Below, in pieces: positions 1 through 64,000 of a DNA stretch of 64,000 nucleotides. A model generated the notes under the pieces. That model was not told the origin of the DNA. It made no database searches and was given only the letters and a program-made list of their open reading frames with translations. Both the position numbers and the translations under genes were made by a program. The stretch lies in NCBI RefSeq assembly GCF_006345805.1, contig NC_043017.1, forward strand, positions 13,516,001 through 13,580,000, written 5' to 3'. How positions within the stretch are numbered: position 1 is the first letter of the stretch; the number at the start of each line of letters is the position of its first letter. Source of the DNA: Octopus sinensis. Its lineage: Eukaryota.

Positions 1-880
1 GTTGGAATTTGAACTCAGAACACGAAGACAGACGAAATGCCGCTAAGCATTTTGTCTGGCTTGCTAATGATGCTCCCAGCTCGTCACCTTAAATAATAAT
101 AATAATAATGATGATGATGATGATAATGATATGAGCGCAAGGCTTATTTGACAGGTACTGTATTTCATGAATCAGGGAAGGTTGAAGGGCAAAGTTGACC
201 TTGGCAGGATTTGAACTTAGAATGCAAAGGAATTTGTACAACACTCTTTCTGCCAGTTTACCACCACTCTAATAATAACTATGATAATAATCCTTTCTAC
301 TATAGGCACAAGGCCTGAAATTGGAGGAGAGGACTTAGTCAATTACATTGACCCCAGTGCATAACTGGTACTTATTTCATTGACTCCGAAAAGATGAAAA
401 GTCGACCTCAGCAGAATTTGAACTCAGAACATAGCAGTCGGCGAAATACCACCAAGCATTTTGTCCAGCGTGCTAATGATTCTGCCAGCTTGCTGCCTTA
501 ACTATAATAACTATAATAATAATAATATTGAAGGTTTCAGATCTTGGCACAAGGCCAGCAATTTCGAAGGAGCAGATAAGTCTATCACATTGATCCCAGT
601 ACTCAACTGGTACTTATTTGATCAACCCCTAAAGGATGAAAGGAAAAGCCAACCATGGTAGAATTTGAACACAGAATGTAAAGGCAGATGAAACACCACT
701 AAGCATTTTGCCTTGTGAACTAATAACTCTGCCAGCTCGCCACCTTAATAATAATAATAATAATAATAATAATAGTAATAATAATAGTAATAGTAGTTTA
801 TAACTTAGGCACGAGGCTAGCAATTTTAAGAAGATTAGGGTTAATCAATAAGTACCAGCAGAAATACTTGACTGGTACAT
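1..880 (-). mobile_element. Cluster of 4-5 partial SINE-C copies separated by (AAT)n tails
   Basis: Repeated reverse complement of the GAGTTCAAATTCC B-box-like head and the gcctttcatcctttcggggtcgataaa..gtaccag core at about 1-90, 130-270, 290-505, 530-745 and 803-880, each next to (AAT)n. Confidence 0.7.
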
Positions 881-1493
881 TTTGGTAGTTACCACAGAAA
901 TTTAACTTTTTTTTATTTTACTTTATATTTCTAAAAAAACTACTAGCAAAACTATACCATAACTAAGTGCTGTTTGTGTTTTAGTTCCCAACCAACCCAT
1001 AAAATTGTACAAATAATGTAATAATTTTTATGTATTTTGACAAAATTTTGCAAAGTTACCTCATAGCAGACTGGAATTTTAAAACTGAAACTACTGAGCA
1101 TCTGCCTGTAGTACTAGTAGTAGTACAAGTTTGGGTAAACTGATGCAAATGTGATAAGTTTCAAAACAAAAATGTTGACAATTGTATTTACTAGAAATTC
1201 TAGTTGTCAAAGTAAGCGTAGAAGTGGGGAAAGAGAGAGAGAAAGAAGTGACATTTCTGAATATAAATAAAAATAAACTATCAGCATATCTATTGTATAA
1301 ACATTCTTACAGTTATTTATACAAGCTTGGATTTTTCTTTTTCTTTTTTTTGTGGTGGTGAGAAAAAGAAAAGGAGAAAATGAAACAGGACAGACAACGG
1401 CCAGACCAGACCAGGCCAGGCCAGGCCAGGCTGGTCTACATCAGCGTATAGTGCAGCCAGAGACCAGACATAATTATTAGTGAAAGAACTTAC

Positions 1494-2075
1494 CTTAAAA
1501 ACAGAGAAACAATTAAGGGAGCTAGCAGAGTAGGTAGGTCACGAGAGGAAGATGTGCAGAAGAAGCCTTAAACCAGTCTTCAGTTGCTTCACACTTATAT
1601 CTAGGAGGAGGAAGAAGGCAAGGAAAAGCTGGGGTGTGGAATATTTGGTAGCAGGAGCTGCAGTGGTGGTGGTGGTGGTGGTGGTGTTGGTTGGTGGTGG
1701 TGTTGGTCGCAGATAAAACGAAGTGGAGGAAAGTAGGAGGGAGAGCCAGTGATATAAAGATAGAAGAGAAATAGACAGAAGGGAAGAGACAGAGAGAGAA
1801 AAAGCAAGAGAGAAGAGTAAGAGACAGGGGCAGAGAGAAAAGTGAAAGAGAAGCAAAAGAGAGGGAGAGAGAGAGAGAGAAAACAGGCAGACAGACGGAC
1901 ACAGAGTGGGAGAAGAATGCGAGAAAGTTGTGTGTTGACTTTTTAGAGAAGACTGAGCCGGGTGCAAAACACAAGTAAAAAGGTTAGAAGAGGAGAGGGA
2001 GAGTTTACATATTGCTCAGGTGGCTTAGTTTACTAGTTTACTACACAGTACTGTGGTTCATTACACAGTACTGCT
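1494..2075 (-). other. Possible non-coding (5'UTR/first) exon ending in a consensus splice donor
   Basis: AAG|GTAAGT donor at 1494/1493 on the minus strand; CT-rich unique sequence; (GA)n tract just upstream; no credible ORF; 5' boundary is a guess. Confidence 0.25.
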
Positions 2076-2076
2076 G

Positions 2077-2078
<2 letters not shown>

Positions 2079-2158
<80 letters not shown>
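2079..2158. repeat. (TC)n microsatellite
   Basis: About 40 TC units. Confidence 0.95.
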
Positions 2159-2194
2159 CCTGAACAGATGAGTGTGTGTGTTTGCATGTATGCA

Positions 2195-3093
2195 ATCATC
2201 ATCATTCATCATTGTTCGACCGTGGTCGAGACAATGGAATTTACCATGTTGCGCCAGACTTCACGGTCCATCATAGCATTACGGAGGTCCTGTGCTGGAT
2301 GCCCTGTATCCCTGGAGATTACATCATAGTAGGAGAGTGTGCGCCCTCTGGTGTTGCGAGTAGATGGCTCCAGAGGGAAGAGTAGAAATTACTTCTTCTT
2401 TCAGCTCTACAACAATGTCCAGCAAACTGGACTCTCCTACCTTTCACAAGAGATGACACAGGTGGTAATTTCCCATATATTTGCATTTTAGTTGGATGGC
2501 GCCTCCACGAGAGATTTTGAGCTCTCATAAGGAGGCGAGTGTAGGTTCCATCCAACCGCCTCTCAAGCTTCTTTGATAACGTCCAGGTTTCTGAGCCATA
2601 TAGTAGGATTGGTTCGACTGTGGCTTTGAATATTTCAAGTTTGAAGTCTCTACTTAGATTTGATGACCAGATCTTATGCATGTCATTACAGGCTGACAGG
2701 CCATACCCTTTCTAGTTTAGAAAGTCTTTTCCAGATGATGATATGTATGACCAAGATATTTATAATCAGAAACCATATTTAAAGGTGCACTGTTGAGAGT
2801 GTGGATGATGCAATCACTGTTGGACAGGCACTTTGTTATGTATTCAGTTTTGGTCTCATTGAGGTAAAGACCTACACAATTTGAGGCTTGTTCAAGAGAT
2901 TGTAAGAGAGACTGGGCATTGAGAGGAGAATCACTGAAAAGCGATGTCGTCAGCAAAGTCAGTGTCTGTCAAGTACTCAGCTGGGTGTCTGGAACTTCTT
3001 CTTGGTTTTTTTCAAAGCCCTTGCCAGAGATGGAATCTGCAACCTGACTACGTAGCACATAATCAACACAATGATGAAAAGAAATGGGGCGAT
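2195..3093 (-). mobile_element. RTE-clade LINE, 5'-truncated, RT C-terminal half, frameshifted
   Basis: Reconstructed peptide APFLFIIVL(D)YVLR..PRRSSRHPAEYLTDTDFADDIA..LYLNETKTEY..YKYLG..ILLYGSETWTL..FAGHC..VEQ*; (TGA)n/(ATG)n tail starts at the stop codon. Confidence 0.9.
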
Positions 3094-3095
3094 AT

Positions 3096-3401
3096 GGAGG
3101 CGCAATGGCCCATGGTTAGGGCAAGCGGACTCGTGGTCGTAGGATCGCGTGTTTCGATTCCCATACCGGGCGTTGTGAGTGTTTATTGAGCGAAAACACC
3201 TAAGCTCCACGAGGCTCCGGCAGGGGGTGGTGGCGATCCTGCTGTACTCTTTCGCCACAACTTTCTCACACTCTTTCTTCTGTTGGCCTGCTCGCTTAGC
3301 CAGCGGGGGTGGCGTCATTTGAAGGCTAAAACAATTGCGAGCCATTGTGACCAGCGGTGTGTAGCAACATCTGATACCCTGGTCGGTCCACGGTGATCAC
3401 G

Positions 3402-3406
<5 letters not shown>
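3096..3406 (+). mobile_element. SINE-A (tRNA-like head)
   Basis: A-box-like TGGCCCATGG and B-box-like GTTTCGATTCC; homologous copies at 15070, 26870 and 29651. Confidence 0.85.
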
Positions 3407-3439
<33 letters not shown>

Positions 3440-4017
3440 ACACACACACATTTGTATGTATGTATATTCAACATTTTCTTAAAGAGCTAAAAACATTCTC
3501 AAAAGTGTTAAACCACTGAAAAGCGGAGGGAGTACAACAGTAGAGTACAGAGGAAAAGCAATCCTCAAAATACAAAACAGCAACAACAAAAAGCAACAAA
3601 AACAAGCAGAAAAATAAAAGACAAATACAACTAAAACCATAATACATATTTTATATATTTTCTAATTATTTTCATTCTCATAAAATACTAATTAATTATA
3701 GTAAACGAATGCAGAACAGCATACCAGCATACATACAAACATACATATTTTATGAGGTGAGATTTCTGCAGTAAATCCTGTATTGATGCTAACCACATCT
3801 GATGATATTTGATTACAATCACAAAAGAATCAACAAAACTCACCAAATGCAACACAAAGTAGAGAACAGAGAGAAACAAAAACAAAAAGAACAGCCTACT
3901 TCCTGGAGTATCAGTAACATGTACACTGGATCTGTAAGCTTTGTTTTACAGCCGGGTGTATAGACATATGTTTGCAAGAGTGTGTGTACGTATGTTATGT
4001 GTGTGTGTGTGTGTGTG

Positions 4018-4071
<54 letters not shown>

Positions 4072-4444
4072 GCAAGTGCATATTATATATATAATATATA
4101 TTATATATATCTATATATATAATATATTATATATATATATACACACACATACACACATGAATTCTAAATTCTTATGATGTCAGCATTTTAGATAGATAGA
4201 TAGACAGACAGTTAGCTAGCTAGCGAGATGGATGGATGGATGGTAGATAGATAGAAAGATGGATGGATAGATAGATAGATAGATAGATAGATAGACAGAT
4301 TCATACATACACATATAAGCATACATCTATATATACTCATATATACATACACACACACACATATATGCATACATATATACATATACACAATTACATCTAC
4401 ATATGTTTCTATTTATCAATCAATCAATATATATATATACATAT

Positions 4445-5181
4445 AATTAAAAATGAGGGTGTCTAAAAGACACCAACATGCCGAAATAGCAGTCGAAATT
4501 CTGACTATAAAACCACGTTAAATGTTCATATCGCACCATGAGGTAAAGCGGAGGGACAAAACATACAAGCAAAAATTATTGAAAAATTCAAGATCCATTT
4601 TTAATTGTTAAAAAATTTTTTACCTTTGTAAGGTATTTTTTTCATGCTGGCCACTTGATAATTTGATACTTAAATATCGATATTATCCTCATATATAAAC
4701 TTATATAATTCGTTATTATATTCACTGCGGTGCTTATTTTAACCATATCGTATTTATGCGCTGATTTGGCGGGCAATTAACTGGCTGTGTCCATACGTGC
4801 ATAGTGTATGTATGTGCGACGCTCATATATGTAGTATATCGTTTGCTGTGCTATATATATCTGTATTTATGTACCCTTGATATATTCAATTGATGACGGT
4901 AAAGCTTATTTAAAGCAGAACCAGAAATCCTTGGATCTTGAATTTTTCAATAATTTTGCTTGTATGTTTTGTCCCCCCGCTTTACCTCATGGTGCGATAT
5001 GAACATTTAACGTGGTTTTATAGTCAGAATTTCGACTGCTATTTCGGCATGTGGTGTCTTTCAGACACCCTCATTTTTAATTGTTAAAAATTTTTTACCT
5101 TTGTAAGGTATTTTTTTCATGCGGCCACTTGATAATTTGATACTTAAATATCGATATTATCCTCATATATAAACTTATATA
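4445..5181. repeat. Composite A-B-C-A(inverted)-B element between (TA)n tracts; Penelope-like architecture
   Basis: 4445-4596 is the reverse complement of 4933-5082 (about 4 differences); 4597-4707 is a direct repeat of 5073-5181. Confidence 0.85.
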
Positions 5182-5433
5182 TATACATATATATATACAT
5201 ATATATATACAATATATATATATATATATATATATACAATATATATATATATATATAATATACAATATATATAATTATATATATACAATATATATATATA
5301 TATTATATATACAATATATTATATTATATATTATATATACAATATATATATATATATATATATATACAATATATATATATATATATACAATATTATATAT
5401 ATATATATACACTATATATATATATAATATATA

Positions 5434-5472
<39 letters not shown>
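5178..5472. repeat. Interrupted (TA)n microsatellite
   Basis: About 295 nt of TA with periodic CAA interruptions. Confidence 0.95.
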
Positions 5473-5477
<5 letters not shown>

Positions 5478-5519
5478 AAATGAGATAAAGCAATAAATGA
5501 TTGTCTTATCAACTCCATT

Positions 5520-5600
5520 AGCTAACAGCTGTTTCTGCTATGAGATATAGTGGATTCATAGTTGAGTGCCCGAATAACACCACATAGCTTCATCAGAGCC
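5520..5600 (-). ncRNA. Minimal type I hammerhead ribozyme motif
   Basis: GGCU-CUGAUGA-A-GCUAUG..CAUAGC-A-GAAA-C-AGCU-G-UU-AGCU: stem I 4 bp, stem II 6 bp, palindromic helix III, GUU site; 10.1/11.1 is an A.A mismatch. Confidence 0.6.
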
Positions 5601-5853
5601 TTGAACAGGAATGAGAGGAAAGGAAGGCCATCAAGATGGAGCAAAGTTTGTGACGTTACAGCATCTCATTCTCTTATGCTGCCATAATCCTTGCCTTCAG
5701 TTCATCTTTGATGTTACAAGGAGTTTTGTTAGTCTCTCACCCAGCTGCGTCCCACACATAATAATCAGGGGGCTGGCAGTCTGGGTAGTTAGGTGGCCAG
5801 ATGTTAGGGGTAGTGTAGTTTCAGAAATTGTTTGACATATATATATATGCATA

Positions 5854-6250
5854 TACTCTTTACTCTCTTTACTTGTTTCAGTCATTTGACTGTGGCCATG
5901 CTGGAGCACCGCTTTTAGTTGAGCAGATCAACCCTAGGACTTATTCTTTGTAAGCCTAGTACTTATTCTATTGTTCCCTTTTGCTGAACCACTAAGTTAC
6001 GGGGATCTAAACGCACCAGCATCGGTTGTCAAGCGATGTTGGAGGGGGGGACAAACAGATACACACACATACATATATATATACATATACGACAGGCTTC
6101 TTTCAGTTTCCATCTACCAAATCCACTCACAAGGCTTTGGTCAGCCCGAGGCTATAGTAGAAGACACTTGCCCAAGCTGCCACACAGTGGGAGTGAACCC
6201 AGAACCATGTGGTTGGTAAGCAAGCTACTTACACACAGCCACTCCTGCGC

Positions 6251-6251
<1 letters not shown>
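5854..6251 (-). mobile_element. SINE-B, full length (tRNA-like head, CORE-like block, internal microsatellite, AAAGAGT tail)
   Basis: Matches near-identical copies at 27446, 28853, 33497 and 53484. Confidence 0.9.
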
Positions 6252-6299
<48 letters not shown>

Positions 6300-6329
6300 T
6301 ATATGTGTGTGTGTGTGTGTGCATGGGCA

Positions 6330-6670
6330 ATAAACTGTACTTGCAAAGACCTGTTGAGTCAAGTGACGTCATTGTCATGGCCATTGCCAGTGCCGCCTGA
6401 GTGTCTCCTGTGTCAGTGGCATGTAAGAAGTACCAATCAAGTGTGGTCGATGCTAGTATAGCCTGACTGGCCCTTGTGCCGGTAGTATGTAAAATGCACC
6501 CACTACACACTTGGAGTCATTGGCGTTAGGAAGGGCATCCAGCTGTAGAAATCTTGCCAGATCAGATTGGAGCCCGGTAAAGCTTTCTGGCTCGCCAGTC
6601 CTCAGTCAAACTCTGCAACCCATGCCAGCATGGAAAATGGACGTCAAACGATGATGATGATGATAATGAG
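6330..6670 (+). mobile_element. Repeat D (RTE 3'UTR-derived) with (GAT)n tail
   Basis: gagtggttggcgttaggaagggcatccagctgtagaaa..catgccagcatggaaa..gacgt..(gat)n consensus. Confidence 0.75.
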
Positions 6671-7348
6671 GATATGCATATATGCTTATATATGCACACA
6701 CACATACATATATATATATACATGTATGTGTGTATGTATATAAATGTGTATGTGTGTGTGTGTAAATGTCCATGTGTATTTAAAGCAAAGCAGGAGTCGG
6801 GATGTAACTAAAAATATAGTTACATCAATAATATATGTAAATATCATAAGGTAATTATCCTAATTGTTACAATTATAATATAAATAAACAAAATTAAGCA
6901 TGATACTTCTATATTTGTATTTCATTCCACATTTTTACCAGTATTTCGATTGCAACCACGCCGGGGTACTCTCTGCAAAGGTTTAGTTGTGCATATCAAC
7001 CTTAAGGTTAAACAATGCTGTCAAGTGATGAAACTGAGAAAGTAAGGGAGTTGATCTATTTGAGACAGACAGTAAGGTAACAGAGTAGGCCAAAAATCAT
7101 GCACCAAAATTAAAACTCAGTATATATAGCACATTTTAAAATCACTTCATAAATGTCAAATGTTTTGGTGTGAGAGTTTTGGCCCACCTGTATATGCTTA
7201 GCCATGAATACTGAAATCTTGTGCAGAGCAAAAGCAGGGTGAAAGATTGTCCTGCTTTGATTAAGATGTGTTAAAAGCATAGCTGGACAAGATCTTGCGT
7301 ATCAATCTCTTTAATAGCACCAGACTATGGTACTTTTGCATATGAGTG

Positions 7349-7388
<40 letters not shown>

Positions 7389-7719
7389 TATATTAAATTA
7401 GAGACAAAACCACTATTATGCAAATCAAACAATGAAAGACTTAAGCCAATACATAAATTAATTTATATAATTTAGATATTATTAAAAAATATAATTAATA
7501 TCCACTACGATCGTTTCCTGTCTTCTGTCATCAAATTTTTGAGTAGCAGACATTCATATATATATATATATATAATCTGTGTATAAATACATGAGTATGT
7601 GGAAGTGTGGTTTGCAGTGTGTGTGTGTGTGTGTATATATATATACCAGCTCTTCATCAATTGACTGATCAATGACTGATCAATGACCAAGCTCAACATC
7701 ATGAGAACATTTGCAAACA

Positions 7720-8240
7720 ACTACTGGCAAATCCTTGAGATTCTTGCTTTTGGCATTGTATTGTGACTGGGGATAAAAAATGAATCTATTTTCATAACTG
7801 TAATAAGAGACATCATTCCAGTTAGGCTTTAGAACCTGTTGTCAAACAAGGGTGGTTTTGTACAAAAGGCCATGTTGTGTGTTAGATGGAATTACAAGGA
7901 TGTGTTGCATTTTGAGCTTGTTCCAGACGGTCATGCTGTGAACTCTAATCTTTATACTTAACAACTGCTGTGAGTGTATGAGGCTTTAAAAATCCACCAC
8001 CACCATTGGCCAATCATAGATGCACACTCCTACAGCATGGCAATGCTTCAGCACACACCGCCAATGTGACCAAGTGCTAACCTGAAGAACTTGAAGAGCT
8101 GGAAAACAGCCTACACTCCAGACCTTGCAACATCAGATTACCACCTTTCCTGAGCCGTAACACATTTCTTGCACAACAATGTGGATGAGATCCAAAACAG
8201 GTGCATGGAGTTTCTTGCCTCTAAGCAAGTCATGGAATTG
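7720..8240 (+). pseudogene. Degenerate mariner transposase
   Basis: IVTGDKKW (7760), MLCVRWNYKDVLHFELVPDGHAVN (7872), LLQHGNASAHTA (8028), YTPDLATSDYHL (8112, a variant of YSPDLAP(S)D); stops and frameshifts present. Confidence 0.85.
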
Positions 8241-8350
8241 GAATATATTTTGATGCATAAATGCTTTTTCAATATAATTTGTTTGAACTTAATAATTAAA
8301 TTAATTGTTAATTAAGGCTTGAAATATAAAAAACATTTTGACTCAACCGG

Positions 8351-8624
8351 ACATACATACATACATACATACATACATACATACATACATACATTCATAC
8401 ATACATACATGCATATATACATGCATACATGCATGCATACATACATGCATACATACATGCATGCATACATGCATGCATACATGCATGCATACATGCATAC
8501 ATACATGCATACATGCATACATACATGCATGCATACATACATGCATGCATACATACATACATACATACATACATGCATACATACATGCATGCATGCATGC
8601 ATGCATACATACATACATACATAC
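8351..8624. repeat. (CATA)/(CATG)n compound microsatellite
   Basis: Tetranucleotide array contiguous with the RTE tail at 8625. Confidence 0.95.
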
Positions 8625-8838
8625 ATCATCATTCATCATTGTTCGACTGTGGTCAAGACAATGGAATTTACCATGCTACACCAGACTTCACAGTCCATCA
8701 TAGCATTACGGAGGTCCTGTTGCTGGATGCCTGTATCCCTGGAGATTACATCAGGGTAGGAGAGTGTGCGCCCTCTGGTATTGCGAGTAGACGGCTTCCA
8801 GAGGAGAAGAGTAGAAATTGCCTCGTTTTCAGCTCTAC
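8625..8838 (-). mobile_element. RTE 3'-terminal fragment, same family as 2195-3093
   Basis: RAENEAISTLLLWKPSTRNTRGRTLSYPDVISRDTG..VEQ* plus the same TGATGAATGATG tail. Confidence 0.9.
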
Positions 8839-9520
8839 TACTACTACTACAACAACAACACATACATACATACATACGTATGTACGTACGTTGTAGCTAG
8901 AGTACCAAGCTCTACAGAATGATGTCAAATTGACCGGCTGATGCTAATATCTCGTCTACTTTACCATGTGCGGTATCCAATGTAAACAACTGGTGTTGCT
9001 GAATATAATCCTGCAGAGGACTGACAAAGAGATGCCAACATCACGTCTGCACCATGTGGCCCTTACAGTAAAGTAATTGATGTTACTTGATAGCATAAAC
9101 AATCATGTGATCCGAACTGACAAATCAAGGCCTACATAGCTAGATGCCATTTAAAAATTCTTTTAAATTCTCCACGCTCCTCCACAAACATCTGATGAGG
9201 CGAATGTTTTCTATGTTTATGAAAGTTTTTGTAATGAGGAGCTGGGTCAAAATGTTATTAAACAAACACACGCACATGTACATATATACATATACACACA
9301 TATATTTGTAAACACACATTTTATATATGTGTTATAAATGAATATACACTCATCGTACACTCTTTCGTAGGTTTATCAGACATTTAAAAAAAAACAAAAA
9401 AAAAAAACAAAACAAACAAAACAAATACAACACAAATACAACACAGTCCACTGCACAATAAACAACAAACCAGATAGAAAAATATTAATAGACAACACAT
9501 TCATACTATATAAAATTCCA

Positions 9521-9886
9521 CGCAGGAGTGGCTGTGTGGTAAGTAGCTTGCTAACCAACCACATGGTTCTGGGTTCAGTCCCACTGCGTGGCATCTTGGG
9601 CAAGTGTCTTCTGCTATAGACGGAAACTGAAAGAAGCCTGTCGTATATATGTATATATATATGTATGTGTGTGTGTGTGTGTGTGTGTTTGTCCCCCTAG
9701 CATTGCTTGACCACTGATGCTGGTGTGTTTACGTCCCCGTCACTTAGCGGTTCGGCAAGAGAGACCGATAGAATAAGTACTGGGCTTACAAAGAATAAGT
9801 CCCGGGGTCGATTTGCTCGACTAAAGGTGGTGCTCCAGCATGGCCGCAGTCAAATGACTGAAACAAGTAAAAGAGTAAAGAGTAAA
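9521..9886 (+). mobile_element. SINE-B with a 38-nt internal deletion
   Basis: ctata|gacggaaac junction at about 9618 removes the sequence between two TAG microhomologies. Confidence 0.9.
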
Positions 9887-10544
9887 AAATAGAAAATTAA
9901 TTACAGAAGTAGTATTTATATCACTATACAAAGCTAAAATAACACATAAATACACACAACATATACACAATATACACACTGGATAAACATGCAGCTGGTG
10001 ACATGCAACACTATCAATTAAATTCTCATGGTAAAAGTCCATATGAACTAAAGCCGTTCGCTATAAAAGACGCAACCAGGAAGTAAACAATTGTTCCTAT
10101 CCTGGTGATGGGGCAAAGACACTCATCATGAGGAAACACTGATGGCAACGTACTTGAGAACTTTAGTGTTCCTAACTACAAGACTCTAAATGGAAAAATG
10201 ATAACACATTCACAAAATAGATTAAACTGGGCATAGTTATATTTAAAATAATAACATAGACACATTTTGTGTGAGTTAGTGTATGTATATGTATGTGTGT
10301 ATATATATATGTGTATGTATGAAATATCTATATGAGTATGTGGTATATATATATATATATATATATGTGTATGTGTGTTTGTGTGTATACACACACAATA
10401 TGTATATATATGTATATATATATATATAGAGAGAGAGATAGAGATAGATAGATAGATAGATAGATGAATACATGTACATACAGATATACATACATACATA
10501 TATCTTTATTACACACCCACACGCGCATAGAAATACAAAGCCAA

Positions 10545-11131
10545 GTGAGACCATAACCCATGGCCTATGCCAGGGGTGTAACCAGACCACTTATGCGTAT
10601 CTTTCCTTCATTGGACACTAAATTATGCTTGCAAAGACCTGTTGAGGCAAGTGAAATTGAAATCAAATTTGATGAGTGGCATCCATGCCAGTGGAGCACT
10701 AAGAGCACCATCCAAGTGTGATCGTTGACAGAGTAGCTGACTGGCTTCTGTGCCAGTGGCACGTAAACAGCACCATTCAAGTGTGATCATTACCAGCATC
10801 GCCTTACCAGCACTTGTGCCAGGGACACGTGAAAAAACATTCGAGTGAGGTCGTTGCCAGTGCCGCTGGAATGGCTCCTGTGCATGTGGCACGTAAAAAA
10901 CACCATTTGAGTGTGGCCAATGCCAGTACCGCCTGACTGGGCTTTGTGCCAGAGGCACGTTTAAGCACCCACTACACTCTCAGAGTGGTTGGCATTAGGA
11001 AGGGCATCCAGCTGTAGAAACTCCGCCAGATCAGATTAGAACCTGGTGCAGCCATCTGGTTCACCAGTCCTCAATCAAATCATCCAACCCATGCTATCAT
11101 GGAAAGCAGACATTAAACGATGATGATGATG

Positions 11132-11132
<1 letters not shown>
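10545..11132 (+). mobile_element. Repeat D with about 5 internal 60-65 nt subrepeats
   Basis: Repeated gccagtg..gcacgtaaaaa.caccatt..gtgtg units, then the D core and (GAT)n. Confidence 0.75.
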
Positions 11133-11162
<30 letters not shown>

Positions 11163-11246
11163 GGTCCCGGGTTGAGTCGGGGTTAACCACAGTAAATAAG
11201 GTACTCAATACATAGCAGAGTAAAGTAATTTATTTTATAGAAGGAG

Positions 11247-11340
11247 CTTCTACAGGACTAGAACTGTTTCATTCAGATGAAATCTTCAGGAAGCTTCCTG
11301 AAGATTTCATCTGAATGAAACAGTTCTAGTCCTGTAGAAG
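11247..11340. repeat. Perfect 94-bp palindrome with no spacer (centre AAG|CTT)
   Basis: 11247-11293 is the exact reverse complement of 11294-11340; symmetry continues imperfectly to about 11229-11360. Confidence 0.97.
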
Positions 11341-11588
11341 GTCCTACTATAAAAAAATAAATATATATATATCTATATATAAAGTATACATACATTTGAA
11401 CATATTTCATTAACTATCACTATATAATATATATATATATATATATATGAATAAATGATAGAATGGAGTCGAACGAAGATGTTAACAAATTCCTTTACTC
11501 TCGACACATGTTTCGAAGACAGCATATTTTCATTCCATGCTAACGATAAACATAGGATAATTCATTCACCTACTTAAATATTCTTATA

Positions 11589-11629
<41 letters not shown>

Positions 11630-12174
11630 CACACGCACACAGACAGAAGGATGAAAGAAACATACAGATATGCAGAATGAAAAGAAATACAAAGTCGTCA
11701 CACAAGTTTCCCTCTATTAATTCTGATAGACGATGATACTAACTCTTCTGTTTTACTGTTGTTAACTGTTGTAGTGTTGTTGTTGCTGCTGTTGTTGTAG
11801 TTTCTTTTCACAGGTGGGCAGCGGGTGGGAGAGGGTGGCGAAATGCATAAAAAACATCGGAAGAAAAATAAAAATAAAGAAAAACCCTCTATGATAGTAT
11901 GAGAGAAATATGCAGACAGGTTGTACACATGGTATGTATGGTTGTGGGCGGTGGGCTTGTCCTTGCGGGAGATAGTGTTGCTAAAGAAGAGAGGAGAAGA
12001 AGAAGGCAGCAGTGACTTGCCAGTATGCCATGAGGGAAGAAATGGAAATACAGAGAGAAGAAAATATCTATGAATTGTAAAAGTTAATGTACACACAAAT
12101 ACACTTGTGCGTACGTGTGTGTGTGTGTGTGTGTAAGTATGTTTAAAGACACACACACACATATATATACACAT

Positions 12175-12217
<43 letters not shown>

Positions 12218-12984
12218 CACATAGATACTTATGTGAAAATACAAGCACATTTAAAAACACATACACACACACTATATGTGTGTGTGTGTGTGTGTGTGTA
12301 TATGTATATATATGTGTGTGTATGTATGTATGTATATATATATGTATATGTGTGTGTGTACATATATATATATGTGTGTGTGTATATATATATATAATAT
12401 ATATATATAGTGTAGACATAATGTTTTTGACAAAAATACAGAAAGAAAAAATATAAAATTAATGATGCATATAATGTGGGCCATGCTGGAGCACGGCCTT
12501 GAATTTTTTTTTAGTCCAATGGATTGATGCCAAGTACTTATTCTATCGGTCTTATTTGCTGAACCACTTAGTTACAGGGATGCAAACACACTAACACCAG
12601 TTTCAAGTGATAATTGGGGAGACAAACACACACACACACACACACACACATACATACATCCTATATACATATATATATATATATATATATAATATATATA
12701 TATCTATATATATACACACACATGAGCTTTTTTCAGTTTCTGTCAGCAAAATCCACTCAGAAAAGTTTGGTCAACCTGAACGATATTAGAAGACACTTGC
12801 CAAAGGTGCCATGCAGTGGGATTGAACCTAGAACCAGTGGTTGGGAAATCTATGTTAATTGTTTCTTTTTTCTGGATTTAGATAATTTAATAATTACATA
12901 TATAATGTGTATGTATAAGACACATATATAATACAAAAAACCACATTAAAATAGAAATCCAAAACCAAAGAAGACACAAACATA

Positions 12985-13140
12985 GTTGAAGAAAGAAAGA
13001 AAAACTAGAGGGGAAAGAGGAAGAAAGAAAGAAAAAGAAAGAAAAAAGAAGAAAAACTAGAGGGGAAAGAGGAAGAAAGAAAGAAAAAGAAAGAAAAAAG
13101 AAGAAAAACAAGAGGGAAAAGAGGAAGGAAGAAAGAAAAA
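12985..13140. repeat. Purine-rich tandem repeat, about 53-nt unit x3
   Basis: aaaaactagaggggaaagaggaagaaagaaaag.. repeated. Confidence 0.8.
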
Positions 13141-13571
13141 ACATCATTTAAACACTAAGTGCTTCAATTGGTCACGCACCAGAGGGTTCAATGGAACCTA
13201 CTGAAGCATGCCAACATGCTTGTAACATTACCATGGGCGATGATGAGGCTAAGGCATTGGAACAGCCAAGCACCCGCACAGGTATCCCCTGGCTTCTCAG
13301 TAAGGTGAGACGCCAGTAATGTGTGTGTTTGTGTGTGTGGCCTGCTGGTTAGAGGGTTGCACTCAGAATCCTAGGATCTTGAGTTTGATTTTTGGACCAG
13401 GGAATGCATTGTGGTGTTGGCCATGGAATCAGCTAAGTGCTGGTGCAGCCAACTCTTCCTCTGCCACTCAAATCATGAATGTTTTGCTGAGTGAAAGAGG
13501 TGTAGAACTGACAAAGTGCTTATGTTTGCTTGCAACTACATAGGCACCTTGATGGGACTCTGCTTTGAACA

Positions 13572-13874
13572 CCCCGTAAAAACTCTTGTACCTTCTATTT
13601 TGTGGAATTTTTCAGAAAACTTTTGCAAATATGTGTTCAACACAAAATTCATACAATTATGGAAAAAAAAAACAAACAGAAAAATTACTTTGTGTGATTT
13701 AAGACTTATGTAACTGTTATTTTTAGCACATCTCATGACCACCTAATAGCTTCTTCATTTCTTTGTCACTCTGACATATTGTGTTTCAATACTTTGCTCC
13801 CCATAAACACATTTAATGGTCTGTTGTTGGGATTTAAGCAAAAAATTCAGATGATGGGGGAACAAACATAGACT

Positions 13875-13916
<42 letters not shown>

Positions 13917-14270
13917 CATATATATATATACACGATGAGCTTCTTTCAGTTTCTGTCAACAAAATCCACTCAGAAGAGTTTGGTCTGCCTGAGGCTATAG
14001 TAGAAGACACTTGCCTAAGGTGCCATGCAGTGGGATTGAACCCAGAACCATGTGGTTGAGAAATCTATGGATTTAGATAATTTAATAATTACGCATTTGA
14101 AACTGATTTAAAAAGGAAAAAAAATTTTTAATTAAAAGAAACTTTTTTTTTAAAACCAAAAAGATTTTAAAAGAATTTTTTTCGATAATTGTATGAATTC
14201 TCATGTGTAGAACATAAATTTGCAAAATGTTTCTGAAAATTTCATAAAATAGAAAAGTTATGAGGGGCTA
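13572..14270. mobile_element. MITE-like element with about 95-nt imperfect terminal inverted repeats, interrupted by a SINE-B half
   Basis: 13575-13670 is approximately the reverse complement of 14170-14270; SINE-B 5' half on minus at about 13864-14065. Confidence 0.5.
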
Positions 14271-15069
14271 TAATGCCATGTCAAAAGCAGAATTCCACTG
14301 GCACTTAGAACAATTAGCAAAAGCAGAGTACATATCACCAAATACTACTCACAAACAGGTGACAACCTGGGTCTATTGAGGACATAGACACACATTTATA
14401 TAAAGTTATAATGTTGACAGTCTACTCTGAGTTCCAAACTGGGTTGAGCTGTTCACAAAGGTCATGAACAGCCTACCTAGAGGTGGGGGTGGTAAGGTGC
14501 TCAAAGCAGACTGTCAAGTTTTGGTATAATAAATATATGCACCCACTCCTCTACTCAATACATTGAGTTTTATACCAGATATTGTGAGTCCTTAGTGGAA
14601 ATATATTTTAATATACAACTCTTAAATTAAGATTGTGTGTGCCTGACACACATACAGATACACTACTACATACACACATATATATACCTCTTCAGAGATG
14701 TACACACAAATCACATATATATATATATATATATATAATATATATATTATATATATATACATATGTGTGTTATATATATATATATATACATATGTGTATA
14801 TATTATCTATAACATATACAATATATAATATAATATACATATACATATATAATATATATATATACATATACATATACATATATATATACATATACATATA
14901 TATATACATTACATATATATATATATATATATATACAAAATAAATATAAGAGAGTGGTCACTATATTTATAAACTAGGCTTGGTGTGGAATAAATATACT
15001 ATTAAATTAGATCTAATTCTCTCACCCTTATTAATTAATTAATATATATATATATATATATGTGTGTGT

Positions 15070-15378
15070 GGAGGCACAATGGCCCAGTGGTTAGGGTAGC
15101 GGACTCGCGGTTGGAGGATCGCAGTTTCAATTCCCAGACCGGGCACTGCGTGTGTTTATTGAGCGAAAACACCTAATGCTCCACAAGGCTCCGGCAGGGG
15201 TTGCTGGCGACCCCTGTTGTACTCTTTCGCTCCAACTTTCTCTCACTCTTTCTTCTGTTGGCCTGCTTGCTTAGCCAGTGGGGTGGCGTCATTTGAAGGC
15301 TAAAACAATGTGAAGCACATTGTGACCAGCGATGTGTAGCAACATCTGATAGCCTGGTCGGTCATGTGATCACGTGAT
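15070..15378 (+). mobile_element. SINE-A
   Basis: Colinear with 3096-3406. Confidence 0.85.
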
Positions 15379-16861
15379 ATATATATATATACACACAACG
15401 CTACACTCAGATATCCTCAGAGTTGTACACAGTATGAGATATATATATATATATACACATATGAGAGAGAGAGAGAGAGACTTCACATATATAAACATTT
15501 ACACATTCAAGTGTATAATGTGAATATCCTCTATGTTGAAAACCCTGTGAAGGTTACCTCTATCTTTCCTCTGAGCATAAACCAACACTAAGCAGCAATG
15601 ATATATTAAACTGTATATCATCTCTCTTTCTCACTTCTGACATAATCTAATTATAATTAAGTAGAATGCGTTCATCTTATGCAAATGAGGTAGTGGCAGT
15701 ACTGCTGCCACTTGTGTAAGATGCTGCAATTAATTATAAAACTACATTTATCATGAAGTCAACAGAGTAGTCAGTAAGTGTTATAGACACACACTGGGAC
15801 GTATGAATTCAGAAATATAGTCTATAGGGAGGTCTCACACGTATGTGTGTGTGATTTTATATTCAGGTATACACCTTGTAGTGTGCTGTTTAAAGCCTGT
15901 TCACAGTATTTGGCTACCTGATGTTAACTATCGTCTTGATGGATTTACTTAAGAAGTTCCTTTGTGTCAGTAGAGTTTATAAAACTATAAGAGAAGGAAA
16001 ATGTAATTCACAAGACTCTTTATTCCCTACAATCGTCTCAACCCATCATGCACCAATATCTCACAGATGAGACACTATACAAACAACAGGATTGAAATGA
16101 TTGTAGTGAATAGAGGGTTTTGTCAATTTTCTTTTCTTTCCCTCATGTTTATATTAATATCAGTGGCTTAGCATGTGTAAAAAACCCATAATGGTAAAAA
16201 ATCATCAATCAATAATTAAGGGTACTAACAAGTAGTACAAGAAGTTCATCGTGTGTGTGTATATAAACATACATATGTATTATCCATGTGTCTGTGTCTC
16301 TTTGCCTTGATATTGTATGATAGTTGTAAACAATTGCCATAGTCATACAAGCAGTGTCATTTATTTCTAATATTCTGTGAAAACATGTCTGGTCATTAGG
16401 AAATATTACCTTATTTGGAAACAAGTGAGGGTTGACAACAGGAAGGGCATCCAGGTGCAGAAAATCTACCTCAATACATTGCATTTATGCAAGTTTGGAC
16501 AGTGAGCTGTTAAATAATGATAAGCATGACATATATGTATATGTATACATATATATCACCTATGTACACACACACATCACATTTGTATACATTCATACAT
16601 ACATACCAATACAATATCTGTCAAAAAAGGAACTGAACTTTTAAAACAAAGCCCCAACAAGCTGGTGTAGCCTGCACATGAATGTAGTGCAGTGTATGGG
16701 TGAACTTGATCTTTTGGTAAATAACAGTATTATACTACATCAGGTAGACATCGTTGTACATATGGCAAGGTGAACATATGTTTAGAGCACTTGGTGGTTT
16801 GTGGCAAGTTGAACAAGTAAGGATTTGGAAGAGTAATTTTTTATGTGAGATTCTGTTTCAC

Positions 16862-16916
<55 letters not shown>

Positions 16917-16917
<1 letters not shown>

Positions 16918-17576
16918 CACGAACAAAATAAAAAACTGCAGTGATGGAGAAGAAACAATAAATCATATTGTCTCTGGCTGCCCAGTCCTGGTTAAGAAGG
17001 AATATACAGACGCAACAGAGTTGGGACCTATTTACAGTGGAAGCTATGCCAACACTATAAAATAACAACAGAAAAAAGATGGTATAGGCATACGCCGGAA
17101 AAGGTCACAGAAAATGAGAAAGAACCATACTATGGGATATGTGAATGCACACAGAGAAATTAAGGCCAAAAGGCCGGATGTAGTTTTTAGAGATCGCCAA
17201 GAAAAAACGCTTTCTAATCGATGTATCAATACCAACAGATGACAACGTTTCTCTAAAAGAAACGGAGAAACTTTCAAAATACAAAGATCTGGAAATAGAG
17301 GTAATTTGAATGTGTAGCCTAAAAACAGAAACAATTCCTATTATAGTAGGCGCATTAGTATGATAAAAAAGCATTCAGACAAAGACATAATAAAAACCCC
17401 AGGACTTACAAATATATATAACATACAGAAAATAGCACTGCTAGGCACCACACACATCTTACATAAAACACTTTCAACACAGTAAAAAATAAGAGCATTA
17501 CAACAAACCACAGCACATACCCAAGGTACATATAGCTCCGCTCGGTGGTGCAGTGATAAAAATAAAAATAAGACTA

Positions 17577-17580
<4 letters not shown>
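16917..17580 (+). mobile_element. R4/Dong-clade non-LTR retrotransposon 3' fragment (restriction-like endonuclease)
   Basis: CSDGEETINHIVSGC (zinc knuckle part), RPDVV, LIDVSIPTDDNVSLKETEKLSKYKDLE (PD..D/E nuclease), IPIIVGAL, IQKIALLGT; (AAT)n on both sides. Confidence 0.85.
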
Positions 17581-17615
<35 letters not shown>

Positions 17616-17830
17616 CCTTTCTACTATAAAAACAAGGCTTGAAATTTTGGGGTAGGGGACTAGTCAATTACATCAACCCCAGTGCTCAAGTGGAACTTAT
17701 TTTATTGACCCTCAAAAGAATGAAAGGCAATGCTGAACTCAGCAGAATTTGAACTCAGAATGTAAAGACTGATGAAATGCTGCTGAGCATTTTGCTCAGC
17801 GTGCTAATGATTCTGCCAGATCACCACCTT
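17616..17830 (-). mobile_element. SINE-C whose (ATT)n tail hosts the Dong-like insertion
   Basis: Same sequence as the copy at 290-505. Confidence 0.75.
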
Positions 17831-19079
17831 AATTACATTAACTGCATTAATTACCAACATGGCATTATGAAATGGCAATAATGCTGTGTAGACATGACCT
17901 GAAAAACTGTAGAATTATATGACTCTGTGGAACTAAAAACCTGTACAGCAGCCCAGGAATGTGTCTACCAATTTCTTTGTGACTGGAGTGATTGATATAT
18001 AGCTAATTCCATAAAGACATTGATTAATTACTTCTAAGATAGACATAGACATGTTCCACAAAATAGCAACACTATGAACTGTAGACATTGACAGGGCATT
18101 CTCAGACGTCATTTAAGCCCCTACATTTTTGTTCACCTTAACTATTTTTGCTAACCCTGAACATTATCATTGACCTTGAACATCCTGGTTAACCTTAAGT
18201 AAAAAGCAATAACGTTGATGTAATCATACTAAGATGAATACATACTAAAGCAAAACAAAAGGTAAACAGCATTAACTCAGGTAAGAAAACCCAATGGAAG
18301 AAAGCTTAATTATAGAAACGTTTGTATGTGTGCTTCCCAGTGTATATTTTTGGCAACCTTCAATGTTTTTTATGAACCATGAATGTTCTTAAGGAAACCC
18401 TCGATTCTCAGTTGAACAATGAATAATAAAGTAACTGTGATATAAAGCAGTATTCTCTCAGACAAGGAGCAGGGAAAAAATGCACTTAGCAATGAAAACA
18501 ATTCTGACATTGTAGTTGACAGCATTAATGTTGACATAATTGTCCAGGTAAGATAAAAAGATATTAAAGAAAAACGAATAAAAACAGCAAAAACTAAGGT
18601 AACAATAACATCAGACTGAAGCCTGATTATAAAAATATTTGTAAAGGAAGTTTCTTCTAAGGAATTGTCAGAATGGACAGGAATTTAGATATCACACAGT
18701 TTTACACTGTCATGTCTGTGAATTAAAACAGAAACGAAATGTCAAATAACTTTTAAGGAACACCAGTGAGTTAGTACAAAATATTAGAAGGAGATGATGT
18801 TTGCCATTAAGATTAAATGATGCTAGTTTAAGTCCATATTGCAAAGCAATGATAAAACTGTATTTGGTCCAAAAATCAGACTAAATCTTCTGGACTGTAT
18901 TCTTCATTGCAAAGAGATTGGATAACTGTGGTAGTTATAAAGATAATATCTAAATATAAAGACATTTAATGAAGCCCAATTTAAACGCCACATACTTTTT
19001 TGACAGATGTGTCAACATTTTAAAACAGAATGTGATTTAGTATCAAAACATTGCAAGGAAATTATGTTGTTGTGGCTGA

Positions 19080-19497
19080 TGCCAGAGTTTCTTAACTGGC
19101 TTCCCATGCTGGTGGCACACAATAAGCACCATTCATGCATGGGTCGTTGCCAGTGCTGCCTGACTGGCTCCACGTGCAGGTGGCACATAAAAAGCACCAT
19201 CCGAACGTGGTCGATACCAGCCCTGCTGCCCTGACTGGCTCCTGTGCCGGTAACATGTAAAAAGCACCATCTGAATGTGGCTGATGCCAGTACCACCTGA
19301 CTAGCTCCCATGCCGGTGGCATGTAAAAAGCACCCACTACACTCTCAGAGTGGTTGGCATTAGGAAGGGCATCCAGCTACAGACACATTGCCATATCAGA
19401 TTGGAGCCTGGTGCGGCCTCCTGGATTGCTAGTCTCCAGTCAAACTGTCCAACCCATGCCAGCATGGAAAACAGACGTTAAACAATGATGATGATGC
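19080..19497 (+). mobile_element. Repeat D with internal subrepeats
   Basis: D core at 19330-19490 and (GAT)n tail. Confidence 0.75.
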
Positions 19498-20316
19498 ATT
19501 ATTGGGCAGTTAAGGGGTTTGTTGTGCAATCACAAGGTTCTGAACTCAACCCTGTGGGACAATATCTTGGACACATTGAGCAAGTGTCTTCCAATATTGA
19601 TGAGGACAACATTCATCAATGTGTCATCAATGGATGAGTATCCCTATGCTCATAGCTGAGGGTTGAAGAGCCTCACACACAACCCATTCATTGCATCTTT
19701 AGGCTTTCTTAAAGATAAATAGGGTTGGCAGGCCACAAATCCTCCTCCAACCTTATTTACAATTGGAGTTGACTCTCTTAACCTTCATCTCCTCACATAC
19801 ACACATTAACAGTGAGATTTTATGTTCAACGTAATCCTTCTCCTAGTCTGGCTGTTTTCCCAAAATACCAAACTCAGACCACCTGTTCAATTACACAGCA
19901 GACATAGCAGTGAACACCGTAGTGCATTCACCTAGAGACAGGCTTTAACAAAAACTAAGAAGTAGCATACTTTAATGTGTATAAGGAACCCTTTTTTGTT
20001 AAAAATTTGGTTAAAGACATATCGGAGTTTCTTATACATGAATAGTATCCTAATCTCTTACAAAACCTTTTTTCTAAATTTTAAGCCCAAAAAGTTAGGG
20101 GGTTCTTTATATACATTAAAATATGGTACATCGCTTTTAAATGATCGTGTAAATATATTTGCTTGAAGTTATCATATTTCACACCATACAATGCACATTT
20201 TTTGTTAGTAAAAGTTAGTCTTATAAACTACCCTGCAGATTAGATGTATAATAATAATAATAATAATTGTGTACAGTGCTCAGGTGCACTACAACTCATC
20301 TAAAGTGTATATATAA

Positions 20317-23080
20317 TCAGGTGTAGTTTCGGCGGATTTCGGAAAGCATGAGGGCCTTAAAAGATGCAGTGTCATGGCAGTCAACAACTGACGCAGGCAG
20401 TTTATTCCATGCTTCAGCAACTCTGAGCGTGAAAAAATGTTTCCGAAAGTCATGGGAGCTGTATTGTTTTCTGACTTTGTAGGCATGTCCACGTGTGTTA
20501 GACACATGGAGATCAAAAAGGTGTTCAGTGTTGTTTGTTGTGAGGTGGTTGATAACTTTGTGGGTGTTTACCAAGTCCGTCGCCAAACGCCGGAGCTTCA
20601 GTGAATCCATGCCCAGGGAAACAAGGCGCTCAGAATATGGTAGGTGTCTGATGGAGGGTATGCGTTTGGTTGCACGTCTCTGGACAGATTCCAGGAGGTC
20701 AATGTTCTGTGCAAGATAGGGGTTCCAAACTGATGATGCGAATTCCAAGTGTGGTCGTACCATAGCTGTATACAGTTTTAAATAGATGGCTGGAGAGCGG
20801 CTAACAAAAGACCTGCTGAGTGATGCCAAGACACCCTCGGCCTTCCTGACAATCTTAGAGATATGCTTTGACCAACGCAAATCACTGCTGACAGTGATGC
20901 CTAGGTCACGCTCGCAAGAGGATTTCTTGATATCAGTGTTGTGGAGGGAGTATGTGAACGCAGGTTTTTTCTCCCAAAATGCATGGTGGTACACTTGTCC
21001 ACAGCCAGTTTCAGTTGCCAGTCTGTGATCCATTGCTGCATTGTGTCTAGGTCTGATTGCAGGAAAGAGTTGTAGACATCAGGATCTGTCCTCTTGATTT
21101 CAAGGTACAGCTTGATGTCGTCTGCATATTTCAATACTGTGGCATTCTTTAAATTGGCATCTATGTCGTTAATGTATGCCACAAACAAGAGGGGACCAAG
21201 GACAGATCCCTGTGGTACACCCGATGACATCTCATATGGTGTAGAGTGCTGTCCTAGAACTGTGACTACCTCCTTTCGGCTGAGGATGAAGGATTTCAAC
21301 CAGTTAAAAAGGTCATCCCCCACACCCATTGCAGAGAGTTTCACCATAAGCCTTTTGTGTGGCACAGAGTTGAAAGCCTTAGCAAAGTCAAGGTAGACAA
21401 CATCCACCCATGAGCCACTGTCAGTAATCTGAGTAATGTCCTCAAGGAACTCGACAAGCTGGTCACTGCAGCTGGAGTTAGGGACAAATCCATATTGTGA
21501 GGGTCGGATGAGACTGTGAGAGCTCCAGAAGTTCCAGAGTGTTTCTCTGACACACGATTCCATCAGTTTTGCAATACAGCTAGTGAGACTGACTGGGCGA
21601 TAGTTGACAGGTGATGTCGGCGGTCGCCCTTTTTGAACAGAGGAATGACACTGGCAGTTTTCCACTGCTCCGGAGTAGCACCATTGTTGAGACAGTACTG
21701 GAAGAAAATAGAAAGCTGGTGTAAAAGGAAGTGCCTGCCACGTTTGAGAAGCAGGTATGTAACTCCATCGAGACCAGGGGAGGCATAGTTGCGCTTATTT
21801 TGAAGGTGACGTCGCAGCATTGCAGGTGTAAATTCCATAGTTGTTATGGAGTTTGCTGTTAGTGATGGTGAAGATGGTACATTTTGACTTTCAACAGTGA
21901 ATATGTTTGCATAGCACTCGGCAATGAGTTCTGCGCATTCCTTGGGGTCGTCAGTGATCTGGTTTGTGTGAGGGTTGCGAAGAGGGCCCACTGGAGAGTG
22001 AGGTCTCTGCTTTGAGTGCACATATTTCCAGAAAACCTTGCTGTCAGGATTGGCTGCTATGCACTGTTCAAATTCAAGCACTGCTTTTTTTGTCACTTGC
22101 TTGAGATGGTTGGAGGATTTATTCCGCTTCTTCCTGTTGGTGTCTGATTTATGCAACCTGTATTCCCGTTCAGCAGTCCGACGTTCCCTCCTGGCAAGTC
22201 GGACCGCTGAAGTTTCCCAAATTGCCCTTTTGGGGCGGTTCTTCTTTTTTTGTTTACGTGGCACTGATGCTGCACATGCTGCCCATATTGAGTCCAGGAT
22301 ACTCTGGAGTATAGTATTCACATCTCCAGAGTTGTAGAATTCACGCCAGTTTGGGTGCTGTAGTTCAGTGTGGTACAGGTTCCAATCTGCTCTCTTCCAA
22401 TCGAAGGAAGCAGATTGGAGATGGTTCAGGTTTTTGTTGCCCGCAAGAGCCAGATTGGATGATCATAGCATGATCAGAGTCACCTAGAGGTTCCTCCGTA
22501 GTGCAATTGATAACCGCTTCAGGAGTTGTGGTGAAGAGCAGGTCCAAGGTGTTGTCGCCTCTTGTTGGAGAGGTGACTACTTGTGACCAGTTTGAGTCCA
22601 GCACAAGCTCAACAAAATCGTTTGCACTCTGTGGCCAATGGAAGGTCTCCCAATCGATCTCAGGATGATTGAAATCGCCTGCAATAAACACATAAGTGGC
22701 TGTTTTCCTGGCAGCAGCTCGGAGGACATTGCAAAGCTGTGTGTCCCGATGGTAACTTGGGGGACGATAAACAACGCCAAGCAGGAGTGTTGACATGGTC
22801 ATACGCACGTCACAGAAAAAAACTTCTTCTTGTGATTCGTTCAAATCGGCACAAGGAATTACCAAAAAATTTGAACGAACGTAGACCATCACACCACCAC
22901 CACGGCGGTTAGTGCGGTCCTTACGGAAGAGGTTGTACCCCGTAATGTTGAAAACCCCATCACAGAGTAAGGAATGCGCCCATGTTTCCGTGACAGTGAT
23001 GAAGTCAGGGTCAACACTTCTGACGTAGGCGTTGAACAATGTATTTTGTTGCATAAACTGCGAGCATTTAAGGACAACAA
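20317..23080 (-). CDS. LINE ORF2: APE endonuclease plus reverse transcriptase (4 frameshifts as assembled)
   Basis: LNARSLCNK, VTETW, RGGGV, AGDFNHP, GDSDH, FDWKRADW, SPGLDG, NYRPVSLTS, YLDFAKAFNSVPH, GVPQGSVLGP, YADD, ERDLG; shifts near 23042, 22460, 21620 and 20967; no AUG at the start. Confidence 0.9.
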
Positions 23081-23145
23081 TTTGTACCCTGCTCGCAGTT
23101 TATGATGGTGTGTAGAGGATGGCAGGTTGTCTGGCTTAGTTTCCC
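23052..23145 (-). promoter_or_regulatory. Candidate translational control element at the ORF1/ORF2 junction
   Basis: G GGA AAC (23145-23139) directly before TAA; perfect 15-bp inverted repeat 23104-23090 / 23066-23052 with a 23-nt loop. Confidence 0.5.
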
Positions 23146-23909
23146 TGAGTTGCTGTAGTCTTTTTAGTTATTGTGGGTAGAGAGCACTCAGACCAGCTGG
23201 TATCTCTCTTCCACGTTTCAGCAGTCTTGACAAATCTCCAGATTTGTCCATCTTCCCGAAGACTGAAGCTTTCCTGTAGAGCTGAGTTCCTATTCAGGGA
23301 AGCCACTACACGTAGCTTCGGACGTACATCGGACGGTAAGCCTGGGCGTGTTCGGAAGGTGGTCCGATTTTCCCGCCCAGCTTTAACTGAGGCCAGATGG
23401 TAAGAGGTTGCCTCAGTGGGGTCCGTAAAAGACAACTTGATGAGCCTAGGTTTTGGGCCAGGTCGTCCAAGGCGGATAGCACCCGTTGGGGGAACGCAGC
23501 CTAGGTCTTTGGCTGAGTTGGCAGCAAAAGCCTGAAGATCAGCCATGTCTTCTGGCACCCCAATGGCAATGACTTCATGGGTGGCAGAATCCGCGGTCTT
23601 AAATGCGACAAGAGGTACAGGTACAGGGAGGTTCTTTAGCAGAGCATTCCGATAAGACCCCTCATTGTGGAGTCCAACCTGAATGGTTGCTTTTATTCCT
23701 GCTACTTCCCCTTTTAAAGCACAGATCGATTGTTGCAGTTCTGCAAGAACCGCACTGGTCAATTGGTGTTGTTGTTGTGCTGCTGTTGCTCTGGTTGTGG
23801 TTGATTTTGTTGTTGTTGATGTTTGTTGTTGCTCTGGTTGTTGGTTGATTTTGTTGTTGCTGCTGCTCTGGTTGTGGTTGATTTTGTTGTTGCTGCTGCT
23901 GCTGCTCTA

Positions 23910-23942
<33 letters not shown>

Positions 23943-24336
23943 CTGGTTGTGGTTGATTTTGTTGTTGCTGCTGTTGCTGTTCCGCCTCCTCCACGGGAGT
24001 GGCAGGGGGAGACACAATCGTCGGTTGTGGAGGCACGCAGGCCTGACACTGAAAAGTCCAAGATTTAAGCTGAACCATCTTCCAGAGTCTATCCATCATA
24101 GCATTATGATGGCTCTTTTTTTGGCCTGGGATCTTCTGAAAGTCCGTGGCACATTGGAGGCAGACAGAGATGAGACATGTCCCACATTCGACCCAGCGAT
24201 TACGGAACGTATTTTCGGGTTCCGTACAGATGTGGCAGGTGTGATTTTCTGGGCAGTGTTCTATTTTAGAGCAGCGACCAGTCTTATCGCACGCCGCTAT
24301 GGATTTCACCATGGCGATTCTGTTGGTTCTGGTCAT
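23136..24336 (-). CDS. LINE ORF1: PHD-like finger, polyQ repeat, coiled coil, RRM-like region (3 frameshifts in the polyQ tract)
   Basis: C-x2-C-x13-C-x2-C-x4-C-x2-C-x34-C-x2-C at 24036-24237; QQQQNQPQPEQ repeats; LAELQQSICALKGEVAGIK; VIAIGVPE..RLGRPGPKPRLIKLSF; start chosen at ATG 24336. Confidence 0.8.
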
Positions 24337-25406
24337 CCGTAGAGACAGAAAATGTAAACAACAATACGATAAAAGTAAAATATAAAATATTTGTTTTTGA
24401 TTCGTTCTTTTTTGTGTATATTCCTTTTTGTTCTTAAATATTGTGTGTGTATATACACATGTTTCGTTCTTTTTTGTGTATATTCCTTTTTTTCTTAAAT
24501 ATTGCGTGTATACATAAAAGTATTTGTGCGTATAGACACGGAGAAAGTTTGTAAACAGAAATGAAATTTTTGATTTTTTTGCAGTGTAGTCCGTCACATT
24601 AAATAGTGTGATTTATTTTCACTCTGCACGTATATACATGTGTGCTACAAGTATCTATGTATGTATGTATGTCACTGCTTTATAAATTTAAAATGAGGGT
24701 GATAAATTGGATATTAATTTAATTAACATCAATTTAACACCAGTGGTCTAGCATATTAAAATCTGAAGATTCATTAAATTGTATTATATTACAATTTACT
24801 GAACCTTCAGATATATATATATATATATATATATATACGTAAGATAATTTTCCTAATATTTTAAGAGTATATCCAAAGCTTTTCAGTACAGACATCTCTA
24901 TCCATTTAAAGGTCACACCACCTTTGCAGTGCATATTTAGTGATATTGCCAGTATGATAGTTACCAGGTGCAAGTGGGTGAATCTACTATTGAATTCTCA
25001 AGTAACCAAGGAATAGTGATTTCTGGTTTATGGTTTTCTTTTATGAGTTTCCTTTTATTACAATAGCTCTTTTTAAACCATGAGGCTTATGGTTCAGTTT
25101 TTCAATTAAAATTTTAAAACTACTTTAATCTTGTTATTTGCCTGTTTTACATACAACACAACTATGCGATGACATCATTCCCCTTAAGAGTGGCTAAACA
25201 ATTTTATATGTTTAACTATGGATATTTTTGGATTATAGTTTTTTATAATACATGTGCATAATATGTACATGTGCATTTATATATTGTATCATTCTGCTAC
25301 AATAACAGACATAAGCATGTAATTCTTTTATTCTCGAGTTCTAATGAAAAATTTCCTAAAAAATTGTAATGGAGTATCCTGTATGTTGAAAACCTATATG
25401 GTCTTA

Positions 25407-25493
25407 TGCATCTGAGGAAAGCGGGTTATTTCAAATTGTTGTAATACTTGCATTGATTGATTAAATGGAGCCACTTGAAACAGCCGTAATGCA
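25407..25493 (+). ncRNA. Type I hammerhead ribozyme motif
   Basis: UGCAU-CUGAGGA-AAGCGG..CCACUU-GAAA-C-AGCC-G-UA-AUGCA: stem I 5 bp perfect, stem II 5 of 6 pairs, GUA site. Confidence 0.65.
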
Positions 25494-25619
25494 CACTTGT
25501 AACATATTTGCTTTTTATTCACTTAACTTTGAGCTGTACAGACAATACTGGACAGACTTAGTACCTCATCTTTAGTACCTAATTCAAGTGGATCTTAATT
25601 ATTTCTTAACTCGTCAACT

Positions 25620-25655
<36 letters not shown>

Positions 25656-25884
25656 TTGGAGAATGAAGTAAGTCGAGCAAGAACATACATGAAAATGAAA
25701 AGTGTCACTGAAGAGGTCACAGATGAGTGACAAAAGATTTCTGGACAATTGCCATGAGTTAGAATAATAAAATAAGAACAGTAATAAATGAGTGAAGAAA
25801 AAAATAAATAGTGTGTGTGTTTATTTGGCAAAAAACAAAAAAAAAAACCCATCTCGAAATACAATATATATATATGTGTATGTA

Positions 25885-25930
<46 letters not shown>

Positions 25931-26869
25931 TGTATGCATGCATAAATATATATACTCTTTTACTCTTTTATTTGTTTCAGTCATTTGACTGTGGCCATGC
26001 AGGAGCACCACCTTTAGTCAAACAAATCAACCTCAGAATTTATTCTTTGTAAGCCTAGTACTTATTATCGGTCTCTTTTGCCAAACTGCTAGTTATGGGG
26101 ACATAGACACATCAATATTGGTCGTCAAGTGATGGTGAGGGGACAAACACAGATACACAAACATAGATGGATGGATGGATGGATAAATACAGATATAGAT
26201 ATACCGTGGGCTTCTTTCAGTTTCCATCTACCAAATCCACTAACAAGGCTTTGGTTGGCCTGAAGCTATAGCAGAAGATACTTGTCGCACACACACACAC
26301 AGAGGGACAGAGAGAAAGGTAGACACACATCCGCACACATACACACAGAAGGACAGATAGAAAGGCAGACACACACACACATACACACAGAAAGACAGAC
26401 AGTAAGACAGACACATACACACACACATGACTAAATCAATATGTCTTGCTTTCTTTTTTTCTTTCTCCAAGATGGTAAGGGGAATTTGAGAGAGATTGGG
26501 CAGCTATTTCCAGCAGATTAAGTAACCGCAGACAGACTCTACTGTTAGCTCGTTATTTAATTGATGCTGCAGTGTGGTAGATTTTGGAATTAAGAATGCT
26601 GCTAATTAGTTCTTATCTTAACAGTCCTCTTGGTTCTTATCTTGACGATCTTCTTGGATGTTATCCTAACCAACAAGAAATGTCTGCTACACAAAATATG
26701 CTCACACACAGCCACATATACATATACATACGTATATACAGGTTTCTTTATCAGTTGCTATTTACCAAATCCACTTACAAGGCTTTGGTCAGCCTAGAGC
26801 TATAACAGAAGACACTTGTCCAATGGAATTGCAGGCCAAACCATGTGGCTCAAATCAGACTTCTCATCT

Positions 26870-27000
26870 TCTTGCCAGAGCCTTGTGGAGCTTTAGGTAT
26901 TTTCGTTCAATAAACACTCACAACGCCTGGTCTCGGAATTGAAACCGCGATCCTACGACTGCGAGTCCACTGCCCTAACTACTGGGCCATTGCACCTCCA
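26870..27000 (-). mobile_element. SINE-A head fragment
   Basis: Reverse complement of ggaggtgcaatggcccagtagttagggcagtggactcgcagtcgtaggatcgcggtttcaattcc. Confidence 0.8.
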
Positions 27001-27445
27001 CACACACGTATATACATTACGTAGGTGCAGGTGTGGCTGTGTGGTAAGAAGCTTGCTTCCCAACCATGTGGTTCAAGGTCAGTCCCACTGCATGGCCCCT
27101 TGGACAAGTGTCTTCTGCTGTAGCCTTGGGCCAACCAAACCCCTGTGAGTGGATTTGGTAGATGGAAACTGAAAGAAGCCAGTACACACACACATTATTT
27201 ATGTGTGTGTGTCTTTGTTTGTTTTTCCCCTCACCTCCAACACTACCGCTTGACAACCGGTTTAAGTACCTGTGAGCAGTTTGGCAGGAGAGAACACAAG
27301 AATAAATAGAGGGCGTAAAATGGAAAAAAAAATAAGCACTGGAGTCAATTCATTTCACAAAAAATTCTTCAAGGCTGTGCCCCAGCATGGCCTCAGTCTA
27401 CACACACACAAATGCATATATACATGCATATATATATATATATAC

Positions 27446-27621
27446 GCGCAGGAGTGGCTGTGTGGTAAGTAGCTTGCTTACCAACCACGTGGTTCCGGGT
27501 TCAGTCCCACTGCGTGGCACCTTGGGCAAGTGTCTTCTACTATAGCCTCGGGCCGACCAAAGCCTTGTGAGTGGATTTGGTAGACGGAAACTGAAAGAAG
27601 CCTGTTGTACACACATATATG

Positions 27622-27654
<33 letters not shown>

Positions 27655-27868
27655 TTGTGTGTCTGTGTTTGTCCTCCCAACATCGCTTGACAACCGATGC
27701 TGGTGTGTTCATGTCCCCGTAATTTAGCGGTTCGGCAAAAGAAACCGATAGAATAAGTACTAGGCTTAGACAGAACAAGTCCTGGGGTCGATTTGCTCGA
27801 CTGAAGGCGGTGCTCCAGCATGGCCGCAGTCAAATGACTGAAACAAGTAAAAGAGAGAGTAAAAGAGT
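27446..27868 (+). mobile_element. SINE-B, full length
   Basis: Consensus match; preceded by a degenerate copy at about 27026-27400. Confidence 0.9.
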
Positions 27869-28152
27869 ACACACACCCACACACACGTATATATACATAT
27901 ATACACACAGAATTACATGTCTATAAAAGAAAGAAAACAAAAGGCAGAAAATAGAATGGAGTAACAGAGTTATAAGAATTATTACCTACTTTTCCACGGC
28001 TGTTTTAACTGAACATTAACAAAATACTCCGCAAGCTATGCTGTTTTCACGACAAGAGAGAAATCTCATTTGAATCTTATGTCAAGGATGGGCCACTAAT
28101 ATCAACAGGCTTGCCCTAAAAAATTGTCAACATGGAAGTGACTAACAATTAT

Positions 28153-28186
<34 letters not shown>

Positions 28187-28361
28187 GCACGCACTCACTC
28201 ACGCATACAAGCAATTATAGGTAATAGGCTGATAAATTACGTGATAACACTACACACACATACACACACACACATATATATTAGCCACCTAACATACATA
28301 CAAGCACCCATATAGTTACACAGATACATACACACAAACTTATATAGATTTATTTTACATA

Positions 28362-28392
<31 letters not shown>

Positions 28393-28783
28393 GGAGGAAG
28401 GAAGAGAACTTAAGTGCCAAGAGTTGGTGGAGGAACTTTTCATCACACGCTTGTACACAAAAGAGTAGAAGAACCACCAGAAACAGTATAGAGGCTGCTG
28501 AGAAAAGCATCACGATAGCTTTGGATGAAAGGTTTTTGGTGGTGCTCTAGACATAGGCTCAGGCTTGATCGACCTAGGTTGGGTCACCTGGATGAAGGTG
28601 AATATTGTAAGGTCCCAAATTACCAGTGATGCCAGGACAAATGCTTCATATACAATAACCTAGGTCAGGTCACTTGGATAAAAGTGTATGTTGTGAGGCT
28701 TAAAAAAACTAGTGATCCCAAGCTTACCACATTGATGATTGGTCCAAGTTTGGTATCTGTACAATGTTGAATTATATATGTGT

Positions 28784-28834
<51 letters not shown>

Positions 28835-28852
28835 CACGCATACGTACATATA

Positions 28853-29255
28853 TACTCTTTTGCTTGTTTCAGTCATTTGACTGCGGCCATGCTGGAGCAC
28901 CGCCTTTAGTTGAGCAAATCGACCCCAGGACTTATTCTTTGTAAGCCCAGTACTTATTCTATCGGTCTCTTTTGCCGAACCGCTAAGTTACGGGGACGTA
29001 AACACACACCAGCATCGGTTGTCAAGCAATGCTAGGGGGACAAACACAGACACACAAACACACACATACATATATATATATATACATATATACGACAGGC
29101 TTCTTTCAGTTTCCGTCTACCAAATCCACTCACAAGGCATTGGTCGGCCCAGGGCTATAGCAGAAGACACTTGCCCAAGATGCCACACAGTGGGATTGAA
29201 CCCAGAACCATGTGGTTGGTTAGCAAGCTACTTACCACACAGACACTCCTGCGCC
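28853..29255 (-). mobile_element. SINE-B, full length
   Basis: Consensus match; inverted relative to 27446-27868. Confidence 0.9.
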
Positions 29256-29650
29256 TATATATATACACAACTATATATATACACAATTTACAAAAGAGGT
29301 ATTAATAGTTTCATGCTTTAGTGATACTATAAATTGGCAGGTTACGTAAATCTGCCAATTCTTTGTAACTCTAAAGCATGAAACTGTTAGTAGCTCTTTT
29401 ATAAATTGTGTATATCAAATTATATTTATCTCTCACTGATAGAGTACCTTTTTTCTTAATTCTACCTACAACAGAACTGTAAACTATATATGTACATATT
29501 TGATGGCATATAAAAACCCTGTTTTCAGATGTATAAAACAAAAATTACCTTGGGTCCTATATGCAACATTGGTCTCCCCATAAATTAATTTTGTCCCTGA
29601 CACTCACAACTATAGACTAACTTTAATCCAGCTGATCTCATGTACCTAGC

Positions 29651-30034
29651 AGAGGCGCAATGGCCCAGTGGTTAGAGCAGCGGACTCGCGGTCGTAGGAT
29701 CGCGGTTTCGATTCCCAGACCGGGCGTTATGAGTGTTTATTGAGCAAAAACACCTAAAGCTCCACGAGGCTCCGGCAGAGGGTGGTGGTGATCCCTGCTG
29801 TACTCTTTCACCACAACTTTCTCTCACTCTTACTTCCTGTTTCTGTTGTACCTGTATTTCAAAGGGCTGGCCTTGTCACTCTCTGTGTCACGCTGAATAT
29901 CCCCGAGAACTACGTTAAGGGTACACGTGTCTGTGGAGTGCTCAGCCACTTACATGTTAATTTCACGAGCAGGCTGTTCCGTTGATCGGATCAACCGGAA
30001 CCCTCGTCGTCGTAACCGACGGAGTGCTTCCATC
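29651..30034 (+). mobile_element. SINE-A head with an alternative 3' half and a 12-bp TSD
   Basis: CATGTACCTAGC at 29639-29650 and 30035-30046; shares about 180 nt with 3096-3406, then diverges. Confidence 0.88.
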
Positions 30035-31140
30035 CATGTACCTAGCCTGATTCTGTAATAGTAATAATGATATTCACTGAAGCATTATTATTGTACAATA
30101 TTGTTTTGTGTTAGATTGTTTAAAATATTACATGCTTTAATGCATTAAGAATTTTTCTCTTTTAATATGCACTACTGAAATTCAGGTACATCCATTATGT
30201 TTCTGTGCCTTTTATGCTATCAAAGATAATGTGTATGCATCTGCACATGTGTGTGTATGTATGTGTGTATGTATGTATGTATGTAGGTAGGTTTGCATGT
30301 ATGTATGCATGTATGTATGTATGTATGTATGTATGTATGCATGTATGTATGCATGCATGCATGCATGTATGTATGTATATGTTTTTGTGTATATTTATAT
30401 GTATGTATATATATATCTATGTATATATATTTATGTATCACCATCATCACCATATATATAGAGAGAGAGAGTTGTGTCTGTGTGTGTCTGTGCGTTTCTT
30501 TGTGTGTAGCTACAAGTGAATTTATTGATACATAGATTATTCAACCCCTTTTTTTATCCCCTGCTTAATATTATTTACCAGACTACCAGTCCCTGTTACG
30601 TTCATCCCATACCAAAGTGGCCACAATACGCCACCTTCTTTTGTAATATTTCATTTTTGTTTCTTTCTATCTTGAAGATGTACTCCTACTGCAACAGCAC
30701 TAAATTTGGTCATTTATCAGCATCAAAGCATGAACAAAGTAGTTCTCTCAGAGAAAAAAAAAAGCATTAAATTTCATTTGCGTAGTATAATCGTATAATC
30801 ATTTTCAATGTTGCACAACTGGTTGCACAGCACATGAATGCACAGTTGCAGAGTTTTTTCAAGATAACATTAACATTTGTTCTGTTATAAATAAATTAGA
30901 AATTTAATTTAGTGTTAGGCTGGAACATAGTTTCAATGCAAAACAGGTGAGGCTTCATTATTTTATTCATAACAATGGTAATAATAACAAAATAGGTGAA
31001 GCTCTACTAAGTTCTAACTTCCAACTTTGCCTTTCATCCTTTTGGGTGTCAATGAAAAGAGTACCAGTCAAGCTCTGGTATCAATGTAACTGACTCTCCC
31101 TCCCACCAAATTTCAGGCCTTCAATAGAAAGGATTATCAT

Positions 31141-31171
<31 letters not shown>

Positions 31172-33420
31172 ATTATTATTATTTGTTATACAGGCACAAG
31201 GCCTGAAATTTTGGGAAGAGGGTGAAGTTGACTATATCAACTCCATACTTGACTTGTACTTCACTGACCTTGGAGCAATTCTTCTTCCAATGCTCTAAAG
31301 GTTCCACCAATCCACTATCCTTATTACAACAACAACAACAATAACAATAACAGCAGCAATAGCAGCCTTGTTAGAATCTTCAAGACACTTTAGTCTGTAA
31401 ATAACTAACCCTCTAACCTACAATTTATCTCTTATCAGCTGTATAATGATGTATCATCTGAATGGAAGCGTTTTTTATCAAAGACTCTTCTTTATTTTTT
31501 TCCATGCTGATATAGCTTAAATGGTTCTGCAAAACTACTTAATTCCTTCAGATAGTGTTGTTCCCTGGTTAGTTTTATCACAAAACCCCACCTTCTCTTC
31601 TCACCTTCTGCTGATACCATCTTATCTAAGAATCTCAATGTGTCCTCTCTTCCAAAACTTATTCCTAAACCTTCCCCCACCATCACCACCACCACCTACC
31701 AAATCACATCCACCCAAGTTTTCTCTCAGCATCATATATTCAAAGAAAACAGATTCGTTTACCTAACATTTATTGCCCCACACTGATATCCCTAACCCAC
31801 TCACCATTGCACGAAAAAAAAAAAAATGATTTCGTTTTCCTTTGAGGTACACGAAGCTTATTTATTTGTAAAGGGTGGGGGAACCCATGTACTTCTTCAT
31901 CACATTCTCAACTGATGGAGGGAGCTGCCTTCCAGCAACCATATCACATCTGTCCAAGACACGTGCCATGGAGATAGAATCAGGATAAGCAGAAACCAAT
32001 TAATAAGTCAACTGTCAAAAAAAAGAACTTATCACTTTGAGAGTAGCTTTTGTTTGTTTCAGGGTTTGGATTTAGGCCATGCTGGAGCACTAACTTAAAG
32101 GATTTAGTTGAACATGTCAATCCTAGTACTTATTGGTACTTATTCTGATGACCTCTTTTTGCTGAACCGCTGAGTGATGGGGATATCAACAAACCAAAAC
32201 AAGTTAAGCAGTAGTTGGGGGATAAGCAGACAGACACACACACACACACACACACGCACGCACAACAGGATTCTTTCAATTTCCATGTACCAAATCCATT
32301 CACAAAGTTTAGGTTGCCATGCAGTGGGATTGAACCCAAGATCACATGGTTGGGAAACAACCACGGGGTCTTGTCACAAAGCCAGCCACCCCTATGCCTA
32401 TGTATGTATATGCAAGTGCAGGCACACTTGTGTGGTAGGAAGCTTGCTTCCCAACCACATGGTTCCAGGTTCAATCCCACTGCATGGAACCTTGAGCAAG
32501 TGTCTTCTACTATAGCCTTGGGCCAGCCAAAGCCTTGTGAGTGGACTTGGTAGACAGAAACTGAAAGAAGCCAGTTGTGTGTGTATATATGTATACACTA
32601 ATTTCCATTCATTTCTTATTTTTATTATAAGGCACAAAAAGAAAATGACTCTCCCCAGACACAACAGAAAGAGGTTAGTCCCATGCATATGTGCATGTGT
32701 GTGTCTTTTTGGTTGTTTACCTTGGATAGCTATTTATTTACAAAGTGATGTCCTTAAACCACACGACCATGGCCCCACTCAAAACTTTAAGCAGAGCTGC
32801 TTTAATAAAACACTGAATGTCATAGCAAACATGTCAATGCAAAACAACATTAGCAGCCGTAGTGGAGGAAATCTGAGGACCAAAACTAAAAACACCAAGA
32901 ACTCAAAGAGTTATAACATCACATTACATCAATTTCTTTAAACAAATTTATTCTATTCAAAATGTTTAGGCTTTGCCCCATTATTAAATTATCAACTATC
33001 AAATTACAATTCATGGTTTTGCTAAGTTTTTTTGTTACTGAAAAACGAAAACAAACAAAAAATCCTCACAAAATGTATTGTTGCCATTTTTAAAATCAAT
33101 TAGTAATGGGTCTATAAATATGCTTTAATTAACGTTATTAGAGATAATTAAAAGACAATAAACATGGTGATTTGATACAATATTGTGTATATGGTCTAGT
33201 TATTTTTTATATTGTTTTATTGGTGGTGGTGGTGGTGGGAGGTATAATGTGCTTTCCGGGTTATGCAAATTAGGATATTTGCATAAAACTTACTGTTATG
33301 TTTGCTATTTAAAGATTTGCCACCTCAGCAACAGACTCAATGCTTTAATAAAAGTAGTTTGTTTCACTAGCCAGGTAGAACAAAGCAAACAGAAATAATA
33401 TACCCCACCTTGTGACATAA

Positions 33421-33453
33421 TTGTAGTACACCTGAGCACTGTATACAATAATT

Positions 33454-33490
<37 letters not shown>
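33421..33490 (+). mobile_element. Orphan CR1 3'UTR tip with (ATT)n
   Basis: ttgtagtacacctgagcactgtatacaa matches the 3' end of the CR1; a similar tip occurs at about 58777-58830. Confidence 0.7.
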
Positions 33491-33491
<1 letters not shown>

Positions 33492-33496
33492 ACATA

Positions 33497-33906
33497 GGCG
33501 CAGGAGTGGCTGTGTGGTAAGTAGCTTGCTAACCAACCACATGGTTCCGGGTTCAGTCCCACTGCGTGGCATCTTGGGCAAGTGTCTTCTGCTATAGCCC
33601 CGGGCCGACCAATGCCTTGTGAGTGGATTTGGTAGACAGAAACTGAAAGAAGCCTGTCGTATATATGTATATATATATGTGTGTATGTGTGTGTGTTTGT
33701 GTATGTGTTTGTCCTCCTAGCATTGCTTGACAACCGATGCTGGTGTGTTTACGTCCCCGTCACTTAGCAGTTTGGCAAAAGAGACCGATAGAATAAGTAC
33801 TGGGCTTACAAAGAATAAGTCCTGGGGTCGAATTGCTCGACTAAAGGCGGTGCTCCAGCATGGCCGCAGTCAAAATGATTGAAACAAGTAAAAGAGTAAA
33901 AGAGTA
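33497..33906 (+). mobile_element. SINE-B, full length
   Basis: Consensus match. Confidence 0.9.
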
Positions 33907-34104
33907 AGTGCTCTAATAAAAATGTATATAATTATGTAAGTAGTCATGTATATATTAATATCACCTCCTGCCCCTTTACCAAACCAATCGTACTCCCATC
34001 CCCGTATGCCCCTCTCCACTGCAAACTGATATTCAATGCATCCACCTCAGTCCCCACCTCTTACAATGTCACACACTTCTCACACTGTAGCACACTTACC
34101 TTAA

Positions 34105-34320
34105 TCCTTCAGCATTCAGATTACTCTGTCAAATGTTTGTGCCTATTTATTCACATTGTTTTGAGTTAATCATGCATTATTTTGTAGCTTTGGGAATTTG
34201 ATTATGGGACTGTTTGTATTTAGTATGACATTATAGGGTAGATTTAAGAGACTGCACGGCTGCACTCGGCCAGTTTGACCGTAAAATAAAAGGAATGTTT
34301 TGGCCAGATATAATGGTTAT
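34105..34320 (+). mobile_element. Degenerate copy of the piggyBac-type MITE at 61544
   Basis: TTAA-tccttcagcattc left end; internal similarity to 61544-61763; right end eroded. Confidence 0.5.
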
Positions 34321-34425
34321 AGAACAAACATTATCTTCATGTCTCATTTATATTTGAGCACTTCTTTTGCAATCCTATAAACCATTTGGTTTCTGTAAAA
34401 GGAGATAAATATTATTTCTTCGTGT

Positions 34426-34725
34426 CATCATCATCATCGTTTAACGTCCGCTTTCCATGCTAGCATGGGTTGGACGGTTCAACTGGGGTCTGGGAAGCCA
34501 GAAGGCTGCACCAGGCCAGTCAGATCTGGCAGAGTTTCTACAGCTGGATGCCCTTCCTAACGCCGACCACTCCGTGATTGTAGTGGGTGCTTTTTATGTG
34601 CCACCGACACAGGTACCAGACGAGGCTGGCGAACGGCCATGCTCGGATGGTGTTTTTTTGTGCCACCGACACAGGTGCCAGACGAGGCTGACGAACGGCC
34701 ACGCTCGGATGGTGTTTTTTATGTG
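34426..34725 (-). mobile_element. Repeat D, same subfamily as 39090-39469
   Basis: Shares acaccatccgagcgtggccgttcgccagcctcgtctggcacctgtgtcggtggcac subrepeats. Confidence 0.85.
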
Positions 34726-34740
34726 TATATATATATATAT

Positions 34741-34967
34741 ATTTCTACTGCCCACAAGGGGCTAAACATAGAGGGACAAACAAGGATAGACAAACGGATT
34801 AAGTCGATTACATCGACCCCAGTGCAAAACTGGTACTTTATTTATCGACCCCGAAAGGATGAAAGGCAAAGTCAACCTCGGCGGAATTTGAACTCAGAAC
34901 ACAAAGACAGATGAAATACCGCTAAGCATTTTGCCCGGTGTGCTAACATTTCTGCCAGCTCGCCGCC
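34741..34967 (-). mobile_element. SINE-C
   Basis: Full head-to-tail match to 44416-44643. Confidence 0.85.
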
Positions 34968-35020
34968 CTCTTTTCTTGTGTATATATGTATACAGTGTGA
35001 CACAATATAATGTATGTAAG

Positions 35021-35051
<31 letters not shown>

Positions 35052-35660
35052 CCATGCTAGCATGGAAAACGGACGCTAAACGATGATGATGATGATACAC
35101 ATAAAAGGATTTACACACTTTACTGCATTTGTAAAATATATTTCAAAGTCACATACAAAGAAGAAATCTGACAAGAAAGCCAACATTAAATAAAATCGGG
35201 AAAAATGAAATTGTGCCGATATGGACAGGAGATTAAGGAATCTTAATTGCAAATTTTAGGTTCTGGGCTCAATTCCATTGGGTGACATTTTGGGTACCTG
35301 TCTTGGATTAACTAACATTTGGAGAGTAAAATTTGACAGGTAGAAACTGTGCAGAAGACAACTGTGTGGGTGTGTGTGTGTGTGTGTGCACATGCATACT
35401 GGTGTAAATACTTTGTGCTAATTAAATCCCTAAAAGGGAATCAATTCTCTAAAAGAACCTAACGTGGACCAACTTAGAACAGCAAGAGAAATTGATATGA
35501 TAATTATCAGGCGAAATACTGGTGGTGCTGCTATAATTGACAAAAACCATTGAGCAAGGTGACCTGGTATGGTTGGAGTCCATTGACAAAAACCAATGAA
35601 AGAGAATACATTTTGTAAAGACATTTTTTTCCTTGCGAATAAAATTAACCAGACACTTAC

Positions 35661-35876
35661 CTCATCGCAAGCAAAACAACGCGGCCTAACTAGTTCAGCA
35701 AAGTGGCGTTCACAAAACAGCTTCTGTTGGAAATGGCAATAGGTCAAGTCAACAAGGAGTTCTTCACAGACGCTGCAGATGAAACAGGCAGGGTGCCAGC
35801 AAAGAGAATCGGTTATTTTGCTAGCAACAATTATTAACTCCTTCGAGTCTATTTCACCTTTGCAATTATGACAAAC
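35661..35876 (-). CDS. Internal coding exon: one LIM domain plus the start of the next, PET-LIM family (Prickle/Testin/Limpet-LIMPETin-like)
   Basis: Polypyrimidine tract and CAG| acceptor at 35877; GAG|GTAAGT donor at 35660; 72 codons, VCHNC..WHPACFICSVCEELLVDLTYC..LFCERHFAELVRPRCFACDE. The LLVDL.Y and RPRC..CDE signature is typical of LIM1 in PET-LIM proteins. Confidence 0.92.
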
Positions 35877-35909
35877 CTGAAAAGAAGAGAAGAAAATATT
35901 TAAATACAA

Positions 35910-35970
<61 letters not shown>

Positions 35971-36032
35971 GATGAGTTACTATATATAATAGTAACATCA
36001 TTTAACATCAATATTCCATGATGGTATGGAAT

Positions 36033-36068
<36 letters not shown>

Positions 36069-36181
36069 GTGTGTGTGTGTGTGTATATATATATAATAAT
36101 AATAATAATGATATTACTATATATAATAGTAACATCATTTAACATCAATGTTCCATGGTGGTATGGAATTATATATACATC

Positions 36182-36216
<35 letters not shown>

Positions 36217-36334
36217 TATATATATATATATTATATATATATATATATATATAAGAAATCGAGATAAAATTGATGAGTAACAATTGATTTACACCAATTA
36301 TCATATATTAATTAATTACAAAAAGGCAGAATCT

Positions 36335-36465
36335 CATCTTACAGCTGTTTCCGTTAGCGCAATTCCCAGGCTTAACCACCTCAATAATAATAATAATAAT
36401 AATAATAGTTATCATTGTAAGTAATTAATTATACCAATTTGAATAGCGGAACTTCATCAGAGTGG
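36335..36465 (-). ncRNA. Degenerate hammerhead-like motif with (TAT)n inside loop II
   Basis: CUGAUGA (36460-36454), AGUUCCGC..GCGCUAACG, GAAAC-AGCU-GUA; stems I and II imperfect. Confidence 0.35.
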
Positions 36466-36689
36466 AAAAGTAAAGAAAAATATAAAAAGTAAAAAGAAAA
36501 AGGAGAAAGCAAGAAAATGATGATATATATCCATTAATGTTACATGCTGTCCCTCTGAGAGACTTTCAACCAACAAGAATTTAGGAATAGAATTGGGATA
36601 GTTATAATATTTAATTGGACATTCCTATACACGGGGGAGAAGGCTACTGCTGGCATGGGTTAAATATATAATGATTATATGAGCAATTT

Positions 36690-36959
36690 GGTTAGGTCAT
36701 AAAATAAAAATAAAAAGTAAGAAATATAATTGAAAATACCAGTAGTTATAGGACTAAATAATACCAGTTGACTATAATTTATTATTTATTGATTTCCTAT
36801 GTACTTTACTTATTATATGCAGGCTGCATACCTGAAACAACCCCAGATCAGGAGTTGGAATGGTCTGGACAGTAAGAGGATATTATATTATTTAGTTCTA
36901 TAACCAACGGTATTTTTAATTATATTTCTTACTTCTAACTTTTATTTTATGACCTAACC
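36690..36959. repeat. 74-bp imperfect inverted repeat with an about 120-nt spacer
   Basis: 36690-36763 versus the reverse complement of 36886-36959, roughly 9 mismatches. Confidence 0.85.
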
Positions 36960-37244
36960 TAGAGGCACAAGAGTGGCTGTGTGGTAAGAAGCTTGCTTCT
37001 CAACCACATGGTTCTGGGTTCAGTCCCACTGCATGGTGCCTTGGGCAAGCGTCTTTTGCTATAGCCTCAAGCCGACCAAAGCCTTGTGACTGGATTTGGT
37101 AGATGGAAACTGAAAGAAGCCCATCGTATATGTGTGTGTGTGTGTATTTGTGTGTCTGTTTGTCCCCCCCCCCCACCATTGCTTGAGAACTGATGATAGT
37201 GCATTTACATCCTCATAACAGTGGGGACGTAAAAAGGTTACTGA

Positions 37245-37470
37245 GATTTGTCTTCTCAATTGCAACATTCTTCTTTAAATCTCTCTTGAGACTTGCATGT
37301 GTCATCCTGGCCTCCTCAAAAGCTTTCACTCCACTTCGATCTAAAGCAAGGGTTTCTATGGCCTTTTGATCCATTCCAAGTGACTTCATGGTAGTCCTTA
37401 TGCCATCCTTGAACCTCTTTTCAGGTTTACACCAATTGCATTTCTCCTTCTGCACCCTCTAATCTCTCAT
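37245..37470 (-). mobile_element. RTE (BovB-like) ORF C-terminal relic
   Basis: KRFKDGIRTTMKSLGMDQKAIETLALDRSG..FEEAR resembles the RTE C-terminal KRYKD..WE.LA.DRS.W block. Confidence 0.6.
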
Positions 37471-37600
37471 CACCTGGCACAAGGCCACCCCCTTCAATAC
37501 CATCCTACCTCTCAAAGGATCTTTGTCTTGCAAGTCACTTAGTGACCACACCAGTGCTGGCGTGATGTGAAAAGCATACAGTCCACGCTGTAAAGCAGTT

Positions 37601-38297
37601 GGGATTTGGAAGGGTATTCAGCCATAAAAATTGTACCAAAACAAACGTTGTTGGTGCTGAAGCCATGTCAAAAGTACCCGGTCCACTTTGTAAAGTGGTT
37701 GGCATTAGGAAGGGTATTCAGCCATAAAAATTGTACCAAAACAAACGTTGTTGGTGCTGAAGCCATGTCAAAAGTACCCGGTCCACTTTGTAAAGTGGTG
37801 GCATTAGGAAGGGTATTCAGCCATAAAAATTGTACCAAAACAACGTCGTTGGTGCTGAAGCCATGTCAAAAGTACCCGGTCCACTTTGTAAGTGGTTGGC
37901 ATTAGGAAGGGTATTCAGCCATAAAAATTGTACCAAAACAAACGTTGTTGGTGCTGAAGCCATGTCAAAAGTACCCGGTCCACTTTGTAAAGTGGTTGGC
38001 ATTAGGAAGGGTATTCAGCCATAAAAATTGTACCAAAACAAACGTCGTTGGTGCTGAAGCCATGTCAAAAGTACCCGGTCCACTTTGTAAAGTGGTTGGC
38101 ATTAGGAAGGGTATTCAGCCATAAAAATTGTACCAAAACAAACGTCGTTGGTGCTGAAGCCATGTCAAAAGTACCCGGTCCACTTTGTAAAGCGGTTGGC
38201 ATTAGGAAGTGCATCCAGCTGTGGAAATCATAGTAACGCAGATCTTGCCAGTGCTGGTGCCATGTAAAAAGCCTACAGTCCACTCTATAAAGTGGTT
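37601..38297 (+). repeat. Tandem array of a 98-100 nt unit (6 near-identical plus 1 diverged) inside repeat D
   Basis: Unit ggcattaggaagggtattcagccataaaaattgtaccaaaacaaacgttgttggtgctgaagccatgtcaaaagtacccggtccactttgtaaagtggtt starting at about 37601, 37701, 37800, 37898, 37998, 38098 and 38198. Confidence 0.95.
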
Positions 38298-38978
38298 GGC
38301 ATTAGGAAAGGCATCCAACTATAGAATTTATGCCAAAGAAGACAGTGGAGCTTGGCATAGAACTCTGACATGCCAGTTCCTGTCAAACCATCCAACCCAT
38401 ACCAGTAAGGAAACCAGATGTCAAATGATGTCAATGATGATGATGATGATGAAGCAGTACTTGTGTAGGGGTTACACCCCTAATTTAGTCATACCCCAGT
38501 TTTCCCATTTAAAATCAAGTTTGAAATAGTGTGACTTATAGACAAGTGTGTGTGAGTGTGTGTATTGTATTTACTCATGTATAATTTGCACCGCTAGTTT
38601 TGTGTTAAATCTTGGAGTAATTTTTTTCCTTCTTCATAGTTTTAGCTTCACCCCCATGTATAAGTCATGCCCTCCAAAAATTTTTTCTAATTAAAATCGA
38701 GAATAAAATAGTGGTTCGACCTATTCACAAGTAAATATGTTAGTTCTGATGCAGGAAGCATCTGTGCATGTACTTTAGGTTTGTATTTTGTTATTATTTA
38801 AACTTCCGCAGTTATACAGAAGGCATGGATCAACAAGAAATTCCTACAGTTTATTTTTCAGATGAGATTGCTGAAGTCTCAGAATGCCAGACTGATGGCA
38901 TGCACACAGAGTAATTGTGCAAGAATATGCAAGAATACAAAGTGTTTAACATTTGTGCAGTGTGTTAGGCATGTGTGA

Positions 38979-39023
<45 letters not shown>

Positions 39024-39089
39024 CATATAATACACATACACATACATATATATATATACATACATATATATATATACACATACATACAT

Positions 39090-39469
39090 GTGTGGTGGCA
39101 CATAAAAACACCATCCGAGCGTGGTCATTCGCCAGCCTCGTCTGGCACCTGTGTCAGTGGCACATAAAAAAAAAAAACACCATCCGAGCGTGGTCGTCTG
39201 CCAGCCTTGTCTGGCACCTGTGTCGGTGGCACATAAAACACACCATCCGAGCGTGGCCGTTCGCCAGCCTCGTCTGGCACCTGTGTCAGTGGCACATAAA
39301 ATCACCCACTACACTCTCGGAGTGGTTGGCGTTAGGAAGGGCATCCAGCTGTAGAAACACTGCCAGATCTGACTGGCCTGGTGCAGCCTTCGGGCTCCCC
39401 AGACACCAGTTGAACCGTCCAACCCATGCTAGCATGGAAAGCGGACGTTAAATGATGATGATGATGATA
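39090..39469 (+). mobile_element. Repeat D with 3 subrepeats and (GAT)n tail
   Basis: Inverted partner of 34426-34725. Confidence 0.85.
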
Positions 39470-39479
39470 CATATATATA

Positions 39480-39892
39480 TATATACACATACACATACAT
39501 ATATACATACACATACATATATACATACATATATATATATATACATACATATATACATACACATACATATATAAATACACATACATATATACATACACAT
39601 ACATATATAAATACACATACATATATACATACACATACATATATACATACACATACATATATACATACACATACGTATATACATACACATACGTATATAC
39701 ATACACATACGTATATACATACACATACATATATACATACACATACATATACACATACGTATATACATACACATACGTATATACATACACATACGTATAT
39801 ACATACACATACGTATATACATACACATACGTATATACATACACATACATATATACATACACATACGTATATACATACACATACATATATAT

Positions 39893-39900
<8 letters not shown>
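39480..39900. repeat. CA/TA-derived minisatellite (about 18-nt unit acacatacgtatatacat)
   Basis: Periodic array; source of the spurious Y/V/C/M ORFs. Confidence 0.9.
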
Positions 39901-39950
<50 letters not shown>

Positions 39951-40219
39951 CACACACATACATATACACATATATATACACATATATACATACACACACA
40001 TATATATATATGTATGGGTGTATGAGTAAGAGAGATGCAAGCTATACATACTTTCAGCGTCATGATATAAGATTGTGGTATAATATTGCACATCAAAGAA
40101 CACAATACAGTAAAGAAGACATAAGGTCTATCAACTAAGTGGTACTTGACACTCTTGAAAATACTTGAGTAAAATACTAACCTACTATCTGTTGTTGCTG
40201 CTATTGTTGTTTAACCATA

Positions 40220-40545
40220 GGTTAAACACCCACAAGGTTATCGACCACCTCACCAACAACAACACTGAACACCTTTTTGATCTCCATGTGTCTAACACAC
40301 GTGGACATGCCTACAAAGTCAGAAAACAGCACAGCTCCCATGACTTTCGGAAACATTTTTTCACGCTCAGGGTTGCTGAAGCGTGGAATAAACTGCCTGC
40401 GTCAGTTGTTGACTGCCATGACACTGCATCCTTTAAGGCCCTCATGCTTTCCGAAATCCGCCGAAACTACACCTGATTATATATACACTTTAGATGAGTT
40501 GTAGTGCACCTGAGCACTGTACACAATTATTATTATTATTATTAT
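40220..40545 (+). mobile_element. 5'-truncated sister copy of the CR1 (ORF2 C-terminus, 3'UTR, (ATT)n)
   Basis: About 11 differences over about 300 nt versus the reverse complement of 20247-20575; 3'UTR identical. Confidence 0.95.
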
Positions 40546-40825
40546 CCAGCAGACATATGACAAAAGATGTTCTAACCATGACCATCCTGTCATTTTCTCT
40601 TTTCTACCATTTCTTTTTTTTTTTTTTTTGCCAGACATACTATAATATCTAAGATTGGGCATCCAGCTAGAGAAACCCTGCAAAGCAGGTACTGAAGTTT
40701 GATGCGAACATTTAGCTCCTTGGATCCTGTTGGACCATCTAATCCATACCTGCATGGAAGATGGATATAAACCACTTTTTACTTATAGACCCCTTTAATT
40801 CCCATTTGAATCAGATGGACCCTCT

Positions 40826-41194
40826 CACATGGTTCCGGGTTCAGTCCCATTGTGTGGCACCTTGGGCAAGTGTCTTCTACTATAGCCTCGGGCCGACCAA
40901 AGCCTTGTGAGTGGATTTGGTAGACGGAAACTGAAAGAAGCCTGTCGTATATATGTATATATATACATGTATATGTGAATATGTTTGTGTGTCTGTGTTT
41001 GTCCCCCAACATCACTTGACAACCGATACTGGTGTGTTTACGTTCCTGTAACTTAGCGGTTCGGCAAAAGAGACCGATAGAATAGGTACTAGGCTTACAA
41101 AGAATAAGTCTTGGGGTCGATTTGCTCGACTAAAGGTGGTGCTTCAGCATGGCCGCAGTCAAATGACTGAAACAAGTAAAAGAGTAAAAGAGAG
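40826..41194 (+). mobile_element. SINE-B, 5'-truncated
   Basis: Consensus match starting at cacatggttccggg. Confidence 0.88.
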
Positions 41195-43183
41195 TATATA
41201 TAATTAGGAATTGTACAAAAAAATTTTTGAAATATTTTGTATACCTTAGAAGCATAACCAAGTTATTGCAGATAAAGTTTTACAACAAAATCTTAAATGG
41301 ATTCCCAAGGGAATGTAAATGATGTAAATGATAATGATGATAATATTGTTGATTCTTAACTTTTAAAGACAGTAGGTGATTATCAAAGGCTTTGCCTGCT
41401 ATTTCTAGCAGGTTAAAACTGCTGATACAGGGACTCTGTCATTGTCTTGTCAGCAGTTGTTATTTAGTCCCAGGTCATTGCCAATCCTGTGATCTGTGAC
41501 TGAAGCTATTCCAGTTGTAAACATTCCGCTTTTTTTTTAATTGTAAAGACGTAGGATATCAAAGGTTGCATCATTCAATGTTTCCTTTGAATATGTTTTT
41601 GATGACTTTAATGCCTAAGGGCTGCTATTTTTAACAATCCAAGCAATCACACAGAGAGGCTCCTGTTTATGGTTGTTTGAAGTGTTAGAAATAGCAGTAC
41701 ATTAGAGTCTTTTTCTATGTGTGTTCTTTTATCAGCACTCGCAAGGCCTCAATCAACCCTGGGACTACATGAAGACACTTTGGCTGTCTTATTCATACAG
41801 ACCTGGGCCAACCAAAACATTTTGAATGAATTTGGTAGATGGAAACTGTGCAAAGTCCATCATGTGTGTGGTGTGTGTGTGTTGGTTTGTTTATGCTTCT
41901 GTAACTTAGAGGTTCACCAAATCAGCCCCAAACTTAAAAATAAGTACTTTGCTTGACTAAATTCTTCAAGGTGATGCCCCAGCATGGTCACACTCCTAGG
42001 ACAAAAACAAGTAAAAAAATACAAAATAATATTGTGTTTTACAGTTCTTTAATTTGGTTTATCCCTCATAGTTAAAGCCAAGCTGGAGCACCACCTTTAT
42101 TGACATGAACTTAATTTTTTTTGTTTTTTTTTAAAGGTTACATTATTTGACCTACCACAGCTCTTTTTAAAGAGGGTACAGTGTGATTTCAGTTGAGATT
42201 TGGCTGCTACTTCTAGCATATGGAGCAACCACTTTGTGGATTCACCATTAGGGAAATAAAAATATATCCTTTATGTTTTACCTGTTTGTCATTAGACTGT
42301 GGCACAAATTGATCCTAGGACTTTAAGCTTGATACCTCCTCTATGAGTCTCTTTTGTTAAATTGCTATATTATGGGGACATAAAAACAACAACACCAGCT
42401 GTCAAGCAGTGGTTGGAGACACACAGACACACACACACACAACTTGAGATGATATAGAAGACACCTGCCCAAGATGGTATGCAGTGGAACAGAACCCAGA
42501 ACCACCAGGTTGGAAAGCAAGCTTCTTACCACACAGCCATGCCTGTGCCCTTATGCCTGAAACTTCCAAAAGTTTCAAGAAATATTTAGGAATGTGTTTG
42601 GAGGAAGTGTTTTGTTGATGTCATTACAAGAGGTTTGTCCGAAAAACACCCAAATTTCCTTGATAAAAATTCCATCAAGGAGTAAGTGAAGAGTCTAAAA
42701 GTATGCAAATATGTTCTAAGATAGTTATATATATACACACACACACATAATTATATAAATACATATTTATATATACATTTTGATTGATACATACATACAC
42801 ACATACATACGTGCATGCATACATACATATATACATACACACATACACACACACATACATACATACACACACAAATACATACATACATACATACATACAC
42901 ACACACATATACATACATACATACACGCATACACATACATACATACATACATACATACGTATTGGTATAACACAAAGGAAGCACCGATCCTTTAGAGAAT
43001 CCTTTACACAAACAGGATTGCAAAGAGGAAACTATTGACGTAGCAAAATTTCATAAAGTTATTTTTATCTCTATTTAAATAATTATATGGACATATATAT
43101 ACCTATACCTATCTATTTATATATTTCAATATATCTTACACACACACACACATAGATAGATAGAAAGATAGATAGATAGATAA

Positions 43184-43598
43184 GGCGGTGAGCTGGCAGA
43201 AATGTTAGCACGCCGGGCGAAATGCATAGCCGCATTTCGTTTGCCATTACGTTCTGCATTCAAATTCCGCCGAGGTCGACTTTGCCTTTCATCCTTTCGG
43301 GGTCGATTAAATAAGTACCAGTTACGCACTGGGGTCGATATAATCGACTTAATCCGTTTGTCTGTCCTTCTTTGTCCCCTCTGTGTTTGGCCCCTTGTGG
43401 GTAGTAAAGAAATAGGTATTTCGTCTGCCACTACGTTCTGAGTTCAAATTCCACCAAGGTCGACTTTGTCTTTCATCCTTTCAGGGTCGATAAATTAAGT
43501 ACCAGTTACGCACTGGGGTCGATATAATCGACTTAATCCGTTTGTCTGTCCTTGTTTGTCCTCTCTGTGTTTAGCCCCTTGTGGGCAGTAAAGAAATA
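43184..43598 (+). mobile_element. SINE-C head-to-tail dimer
   Basis: Full monomer to 43414, then a second monomer starting at ggtatttcgtctgcc. Confidence 0.88.
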
Positions 43599-44135
43599 GA
43601 TAGATAGATAGATATAGATATTAAGGTGAAGGGATATGATTAGGCTGTTGTACCCATGTTGCTAGATTGTGGGCTTGACTCCCATGCCAGGCAGTGTACT
43701 CTGTTCTTGAGCAATACACTTCATTCCACTTAGCTCCAGTCCTCCTTTCAATCAGGGTGAATGTTGGCCTGCACACCTAACCTGCAGGGTGGCATCATTC
43801 AAAATTTAAAACAATGCAAAGTGCAATGTAACCAGCGGTGTGTAACAACATATGATAGTCTGGTAGTTACATGATCACGAGATATACACTCACACATACA
43901 TACATACATACATATACAATCACAAACATGCATGTATGTATACATACAGATACAGTATGGCCAAATGGTTAAGAAGTTAGCTTCGCAATCACAAGGTCCC
44001 GGGTTCAGTCCCACTACATATCATCTCAGTCAAGTGTCTTTTGTTATTGCCTTGGGTCAAGAAATATGAAATATGAAAACTGTGCAGAAGTCCATTGGAT
44101 GGATTGTAACTGTTATTCAAAAGATCCAGTCTTGT

Positions 44136-44301
44136 CCATATATTTCTTTGCTGCCCACAAGGGGCTAAACATAGAGGGGACAAACAAGGACAGACAAAGG
44201 GATTAAGTCGATTACATTGACCCCAGTGCGAAACTGGTACTTTATTTATCGACCCCGAAAGGATGAAAGGCAAAGTCGACCTCGGCGGGATTTGAACTCA
44301 G
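44136..44301 (-). mobile_element. 5'-truncated SINE-C with a 15-bp TSD
   Basis: AAGATCCAGTCTTGT at 44121-44135 and 44302-44316. Confidence 0.9.
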
Positions 44302-44415
44302 AAGATCCAGTCTTGTATCACATATCACATCACTCTGATTTATCCTGAAAATTACATTAAGGAGACATGTTTTTTTTGGAATACACAGTCAGTGTGTGTG
44401 TATGTGTGTTTATAT

Positions 44416-44643
44416 GGCGAGCTGGCAGAACCGTTAGCATGTCGGGCGAAATGCGTTGCCGTATTTCGACCGCCGTTACGTTCTGAGTTCAAATTCCGCC
44501 GAGGTCGACTTTGCCTTTCATTCTTTCGGGGTCAATAAATTAAGTACCAGTTACGTACTGGGGTCGATGTATTCAACTTAATCCGTTTGTCTGTCCTTGT
44601 TCGTCCTCTCTGTGTTTAGCCCCTTGTAGGTAGTAAAGAAATA
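44416..44643 (+). mobile_element. SINE-C monomer
   Basis: ggcgagctggcagaa..gagttcaaattccgcc..gcccttgtaggtagtaaagaaata. Confidence 0.88.
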
Positions 44644-44995
44644 TATATATATATGTGTGTGTGAGTGTATATGTATGTATATCTATATATATGTATGTAT
44701 ACATATATATAGACCGATACAGCTTGGCACCAGTGACGTTGCAACTCATTTCTACAGACGAGTGAACTGGAGCAAATGTGAAATAAAGTGTCTTGCTCAA
44801 GAACACAACACACAGCCCAGTCTGGGAATCAAACTTACTACCCCAAGATAGGGAGCCCAATGTCCTAATCACTAAGCCATATGCTATAATAAATGACCAA
44901 AGATTGTCTCAAAAAGCCTAACCCATGTCAGCATGGAGCAGTGGACATATGAAAATACATGGGGGCAGGAGAAGGGACAAATGATAAAGTAGGGC

Positions 44996-45200
44996 ACGTC
45001 GGGCGAAATGCATAGCGGTATTTCGTCTGCCATTACGTTCTGAGTTCAAATTCCGCCGAGGTCGACTTTGCCTTTCATCCTTTCGGGGTCGATTAAATAA
45101 GTACCAGTAACGCACTGGGGTCGATATAATCGACTTAATCCATTTGTCTGTCCTTGTTTGTCCCCTCTGTGTTTAGCCCCTTATGGGTAATAAAGAAATA
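44996..45200 (+). mobile_element. SINE-C with a 13-bp TSD
   Basis: GATAAAGTAGGGC at 44983-44995 and 45201-45213. Confidence 0.9.
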
Positions 45201-45598
45201 GATAAAGTAGGGCTAGAGGAGAGCTAGTAAGGAAGAACATGACTGTCTGTTTGGAATTTACCATATAAAATCAAAAACAATATTGTTGGATTGTAAATGG
45301 CTTGACAAGAGAGTTTGTTATAATTGACAAAGCTTTACGCAGAGTCATCAGGTGAATGAGAGGTCGGGAAGAGATGGGGAGAGCTAATTAGGGTTGATGG
45401 TGAGTGAACTTAGCATCTGCGGATGTTTTTAAAGACAGCAACCTCAAGAGTAAAAGAGAAGCAGAAAGGCAGGTAGTTTGGCTGATACAACAAGTTGGTT
45501 CTTTCTAGAACTGTTTCCTAGATGTGTGGGAGAGGTATATGTATGTATGTATGTATGTGGTGTGTATGTATGTATGTATGTATGTATGTGTATGTATG

Positions 45599-45652
<54 letters not shown>

Positions 45653-45653
<1 letters not shown>

Positions 45654-46215
45654 CAGGAGGAATTTCTAACTTGAAATATGAAGAATGATGTAAATATATA
45701 TGCATGTAAATATATATACCCACTTGCACAAACATGTGTGCATGTGTCTGTATATGTATGTATATACATACATATATTACAGGTGTACGCACACACACAC
45801 ACACACATATATGCATACATGTACAAATATAATCATACATATTTGTACTAAATATAGCTATATATATATGTATATGTATGTATGTATATATATGTATATC
45901 ACAGGTATACACACACACATATACATACAAGTATAATCATACATACTTGTACTAAATATAGCTATATATATATATGCACATGCACATACACACATACACA
46001 CACACACATACATGCATGCACGTACAGTAGCTGGAAATAACTTGTTCAAAGAACTAACTGGTTCTAGCAAGATATTCAGAGGAGAAGACAGGAGGAATTT
46101 CTAACTTGAAATATGAAGAATGATGTAAATATATATGCATGTAAATATATATATACTCACTTGCACAGACATGTGTGCATGTGTCTGTATATGTATGTAT
46201 ATACATACATATATG
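45653..46215. repeat. Local direct duplication of about 125 nt
   Basis: 45653-45778 is nearly identical to 46088-46215 (acaggaggaatttctaacttgaaatatgaagaatgatg..). Confidence 0.9.
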
Positions 46216-46441
46216 TGTGTGTGTATATATCTAAAGCTGTTATTATTTGATTTGGGCTTTTTTTTACCTTAACTAATATTTTATTTTCATCATAAAAGAC
46301 ATATTTAATGTTATTGTAAGTTGCCCTATATTTTTGGTGCTAGTCTTAGCAGTACATTTCTTTTCTGTTCATCTATTTTCTTCATCCCAGTTCCTAAGAC
46401 ATCATCATCTTGTCTTTTGTGCTTCATCTCCACTGTATTAA

Positions 46442-46824
46442 TCTCTCTATATATAAACGGCAGTTTGTCTGTGCGTGTTTCTGTGTGTCTGTTTGCTTGT
46501 ACCCTCACCCTGACCACGGCTTTCAACCGATTCTGATGAAACTTGACACACACATAGCCCATTGTCATAATTCAAAACTAACGCAGCGAAAATTTTGAAA
46601 AGTTTCCCCAGTTCTGAAAAAAATCGATAAATTCGACATGGGGTCGAGAATCAGAAACACAAACCGCAAACTGTCTAGGGGACGCAACACCACCTTTTTT
46701 AACTAAAAAAAAAATTTACCATCATTTTTTTCCATTTTTTTGCTATTTTTTGGCTATAACTCTCTAAAAATGCTTTATAGTTATTTCCCTTACAAACCTG
46801 AGCAACGCCGGGCGATACTGCTAG
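46442..46824 (+). mobile_element. Non-autonomous Helitron
   Basis: A|TC 5' end (tctctctatatataaa), subterminal GC hairpin gagcaacgccgggc, CTAG|T 3' end, no TSD. Confidence 0.85.
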
Positions 46825-47572
46825 TTGTCATATAAATGTATCCAATGATTGCTGAGCCTCCTAAAGTATGTTGTTCTGTCTCAGGCATCAAAACTACTAG
46901 AATCCTTAGTGAAACAGCTGATGAAGGGTGTAGCTCATTCTAAAGTGTGCTAATATCATTTGCAGTTTTGACCACTGTCAATATTTTCATATCATTTGCA
47001 TAATTCAAAACATGGTTACGAATACCTATAAACTTATACCTGATAACGTATCAATAAACAACAGCAGTCCTAAAACAGTGCTTTGAGGTACACAACATAT
47101 TACAGGGTCTCAGCAGAGAGAAGTCTGTTGGCAATAACAGACTGATTTCTATTTTGTAAAATGTCAGAGTCATCAACTTTTCTTCTACTTATACCAATAT
47201 TGCTTGATGGACAACAGATGATTTCTCTTAAAAATCTTATTAAAAGTTGTAACAAAATCAAGGCATGTACAGATAGTGTCCACATGCCTTAAGAGATTAT
47301 TAAGTATGGTGTTATGATGTTACAGTCGTTGTATCAAGCAAACTTGTCCTGTGCAAAGACCATACTTAAACTATTTGGTGTGTTTTTATCGAGTTATTTA
47401 CTCTTTGATTTCTCCAATTCTTTTACATCTTTCATCAGCCCATCTCTTTTACTCCCCTAATTTACCTTTTTTCCTACTTTCCTATCAACCAATCTAGATT
47501 CCATTTCTCCTACATTCTGTTTTCATTTGTTTCTTTCAAATCCATTTCTTTCACAACCTGTTTCCACCAGAT

Positions 47573-48262
47573 CAGTGGCTCTCAACCATTTTTTGCCTAT
47601 GGACTCCTTTAAATCCTATTTATGAGAGACCCTCATAACCATTTGATATCTAGAAATTCCTGTTTTTCATCATCATCATCATCGTCGTTTAAGGTCCGTT
47701 TTCCATGCTAGCATGGGTTGGACAGTTCGACCGGGGTCTGGGAAGCCAGAAGGTTGCACCAGGCTCCAGTCTGTTCTGGCAGTATTTCTACAGCTGGATG
47801 CCCTTCCTAACGCCAACCACTCCATGAGTGTAGTGGGTGCATTTTACGTGCCACCAGCACAGGTGCCAGGCGAGGCTGGCAATGGCCACGATCGGTTGGT
47901 GCTTTTTACGTGCCACTGGCATGGAAGCCAGTCAAGGTGGCGCTGGCATTGGCCACGTTTGGATGGTGCTTTTTACGTGCCACCAGCATGGAAGCCAGTC
48001 AAGGCGGCGCTGACATCGTCCACATTCGGATGTTGCTTTTCATGTGCCACCAGCACAGGGATCACAACTTCAATTTCCATTGATTTTTGATGTTGATGTA
48101 CTTGATGTATTTATACTTAAATATTATAAGGAATTGTATAAAAAGACTTGTTAAAATATTTTGCGTATGGTAGAATTATATGTAATTTATTTGCACATAA
48201 ATTTTAACAAAATCTTATACGGACTCCTGATGGGCCATATAGACCCCAGTCAAGAACCACTG
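47573..48262. mobile_element. hAT-type MITE interrupted by a minus-strand repeat D (about 47668-48090)
   Basis: Ends CAGTGGCTCTCAAC and GTCAAGAACCACTG (CAGTGGTTCT-type TIR); 8-bp TSD not clear. Confidence 0.6.
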
Positions 48263-48324
48263 ATTAGATAGTCAATTATTCTATTTTGGAAAAAGCATTT
48301 AACAATCATACATGTGTGGGATGA

Positions 48325-48600
48325 GAGAGAAGCTAATTTTTAGCCCTAACCATGCCATCTCCATTGAGGATGGCTGTTACTGTTGATTCTTTCAGTAGAT
48401 CAGGATATATTCTTGTCTCGAGAGAGCTTTAGAATAGTATCTCAAATGGAATGGTTGGGCTATTTTTGCACATTTCAAAGAGTATGGCTGGGAAAGCCTT
48501 TGGTTTTTCTAGTTCAGAGTTTGAATGTAAACCATTAATAGCTGAAAGTAGATAATCTTCCATGATATCTATGTCATCTGAGGGTATCTCCATACATGAA
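48325..48600 (-). pseudogene. Old CR1/L2-type RT N-terminal relic
   Basis: DIDIMEDYLLSAINGLHSNS..FPAILFEMCKNS..*SSLETRIYPDLLKESTVT..AKN* parallels the AAGPDG..LLK..G..P..WK..PI.K..NYRP block. Confidence 0.6.
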
Positions 48601-49984
48601 CACAGGAATTCTGGGCGTTCAAGAATTCATTACAGTGTGCGCTATTTTCTTCATTACAAGACTGAAGAAAGTATTGTAGTTCTCATTTAAGAAAAGAAAT
48701 TCACATATTTGTGATGGATTGTTAGTGTATGTGTGCTTGTGTATTCATAAACACACACACACACACACACACACACAACACTGGTGTACGTTTGTGAGTG
48801 AGTGTGTGAAGACACTAACACCTGTGCACATACACTTACACACGCATGCACATACACATAAATCATCATAATTGCACATACATATGTATTGAAAGACGAA
48901 GGAAAGAGAGAGAGAGAGAGAGAAGATAGACAAGGGAGACGAGGCCAGTAGGTAAACAGAAAAGCAAGCATTCATGCATAAATGACATCTTGTAACAACA
49001 TGTTGAAGTAAAAACAGAACATGACAAAAGCAGAAACCAGGATATTATATAAATGTAGGGCATGAAACATAGAACACACTGCCTACGTCAGTTGAGGGAG
49101 GGAGGGAGGGTGGATTGGGGCAGAATGAAATATAGAAACTTCCATTTAGTGTGGCTGTGTGGTAAGAAACTTGCTTCCCGACCACATGGTTCCAGGTTCA
49201 ATCCTACTGCATGGCACCTTGAGCAAGTGTCTTCTACTATAGCATTGGGCCAACCAAAGCCTTGTGAGTGGATTTGGCAGATGGAAACTGAAAGAAGACT
49301 GTCGTATATATATAGAAGCCAGTGCTGCCTCGACTGGCTTCCGTGCAGGTGGCACGTAAAATGCACCAATCCGACCGTGGCCGACGCCAGCCTCGCCTGG
49401 CACCAGTGCAGGTGGCACGTAAAAAGCACCCACTACACTCATGGAGTGGTTGGCGTTAGGAAGGGCATCCAGCTGTAGAAACATAGCCAGATCAGACTGG
49501 AGCCTGGTGCAGCCTTCTGGCTTCCCAGATCCCCGGTCAAACCGTCCAACCCATGCTAGCATGGAGAACGGATGTTAAACGATGATGATGATATATGTGT
49601 ATGTGTGTGTATCTTTGTGTCTGTCTCCCACCACACCCCCATTGCTTGACAACTGGTGTTGGTGTGTTTACATCCCTGTAACATAGTGGTTTGGAAAAAA
49701 AGGGTCTGAGAGAATAAGTGCCAGGCTTAAAAAAATAATTACTAGGGTCAATTCGTTTGACTAAAAAAAAAAAAATTCTCAAAGGCAGTGCCCCAGTATG
49801 GCCACAGTCTAATGACTGAAACAAGCAAAAGATACATAAACACACACACATATGTATGGAGGGTTCTTCATTAGTTTCATTGATGAGGATTCAAGTGTTT
49901 AACCAACTGCATCACCTGCTCATTTAATTAGGGCACAGGCCCTAATTAAATTGGTCAGGTTGAGACTATAGTAGAAGGCACTTG

Positions 49985-50990
49985 CTTTAACAGTTCTCTA
50001 TTTATATTACCTGTTCCAGGTGATTTATTACATTCTAGTTTGCTAATTCCTTATCAAATATCTTTTGAAGTAATTTCTACCTCTTGTTGCACATAGCTAT
50101 TCCCTGCATCTTGTTTGTTGTGCCACACTACTAACACCCATCTCTGTTTTGTTGTGGTTGTAATGTATATTCCAGTATTATCTACAACTATCACTTTACC
50201 TCATTGGCTTTGCATTCTAGGTTGCTGTAATTATCTTCAACAGCTTGACATTTAGGTACCAATTCTTTAGTTAGATCTTAAACTATTTACTGTGGTTTTC
50301 TTGAGCTATTTACTCACTGATTTCTTCCAATTCCTTCACATCTTTCATTAACTCATCTCTCTTTTACACCCCTAATTTACTTTCTTTCCTATCGACCCAA
50401 TCTAGATTCCATTCTTCCTGCTTTTTGTTTTCATTTGTTTCTCTTTCAAACCCTCTTCTTTCATCACAGCTGAGATTAAGACATCTTTATTTATGCTAAG
50501 ATTCTTAACTTACTTTTACCAGCTAACACTCTTACTATTTCTTAACAAATTCCTATTAATTCTTGCACACTGGCATCTCATGATTATGTAAAGAGTCTGA
50601 ATTTTCCTCCCACTTTCATCATTCCATTTTGTTATCATATTTTGTTCATTACCTTCTTTAAGAGCATATTTTATTCTTGCAGTTTAGTTCTTGATTAATT
50701 ACAAATTAATTGTTATTATCATCATTAAAAGTCTGTGATAGTTGTCTATATCTGTACTTGGAAAAATTTGACTTTTAGCTCCATTTATACTCAATTGATA
50801 TCTGTTTTGGATATGAATAAAATCCATCTGGTTATTCAATATCCCTCTTGGTGAATGCCAGCATATTTTTCTTGGCAATTTCTACCAATGTATCATATTT
50901 GCTATAATTAGCTTCTGTTGTCTTGCAAATTTAAATAATCTTACTTCACTCTTGTTTTGTACTTTTCTTTTTTCAAGCCATGTTTATGAA
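49985..50990 (-). pseudogene. Old RTE relic: APE C-terminus through RT start
   Basis: RLFKFARQQKLIIAN..CWHSPRG..NQMDFI..IFPSTDIDNYH (APE) and NKSPGTGNINRELLK (RT); contains an about 150-nt segment (50310-50470) also found at 47405-47560. Confidence 0.7.
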
Positions 50991-51129
50991 TAGTTCCTTT
51001 CCAACTATTATAAGCAGTTTCCGCTAAGTTATACATGTGTGCACACATTTTGCAACCAGCCCACCAAAGACATTAAGCTCAGACAAGAAACTGGTGTGCA
51101 AAAAAAAGATTGGTTGCCTGAAGTAATTC

Positions 51130-51670
51130 ATAATGATCGTGCTGATTCCTCACTGTGGAGGGAACCTGTGGAAGAGGTAGACCCAGGAAGATGTGGGATG
51201 AAATGGTGAAGCATTATCTATTTCTTTACTACACACAAGGGGCTAAACACAGAGAGGACAAACAAGGACAGACAAACGGATTAATTCGATTATATCGCCC
51301 CCAGTGCGTAACTGGTACTTATTTAATTGACCCTGACAGGATGAAAGGCAAAGTCGACCTCAGCATAATTTGAACTCAGAACGTAGTGGCAGATGAAATA
51401 CTGCTAAGCATTTCACCCGGCGTGCTAACATTTCTGCCAGCTTGCTGCCTTGCATTATGGTGAAGCATTATCTTCAGATGTTGAACCTCACGGAGGTGAT
51501 CACAAGTGATTGAGACCTTTGGCAATTTGCTGTGCTTCAGAAGACACATCAAGTCAAGTGAAATCGTGGTTGTGGCCAGTGCTGGTGAAATGTAAAAGGC
51601 ACCCACTCTCGGAGTGGTTGGCATTAGGAATGTCACCCAGCCATAGAAATCAAGCCAAATCAGACTGAAA
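51130..51670 (+). mobile_element. RTE C-terminus plus 3'UTR (repeat D), split by a minus-strand SINE-C with a 17-bp TSD
   Basis: VEGTCGRGRPRKMWDEMVKHYLQMLNLTEVITSD*DLWQFAVLQKTHQVK* then D sequence; ATGGTGAAGCATTATCT at 51203-51219 and 51457-51473. Confidence 0.85.
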
Positions 51671-52749
51671 CAAATCAATATTGATTTGTTTTAATTTGGC
51701 ACAGAAACCACCCCAGTATATTACTGGTGCTTATTTTAGTTGCACCAGAAGAATAAAGAGCAATGGGAGCTCCAGTAGCATTTGAACTAAGAATGTAAAG
51801 AGATCAAGCTAAATAATATTCTGAGGTATTTAGTTCAGCTTTCTACCATATCAACCACTACACCACGACCACCACCCAACTTAGGCAGATCACCACTACT
51901 ACTACTACTACCACCACCACAGACTTACAACAACCAGAGGAACCTCTAAGTGATTGTTTGGCCTGCTTAAAAATAGCAGCTAAATATTCTTCAAATCAAA
52001 TACTACCATCTTAAGAAAAAAAAATGATGCACTGGAAAAGATGGGGTGGTCATGGTTAGAATGGCTTTGATCTAAGTCTACTGAATTAAGACTGACCTTG
52101 GGTTAAATAACAAAAAAAAAAGAAACATTGATTGCAACAGTGAAACCAGTATTAAAACCCAAGAAAATATTGTGATCATTACAACATATCTACAATTCAT
52201 TAACAATTGACAAAAATTTAGATCTTATTTGAACAATACACTATTTTCATTGCCTTCATTAAAAGCCATTCCTTATTCAAATTTATTCCCTATATTAGTG
52301 TCACTTGCTTCAAATTCCTGTTGAGACAAGAGAGGATATGGAACACAGAAAGCAAGGGAGGAGGGAAGAACACCAAGAAACACAGCAACATAAAGTCTTT
52401 AGAACTGCTAAAAACTAAATCACCACTCTGCAATGGCAGAAAAGTTTTTGTCCAGACAAGATTTTTTCACAAATCAATGTTAATATGTCAACAGTTGGTT
52501 TTCTTTTTATTCCCTAACCAAGTCAAAATCAGGTAAAAAGATCAATAAAATTAAAAGCAGGACTGTGCTGCTTTTTTTTTAAACGATAAATCAATTTTGA
52601 ATCAAAAGGCAGTAGGCACAGCTGCCACACACCCAAGAGACATACCAACACCAAACTGGATTGGTAACAATTCACCAGAAACATCTGTCAGAAGTGGTTT
52701 CAACATAATCTTACTTGAAACTGTAGTGTGTGTCCGATTTGAATATAGA

Positions 52750-53480
52750 GGCACCTACCTTCTCTTCTTAGTGACGGAGACCCTCCAGTGGTGACTAGTC
52801 CTTCCACACAGCCCCAACCCGAACACTAACGATAGCAGCTGCTAGCCCAAACCCTTAGCGACGTCCTCACACGTCTTGTCACCTGCACGACCCACGTTGG
52901 AAAGGGTGCAATTCCCCGCTCCCTGTGCATGCCTGATGGCTGACCCCTTCCGGTTACCCCAGCTTCCGGTCAACGCACCCGGCTGCTGACGTCATCCCAC
53001 AGAAACATAATGTCAGAAATCAGGGCCATGTTAATGGAATCACTGACCCCTAAGCATAGCAATGCACTGGGCTCTTACATCAACGTTCGTTCATCAGAGT
53101 GACAATGATGATCTAGTCATCCTTCAGGATGACTGATGACTTGTGCAGTGATATTGTTTAGAGTGAAGAAGAATTGTGCACCATCAGCCTCACTCTCTTG
53201 TCTATGACCATCTTCAATCCAGTGGCAAGACCAGGTCAAGATGACAGAGGATAGATAGATCACTAAAATTTTTTTTCTGCCTCACCTTGCTCTCTGCACT
53301 TTACAATGCATGGCTGCAACCACTTTCACTTCTACTGAACCACAAAGGTTTCTTCTGCAGAGTCCATCAGATCCGGTCTTCACATGCATAGGTAGGCAAG
53401 CAGCCCCTACATGCACTACCACTGTATACACAGGCTAACTCCAGGGCCCCTGGACACATGAGATTCCTAAGGCAAGTATC
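52750..53480. repeat. Unclassified GC-richer interspersed repeat; diverged partial copy at about 54650-54830
   Basis: 53140-53300 aligns with 54670-54830 (gcagtga..cacc at.agcctcactct..gaccatcttcaatc.agtggcaa..aggtcaaga). Confidence 0.55.
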
Positions 53481-53483
53481 CCA

Positions 53484-53887
53484 GAGTGGCTGTGTGGTAA
53501 GTAGCTTGCTAACCAACCACATGGTTCCGGGTTCAGTCTCACTGCATGGCATCTTGGGCAAGTGTCTTCTGCTATAGCCCCGGGCCGACCAATGCCTTGT
53601 GAGTGGATTTGGTAGACGGAAACTGAAAGAAGCCTGTCGTATATATGTATATATATATGTATGTGTGTGTATGCGTTTGTGTGTCTGTGTTTGTCCCCCT
53701 AGCATTGCTTGACAACCAATGCTGGTGTGTTTACGTCCCCGTCACTTAGCGGCTCGGCAAAAGAGACCGAAAGAATAAGTACTGGGCTTACAAATAATAA
53801 GTCCCGGGGTCGATTTGCTCGACTAAAGGCGGTGCTCCAGCATGGCCGCAGTCAAATGACTGAAACAAGTAAAAGAGAGTAAAAGAG
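53484..53887 (+). mobile_element. SINE-B, near full length
   Basis: Consensus match. Confidence 0.9.
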
Positions 53888-55515
53888 AATGTGCTCACTG
53901 ACAACAAATGGTGATAAGTTTACCAATTAGTTTAACAACGTCAATCAAATTAGGTTCTGTAAAAACGGGTTTGAGAATAGTGAGTGGGGGTGGGTACTCC
54001 TTCAAGAGAAAATAATTTATTCAATATTCCACTTTGGGGATCAGAGCAGTATTGTTAGTTTCAGATTTCCAGTAGATCAGTCACTAGTATACAGTATTTA
54101 TGATAGTATGAATGACAAAAGGTAATGCCATCATCATTTAACATCCATCTTTCTTTGATAGCATGGGAGTCTGTGTAATTTGGTGCAGAACAAACATCAT
54201 GCAAGAGATTGTTGTTTGAAAGAATTAGTTTATTAGTTTTACTCACTGGCAATTACAGCTTTTGCTAATACACACACACAGAGAAACATGCATGTTCACA
54301 CATTTACCTAAACACACGTACATATACATGCACACATACACATATGTAATAGGAGAGGCACAGTATAGCCAGCTGTTACTCACAGGTAAGTATGCCGTTC
54401 AAGAATTTGGACCTGGAGATCTCCATTTCCAGCGACTTCGAGGGCCACCTCCCAGTGGTGTCGGGTGTCAACGAAGAGCCCTCAACTACAACAAGACGAC
54501 CAAAGTTTTTTTGTTTTTTTTTCCAAGGTCTGGGGTCTCCCGCCCCTAAGCCCTAGGCCATCACCTAATCACCCTTACCTGTCTTGTTGCTTAACAACAA
54601 CAACAACAGGTAAGTACAATCTGGTAACATGCCTTCACTAATTGTTTTAGGCACCTGTGTAGTCACGAGCAGTGACTGTTTAAAATAAAGAAGAGTTGCA
54701 CACCATTAACCTCACTCTTTTGTCCGTGACCGTCTTCAATCAAGTGGCAAAATTAGGTCAAGACAACTGGGGGTGAACGTCCTAGATAACTAAAATCTCT
54801 TACTGGCTACATCTTGCTCTCAGCACTTCAGAATCTCAGGATATCTCAGCAATTCATCCCCCACCCCTCGTGACAAAACAACACACCCAGAATGTGACAG
54901 CTGGGTGGGGGTGGGGGGCAACATCAGTACACACTTGATATTCATTTTCAGCTGAGTAGACTAAAGTAACATGAAATGAAGTGACTTGTTCAAGGACATG
55001 ATTCAACAGTCATTGTAATCTGATCAAGAAGAATTATGATGAAAGGTGTTGCAGCTATGACTACCCCATGTCTGGTACCTAACATTACCAAAATATTCAG
55101 TAACACGTCTAAAAAGTCAATATTGTGTAAGTAACAACAGCAAAGCTAATTTTTTGAAAAATTCCTAGAAATCCAGGGAACAATTTTTTCTTTTCTTCTT
55201 TTTTTTTTTCTTTCTTACATATAAAATAATTAATATCAGAATTAGTATACATAGAAATTCATGTATGAAACTGGTTTTTCTACCTAAATCGATACACAAA
55301 ATGGTCACAATATAAAACTCAGCAAATAATTAACTGCAACAACTTGACATTAAAATCCTGCTTCCTAAACTGTCAGAGGGTTTGAAGTCTTGTTCAAGAA
55401 ATACCAGCAAAATAAATTACAGGGGTTTCAAAATACACAGAGAAAAGTTGAAATATATTTTGTTCTGTGCAGATATGGCTACTTGGTTAAGAAGTTGGCT
55501 TCTTATTTCTTTTTT

Positions 55516-55923
55516 TATTTCTTTATTGCCCCCAAGGGGCTAAACATAGTGGGGACAAACAAGGACAGACAAACGGATTAAGTCGATTACATTGACCCCA
55601 GTGCGAAACTGGTACTTTATTTATCGACCCCGAAAGGATGACAGGCAAAGTTGACCTTGGCGGAATTTGAACTCAGAACGTAGCAGTAGACGAAATACCT
55701 ATTTCTTTACTACTCACAAGGGGCTAAACACAGATAGGACAAACAAGGACAGACAAACGTATTAAGTCAATTATATTGACCCCAGTGCATAACTGGTACT
55801 TATTTAATTGACCCCGAAAGGATGAAAGGCAAAGTCGACCTTGGTGGAATTTGAACTCAGAACATAGCGGCAGACGAAATACCGCTAAGCATTTCGCCCG
55901 ATGTGCTAACGTTTCTGCCAGGT
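55516..55923 (-). mobile_element. SINE-C dimer inserted into a SINE-B head
   Basis: Same internal junction as at 43414; SINE-B sequence on both sides (55475-55505 and 55930-56070). Confidence 0.85.
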
Positions 55924-58900
55924 TGCAACTTCTTCCTAACCACACGGCTTGGGTTCAATCATACTGTGTGGTACTTTGGACAAATGTCTTTTATTATAGC
56001 CCTGGGCTAACCAAAGCTTTTTGAGTGGATCTGGTAGATGGAAACTGAAAAAAAAAGCCCATCATATACAGAAGGCTACAGTGCCCTATAGTAACCCTTT
56101 TTTTTATACTATATTCCTATGTGTGATAACAGAAGACTAAAAGGGATGGCAATTGGAAGGGTATCCAGCCCCAAAACACTGCTTTAGAAAACCTGTCTGA
56201 CCCATTTCAGCATGAAAAAGTGCAGGTAAATGATACTGGCAATGATAATGAAATGCAGTCACACACACACATACACACACACACAAAGTTGGAATCGGAG
56301 TGGTTGGTAAGTTGGTTGGTAACCTAGCAATGTGGTTAGACGGTGTTTAAAAAAAAAATGAGGAAAATGCAATAATAAACTTGTTCTCCTCACCAAAAAA
56401 ACATTGGTAAATATTTAACTGATAGACGACGCCTACAATGGAGGAAAGCTTTTGTACCTTTTTTTTGTGTATTTTTTGTTTTTGTTTTGGAATAGGTGAA
56501 TAGAAAAAAAAACCATCATCACCGTTCAAAGACATCCATCATAGCTAACCACTTCCACCTATACCGTTGAAACTTACACCACTACCACCACCACCACAAC
56601 TGCCACTGCTACAACTACTACCACCACCACCACAACTGCCACTGCTACAACTACTACCACCACCACCACCACCACCATTATCACAACTATCACATCACTA
56701 CCACCACAACTGCTGCCACCACCAATGCCACCACCATTGGTGCTGTAGCCTCTGCTATTACCCTACTACCACCATCACACTCCCCATCATTATTATCAGC
56801 ACCATCAATGTTAACACCATCGTCCACCCTCCCAACCATCAATACCATCATCACCACACTGCTATTACTACTAATTCCATCACACCACCACCACCACCAC
56901 CACCCCACCACCGCCACCACCACCACCTTGATAAACAGTTAAATATCTATAGTTTTTATTTGGCATTCATTGAACAACTATTTGGTTTGGTGGAGTTATT
57001 TATAGCTGGATACCTTTCATGGTGCCAACCACTGCATCAGAATTTGAACCAATGAAGGAGCTTCTCTACAGCTGCCCAACCAGCCCCACCACCACCACCA
57101 CCACCATCACAATGGATTGCCACTCCTATTGATACTGTACCATGTTGTAATCTGTGAAATGTCGTCATCCTGAGATCCAGCTTCTCCTTCCCATCTCTTG
57201 TATTGTCTATCATCTGTGACAAGCACCCTCCATCTCTCCTGTTTCTGCCCCTCTACCATACTTGAACCTCTCAACATTTAGCATAAAACCACCTCTGTCT
57301 ATACCACCTTATCTTCTCAGTTGAGGGGTCTTATCTTGTGAGATACTTGGTAACTCCACTGGTGCTGGTGCTACACAAAAAGTACCCAGTATACTCAGTG
57401 AAGTGGTTGGTGTTAGGAAGAGCATCCAGTGGTAGAAACTATACCAAAGCAGACACTGGAAGTCGGTACAGTCTACTGACTCACTAGGTCTGGTCAAACT
57501 GTCCAATTCATGCCAGCATGGAAAACAGATGTTAAATGATGATGAGGACTGAGATTAAAGATTAAAAAAATTATTCCATATAAAGAGAATTTCTTATAGT
57601 AATATTGAAATTAGCCAATTTAGGGATAGTAAGGTAAAAATTGGTCCTCCTTTTCAAGCAGAAAAATACTGTGGAATAACTCCATTCACAACCCGATGTT
57701 TTGGAAGAAGATATTTGCTCAAGGTATCATGCAGTGAACCAAAATCAAAACTACATGTTTATAAAGAAGCCTGCTCCCAAACACATAAACATTTAAGATC
57801 ATTAGGCCATTAGGCTTTAAGAGTCCCTCCTAGCGTGTGGCATTTATGTATAGTAATGCCCTCTATATAATATAAATATATTTAAGAGAAAAATTGGTAG
57901 ATTTTTCTCTTATGAGGTTTTACACGCTAACTACTTGATAAATTCTTATAAAGATTTTATCCTATTTTTAATATATATATATATATATTTGTGTGTGTGT
58001 GTATATGGTGGACCACTTTTGTAAACAATATATGACGGTTCTGCAATTTCTTGTTGAACAACCTGCACAGATGATTTGTTTACAGTGATCAAATGTTTGT
58101 GCTGTACATTGGCTCAGTCTTTGTATCAAAATGACATTTCCTGTGAGGGAGATAGTGTGCCACATGCTAGATGTTGAAGTGATCACAGAGCAACACGAAT
58201 TGAAGTGATCCTGGTCCATGAATTAAAACCACAGTCTTACAATTATGATTTCAATGCTCTAAAAACTTGGCCATACTATCTTTCATATATTTATATATTA
58301 TCATCATTATCATCTAGCATCTGTTTTCTATGGTGGTATGGGTTAGACGGTTTGACTGGAACTGGTAAGCCAGAGAGCTGTATCAGGCTCCAGTCTGATT
58401 TGGTTTCATTTCTATGTCTGGATGCCCTTCCTAATGCCAACCAATCCAAGAGTGTAGTGGATGCCTTTTCCTTGTCACTGGCACTGGTGACAATTGCGAT
58501 TTCACTTGTGGTTATAATTCTTGGACTGAGCAATGTGTTGTGTTCTTGAGCAAAACACAAACATTTCCTTTCATGTTGATCGAATCCACTCGGCTGGCAA
58601 AAATGAGTAATGTTGCAAAGGACCGGTGTCCTGGAAATATATGTGCATTGGAAATCAGCCTATGAGTCCATATGACTCAGGAAGGATCTTTGTCCTTTTT
58701 ATCCATTATATGTATGAGTATGTATATGACACATGTTCTCATATATATACATATATAAATGAGTGTGCTTTTTCTAATGAGTTGTAGTGAATCTGAGCAC
58801 TGTATACAATAAGTTCAGGATTATTATTGAGTGAGAGAGCAGTGCATGCCATCGAAGTGACACTAGGGTACAAATAAATGAAGCCCAATATACCCACCCA

Positions 58901-59134
58901 TGACTGCTCGTCTGATAAGGATACGCCAGACACATGCATCACAACCATGTGTGTGCAGCATGGTATTCTCATATTAAGATGATCAACGCGGGGTCAAGTG
59001 GCCCATCCCACACAAAAGGTCCCTGAGTAAGGGTTGTTTAAGGATGTTGAACAAAAAAGCCATTATCATTACTATTTCCCCTCCTCCTCCTCCTACTATT
59101 GCTGCTACTGCTACTACTACTACTACTACTACTA

Positions 59135-59341
59135 AAGGGGTGAGCTGCCAGAATCATTAGCACACTGGGCAAAATGCCTAGCAGCATTTTGTCCATCTTT
59201 ATGTTCTGAGTTCAACTTTGCCTTTCATCTTTTCAGGGTCGATAAAATAAGTACCAGTTGAATACTGAGGTTGATGTAATCGACTTATCTCCTCCCCCGA
59301 AAATGCTGACCTTGTGCCAAAATTATTATTATTATTATTAT
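59135..59341 (+). mobile_element. SINE-C with (ATT)n tail
   Basis: gagctgccagaatcattagcac..gagttcaa..cttgtgccaaa(att)n. Confidence 0.75.
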
Positions 59342-59613
59342 TCAGTAGTTTTATTTTTATGGCGTGCTTTCACTTCACTATCGAGCGCAGCTCTGTGTGC
59401 ATTGGATATGTGCTGTGGGTTGCTGTGATGCTCTTATGGTTACTGTATTGAAAGTGTTTTGCATAGGATGTGTGCAGTGCCCAGTAGTGCAATTTTCTGT
59501 ATGTTGTATATATTTGTATGTCCTGGTGTTTTTGTTATTTATTTGTCAGAATATTATTTTATCATGCCTAATGCACCTACTATGATAGGGATTGTTTCGG
59601 TTTTTAGATTCCA

Positions 59614-59614
<1 letters not shown>
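59342..59614 (-). mobile_element. R4/Dong-like 3' fragment, same family as 16917-17580
   Basis: Reverse complement gives aatccctatcatagtaggtgcatta..cagaaaattgcactactgggcac..3'UTR..actactgaa; (ATT)n on both sides. Confidence 0.85.
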
Positions 59615-59647
<33 letters not shown>

Positions 59648-61543
59648 AGAGAATAAAATTACTAAGATTAATTGTTTGTTTATTTATTTAACAATTTCAT
59701 GCTCTACAATACACTGGTCTGTCTATGTCTTGTTCACAAGCGTCTATGCTGCATACTAAATGAGAAGGTGTTGCAAGTCTTTGCTCAACAATCCTCCAGT
59801 TGTTGGAGAAAGGCAGTTCTATGGGTGACACACCACACTTTTCAAAGAAGAAGACGAAGAGGACTGGACATAATACTTAATTAATATACTTCATTTATCG
59901 ACTCATCACAGAAGAATAAAAGACAAAATGGTGACTTCGATAAGGTTTGAACTCTGTACACAGGGTGCATGAATAAATACGGCAAGATATATCCGTCTGC
60001 TGCTCTGAATTTCCCGCCAGTCGGCCACATCGTTCATTGGAGATAACAAATAATGTAGAACTGAGAGTTACCGCCCTTGGCTGACGTATACCTTTCTATT
60101 TTATATTTCTTTATTCATTCGTATTCGCCACACACACACGCACACATAAATAAGTCGATGGGTTGGGTGGTCAGTATGTGGTCGTTCGAGCTGCAAAAAA
60201 TAACAACCAACTTCGACTAAATTACATACTGCCATCTTAAATAAGGAAGCGATTGATAAGATAGTGTGTTCATAAAACCCTTAGAAAAGACGATGTGGTT
60301 ATGGCTGGAATGAGTTCCCACAATGGTCTGCTCGACCAGAGATGACTAAGAGAACAACAACAAAAAATTGCTATCGTGATGTTACTGTTTTCTTTTTTTT
60401 TAATTTCCATTTAATTAGTTACAAGAGGAGCTAAGGAAATTTCTATGATTGCTCCGTCTATTACAAATAGCAGTCAAATCTCCCTCGAATCACAACTGTT
60501 TCACACACACACGTAAAGGAAATGACCTAGTACAATTTAGTCTTAGATATGCTATGGCTGAAGAAAACAGAAAGATGGTTGCAAATGGAATATTATATTT
60601 GGTCATCGGTCTACTCAGTTAGTTCTGACCTGGGACTAAACAATAACAAAATTGTAAGCTAGTGAAACGGAAAGCAGCTTGTATATATATATATTATATA
60701 TATATATATATAAATATAATATATATATATTATATATAATTATATGTATACATATATATATATTGTTCAACTAAAATCAATGCTCCAGCATGGCCACAGT
60801 CAAATGACTGAAACAAGTAAAATATAAGAGAATACACACATGCAAGTATATATTAAATTATATTGCATGCATTATATTACATATAATATTCAAATCACAC
60901 CCTTGTGGTTTAAAAGGAAAAAGTTGAAAGGAAACTTCTTCAAAAGACATGGTGGTCATTGCTGGAATATGTTTAATCATTGGTGTATTTAAACAGGACA
61001 GAGCTGGGCCTAACCAGTAGCAACTAATTAATAAAACTCACTTCACCCTATTTATTGAGAGTCTACTGCTACATTTTCTGTGAAACTCCACTATTGATAA
61101 TTATAATTCGTTAACCAGGTATAATTGTCACAGGAAGGAATTGCAAAACAGACTGACCCAAGGCAAATAAAATAAAAAAATTACATTCACCTAGTGTAAC
61201 CATTTTACAGGGTCTTACGCCTCACCCTTCAAAACCTTTAACATTTAGAATTGTTTGGTTTCATCTGAAGTCACCTGTGTTAATCTACACATGTGAGGAT
61301 CATCATCTTCCCTTGGTACCAACCAGAAGTTAGTAACATATCACAGAACTCCTACCAGTTATATGTTAGACAAGACACAAGACTTTGATAATGATATTTT
61401 CCCTTATTTCCTGTCAATTTTCCTAAAGATCTAAGAGTTTTTAAGATCAAAAATTTTTACTCAAGTCTTCCCACCTTCACACAGAACAGAGAGATATTAA
61501 AGGAACTACAGAGATTGCTTTGTTTGTGTTTGAAGTGCTTTAA

Positions 61544-61763
61544 CCCTTTAGTGTTTGCATTATTCTGCCAAAATTAATGTTTTTTATCCACATTGTCTTG
61601 AACTAATCGTGCATTATCTTGTAGCTATGAGATTTTGATGAGGTAGCTGTTAATTTTTAAAACGATATTGTAGGGCTGGTGTGAGAGACCAGATCTGGCC
61701 AGTTTGAACATAAAACAGGCAGAATACTTTTGGCCGGATATGGCCGGTTTAAATGCTAAAGGG
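61544..61763. mobile_element. piggyBac-type MITE
   Basis: TTAA|CCCTTTAG..CTAAAGGG|TTAA. Confidence 0.88.
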
Positions 61764-61937
61764 TTAAGTCGTCATTGGAAACAAGACTAACAACTGGTTA
61801 AGAACCAGACTGATTTGAGTCAGAGTATATTAAAACATTTTGGGACTGCAGTTTACTCCCAGAGATGAAACCCAAGAACAGGCAACAAAGTGCACGCCAC
61901 CAAATGAAAATCCCCATACACAGAAATGTAATATACG

Positions 61938-62158
61938 CACAAGGGAGTGCTGAAAAGGGTATCGCTTTAAGAGTATTGTGACAGGCCTGGTTGGAGGCCC
62001 AACATTCTGGGTCCTTTTACAGGGCTTAGAAAAACTGAAGGACTATTGCAATCAGTGTGTGAATCTGAGAGGGGAATATGCTGAATAAAGTCATAATTAA
62101 CTGATCCTCCTTTATTTTCTTTTTGCCCAAAGCCAAGAACTTTTCAGCCCCACTCATA
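61938..62158 (+). mobile_element. Internally deleted mariner-like element
   Basis: TIR-like gggagtgctgaaaag / cttttcagccccac; retains a transposase C-terminus QGLEKL..CVNLRGEYAE*. Confidence 0.65.
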
Positions 62159-62242
62159 TGTGTGTGTGGGATTACATAGAGCTAGATACGTGACTCAAAA
62201 TCCAAGTTTTGGGCATTGCACTTCTCAAATTTTACATGTATA

Positions 62243-62630
62243 CTAAGAGTATCGCCCGGCGTTGCTCGGGTTTGTAAGGGAAATAACTATATAAGCATTT
62301 GTAGAGATGTAAAGTATAATAGCCATCTCAATATGGCTAACTACAAAGTGGGGGGGGGGTTACTGTAGCTTTTTACGTTCTGAGATTTAATAATACATTT
62401 TTAGAGAGTTACTTCCCTTATATAATAGCAAAAAAATGCATTAAAAATGGGGAAAAATGATGGTAAATTTTTTTTTAAATCGTAGACTCATGCTGATACC
62501 CAGAAGGGCTCGATATGAATCACGACTGTAAGATACCCACTTTTGGTTACACTGCACTGCAAAATGTGGGAGTAGTTAGGAATCTAAATCGTAGGAGACA
62601 GACACACAACTTCACTTTTATATATAAAGA
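62243..62630 (-). mobile_element. Non-autonomous Helitron
   Basis: A|TCTTTATATATAAAA 5' end, cccgagcaacgccggg hairpin, TTAG|T 3' end; 3' end shared with 46442-46824. Confidence 0.85.
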
Positions 62631-63182
62631 TGTATTAAACTCAATCCCCACACGTGCATACATACTTCGTCAGATCATCCCTGTCTTCTTTGTTGCACAA
62701 GAATGATGATAATAGTTTACTGAAGAAATTTTCTACAGCAAGAATGGAACCCGTTTCCTTCTTTTTATTTCTCTTTTTTTTTTTCTTTAAATATTATTTT
62801 TTAATAATGTCAGCTAAATTGTTCCAAGCAGTTATGAATTAAGAATTTTACGTAAGGAAAAAGTCATCATAACATGAACCAAACAGAGTTATTTCCCTTG
62901 CTCAGAAGCCCACCATAACGGAGAGATAGTGTTTGGGATAATGTAATTAACATAATCCCACAACCAACGAGAATGTAGGATTTAAGAGTTTTAAAAAATC
63001 AGTTTGAGAGGTCATGGCTGTATGGATAAGAAGTTCGCTACCCAATCACGTCATTTCAGATTCAGTCGCGCTTGAAGAATTATCTTGCTACTATAGCTTT
63101 TTGAGAGAATTTGGTAGATAGAAACTGAAAGAAGCTAGGCATATTCGTGTGTGTGTGTGTGTGTGTGTGTGCATATGTGTGC

Positions 63183-63277
<95 letters not shown>

Positions 63278-63610
63278 ATACACACACACACATATATATA
63301 TATATAATATATATATAGTGAGGACACATGGCCTAGCGGTTAGATGTTGATCTCAAGTATGTGAGATTGTGGTTTCAATTCCTAGACTGGATGGTGTGTT
63401 GTGTTCTTGAGCAGAACATTTCATCTCATTTTCTTCAGCTCTCACCTTGATACTGATGTGTGGTACACCGTGCACCTGTTCGGGCAATGTCTATTTGCTG
63501 GAGGGAGTGAGTCAATATGCACCACATACATTTGATCGCAATAAACAAATTCTTTGTGCAGGTCAGCACAAAATCTGAATACTCATACACCATCTTTGAT
63601 GGGAGAGTCC

Positions 63611-63644
<34 letters not shown>

Positions 63645-63759
63645 CAAGGGCTAAAGAAGGTTATTCTAAAGCGAATATACTGATAATCCACATTTAATCT
63701 ATTTGCTACAGAAAGTTGAACTGAAAATCGGGCAACTATACCTTTGGAACATTTAAATT

Positions 63760-63800
<41 letters not shown>

Positions 63801-64000
63801 AATTAGTATTTTGTTTGCAAAATTCAAGATGTGAACTCCTGGGTTGAAACAGCATTGTTGTATCTAGAGAAGGTCATAATGCTAACCACACACACTGATT
63901 CTATTTCACTTCTTTTTTTAGTTAACTAGTTAACATTTAACCAATTAATGAATAATCAATTAACTAATCAAACAGCCAATTAGTTAATTATTTGTTAAAT

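What the first reader, a model, noticed from the sequence alone, without database searches (positions are those of the whole stretch)
23052..23145. Candidate recoding or coupling switch at the CR1 ORF1/ORF2 junction: slippery heptamer, AUG-less ORF2 and perfect 15-bp hairpin
Seen: ORF1 ends CAG GGA AAC TAA, so G-GGA-AAC (X XXY YYZ in the ORF1 frame) sits directly before the stop. Once the 23042 indel is repaired, ORF2 has no AUG before or within the conserved APE N-terminus; the first Met is at GGVMVY. A perfect inverted repeat, CATAAACTGCGAGCA / TGCTCGCAGTTTATG, starts 34 nt downstream with a 23-nt loop. Its 3' arm is the protein-constrained (N)ARSLC codons, and the 5' arm matches them 15/15. 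Established: G-GGA-AAC is the -1 frameshift site of PEG10, and the LINE SART1 needs downstream RNA structure for ORF2 translational coupling. Inference: ORF2 is made by a structure-dependent non-canonical mechanism. Caveats: as assembled, ORF2 is +1 relative to ORF1, so -1 slippage only works if one base is missing between 23138 and 23072. The -1 frame is open over that interval and the element has other 1-nt indels. The 34-nt spacer is longer than the usual 5-9 nt.
Basis: partly seen in the sequence, partly recalled or inferred. Interest (0 to 1): 0.8.

Follow-up and report, generated by a model that had tools for sequence, protein, structure and literature searches.

The report
Conserved frameshift site in octopus LINE
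This is a dead copy of an octopus CR1-like jumping gene whose relatives keep a classic "slippery" seven-base site at the end of gene 1 with gene 2 one base back and no start codon, which suggests gene 2 is made by ribosomal frameshifting; the striking hairpin nearby is real but looks like a lineage-specific extra.

Summary
G GGA AAC (23145-23139) abuts the ORF1 stop TAA (23138-23136). A perfect 15-bp inverted repeat (23104-23090 / 23066-23052, 23-nt loop) lies 34 nt downstream, and ORF2 has no AUG before the endonuclease core.

Related copies settle the frame. The window copy has lost one base between 23133 and 23132 and another in the T-run 23039-23038. In an Octopus vulgaris sister copy and in six more lineages (ORF2 identity down to ~39%, and one more distant), ORF2 lies in the -1 frame, open from an in-frame shifty heptamer. 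That heptamer is G GGA AAC or A AAA AAC. In five lineages the ORF1 stop (TAA, TGA or TAG) follows directly.

A lineage without a heptamer has an AUG instead. Of 61 ORF1 homologue clusters, 41 carry Gly-Asn near the C-terminus.

The hairpin is not the conserved part. Only the outer 9 bp pair in two sister subfamilies, no compensatory change was seen, and it sits too far from the heptamer.

Verdict: a fossil of a probably clade-wide -1 frameshift cassette. The stimulator is unknown. I found no description of it in the searchable literature.

The parts
20248..24689 (-). Decayed CR1-like LINE copy: 5' region, ORF1, ORF2 with APE and RT domains, and an (ATT)n 3' tail
   Evidence: Aligns at 94% nucleotide identity over 4.5 kb to Octopus vulgaris OX597842.1 (L001:5044-9497). 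Pfam finds Exo_endo_phos and RVT_1. The reading frame is broken into at least 6 pieces. The (ATT)n tail is at about 20263-20245.
23136..23762 (-). C-terminal part of ORF1, including the stop TAA at 23138-23136
   Evidence: ORF listing. 82% identical to an O. vulgaris hypothetical protein. 63 distant homologues found.
23139..23145 (-). Slippery heptamer G GGA AAC in the ORF1 frame, directly before the ORF1 stop
   Evidence: Sequence. The same heptamer, in frame, occurs in L001, L006, L008/L009, L090, L091 and L060. A AAA AAC takes its place in L089 and L005. Both are among the most shift-prone heptamers on mammalian ribosomes (PMC5009743).
23105..23135 (-). C-rich spacer. In intact relatives it is the start of the -1-frame linker (..LNLNNLPSSTHHH..). 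The window copy lacks one base between 23133 and 23132.
   Evidence: Alignment A2. Inter-subfamily identity rises from about 0.5 in the ORF1 tail to 0.74-0.84 from the heptamer onward.
23090..23104 (-). 5' arm of the hairpin (CATAAACTGCGAGCA). In the ORF2 frame of intact relatives it encodes HKLRA.
   Evidence: The inner six bases read AAATCA in L004 and L006.
23067..23089 (-). 23-nt loop, which can itself form a small apical stem (GGG/UCC plus ACAA/UUGU)
23052..23066 (-). 3' arm of the hairpin (TGCTCGCAGTTTATG), which is codons (N)ARSLC at the start of the APE domain
23038..23039 (-). Site of a copy-specific 1-nt deletion in a T-run, which throws the rest of the APE domain out of the LNARS frame
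22365..23054 (-). Rest of the APE domain. As assembled it forms an ORF starting at an ATG inside the 3' arm. This is an artefact of the two deletions.

Best explanation
The window holds a dead copy of an octopus CR1-like LINE. In the living element ORF2 (endonuclease and reverse transcriptase) has no start codon of its own. It lies in the -1 frame and overlaps the last few codons of ORF1.

A small fraction of ribosomes finishing ORF1 slip back one base on G GGA AAC, with tRNA-Gly re-pairing GGA to GGG and tRNA-Asn re-pairing AAC to AAA. Those ribosomes miss the adjacent ORF1 stop and continue into ORF2. The product is an ORF1-ORF2 fusion of the Gag-Pol type, with predicted junction ...QGN|LNLNNLPSS...

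Shown here: the heptamer, the frames, the absence of an AUG and their conservation. Inferred: the slippage itself, the fusion product and its low yield.

The 15-bp hairpin is a real, strong local structure, but it is specific to this subfamily. It is probably an ancestral weak 9-bp helix lengthened by three clustered substitutions. It is not the conserved stimulator. What stimulates slippage is unknown. Candidates are the abutting stop codon, the conserved C-rich spacer, or lineage-specific structures such as the L008 hairpin 4 nt downstream.
For: (1) Frame. The window lacks one base that L001, L004 and L006 all have between the stop and the stem. In those three, LNARS is -1 to ORF1 and the -1 frame is open from the heptamer.

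(2) Heptamer kept while its surroundings change.
- ACT CAG GGA AAC TAA (window, L001)
- TCT GTG GGA AAC TGA (L006)
- CAA CAG GGA AAC TAG (L008/L009)
- ATT CAG GGA AAC TTC TAA (L090)
- AAA TCG GGA AAC TAG (L091)
- AGG GGA AAC plus 5 codons, then TAG (L060)
- TCA AAA AAC TGA (L089)
- TCA AAA AAC plus 5 codons, then TGA (L005)
ORF2 is -1 and open in all of them. ORF2 identity to the octopus element falls to 39-51%. The wobble bases of the heptamer are nonetheless fixed, and the base before it always equals X.

(3) Chance. The overlap holds only 4-19 in-frame positions in the seven lineages scored (23 and 52 in L005 and L060). The four most shift-prone heptamers occur at 0.00049 per position in these loci.

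(4) Both heptamers are among the four most shift-prone on mammalian ribosomes (PMC5009743). GGGAAAC is the site used by PEG10, PNMA3, PNMA5 and Rtl3 (PMC11299033).

(5) No AUG. The uninterrupted ORF2 of L089 (920 aa) has its first true Met at residue 208. L092 has no heptamer and does have an AUG 28 nt after the ORF1 stop.

(6) Breadth. Of 61 ORF1 homologue clusters, 41 carry Gly-Asn in the last 25 residues, against 3.7% of background windows (p about 6e-44). Eight more carry Lys-Asn. The residue before GN always has an NNG codon: 0 of 41 lack one, although 22% of tail residues do.

(7) A reinitiation motif complementary to 18S rRNA (UGGGA-like) cannot explain L089 and L005, where the site is AAAAAAC.
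Against: - No experiment, ribosome profile or peptide was available, so the slippage is inferred.
- There is no significant structure 5-9 nt downstream in the octopus family, L089 or L090. Canonical eukaryotic -1 frameshift signals normally have one.
- One subfamily (L004, and the protein P0004) reads G AGA AAC, which is not canonical. These copies are decayed and may be one locus.
- L008/L009 and L090 have an AUG two to three codons before the catalytic Asn, and L005 has an ATGA stop/start overlap. AUG-dependent routes cannot be excluded there.
- Only two copies of the window's own subfamily were available.
- The GN statistic is a protein-level proxy without DNA.
- The neighbour-joining tree has no support values.
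Confidence: 0.75

Rival explanations
1. Termination-reinitiation or translational coupling, as in SART1 or L1. Ribosomes terminate at the ORF1 stop. The 40S subunit stays on the RNA and restarts in the -1 frame at a nearby non-AUG codon (for example the conserved AAC AAC CUG), perhaps helped by downstream structure such as the hairpin.
For: - The ORF1 stop sits right at the ORF2-frame opening.
- SART1 uses UAAUG with a required downstream structure, and L1 ORF2 translation is AUG-independent (PMC5972666; PMC5009743).
- Related lineages have an ATGA overlap (L005) or an AUG 28 nt downstream (L092).
- A CUG in the ORF2 frame is conserved 13-15 nt after the stop in the octopus subfamilies.
Against: - It does not explain why a canonical X XXY YYZ heptamer, fixed at its wobble positions, is kept in the ORF1 frame across lineages, nor why it is swapped for another canonical heptamer in L089 and L005.
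- No non-AUG candidate is shared by all lineages.
- The hairpin is not conserved.
Confidence: 0.13
2. The hairpin is the functional stimulator in this subfamily. It would be a long-spacer or pseudoknotted structure that boosts -1 slippage or ORF2 entry.
For: - It is a very stable, statistically exceptional hairpin.
- It is kept in the sister copy apart from one CpG decay.
- The three substitutions separating it from the sister subfamilies all create Watson-Crick pairs.
- Loop UUGUUG could pair with CAACAA just 3' of the stem, or with ACAAC in the spacer (sequence inspection).
- The region is as conserved as the catalytic domain.
Against: - The 34-35 nt spacer puts it outside the ribosome when the heptamer is decoded.
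- The inner 6 bp are absent from L004 and L006, and the hairpin is absent from L008, L089, L090 and L091.
- Zero compensatory double changes were seen, and shuffle controls are not exceeded.
- Both arms are coding in the ORF2 frame, so conservation need not reflect structure.
- Three clustered changes toward complementarity are also what a single template-switch mutation would produce.
Confidence: 0.12
3. Nothing programmed. The junction features are accidents of a decayed pseudogene copy, and active elements use an ordinary AUG lost in all sampled copies.
For: The window copy and several relatives carry many indels and stops.
Against: L008 and L089 have uninterrupted ORF1 (264 and 412 aa) and ORF2 (918 and 920 aa) with the same arrangement. 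The heptamer and the -1 frame recur in at least 8 lineages.
Confidence: 0.03

Closest known systems
PEG10/Edr, PNMA3, PNMA5 and Rtl3 (Ty3/gypsy-derived genes) and the retroviral gag-pol type of -1 programmed frameshift
   Same: The same heptamer GGGAAAC read as G GGA AAC. The downstream enzymatic ORF is in the -1 frame without its own start codon. The expected product is a structural-protein-polymerase fusion at low ratio (PMC11299033, PMC5009743).
   Different: The host element is a non-LTR (LINE) retrotransposon. The 0-frame stop abuts the heptamer in most lineages. No conserved pseudoknot or stem-loop lies 5-8 nt downstream; the strong hairpin here is 34-35 nt away and lineage-specific.
SART1 (silkworm LINE) UAAUG stop-start translational coupling with a downstream structure
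   Same: A LINE whose ORF2 translation depends on ribosomes that have translated ORF1. ORF2 opens at the ORF1 stop, and there is an RNA structure downstream of the junction (PMC5972666).
   Different: SART1 has an AUG overlapping the stop. The octopus family has none within or upstream of the catalytic N-terminus, and it carries a conserved slippery heptamer that coupling does not need. Only the related lineage L005 shows an ATGA overlap.
Mammalian L1 unconventional, AUG-independent ORF2 translation. Rat L1 was reported to use reinitiation rather than frameshifting (a title cited in PMC3592465).
   Same: A bicistronic LINE RNA, with very low ORF2 output expected and no dependence on an ORF2 AUG.
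   Different: L1 has an inter-ORF spacer or a short overlap without a canonical slippery heptamer, and fusion proteins were not found. Here the sequence signature of tandem slippage is conserved.
Bacterial IS1/IS3-family transposase frameshifting (recalled from general knowledge for IS1, A AAA AAC; IS3 is mentioned in PMC5009743)
   Same: A mobile element that makes its enzyme as a transframe fusion by -1 slippage at A AAA AAC or A AAA AAG-type sites, sometimes with a nearby 0-frame stop and a weak or absent structure.
   Different: Prokaryotic ribosomes and DNA transposons, with no evolutionary relationship.

Membership tests
-1 programmed ribosomal frameshift cassette | X XXY YYZ heptamer in the upstream (0) frame | tested here: met
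   G GGA AAC at 23145-23139 in the ORF1 frame. The same heptamer or A AAA AAC is in frame in 8 related lineages.
-1 programmed ribosomal frameshift cassette | Downstream ORF in the -1 frame, open from the heptamer | tested here: met
   Met in L001, L004, L006, L008/L009, L089, L090, L091, L060 and L005. Not met in the window copy as assembled (+1), because of a copy-specific 1-nt deletion between 23133 and 23132.
-1 programmed ribosomal frameshift cassette | Stimulatory stem-loop or pseudoknot 5-9 nt downstream | tested here: not met
   In the octopus family there is no significant proximal structure, and the hairpin starts 34-35 nt downstream. Only L008/L009 has a hairpin 4 nt downstream (-16.2 kcal/mol, z = -2.7).
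-1 programmed ribosomal frameshift cassette | Heptamer conserved at synonymous positions across diverged relatives | tested here: met
   GGA (not GGN), AAC (not AAT) and a preceding NNG are fixed while the flanking codons and the stop codon vary. Protein proxy: GN in 41 of 61 ORF1 tails, always preceded by a residue with an NNG codon.
-1 programmed ribosomal frameshift cassette | Transframe protein or measured frameshift efficiency | not testable with these tools
   Needs reporters, ribosome profiling or mass spectrometry.
CR1-clade (CR1-like) non-LTR retrotransposon | ORF2 with an N-terminal APE endonuclease and an RT domain | tested here: met
   Exo_endo_phos / Exo_endo_phos_2 at E = 2e-14 and RVT_1 at E = 1e-36.
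CR1-clade (CR1-like) non-LTR retrotransposon | ORF1 with a PHD-type zinc finger (and/or esterase), as described for CR1-like elements (recalled: Kapitonov & Jurka 2003) | tested here: inconclusive
   The window ORF1 has a Cys/His-rich stretch (CPENHTCHIC...CGTC...CLQC) but no Pfam hit. Relatives L089 and L005 hit PHD just below the cut-off (20-23 bits against 24).
CR1-clade (CR1-like) non-LTR retrotransposon | RT groups with reference CR1 elements; short microsatellite 3' tail rather than poly(A) | tested here: inconclusive
   The only named relatives are bird and turtle RT proteins at 33-38% identity. No curated LINE reference set was available. The 3' end is (ATT)n or (TTA)n in the window and in L001.
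Stop-start translational coupling (SART1 type) | AUG overlapping or adjacent to the ORF1 stop | tested here: not met
   No ATG in the ORF2 frame between the upstream stop and GGGVMVY in L001, L004, L006, L089 and L091. Present only in L005 (ATGA) and L092.
Stop-codon readthrough | ORF2 in frame with ORF1 | tested here: not met
   ORF2 is -1 in all intact relatives. The 0 frame has a second stop 11 codons after the TAA in the window.

The most novel reading that the evidence does not exclude
A whole clade of CR1-like LINEs of marine invertebrates expresses its endonuclease/RT only as an ORF1-ORF2 fusion of the Gag-Pol type. It does so by -1 frameshifting at a stop-abutting G GGA AAC or A AAA AAC site that works without a canonical proximal RNA structure. 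The stimulator would be the adjacent stop codon and/or a trans-acting factor, such as ORF1p itself or a poly(C)-binding protein, on the conserved C-rich spacer. Lineage-specific hairpins such as the 15-bp one here would tune the efficiency.
Probability: 0.2. Interest if true: 0.8.

Novelty: new variant of a known kind. Interest (0 to 1): 0.62.

Why it matters
How LINEs translate ORF2 from a bicistronic RNA is a long-standing open question. For L1 the mechanism is still described as unknown and AUG-independent (PMC5009743), and for SART1 it is stop-start coupling.

Two reviews of non-LTR protein synthesis that I could read do not mention frameshifting at all (PMC3894237, PMC2881922). The 2016 frameshifting compendium lists no LINE ORF1/ORF2 case.

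A LINE clade with a textbook slippery site, natural heptamer swaps, variable stop placement and sister lineages that use an AUG instead is a ready-made comparative system. It would test whether a LINE can use the retroviral Gag-Pol solution. It would also test whether an ORF1-ORF2 fusion enforces cis-preference, and how much frameshifting occurs without a proximal structure.

For annotation, ORF2 of these elements should be modelled as a -1 transframe product, not from the first ATG, TTG or GTG.

Tried and rejected
- Other copies in the window: none within 3 mismatches of the arm.
- ORF1 word-index protein search: one hit only, from O. vulgaris. The APE N-terminus search gave 5 hits.
- Viral contigs and genome-contig scans found no relatives.
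- The metagenome scan gave 80 loci, but only L009 and L060 belong to the heptamer-bearing group. Most others are families with ORF2 in the +1 frame and an AUG.
- L002 and L007 contigs end before ORF1, so they are uninformative. L003 is decayed. A -1-frame stop I read by eye in L003 was an indexing error, corrected by script.
- Rfam: only a sub-threshold plant miRNA hit that reflects hairpin shape.
- Covariation test of the hairpin on 4 sequences: 0 double changes, and the shuffle controls are not exceeded.
- My constrained-fold search for structures starting 3-10 nt after each heptamer did not enforce the constraint as intended. It gave no consistent proximal structure.
- Pairings seen by eye are too short or not conserved in L004, and were left as notes: CCUGC/GCAGG, ACAAC/GUUGU, and loop UUGUUG with downstream CAACAA.
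- Ten literature searches found no description of -1 frameshifting between ORF1 and ORF2 of CR1-like LINEs (sought the host of one assembly). Older subscription papers on jockey, R1 and CR1 ORF overlaps could not be searched. Kojima 2005 (PMC1190309) is not held.
- The host of assembly GCA_024449895.1 (L091) could not be identified.
Full report
WHAT IS IN THE WINDOW

The finding lies on the minus strand, inside a roughly 4.4-kb LINE copy at 24689-20248. That copy aligns at 94% identity to Octopus vulgaris chromosome OX597842.1 (L001:5044-9497). Pfam finds an APE endonuclease and an RT domain. ORF1 carries a Cys/His-rich stretch, a poly-Gln repeat and a C-terminal domain. The 3' end is an (ATT)n microsatellite.

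The copy is dead. Its coding sequence is split into at least six pieces.

CHECK OF THE OBSERVATION

- ORF1 ends CAG GGA AAC TAA, with the heptamer at 23145-23139 and the stop at 23138-23136.
- The inverted repeat CATAAACTGCGAGCA / TGCTCGCAGTTTATG occupies 23104-23090 and 23066-23052. It is 15/15 complementary, has a 23-nt loop and starts 34 nt after the heptamer.
- The 3' arm is the (N)ARSLC codons.
- The RNA fold of 23160-23030 is -32.8 kcal/mol, z = -4.7.
- Shuffled windows contain essentially no non-simple 15-mer with an inverted partner within 60 nt.

THE FRAME QUESTION

As assembled, LNARS is +1 to ORF1. The rest of the endonuclease is back in the ORF1 frame. Alignment with three relatives shows two copy-specific 1-nt deletions:
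- one between 23133 and 23132 (GCC-AGAC against ACCTGAAC, ATCAGAGC and CTCCGAAC);
- one in the T-run 23039-23038.

The relatives are L001 (the O. vulgaris sister copy), L004 (a Logan contig) and L006 (an ENA contig). With the missing bases present, as in those three, LNARS is -1 relative to ORF1 and the -1 frame is open from the heptamer. There is no ATG in that frame before GGGVMVY, about 60 codons into the endonuclease. That is downstream of the catalytic Asn and Glu.

COMPARATIVE EVIDENCE FOR RECODING

I fetched junction DNA for progressively more distant relatives.

| Locus | ORF2 identity to the octopus element | End of ORF1 |
|---|---|---|
| Window, L001 | reference | ACT CAG GGA AAC TAA |
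| L006 | ~79% | TCT GTG GGA AAC TGA |
| L008/L009 | ~51% | CAA CAG GGA AAC TAG |
| L090 | ~47% | ATT CAG GGA AAC TTC TAA |
| L091 | ~39% | AAA TCG GGA AAC TAG |
| L060 | more distant | AGG GGA AAC, then 5 codons, TAG |
| L089 | ~43% | TAT TCA AAA AAC TGA |
| L005 | ~47% (APE N-terminus) | TCA AAA AAC, then 5 codons, TGA |

In every case ORF2 is in the -1 frame and open from the heptamer.

- The ORF1 tails around the site cannot be aligned, and all three stop codons are used. Yet the wobble bases of the heptamer and the preceding base are fixed. In two lineages the site has been exchanged for a different canonical heptamer.
[quoted passage not shown] GGGAAAC is the PEG10/PNMA/Rtl3 site (PMC11299033).
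- The overlap offers only 4-19 in-frame positions in the seven lineages scored (23 and 52 in L005 and L060). These four heptamers occur at 4.9e-4 per position in the fetched loci.
- L008 and L089 have uninterrupted ORF1 and ORF2, so the arrangement is not a product of decay. The L089 ORF2 has its first true Met at residue 208.
- L092 lacks a heptamer and has an AUG 28 nt after the stop.
- In a neighbour-joining RT tree without support values, the heptamer lineages form a grade. L005, L092 and P0015 form one nested subclade: L092 has swapped the heptamer for an AUG, L005 has both, and no junction is available for P0015.

A BROADER PROXY

A phmmer search of the ORF1 C-terminal part against 1.84 billion representatives found 63 homologues.
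- Of 61 usable clusters, 41 have Gly-Asn within the last 25 residues. The background is 3.7% of equal windows elsewhere in the same proteins (binomial p about 6e-44).
- Eight more have Lys-Asn.
- The residue before GN is always S, Q, P, E, A, V or T, all of which have an NNG codon. It is never N, D, H, Y, F, C or I, although these make up 22% of tail residues.

This is what a conserved NNG GGA AAC would look like at protein level. DNA for these clusters could not be fetched.

THE HAIRPIN

It is perfect only in the window copy. L001 has one CpG-to-CpA change in the 5' arm.

In subfamilies L004 and L006 the 5' arm reads CATAAACTGAAATCA and CATGAGCTGAAATCA. Only the outer 9 bp can pair there (8/9, including G-U pairs), and the inner pairs are broken. 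On the four-sequence alignment 83% of cells pair, no pair shows a change on both sides, and the shuffle controls are not exceeded.

Pairwise distances put L006 and L004 as separate subfamilies, each closer to the window's than to each other. The shared AAATCA is therefore most simply ancestral. CGAGCA would then be three clustered substitutions derived in the window's lineage, each creating a Watson-Crick pair with the constrained GCT CGC codons. That pattern fits either selection for a longer stem or a single template-switch mutation. I cannot tell which.

More distant lineages have unrelated spacers:
- L008/L009 has its own hairpin 4 nt after the heptamer (-16.2 kcal/mol, z = -2.7).
- L089, L090 and L091 show nothing significant.

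At 34-35 nt the octopus hairpin is outside the ribosome while the heptamer is being decoded. The usual spacing is 5-8 nt (PMC11299033). No Rfam family matches.

One thing remains unexplained. The whole stretch from the heptamer to about +90 is as conserved between subfamilies (0.74-0.84) as the catalytic domain, whereas the ORF1 tail just upstream is at about 0.5. Part of this is protein coding in the -1 frame: an N-L-P/A motif is shared even with L089. Part could be an RNA signal such as the C-rich spacer.

MECHANISM

Most likely (0.75), living members make ORF2 by -1 tandem slippage on G GGA AAC, giving an ORF1-ORF2 fusion with predicted junction ...QGN|LNLNNLPSS.... The abutting stop removes non-shifted ribosomes and may lengthen the pause. 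A low efficiency would be enough, since L1 ORF2 is known to be translated at much lower levels than ORF1 (discussed in PMC9115989). The stimulator is not identified.

Rivals:
- Termination-reinitiation at a non-AUG codon (0.13). It does not explain the heptamer conservation or the swap.
- The hairpin as a functional long-range stimulator in this subfamily (0.12). This is compatible with frameshifting, but the comparison does not support it.
- Pure decay (0.03). The intact copies contradict it.

COMPARISON WITH KNOWN SYSTEMS, AND NOVELTY

The cassette works like PEG10 or retroviral gag-pol frameshifting, and uses the same heptamer. It fails the defining feature of a proximal structure. It also sits in a non-LTR element, for which the reviews I could read describe only reinitiation/coupling, IRES, 2A skipping, +1 frameshift or readthrough suggestions in ciliate LINEs, and unknown mechanisms (PMC3894237, PMC2881922, PMC5405496, PMC5009743).

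I found no description of this cassette. Older subscription papers noting -1 ORF overlaps in jockey, R1 or CR1-type elements could not be searched, so priority is uncertain. I rate it a new variant of a known kind.

In this window it is a fossil. The interest lies in the family.

Noticed in passing
window 11230-11357: A 128-nt near-perfect palindrome (64-nt arms, 95% complementary, no spacer) flanked by AT microsatellites. Apart from the finding, it is the only other long non-simple inverted repeat in the window. It may be a foldback or MITE-like element.
   Followed up: partly
window 23763-23981 (-): ORF1 contains an imperfect 33-36-nt tandem repeat encoding poly-Gln (QQQQQNQPQPE units). It is also present, with a different copy number, in the O. 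vulgaris sister copy. It coincides with a frame break in ORF1.
   Followed up: partly
window 24401-24516 (-): A 62-nt unit repeated 1.9 times (92% match) in the 5' region of the element.
   Followed up: no
window 23052-23054 and 22365-23054 (-): As assembled, the ATG inside the 3' arm opens a 229-aa ORF covering most of the APE domain. This is an artefact of two 1-nt deletions and would mislead an ATG-based annotation. In intact relatives this ATG is out of frame.
   Followed up: yes
L008:1514-1559 (and L009): A related family (~51% ORF2 identity) has its own interrupted 14-bp hairpin starting 4 nt after G GGA AAC (-16.2 kcal/mol, z = -2.7). It is better placed as a frameshift stimulator than the octopus hairpin.
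   Followed up: partly
L005:1344-1368; L092:635-700: Sister lineages differ at the junction. L005 has both an in-frame A AAA AAC and an ATGA stop/start overlap. L092 has no heptamer and an AUG 28 nt after the stop. This may be a natural transition between frameshifting and AUG-dependent ORF2 expression.
   Followed up: partly
proteins P0127-P0188 (ORF1 homologues): Gly-Asn, preceded by a residue with an NNG codon, lies 0-19 residues from the C-terminus in 41 of 61 clusters. This suggests the heptamer is conserved across a large group of LINEs and that the length of the ORF1/ORF2 overlap varies.
   Followed up: partly
window 23067-23089 loop and 23045-23050 (-): Loop UUGUUG is complementary to CAACAA one base 3' of the stem, giving a possible H-type pseudoknot. 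It is also complementary to ACAAC in the spacer. CAACAA is lost in L004.
   Followed up: no
protein P0015: A LINE ORF2 of this clade is deposited as a protein of a Flavobacteriaceae metagenome-assembled genome. This is probably eukaryotic contamination of the bin.
   Followed up: no
L004:1344-1350 and protein P0004: Subfamily C reads G AGA AAC instead of G GGA AAC in both available sequences. This is either one decayed locus seen twice or a subfamily with a non-canonical site.
   Followed up: no
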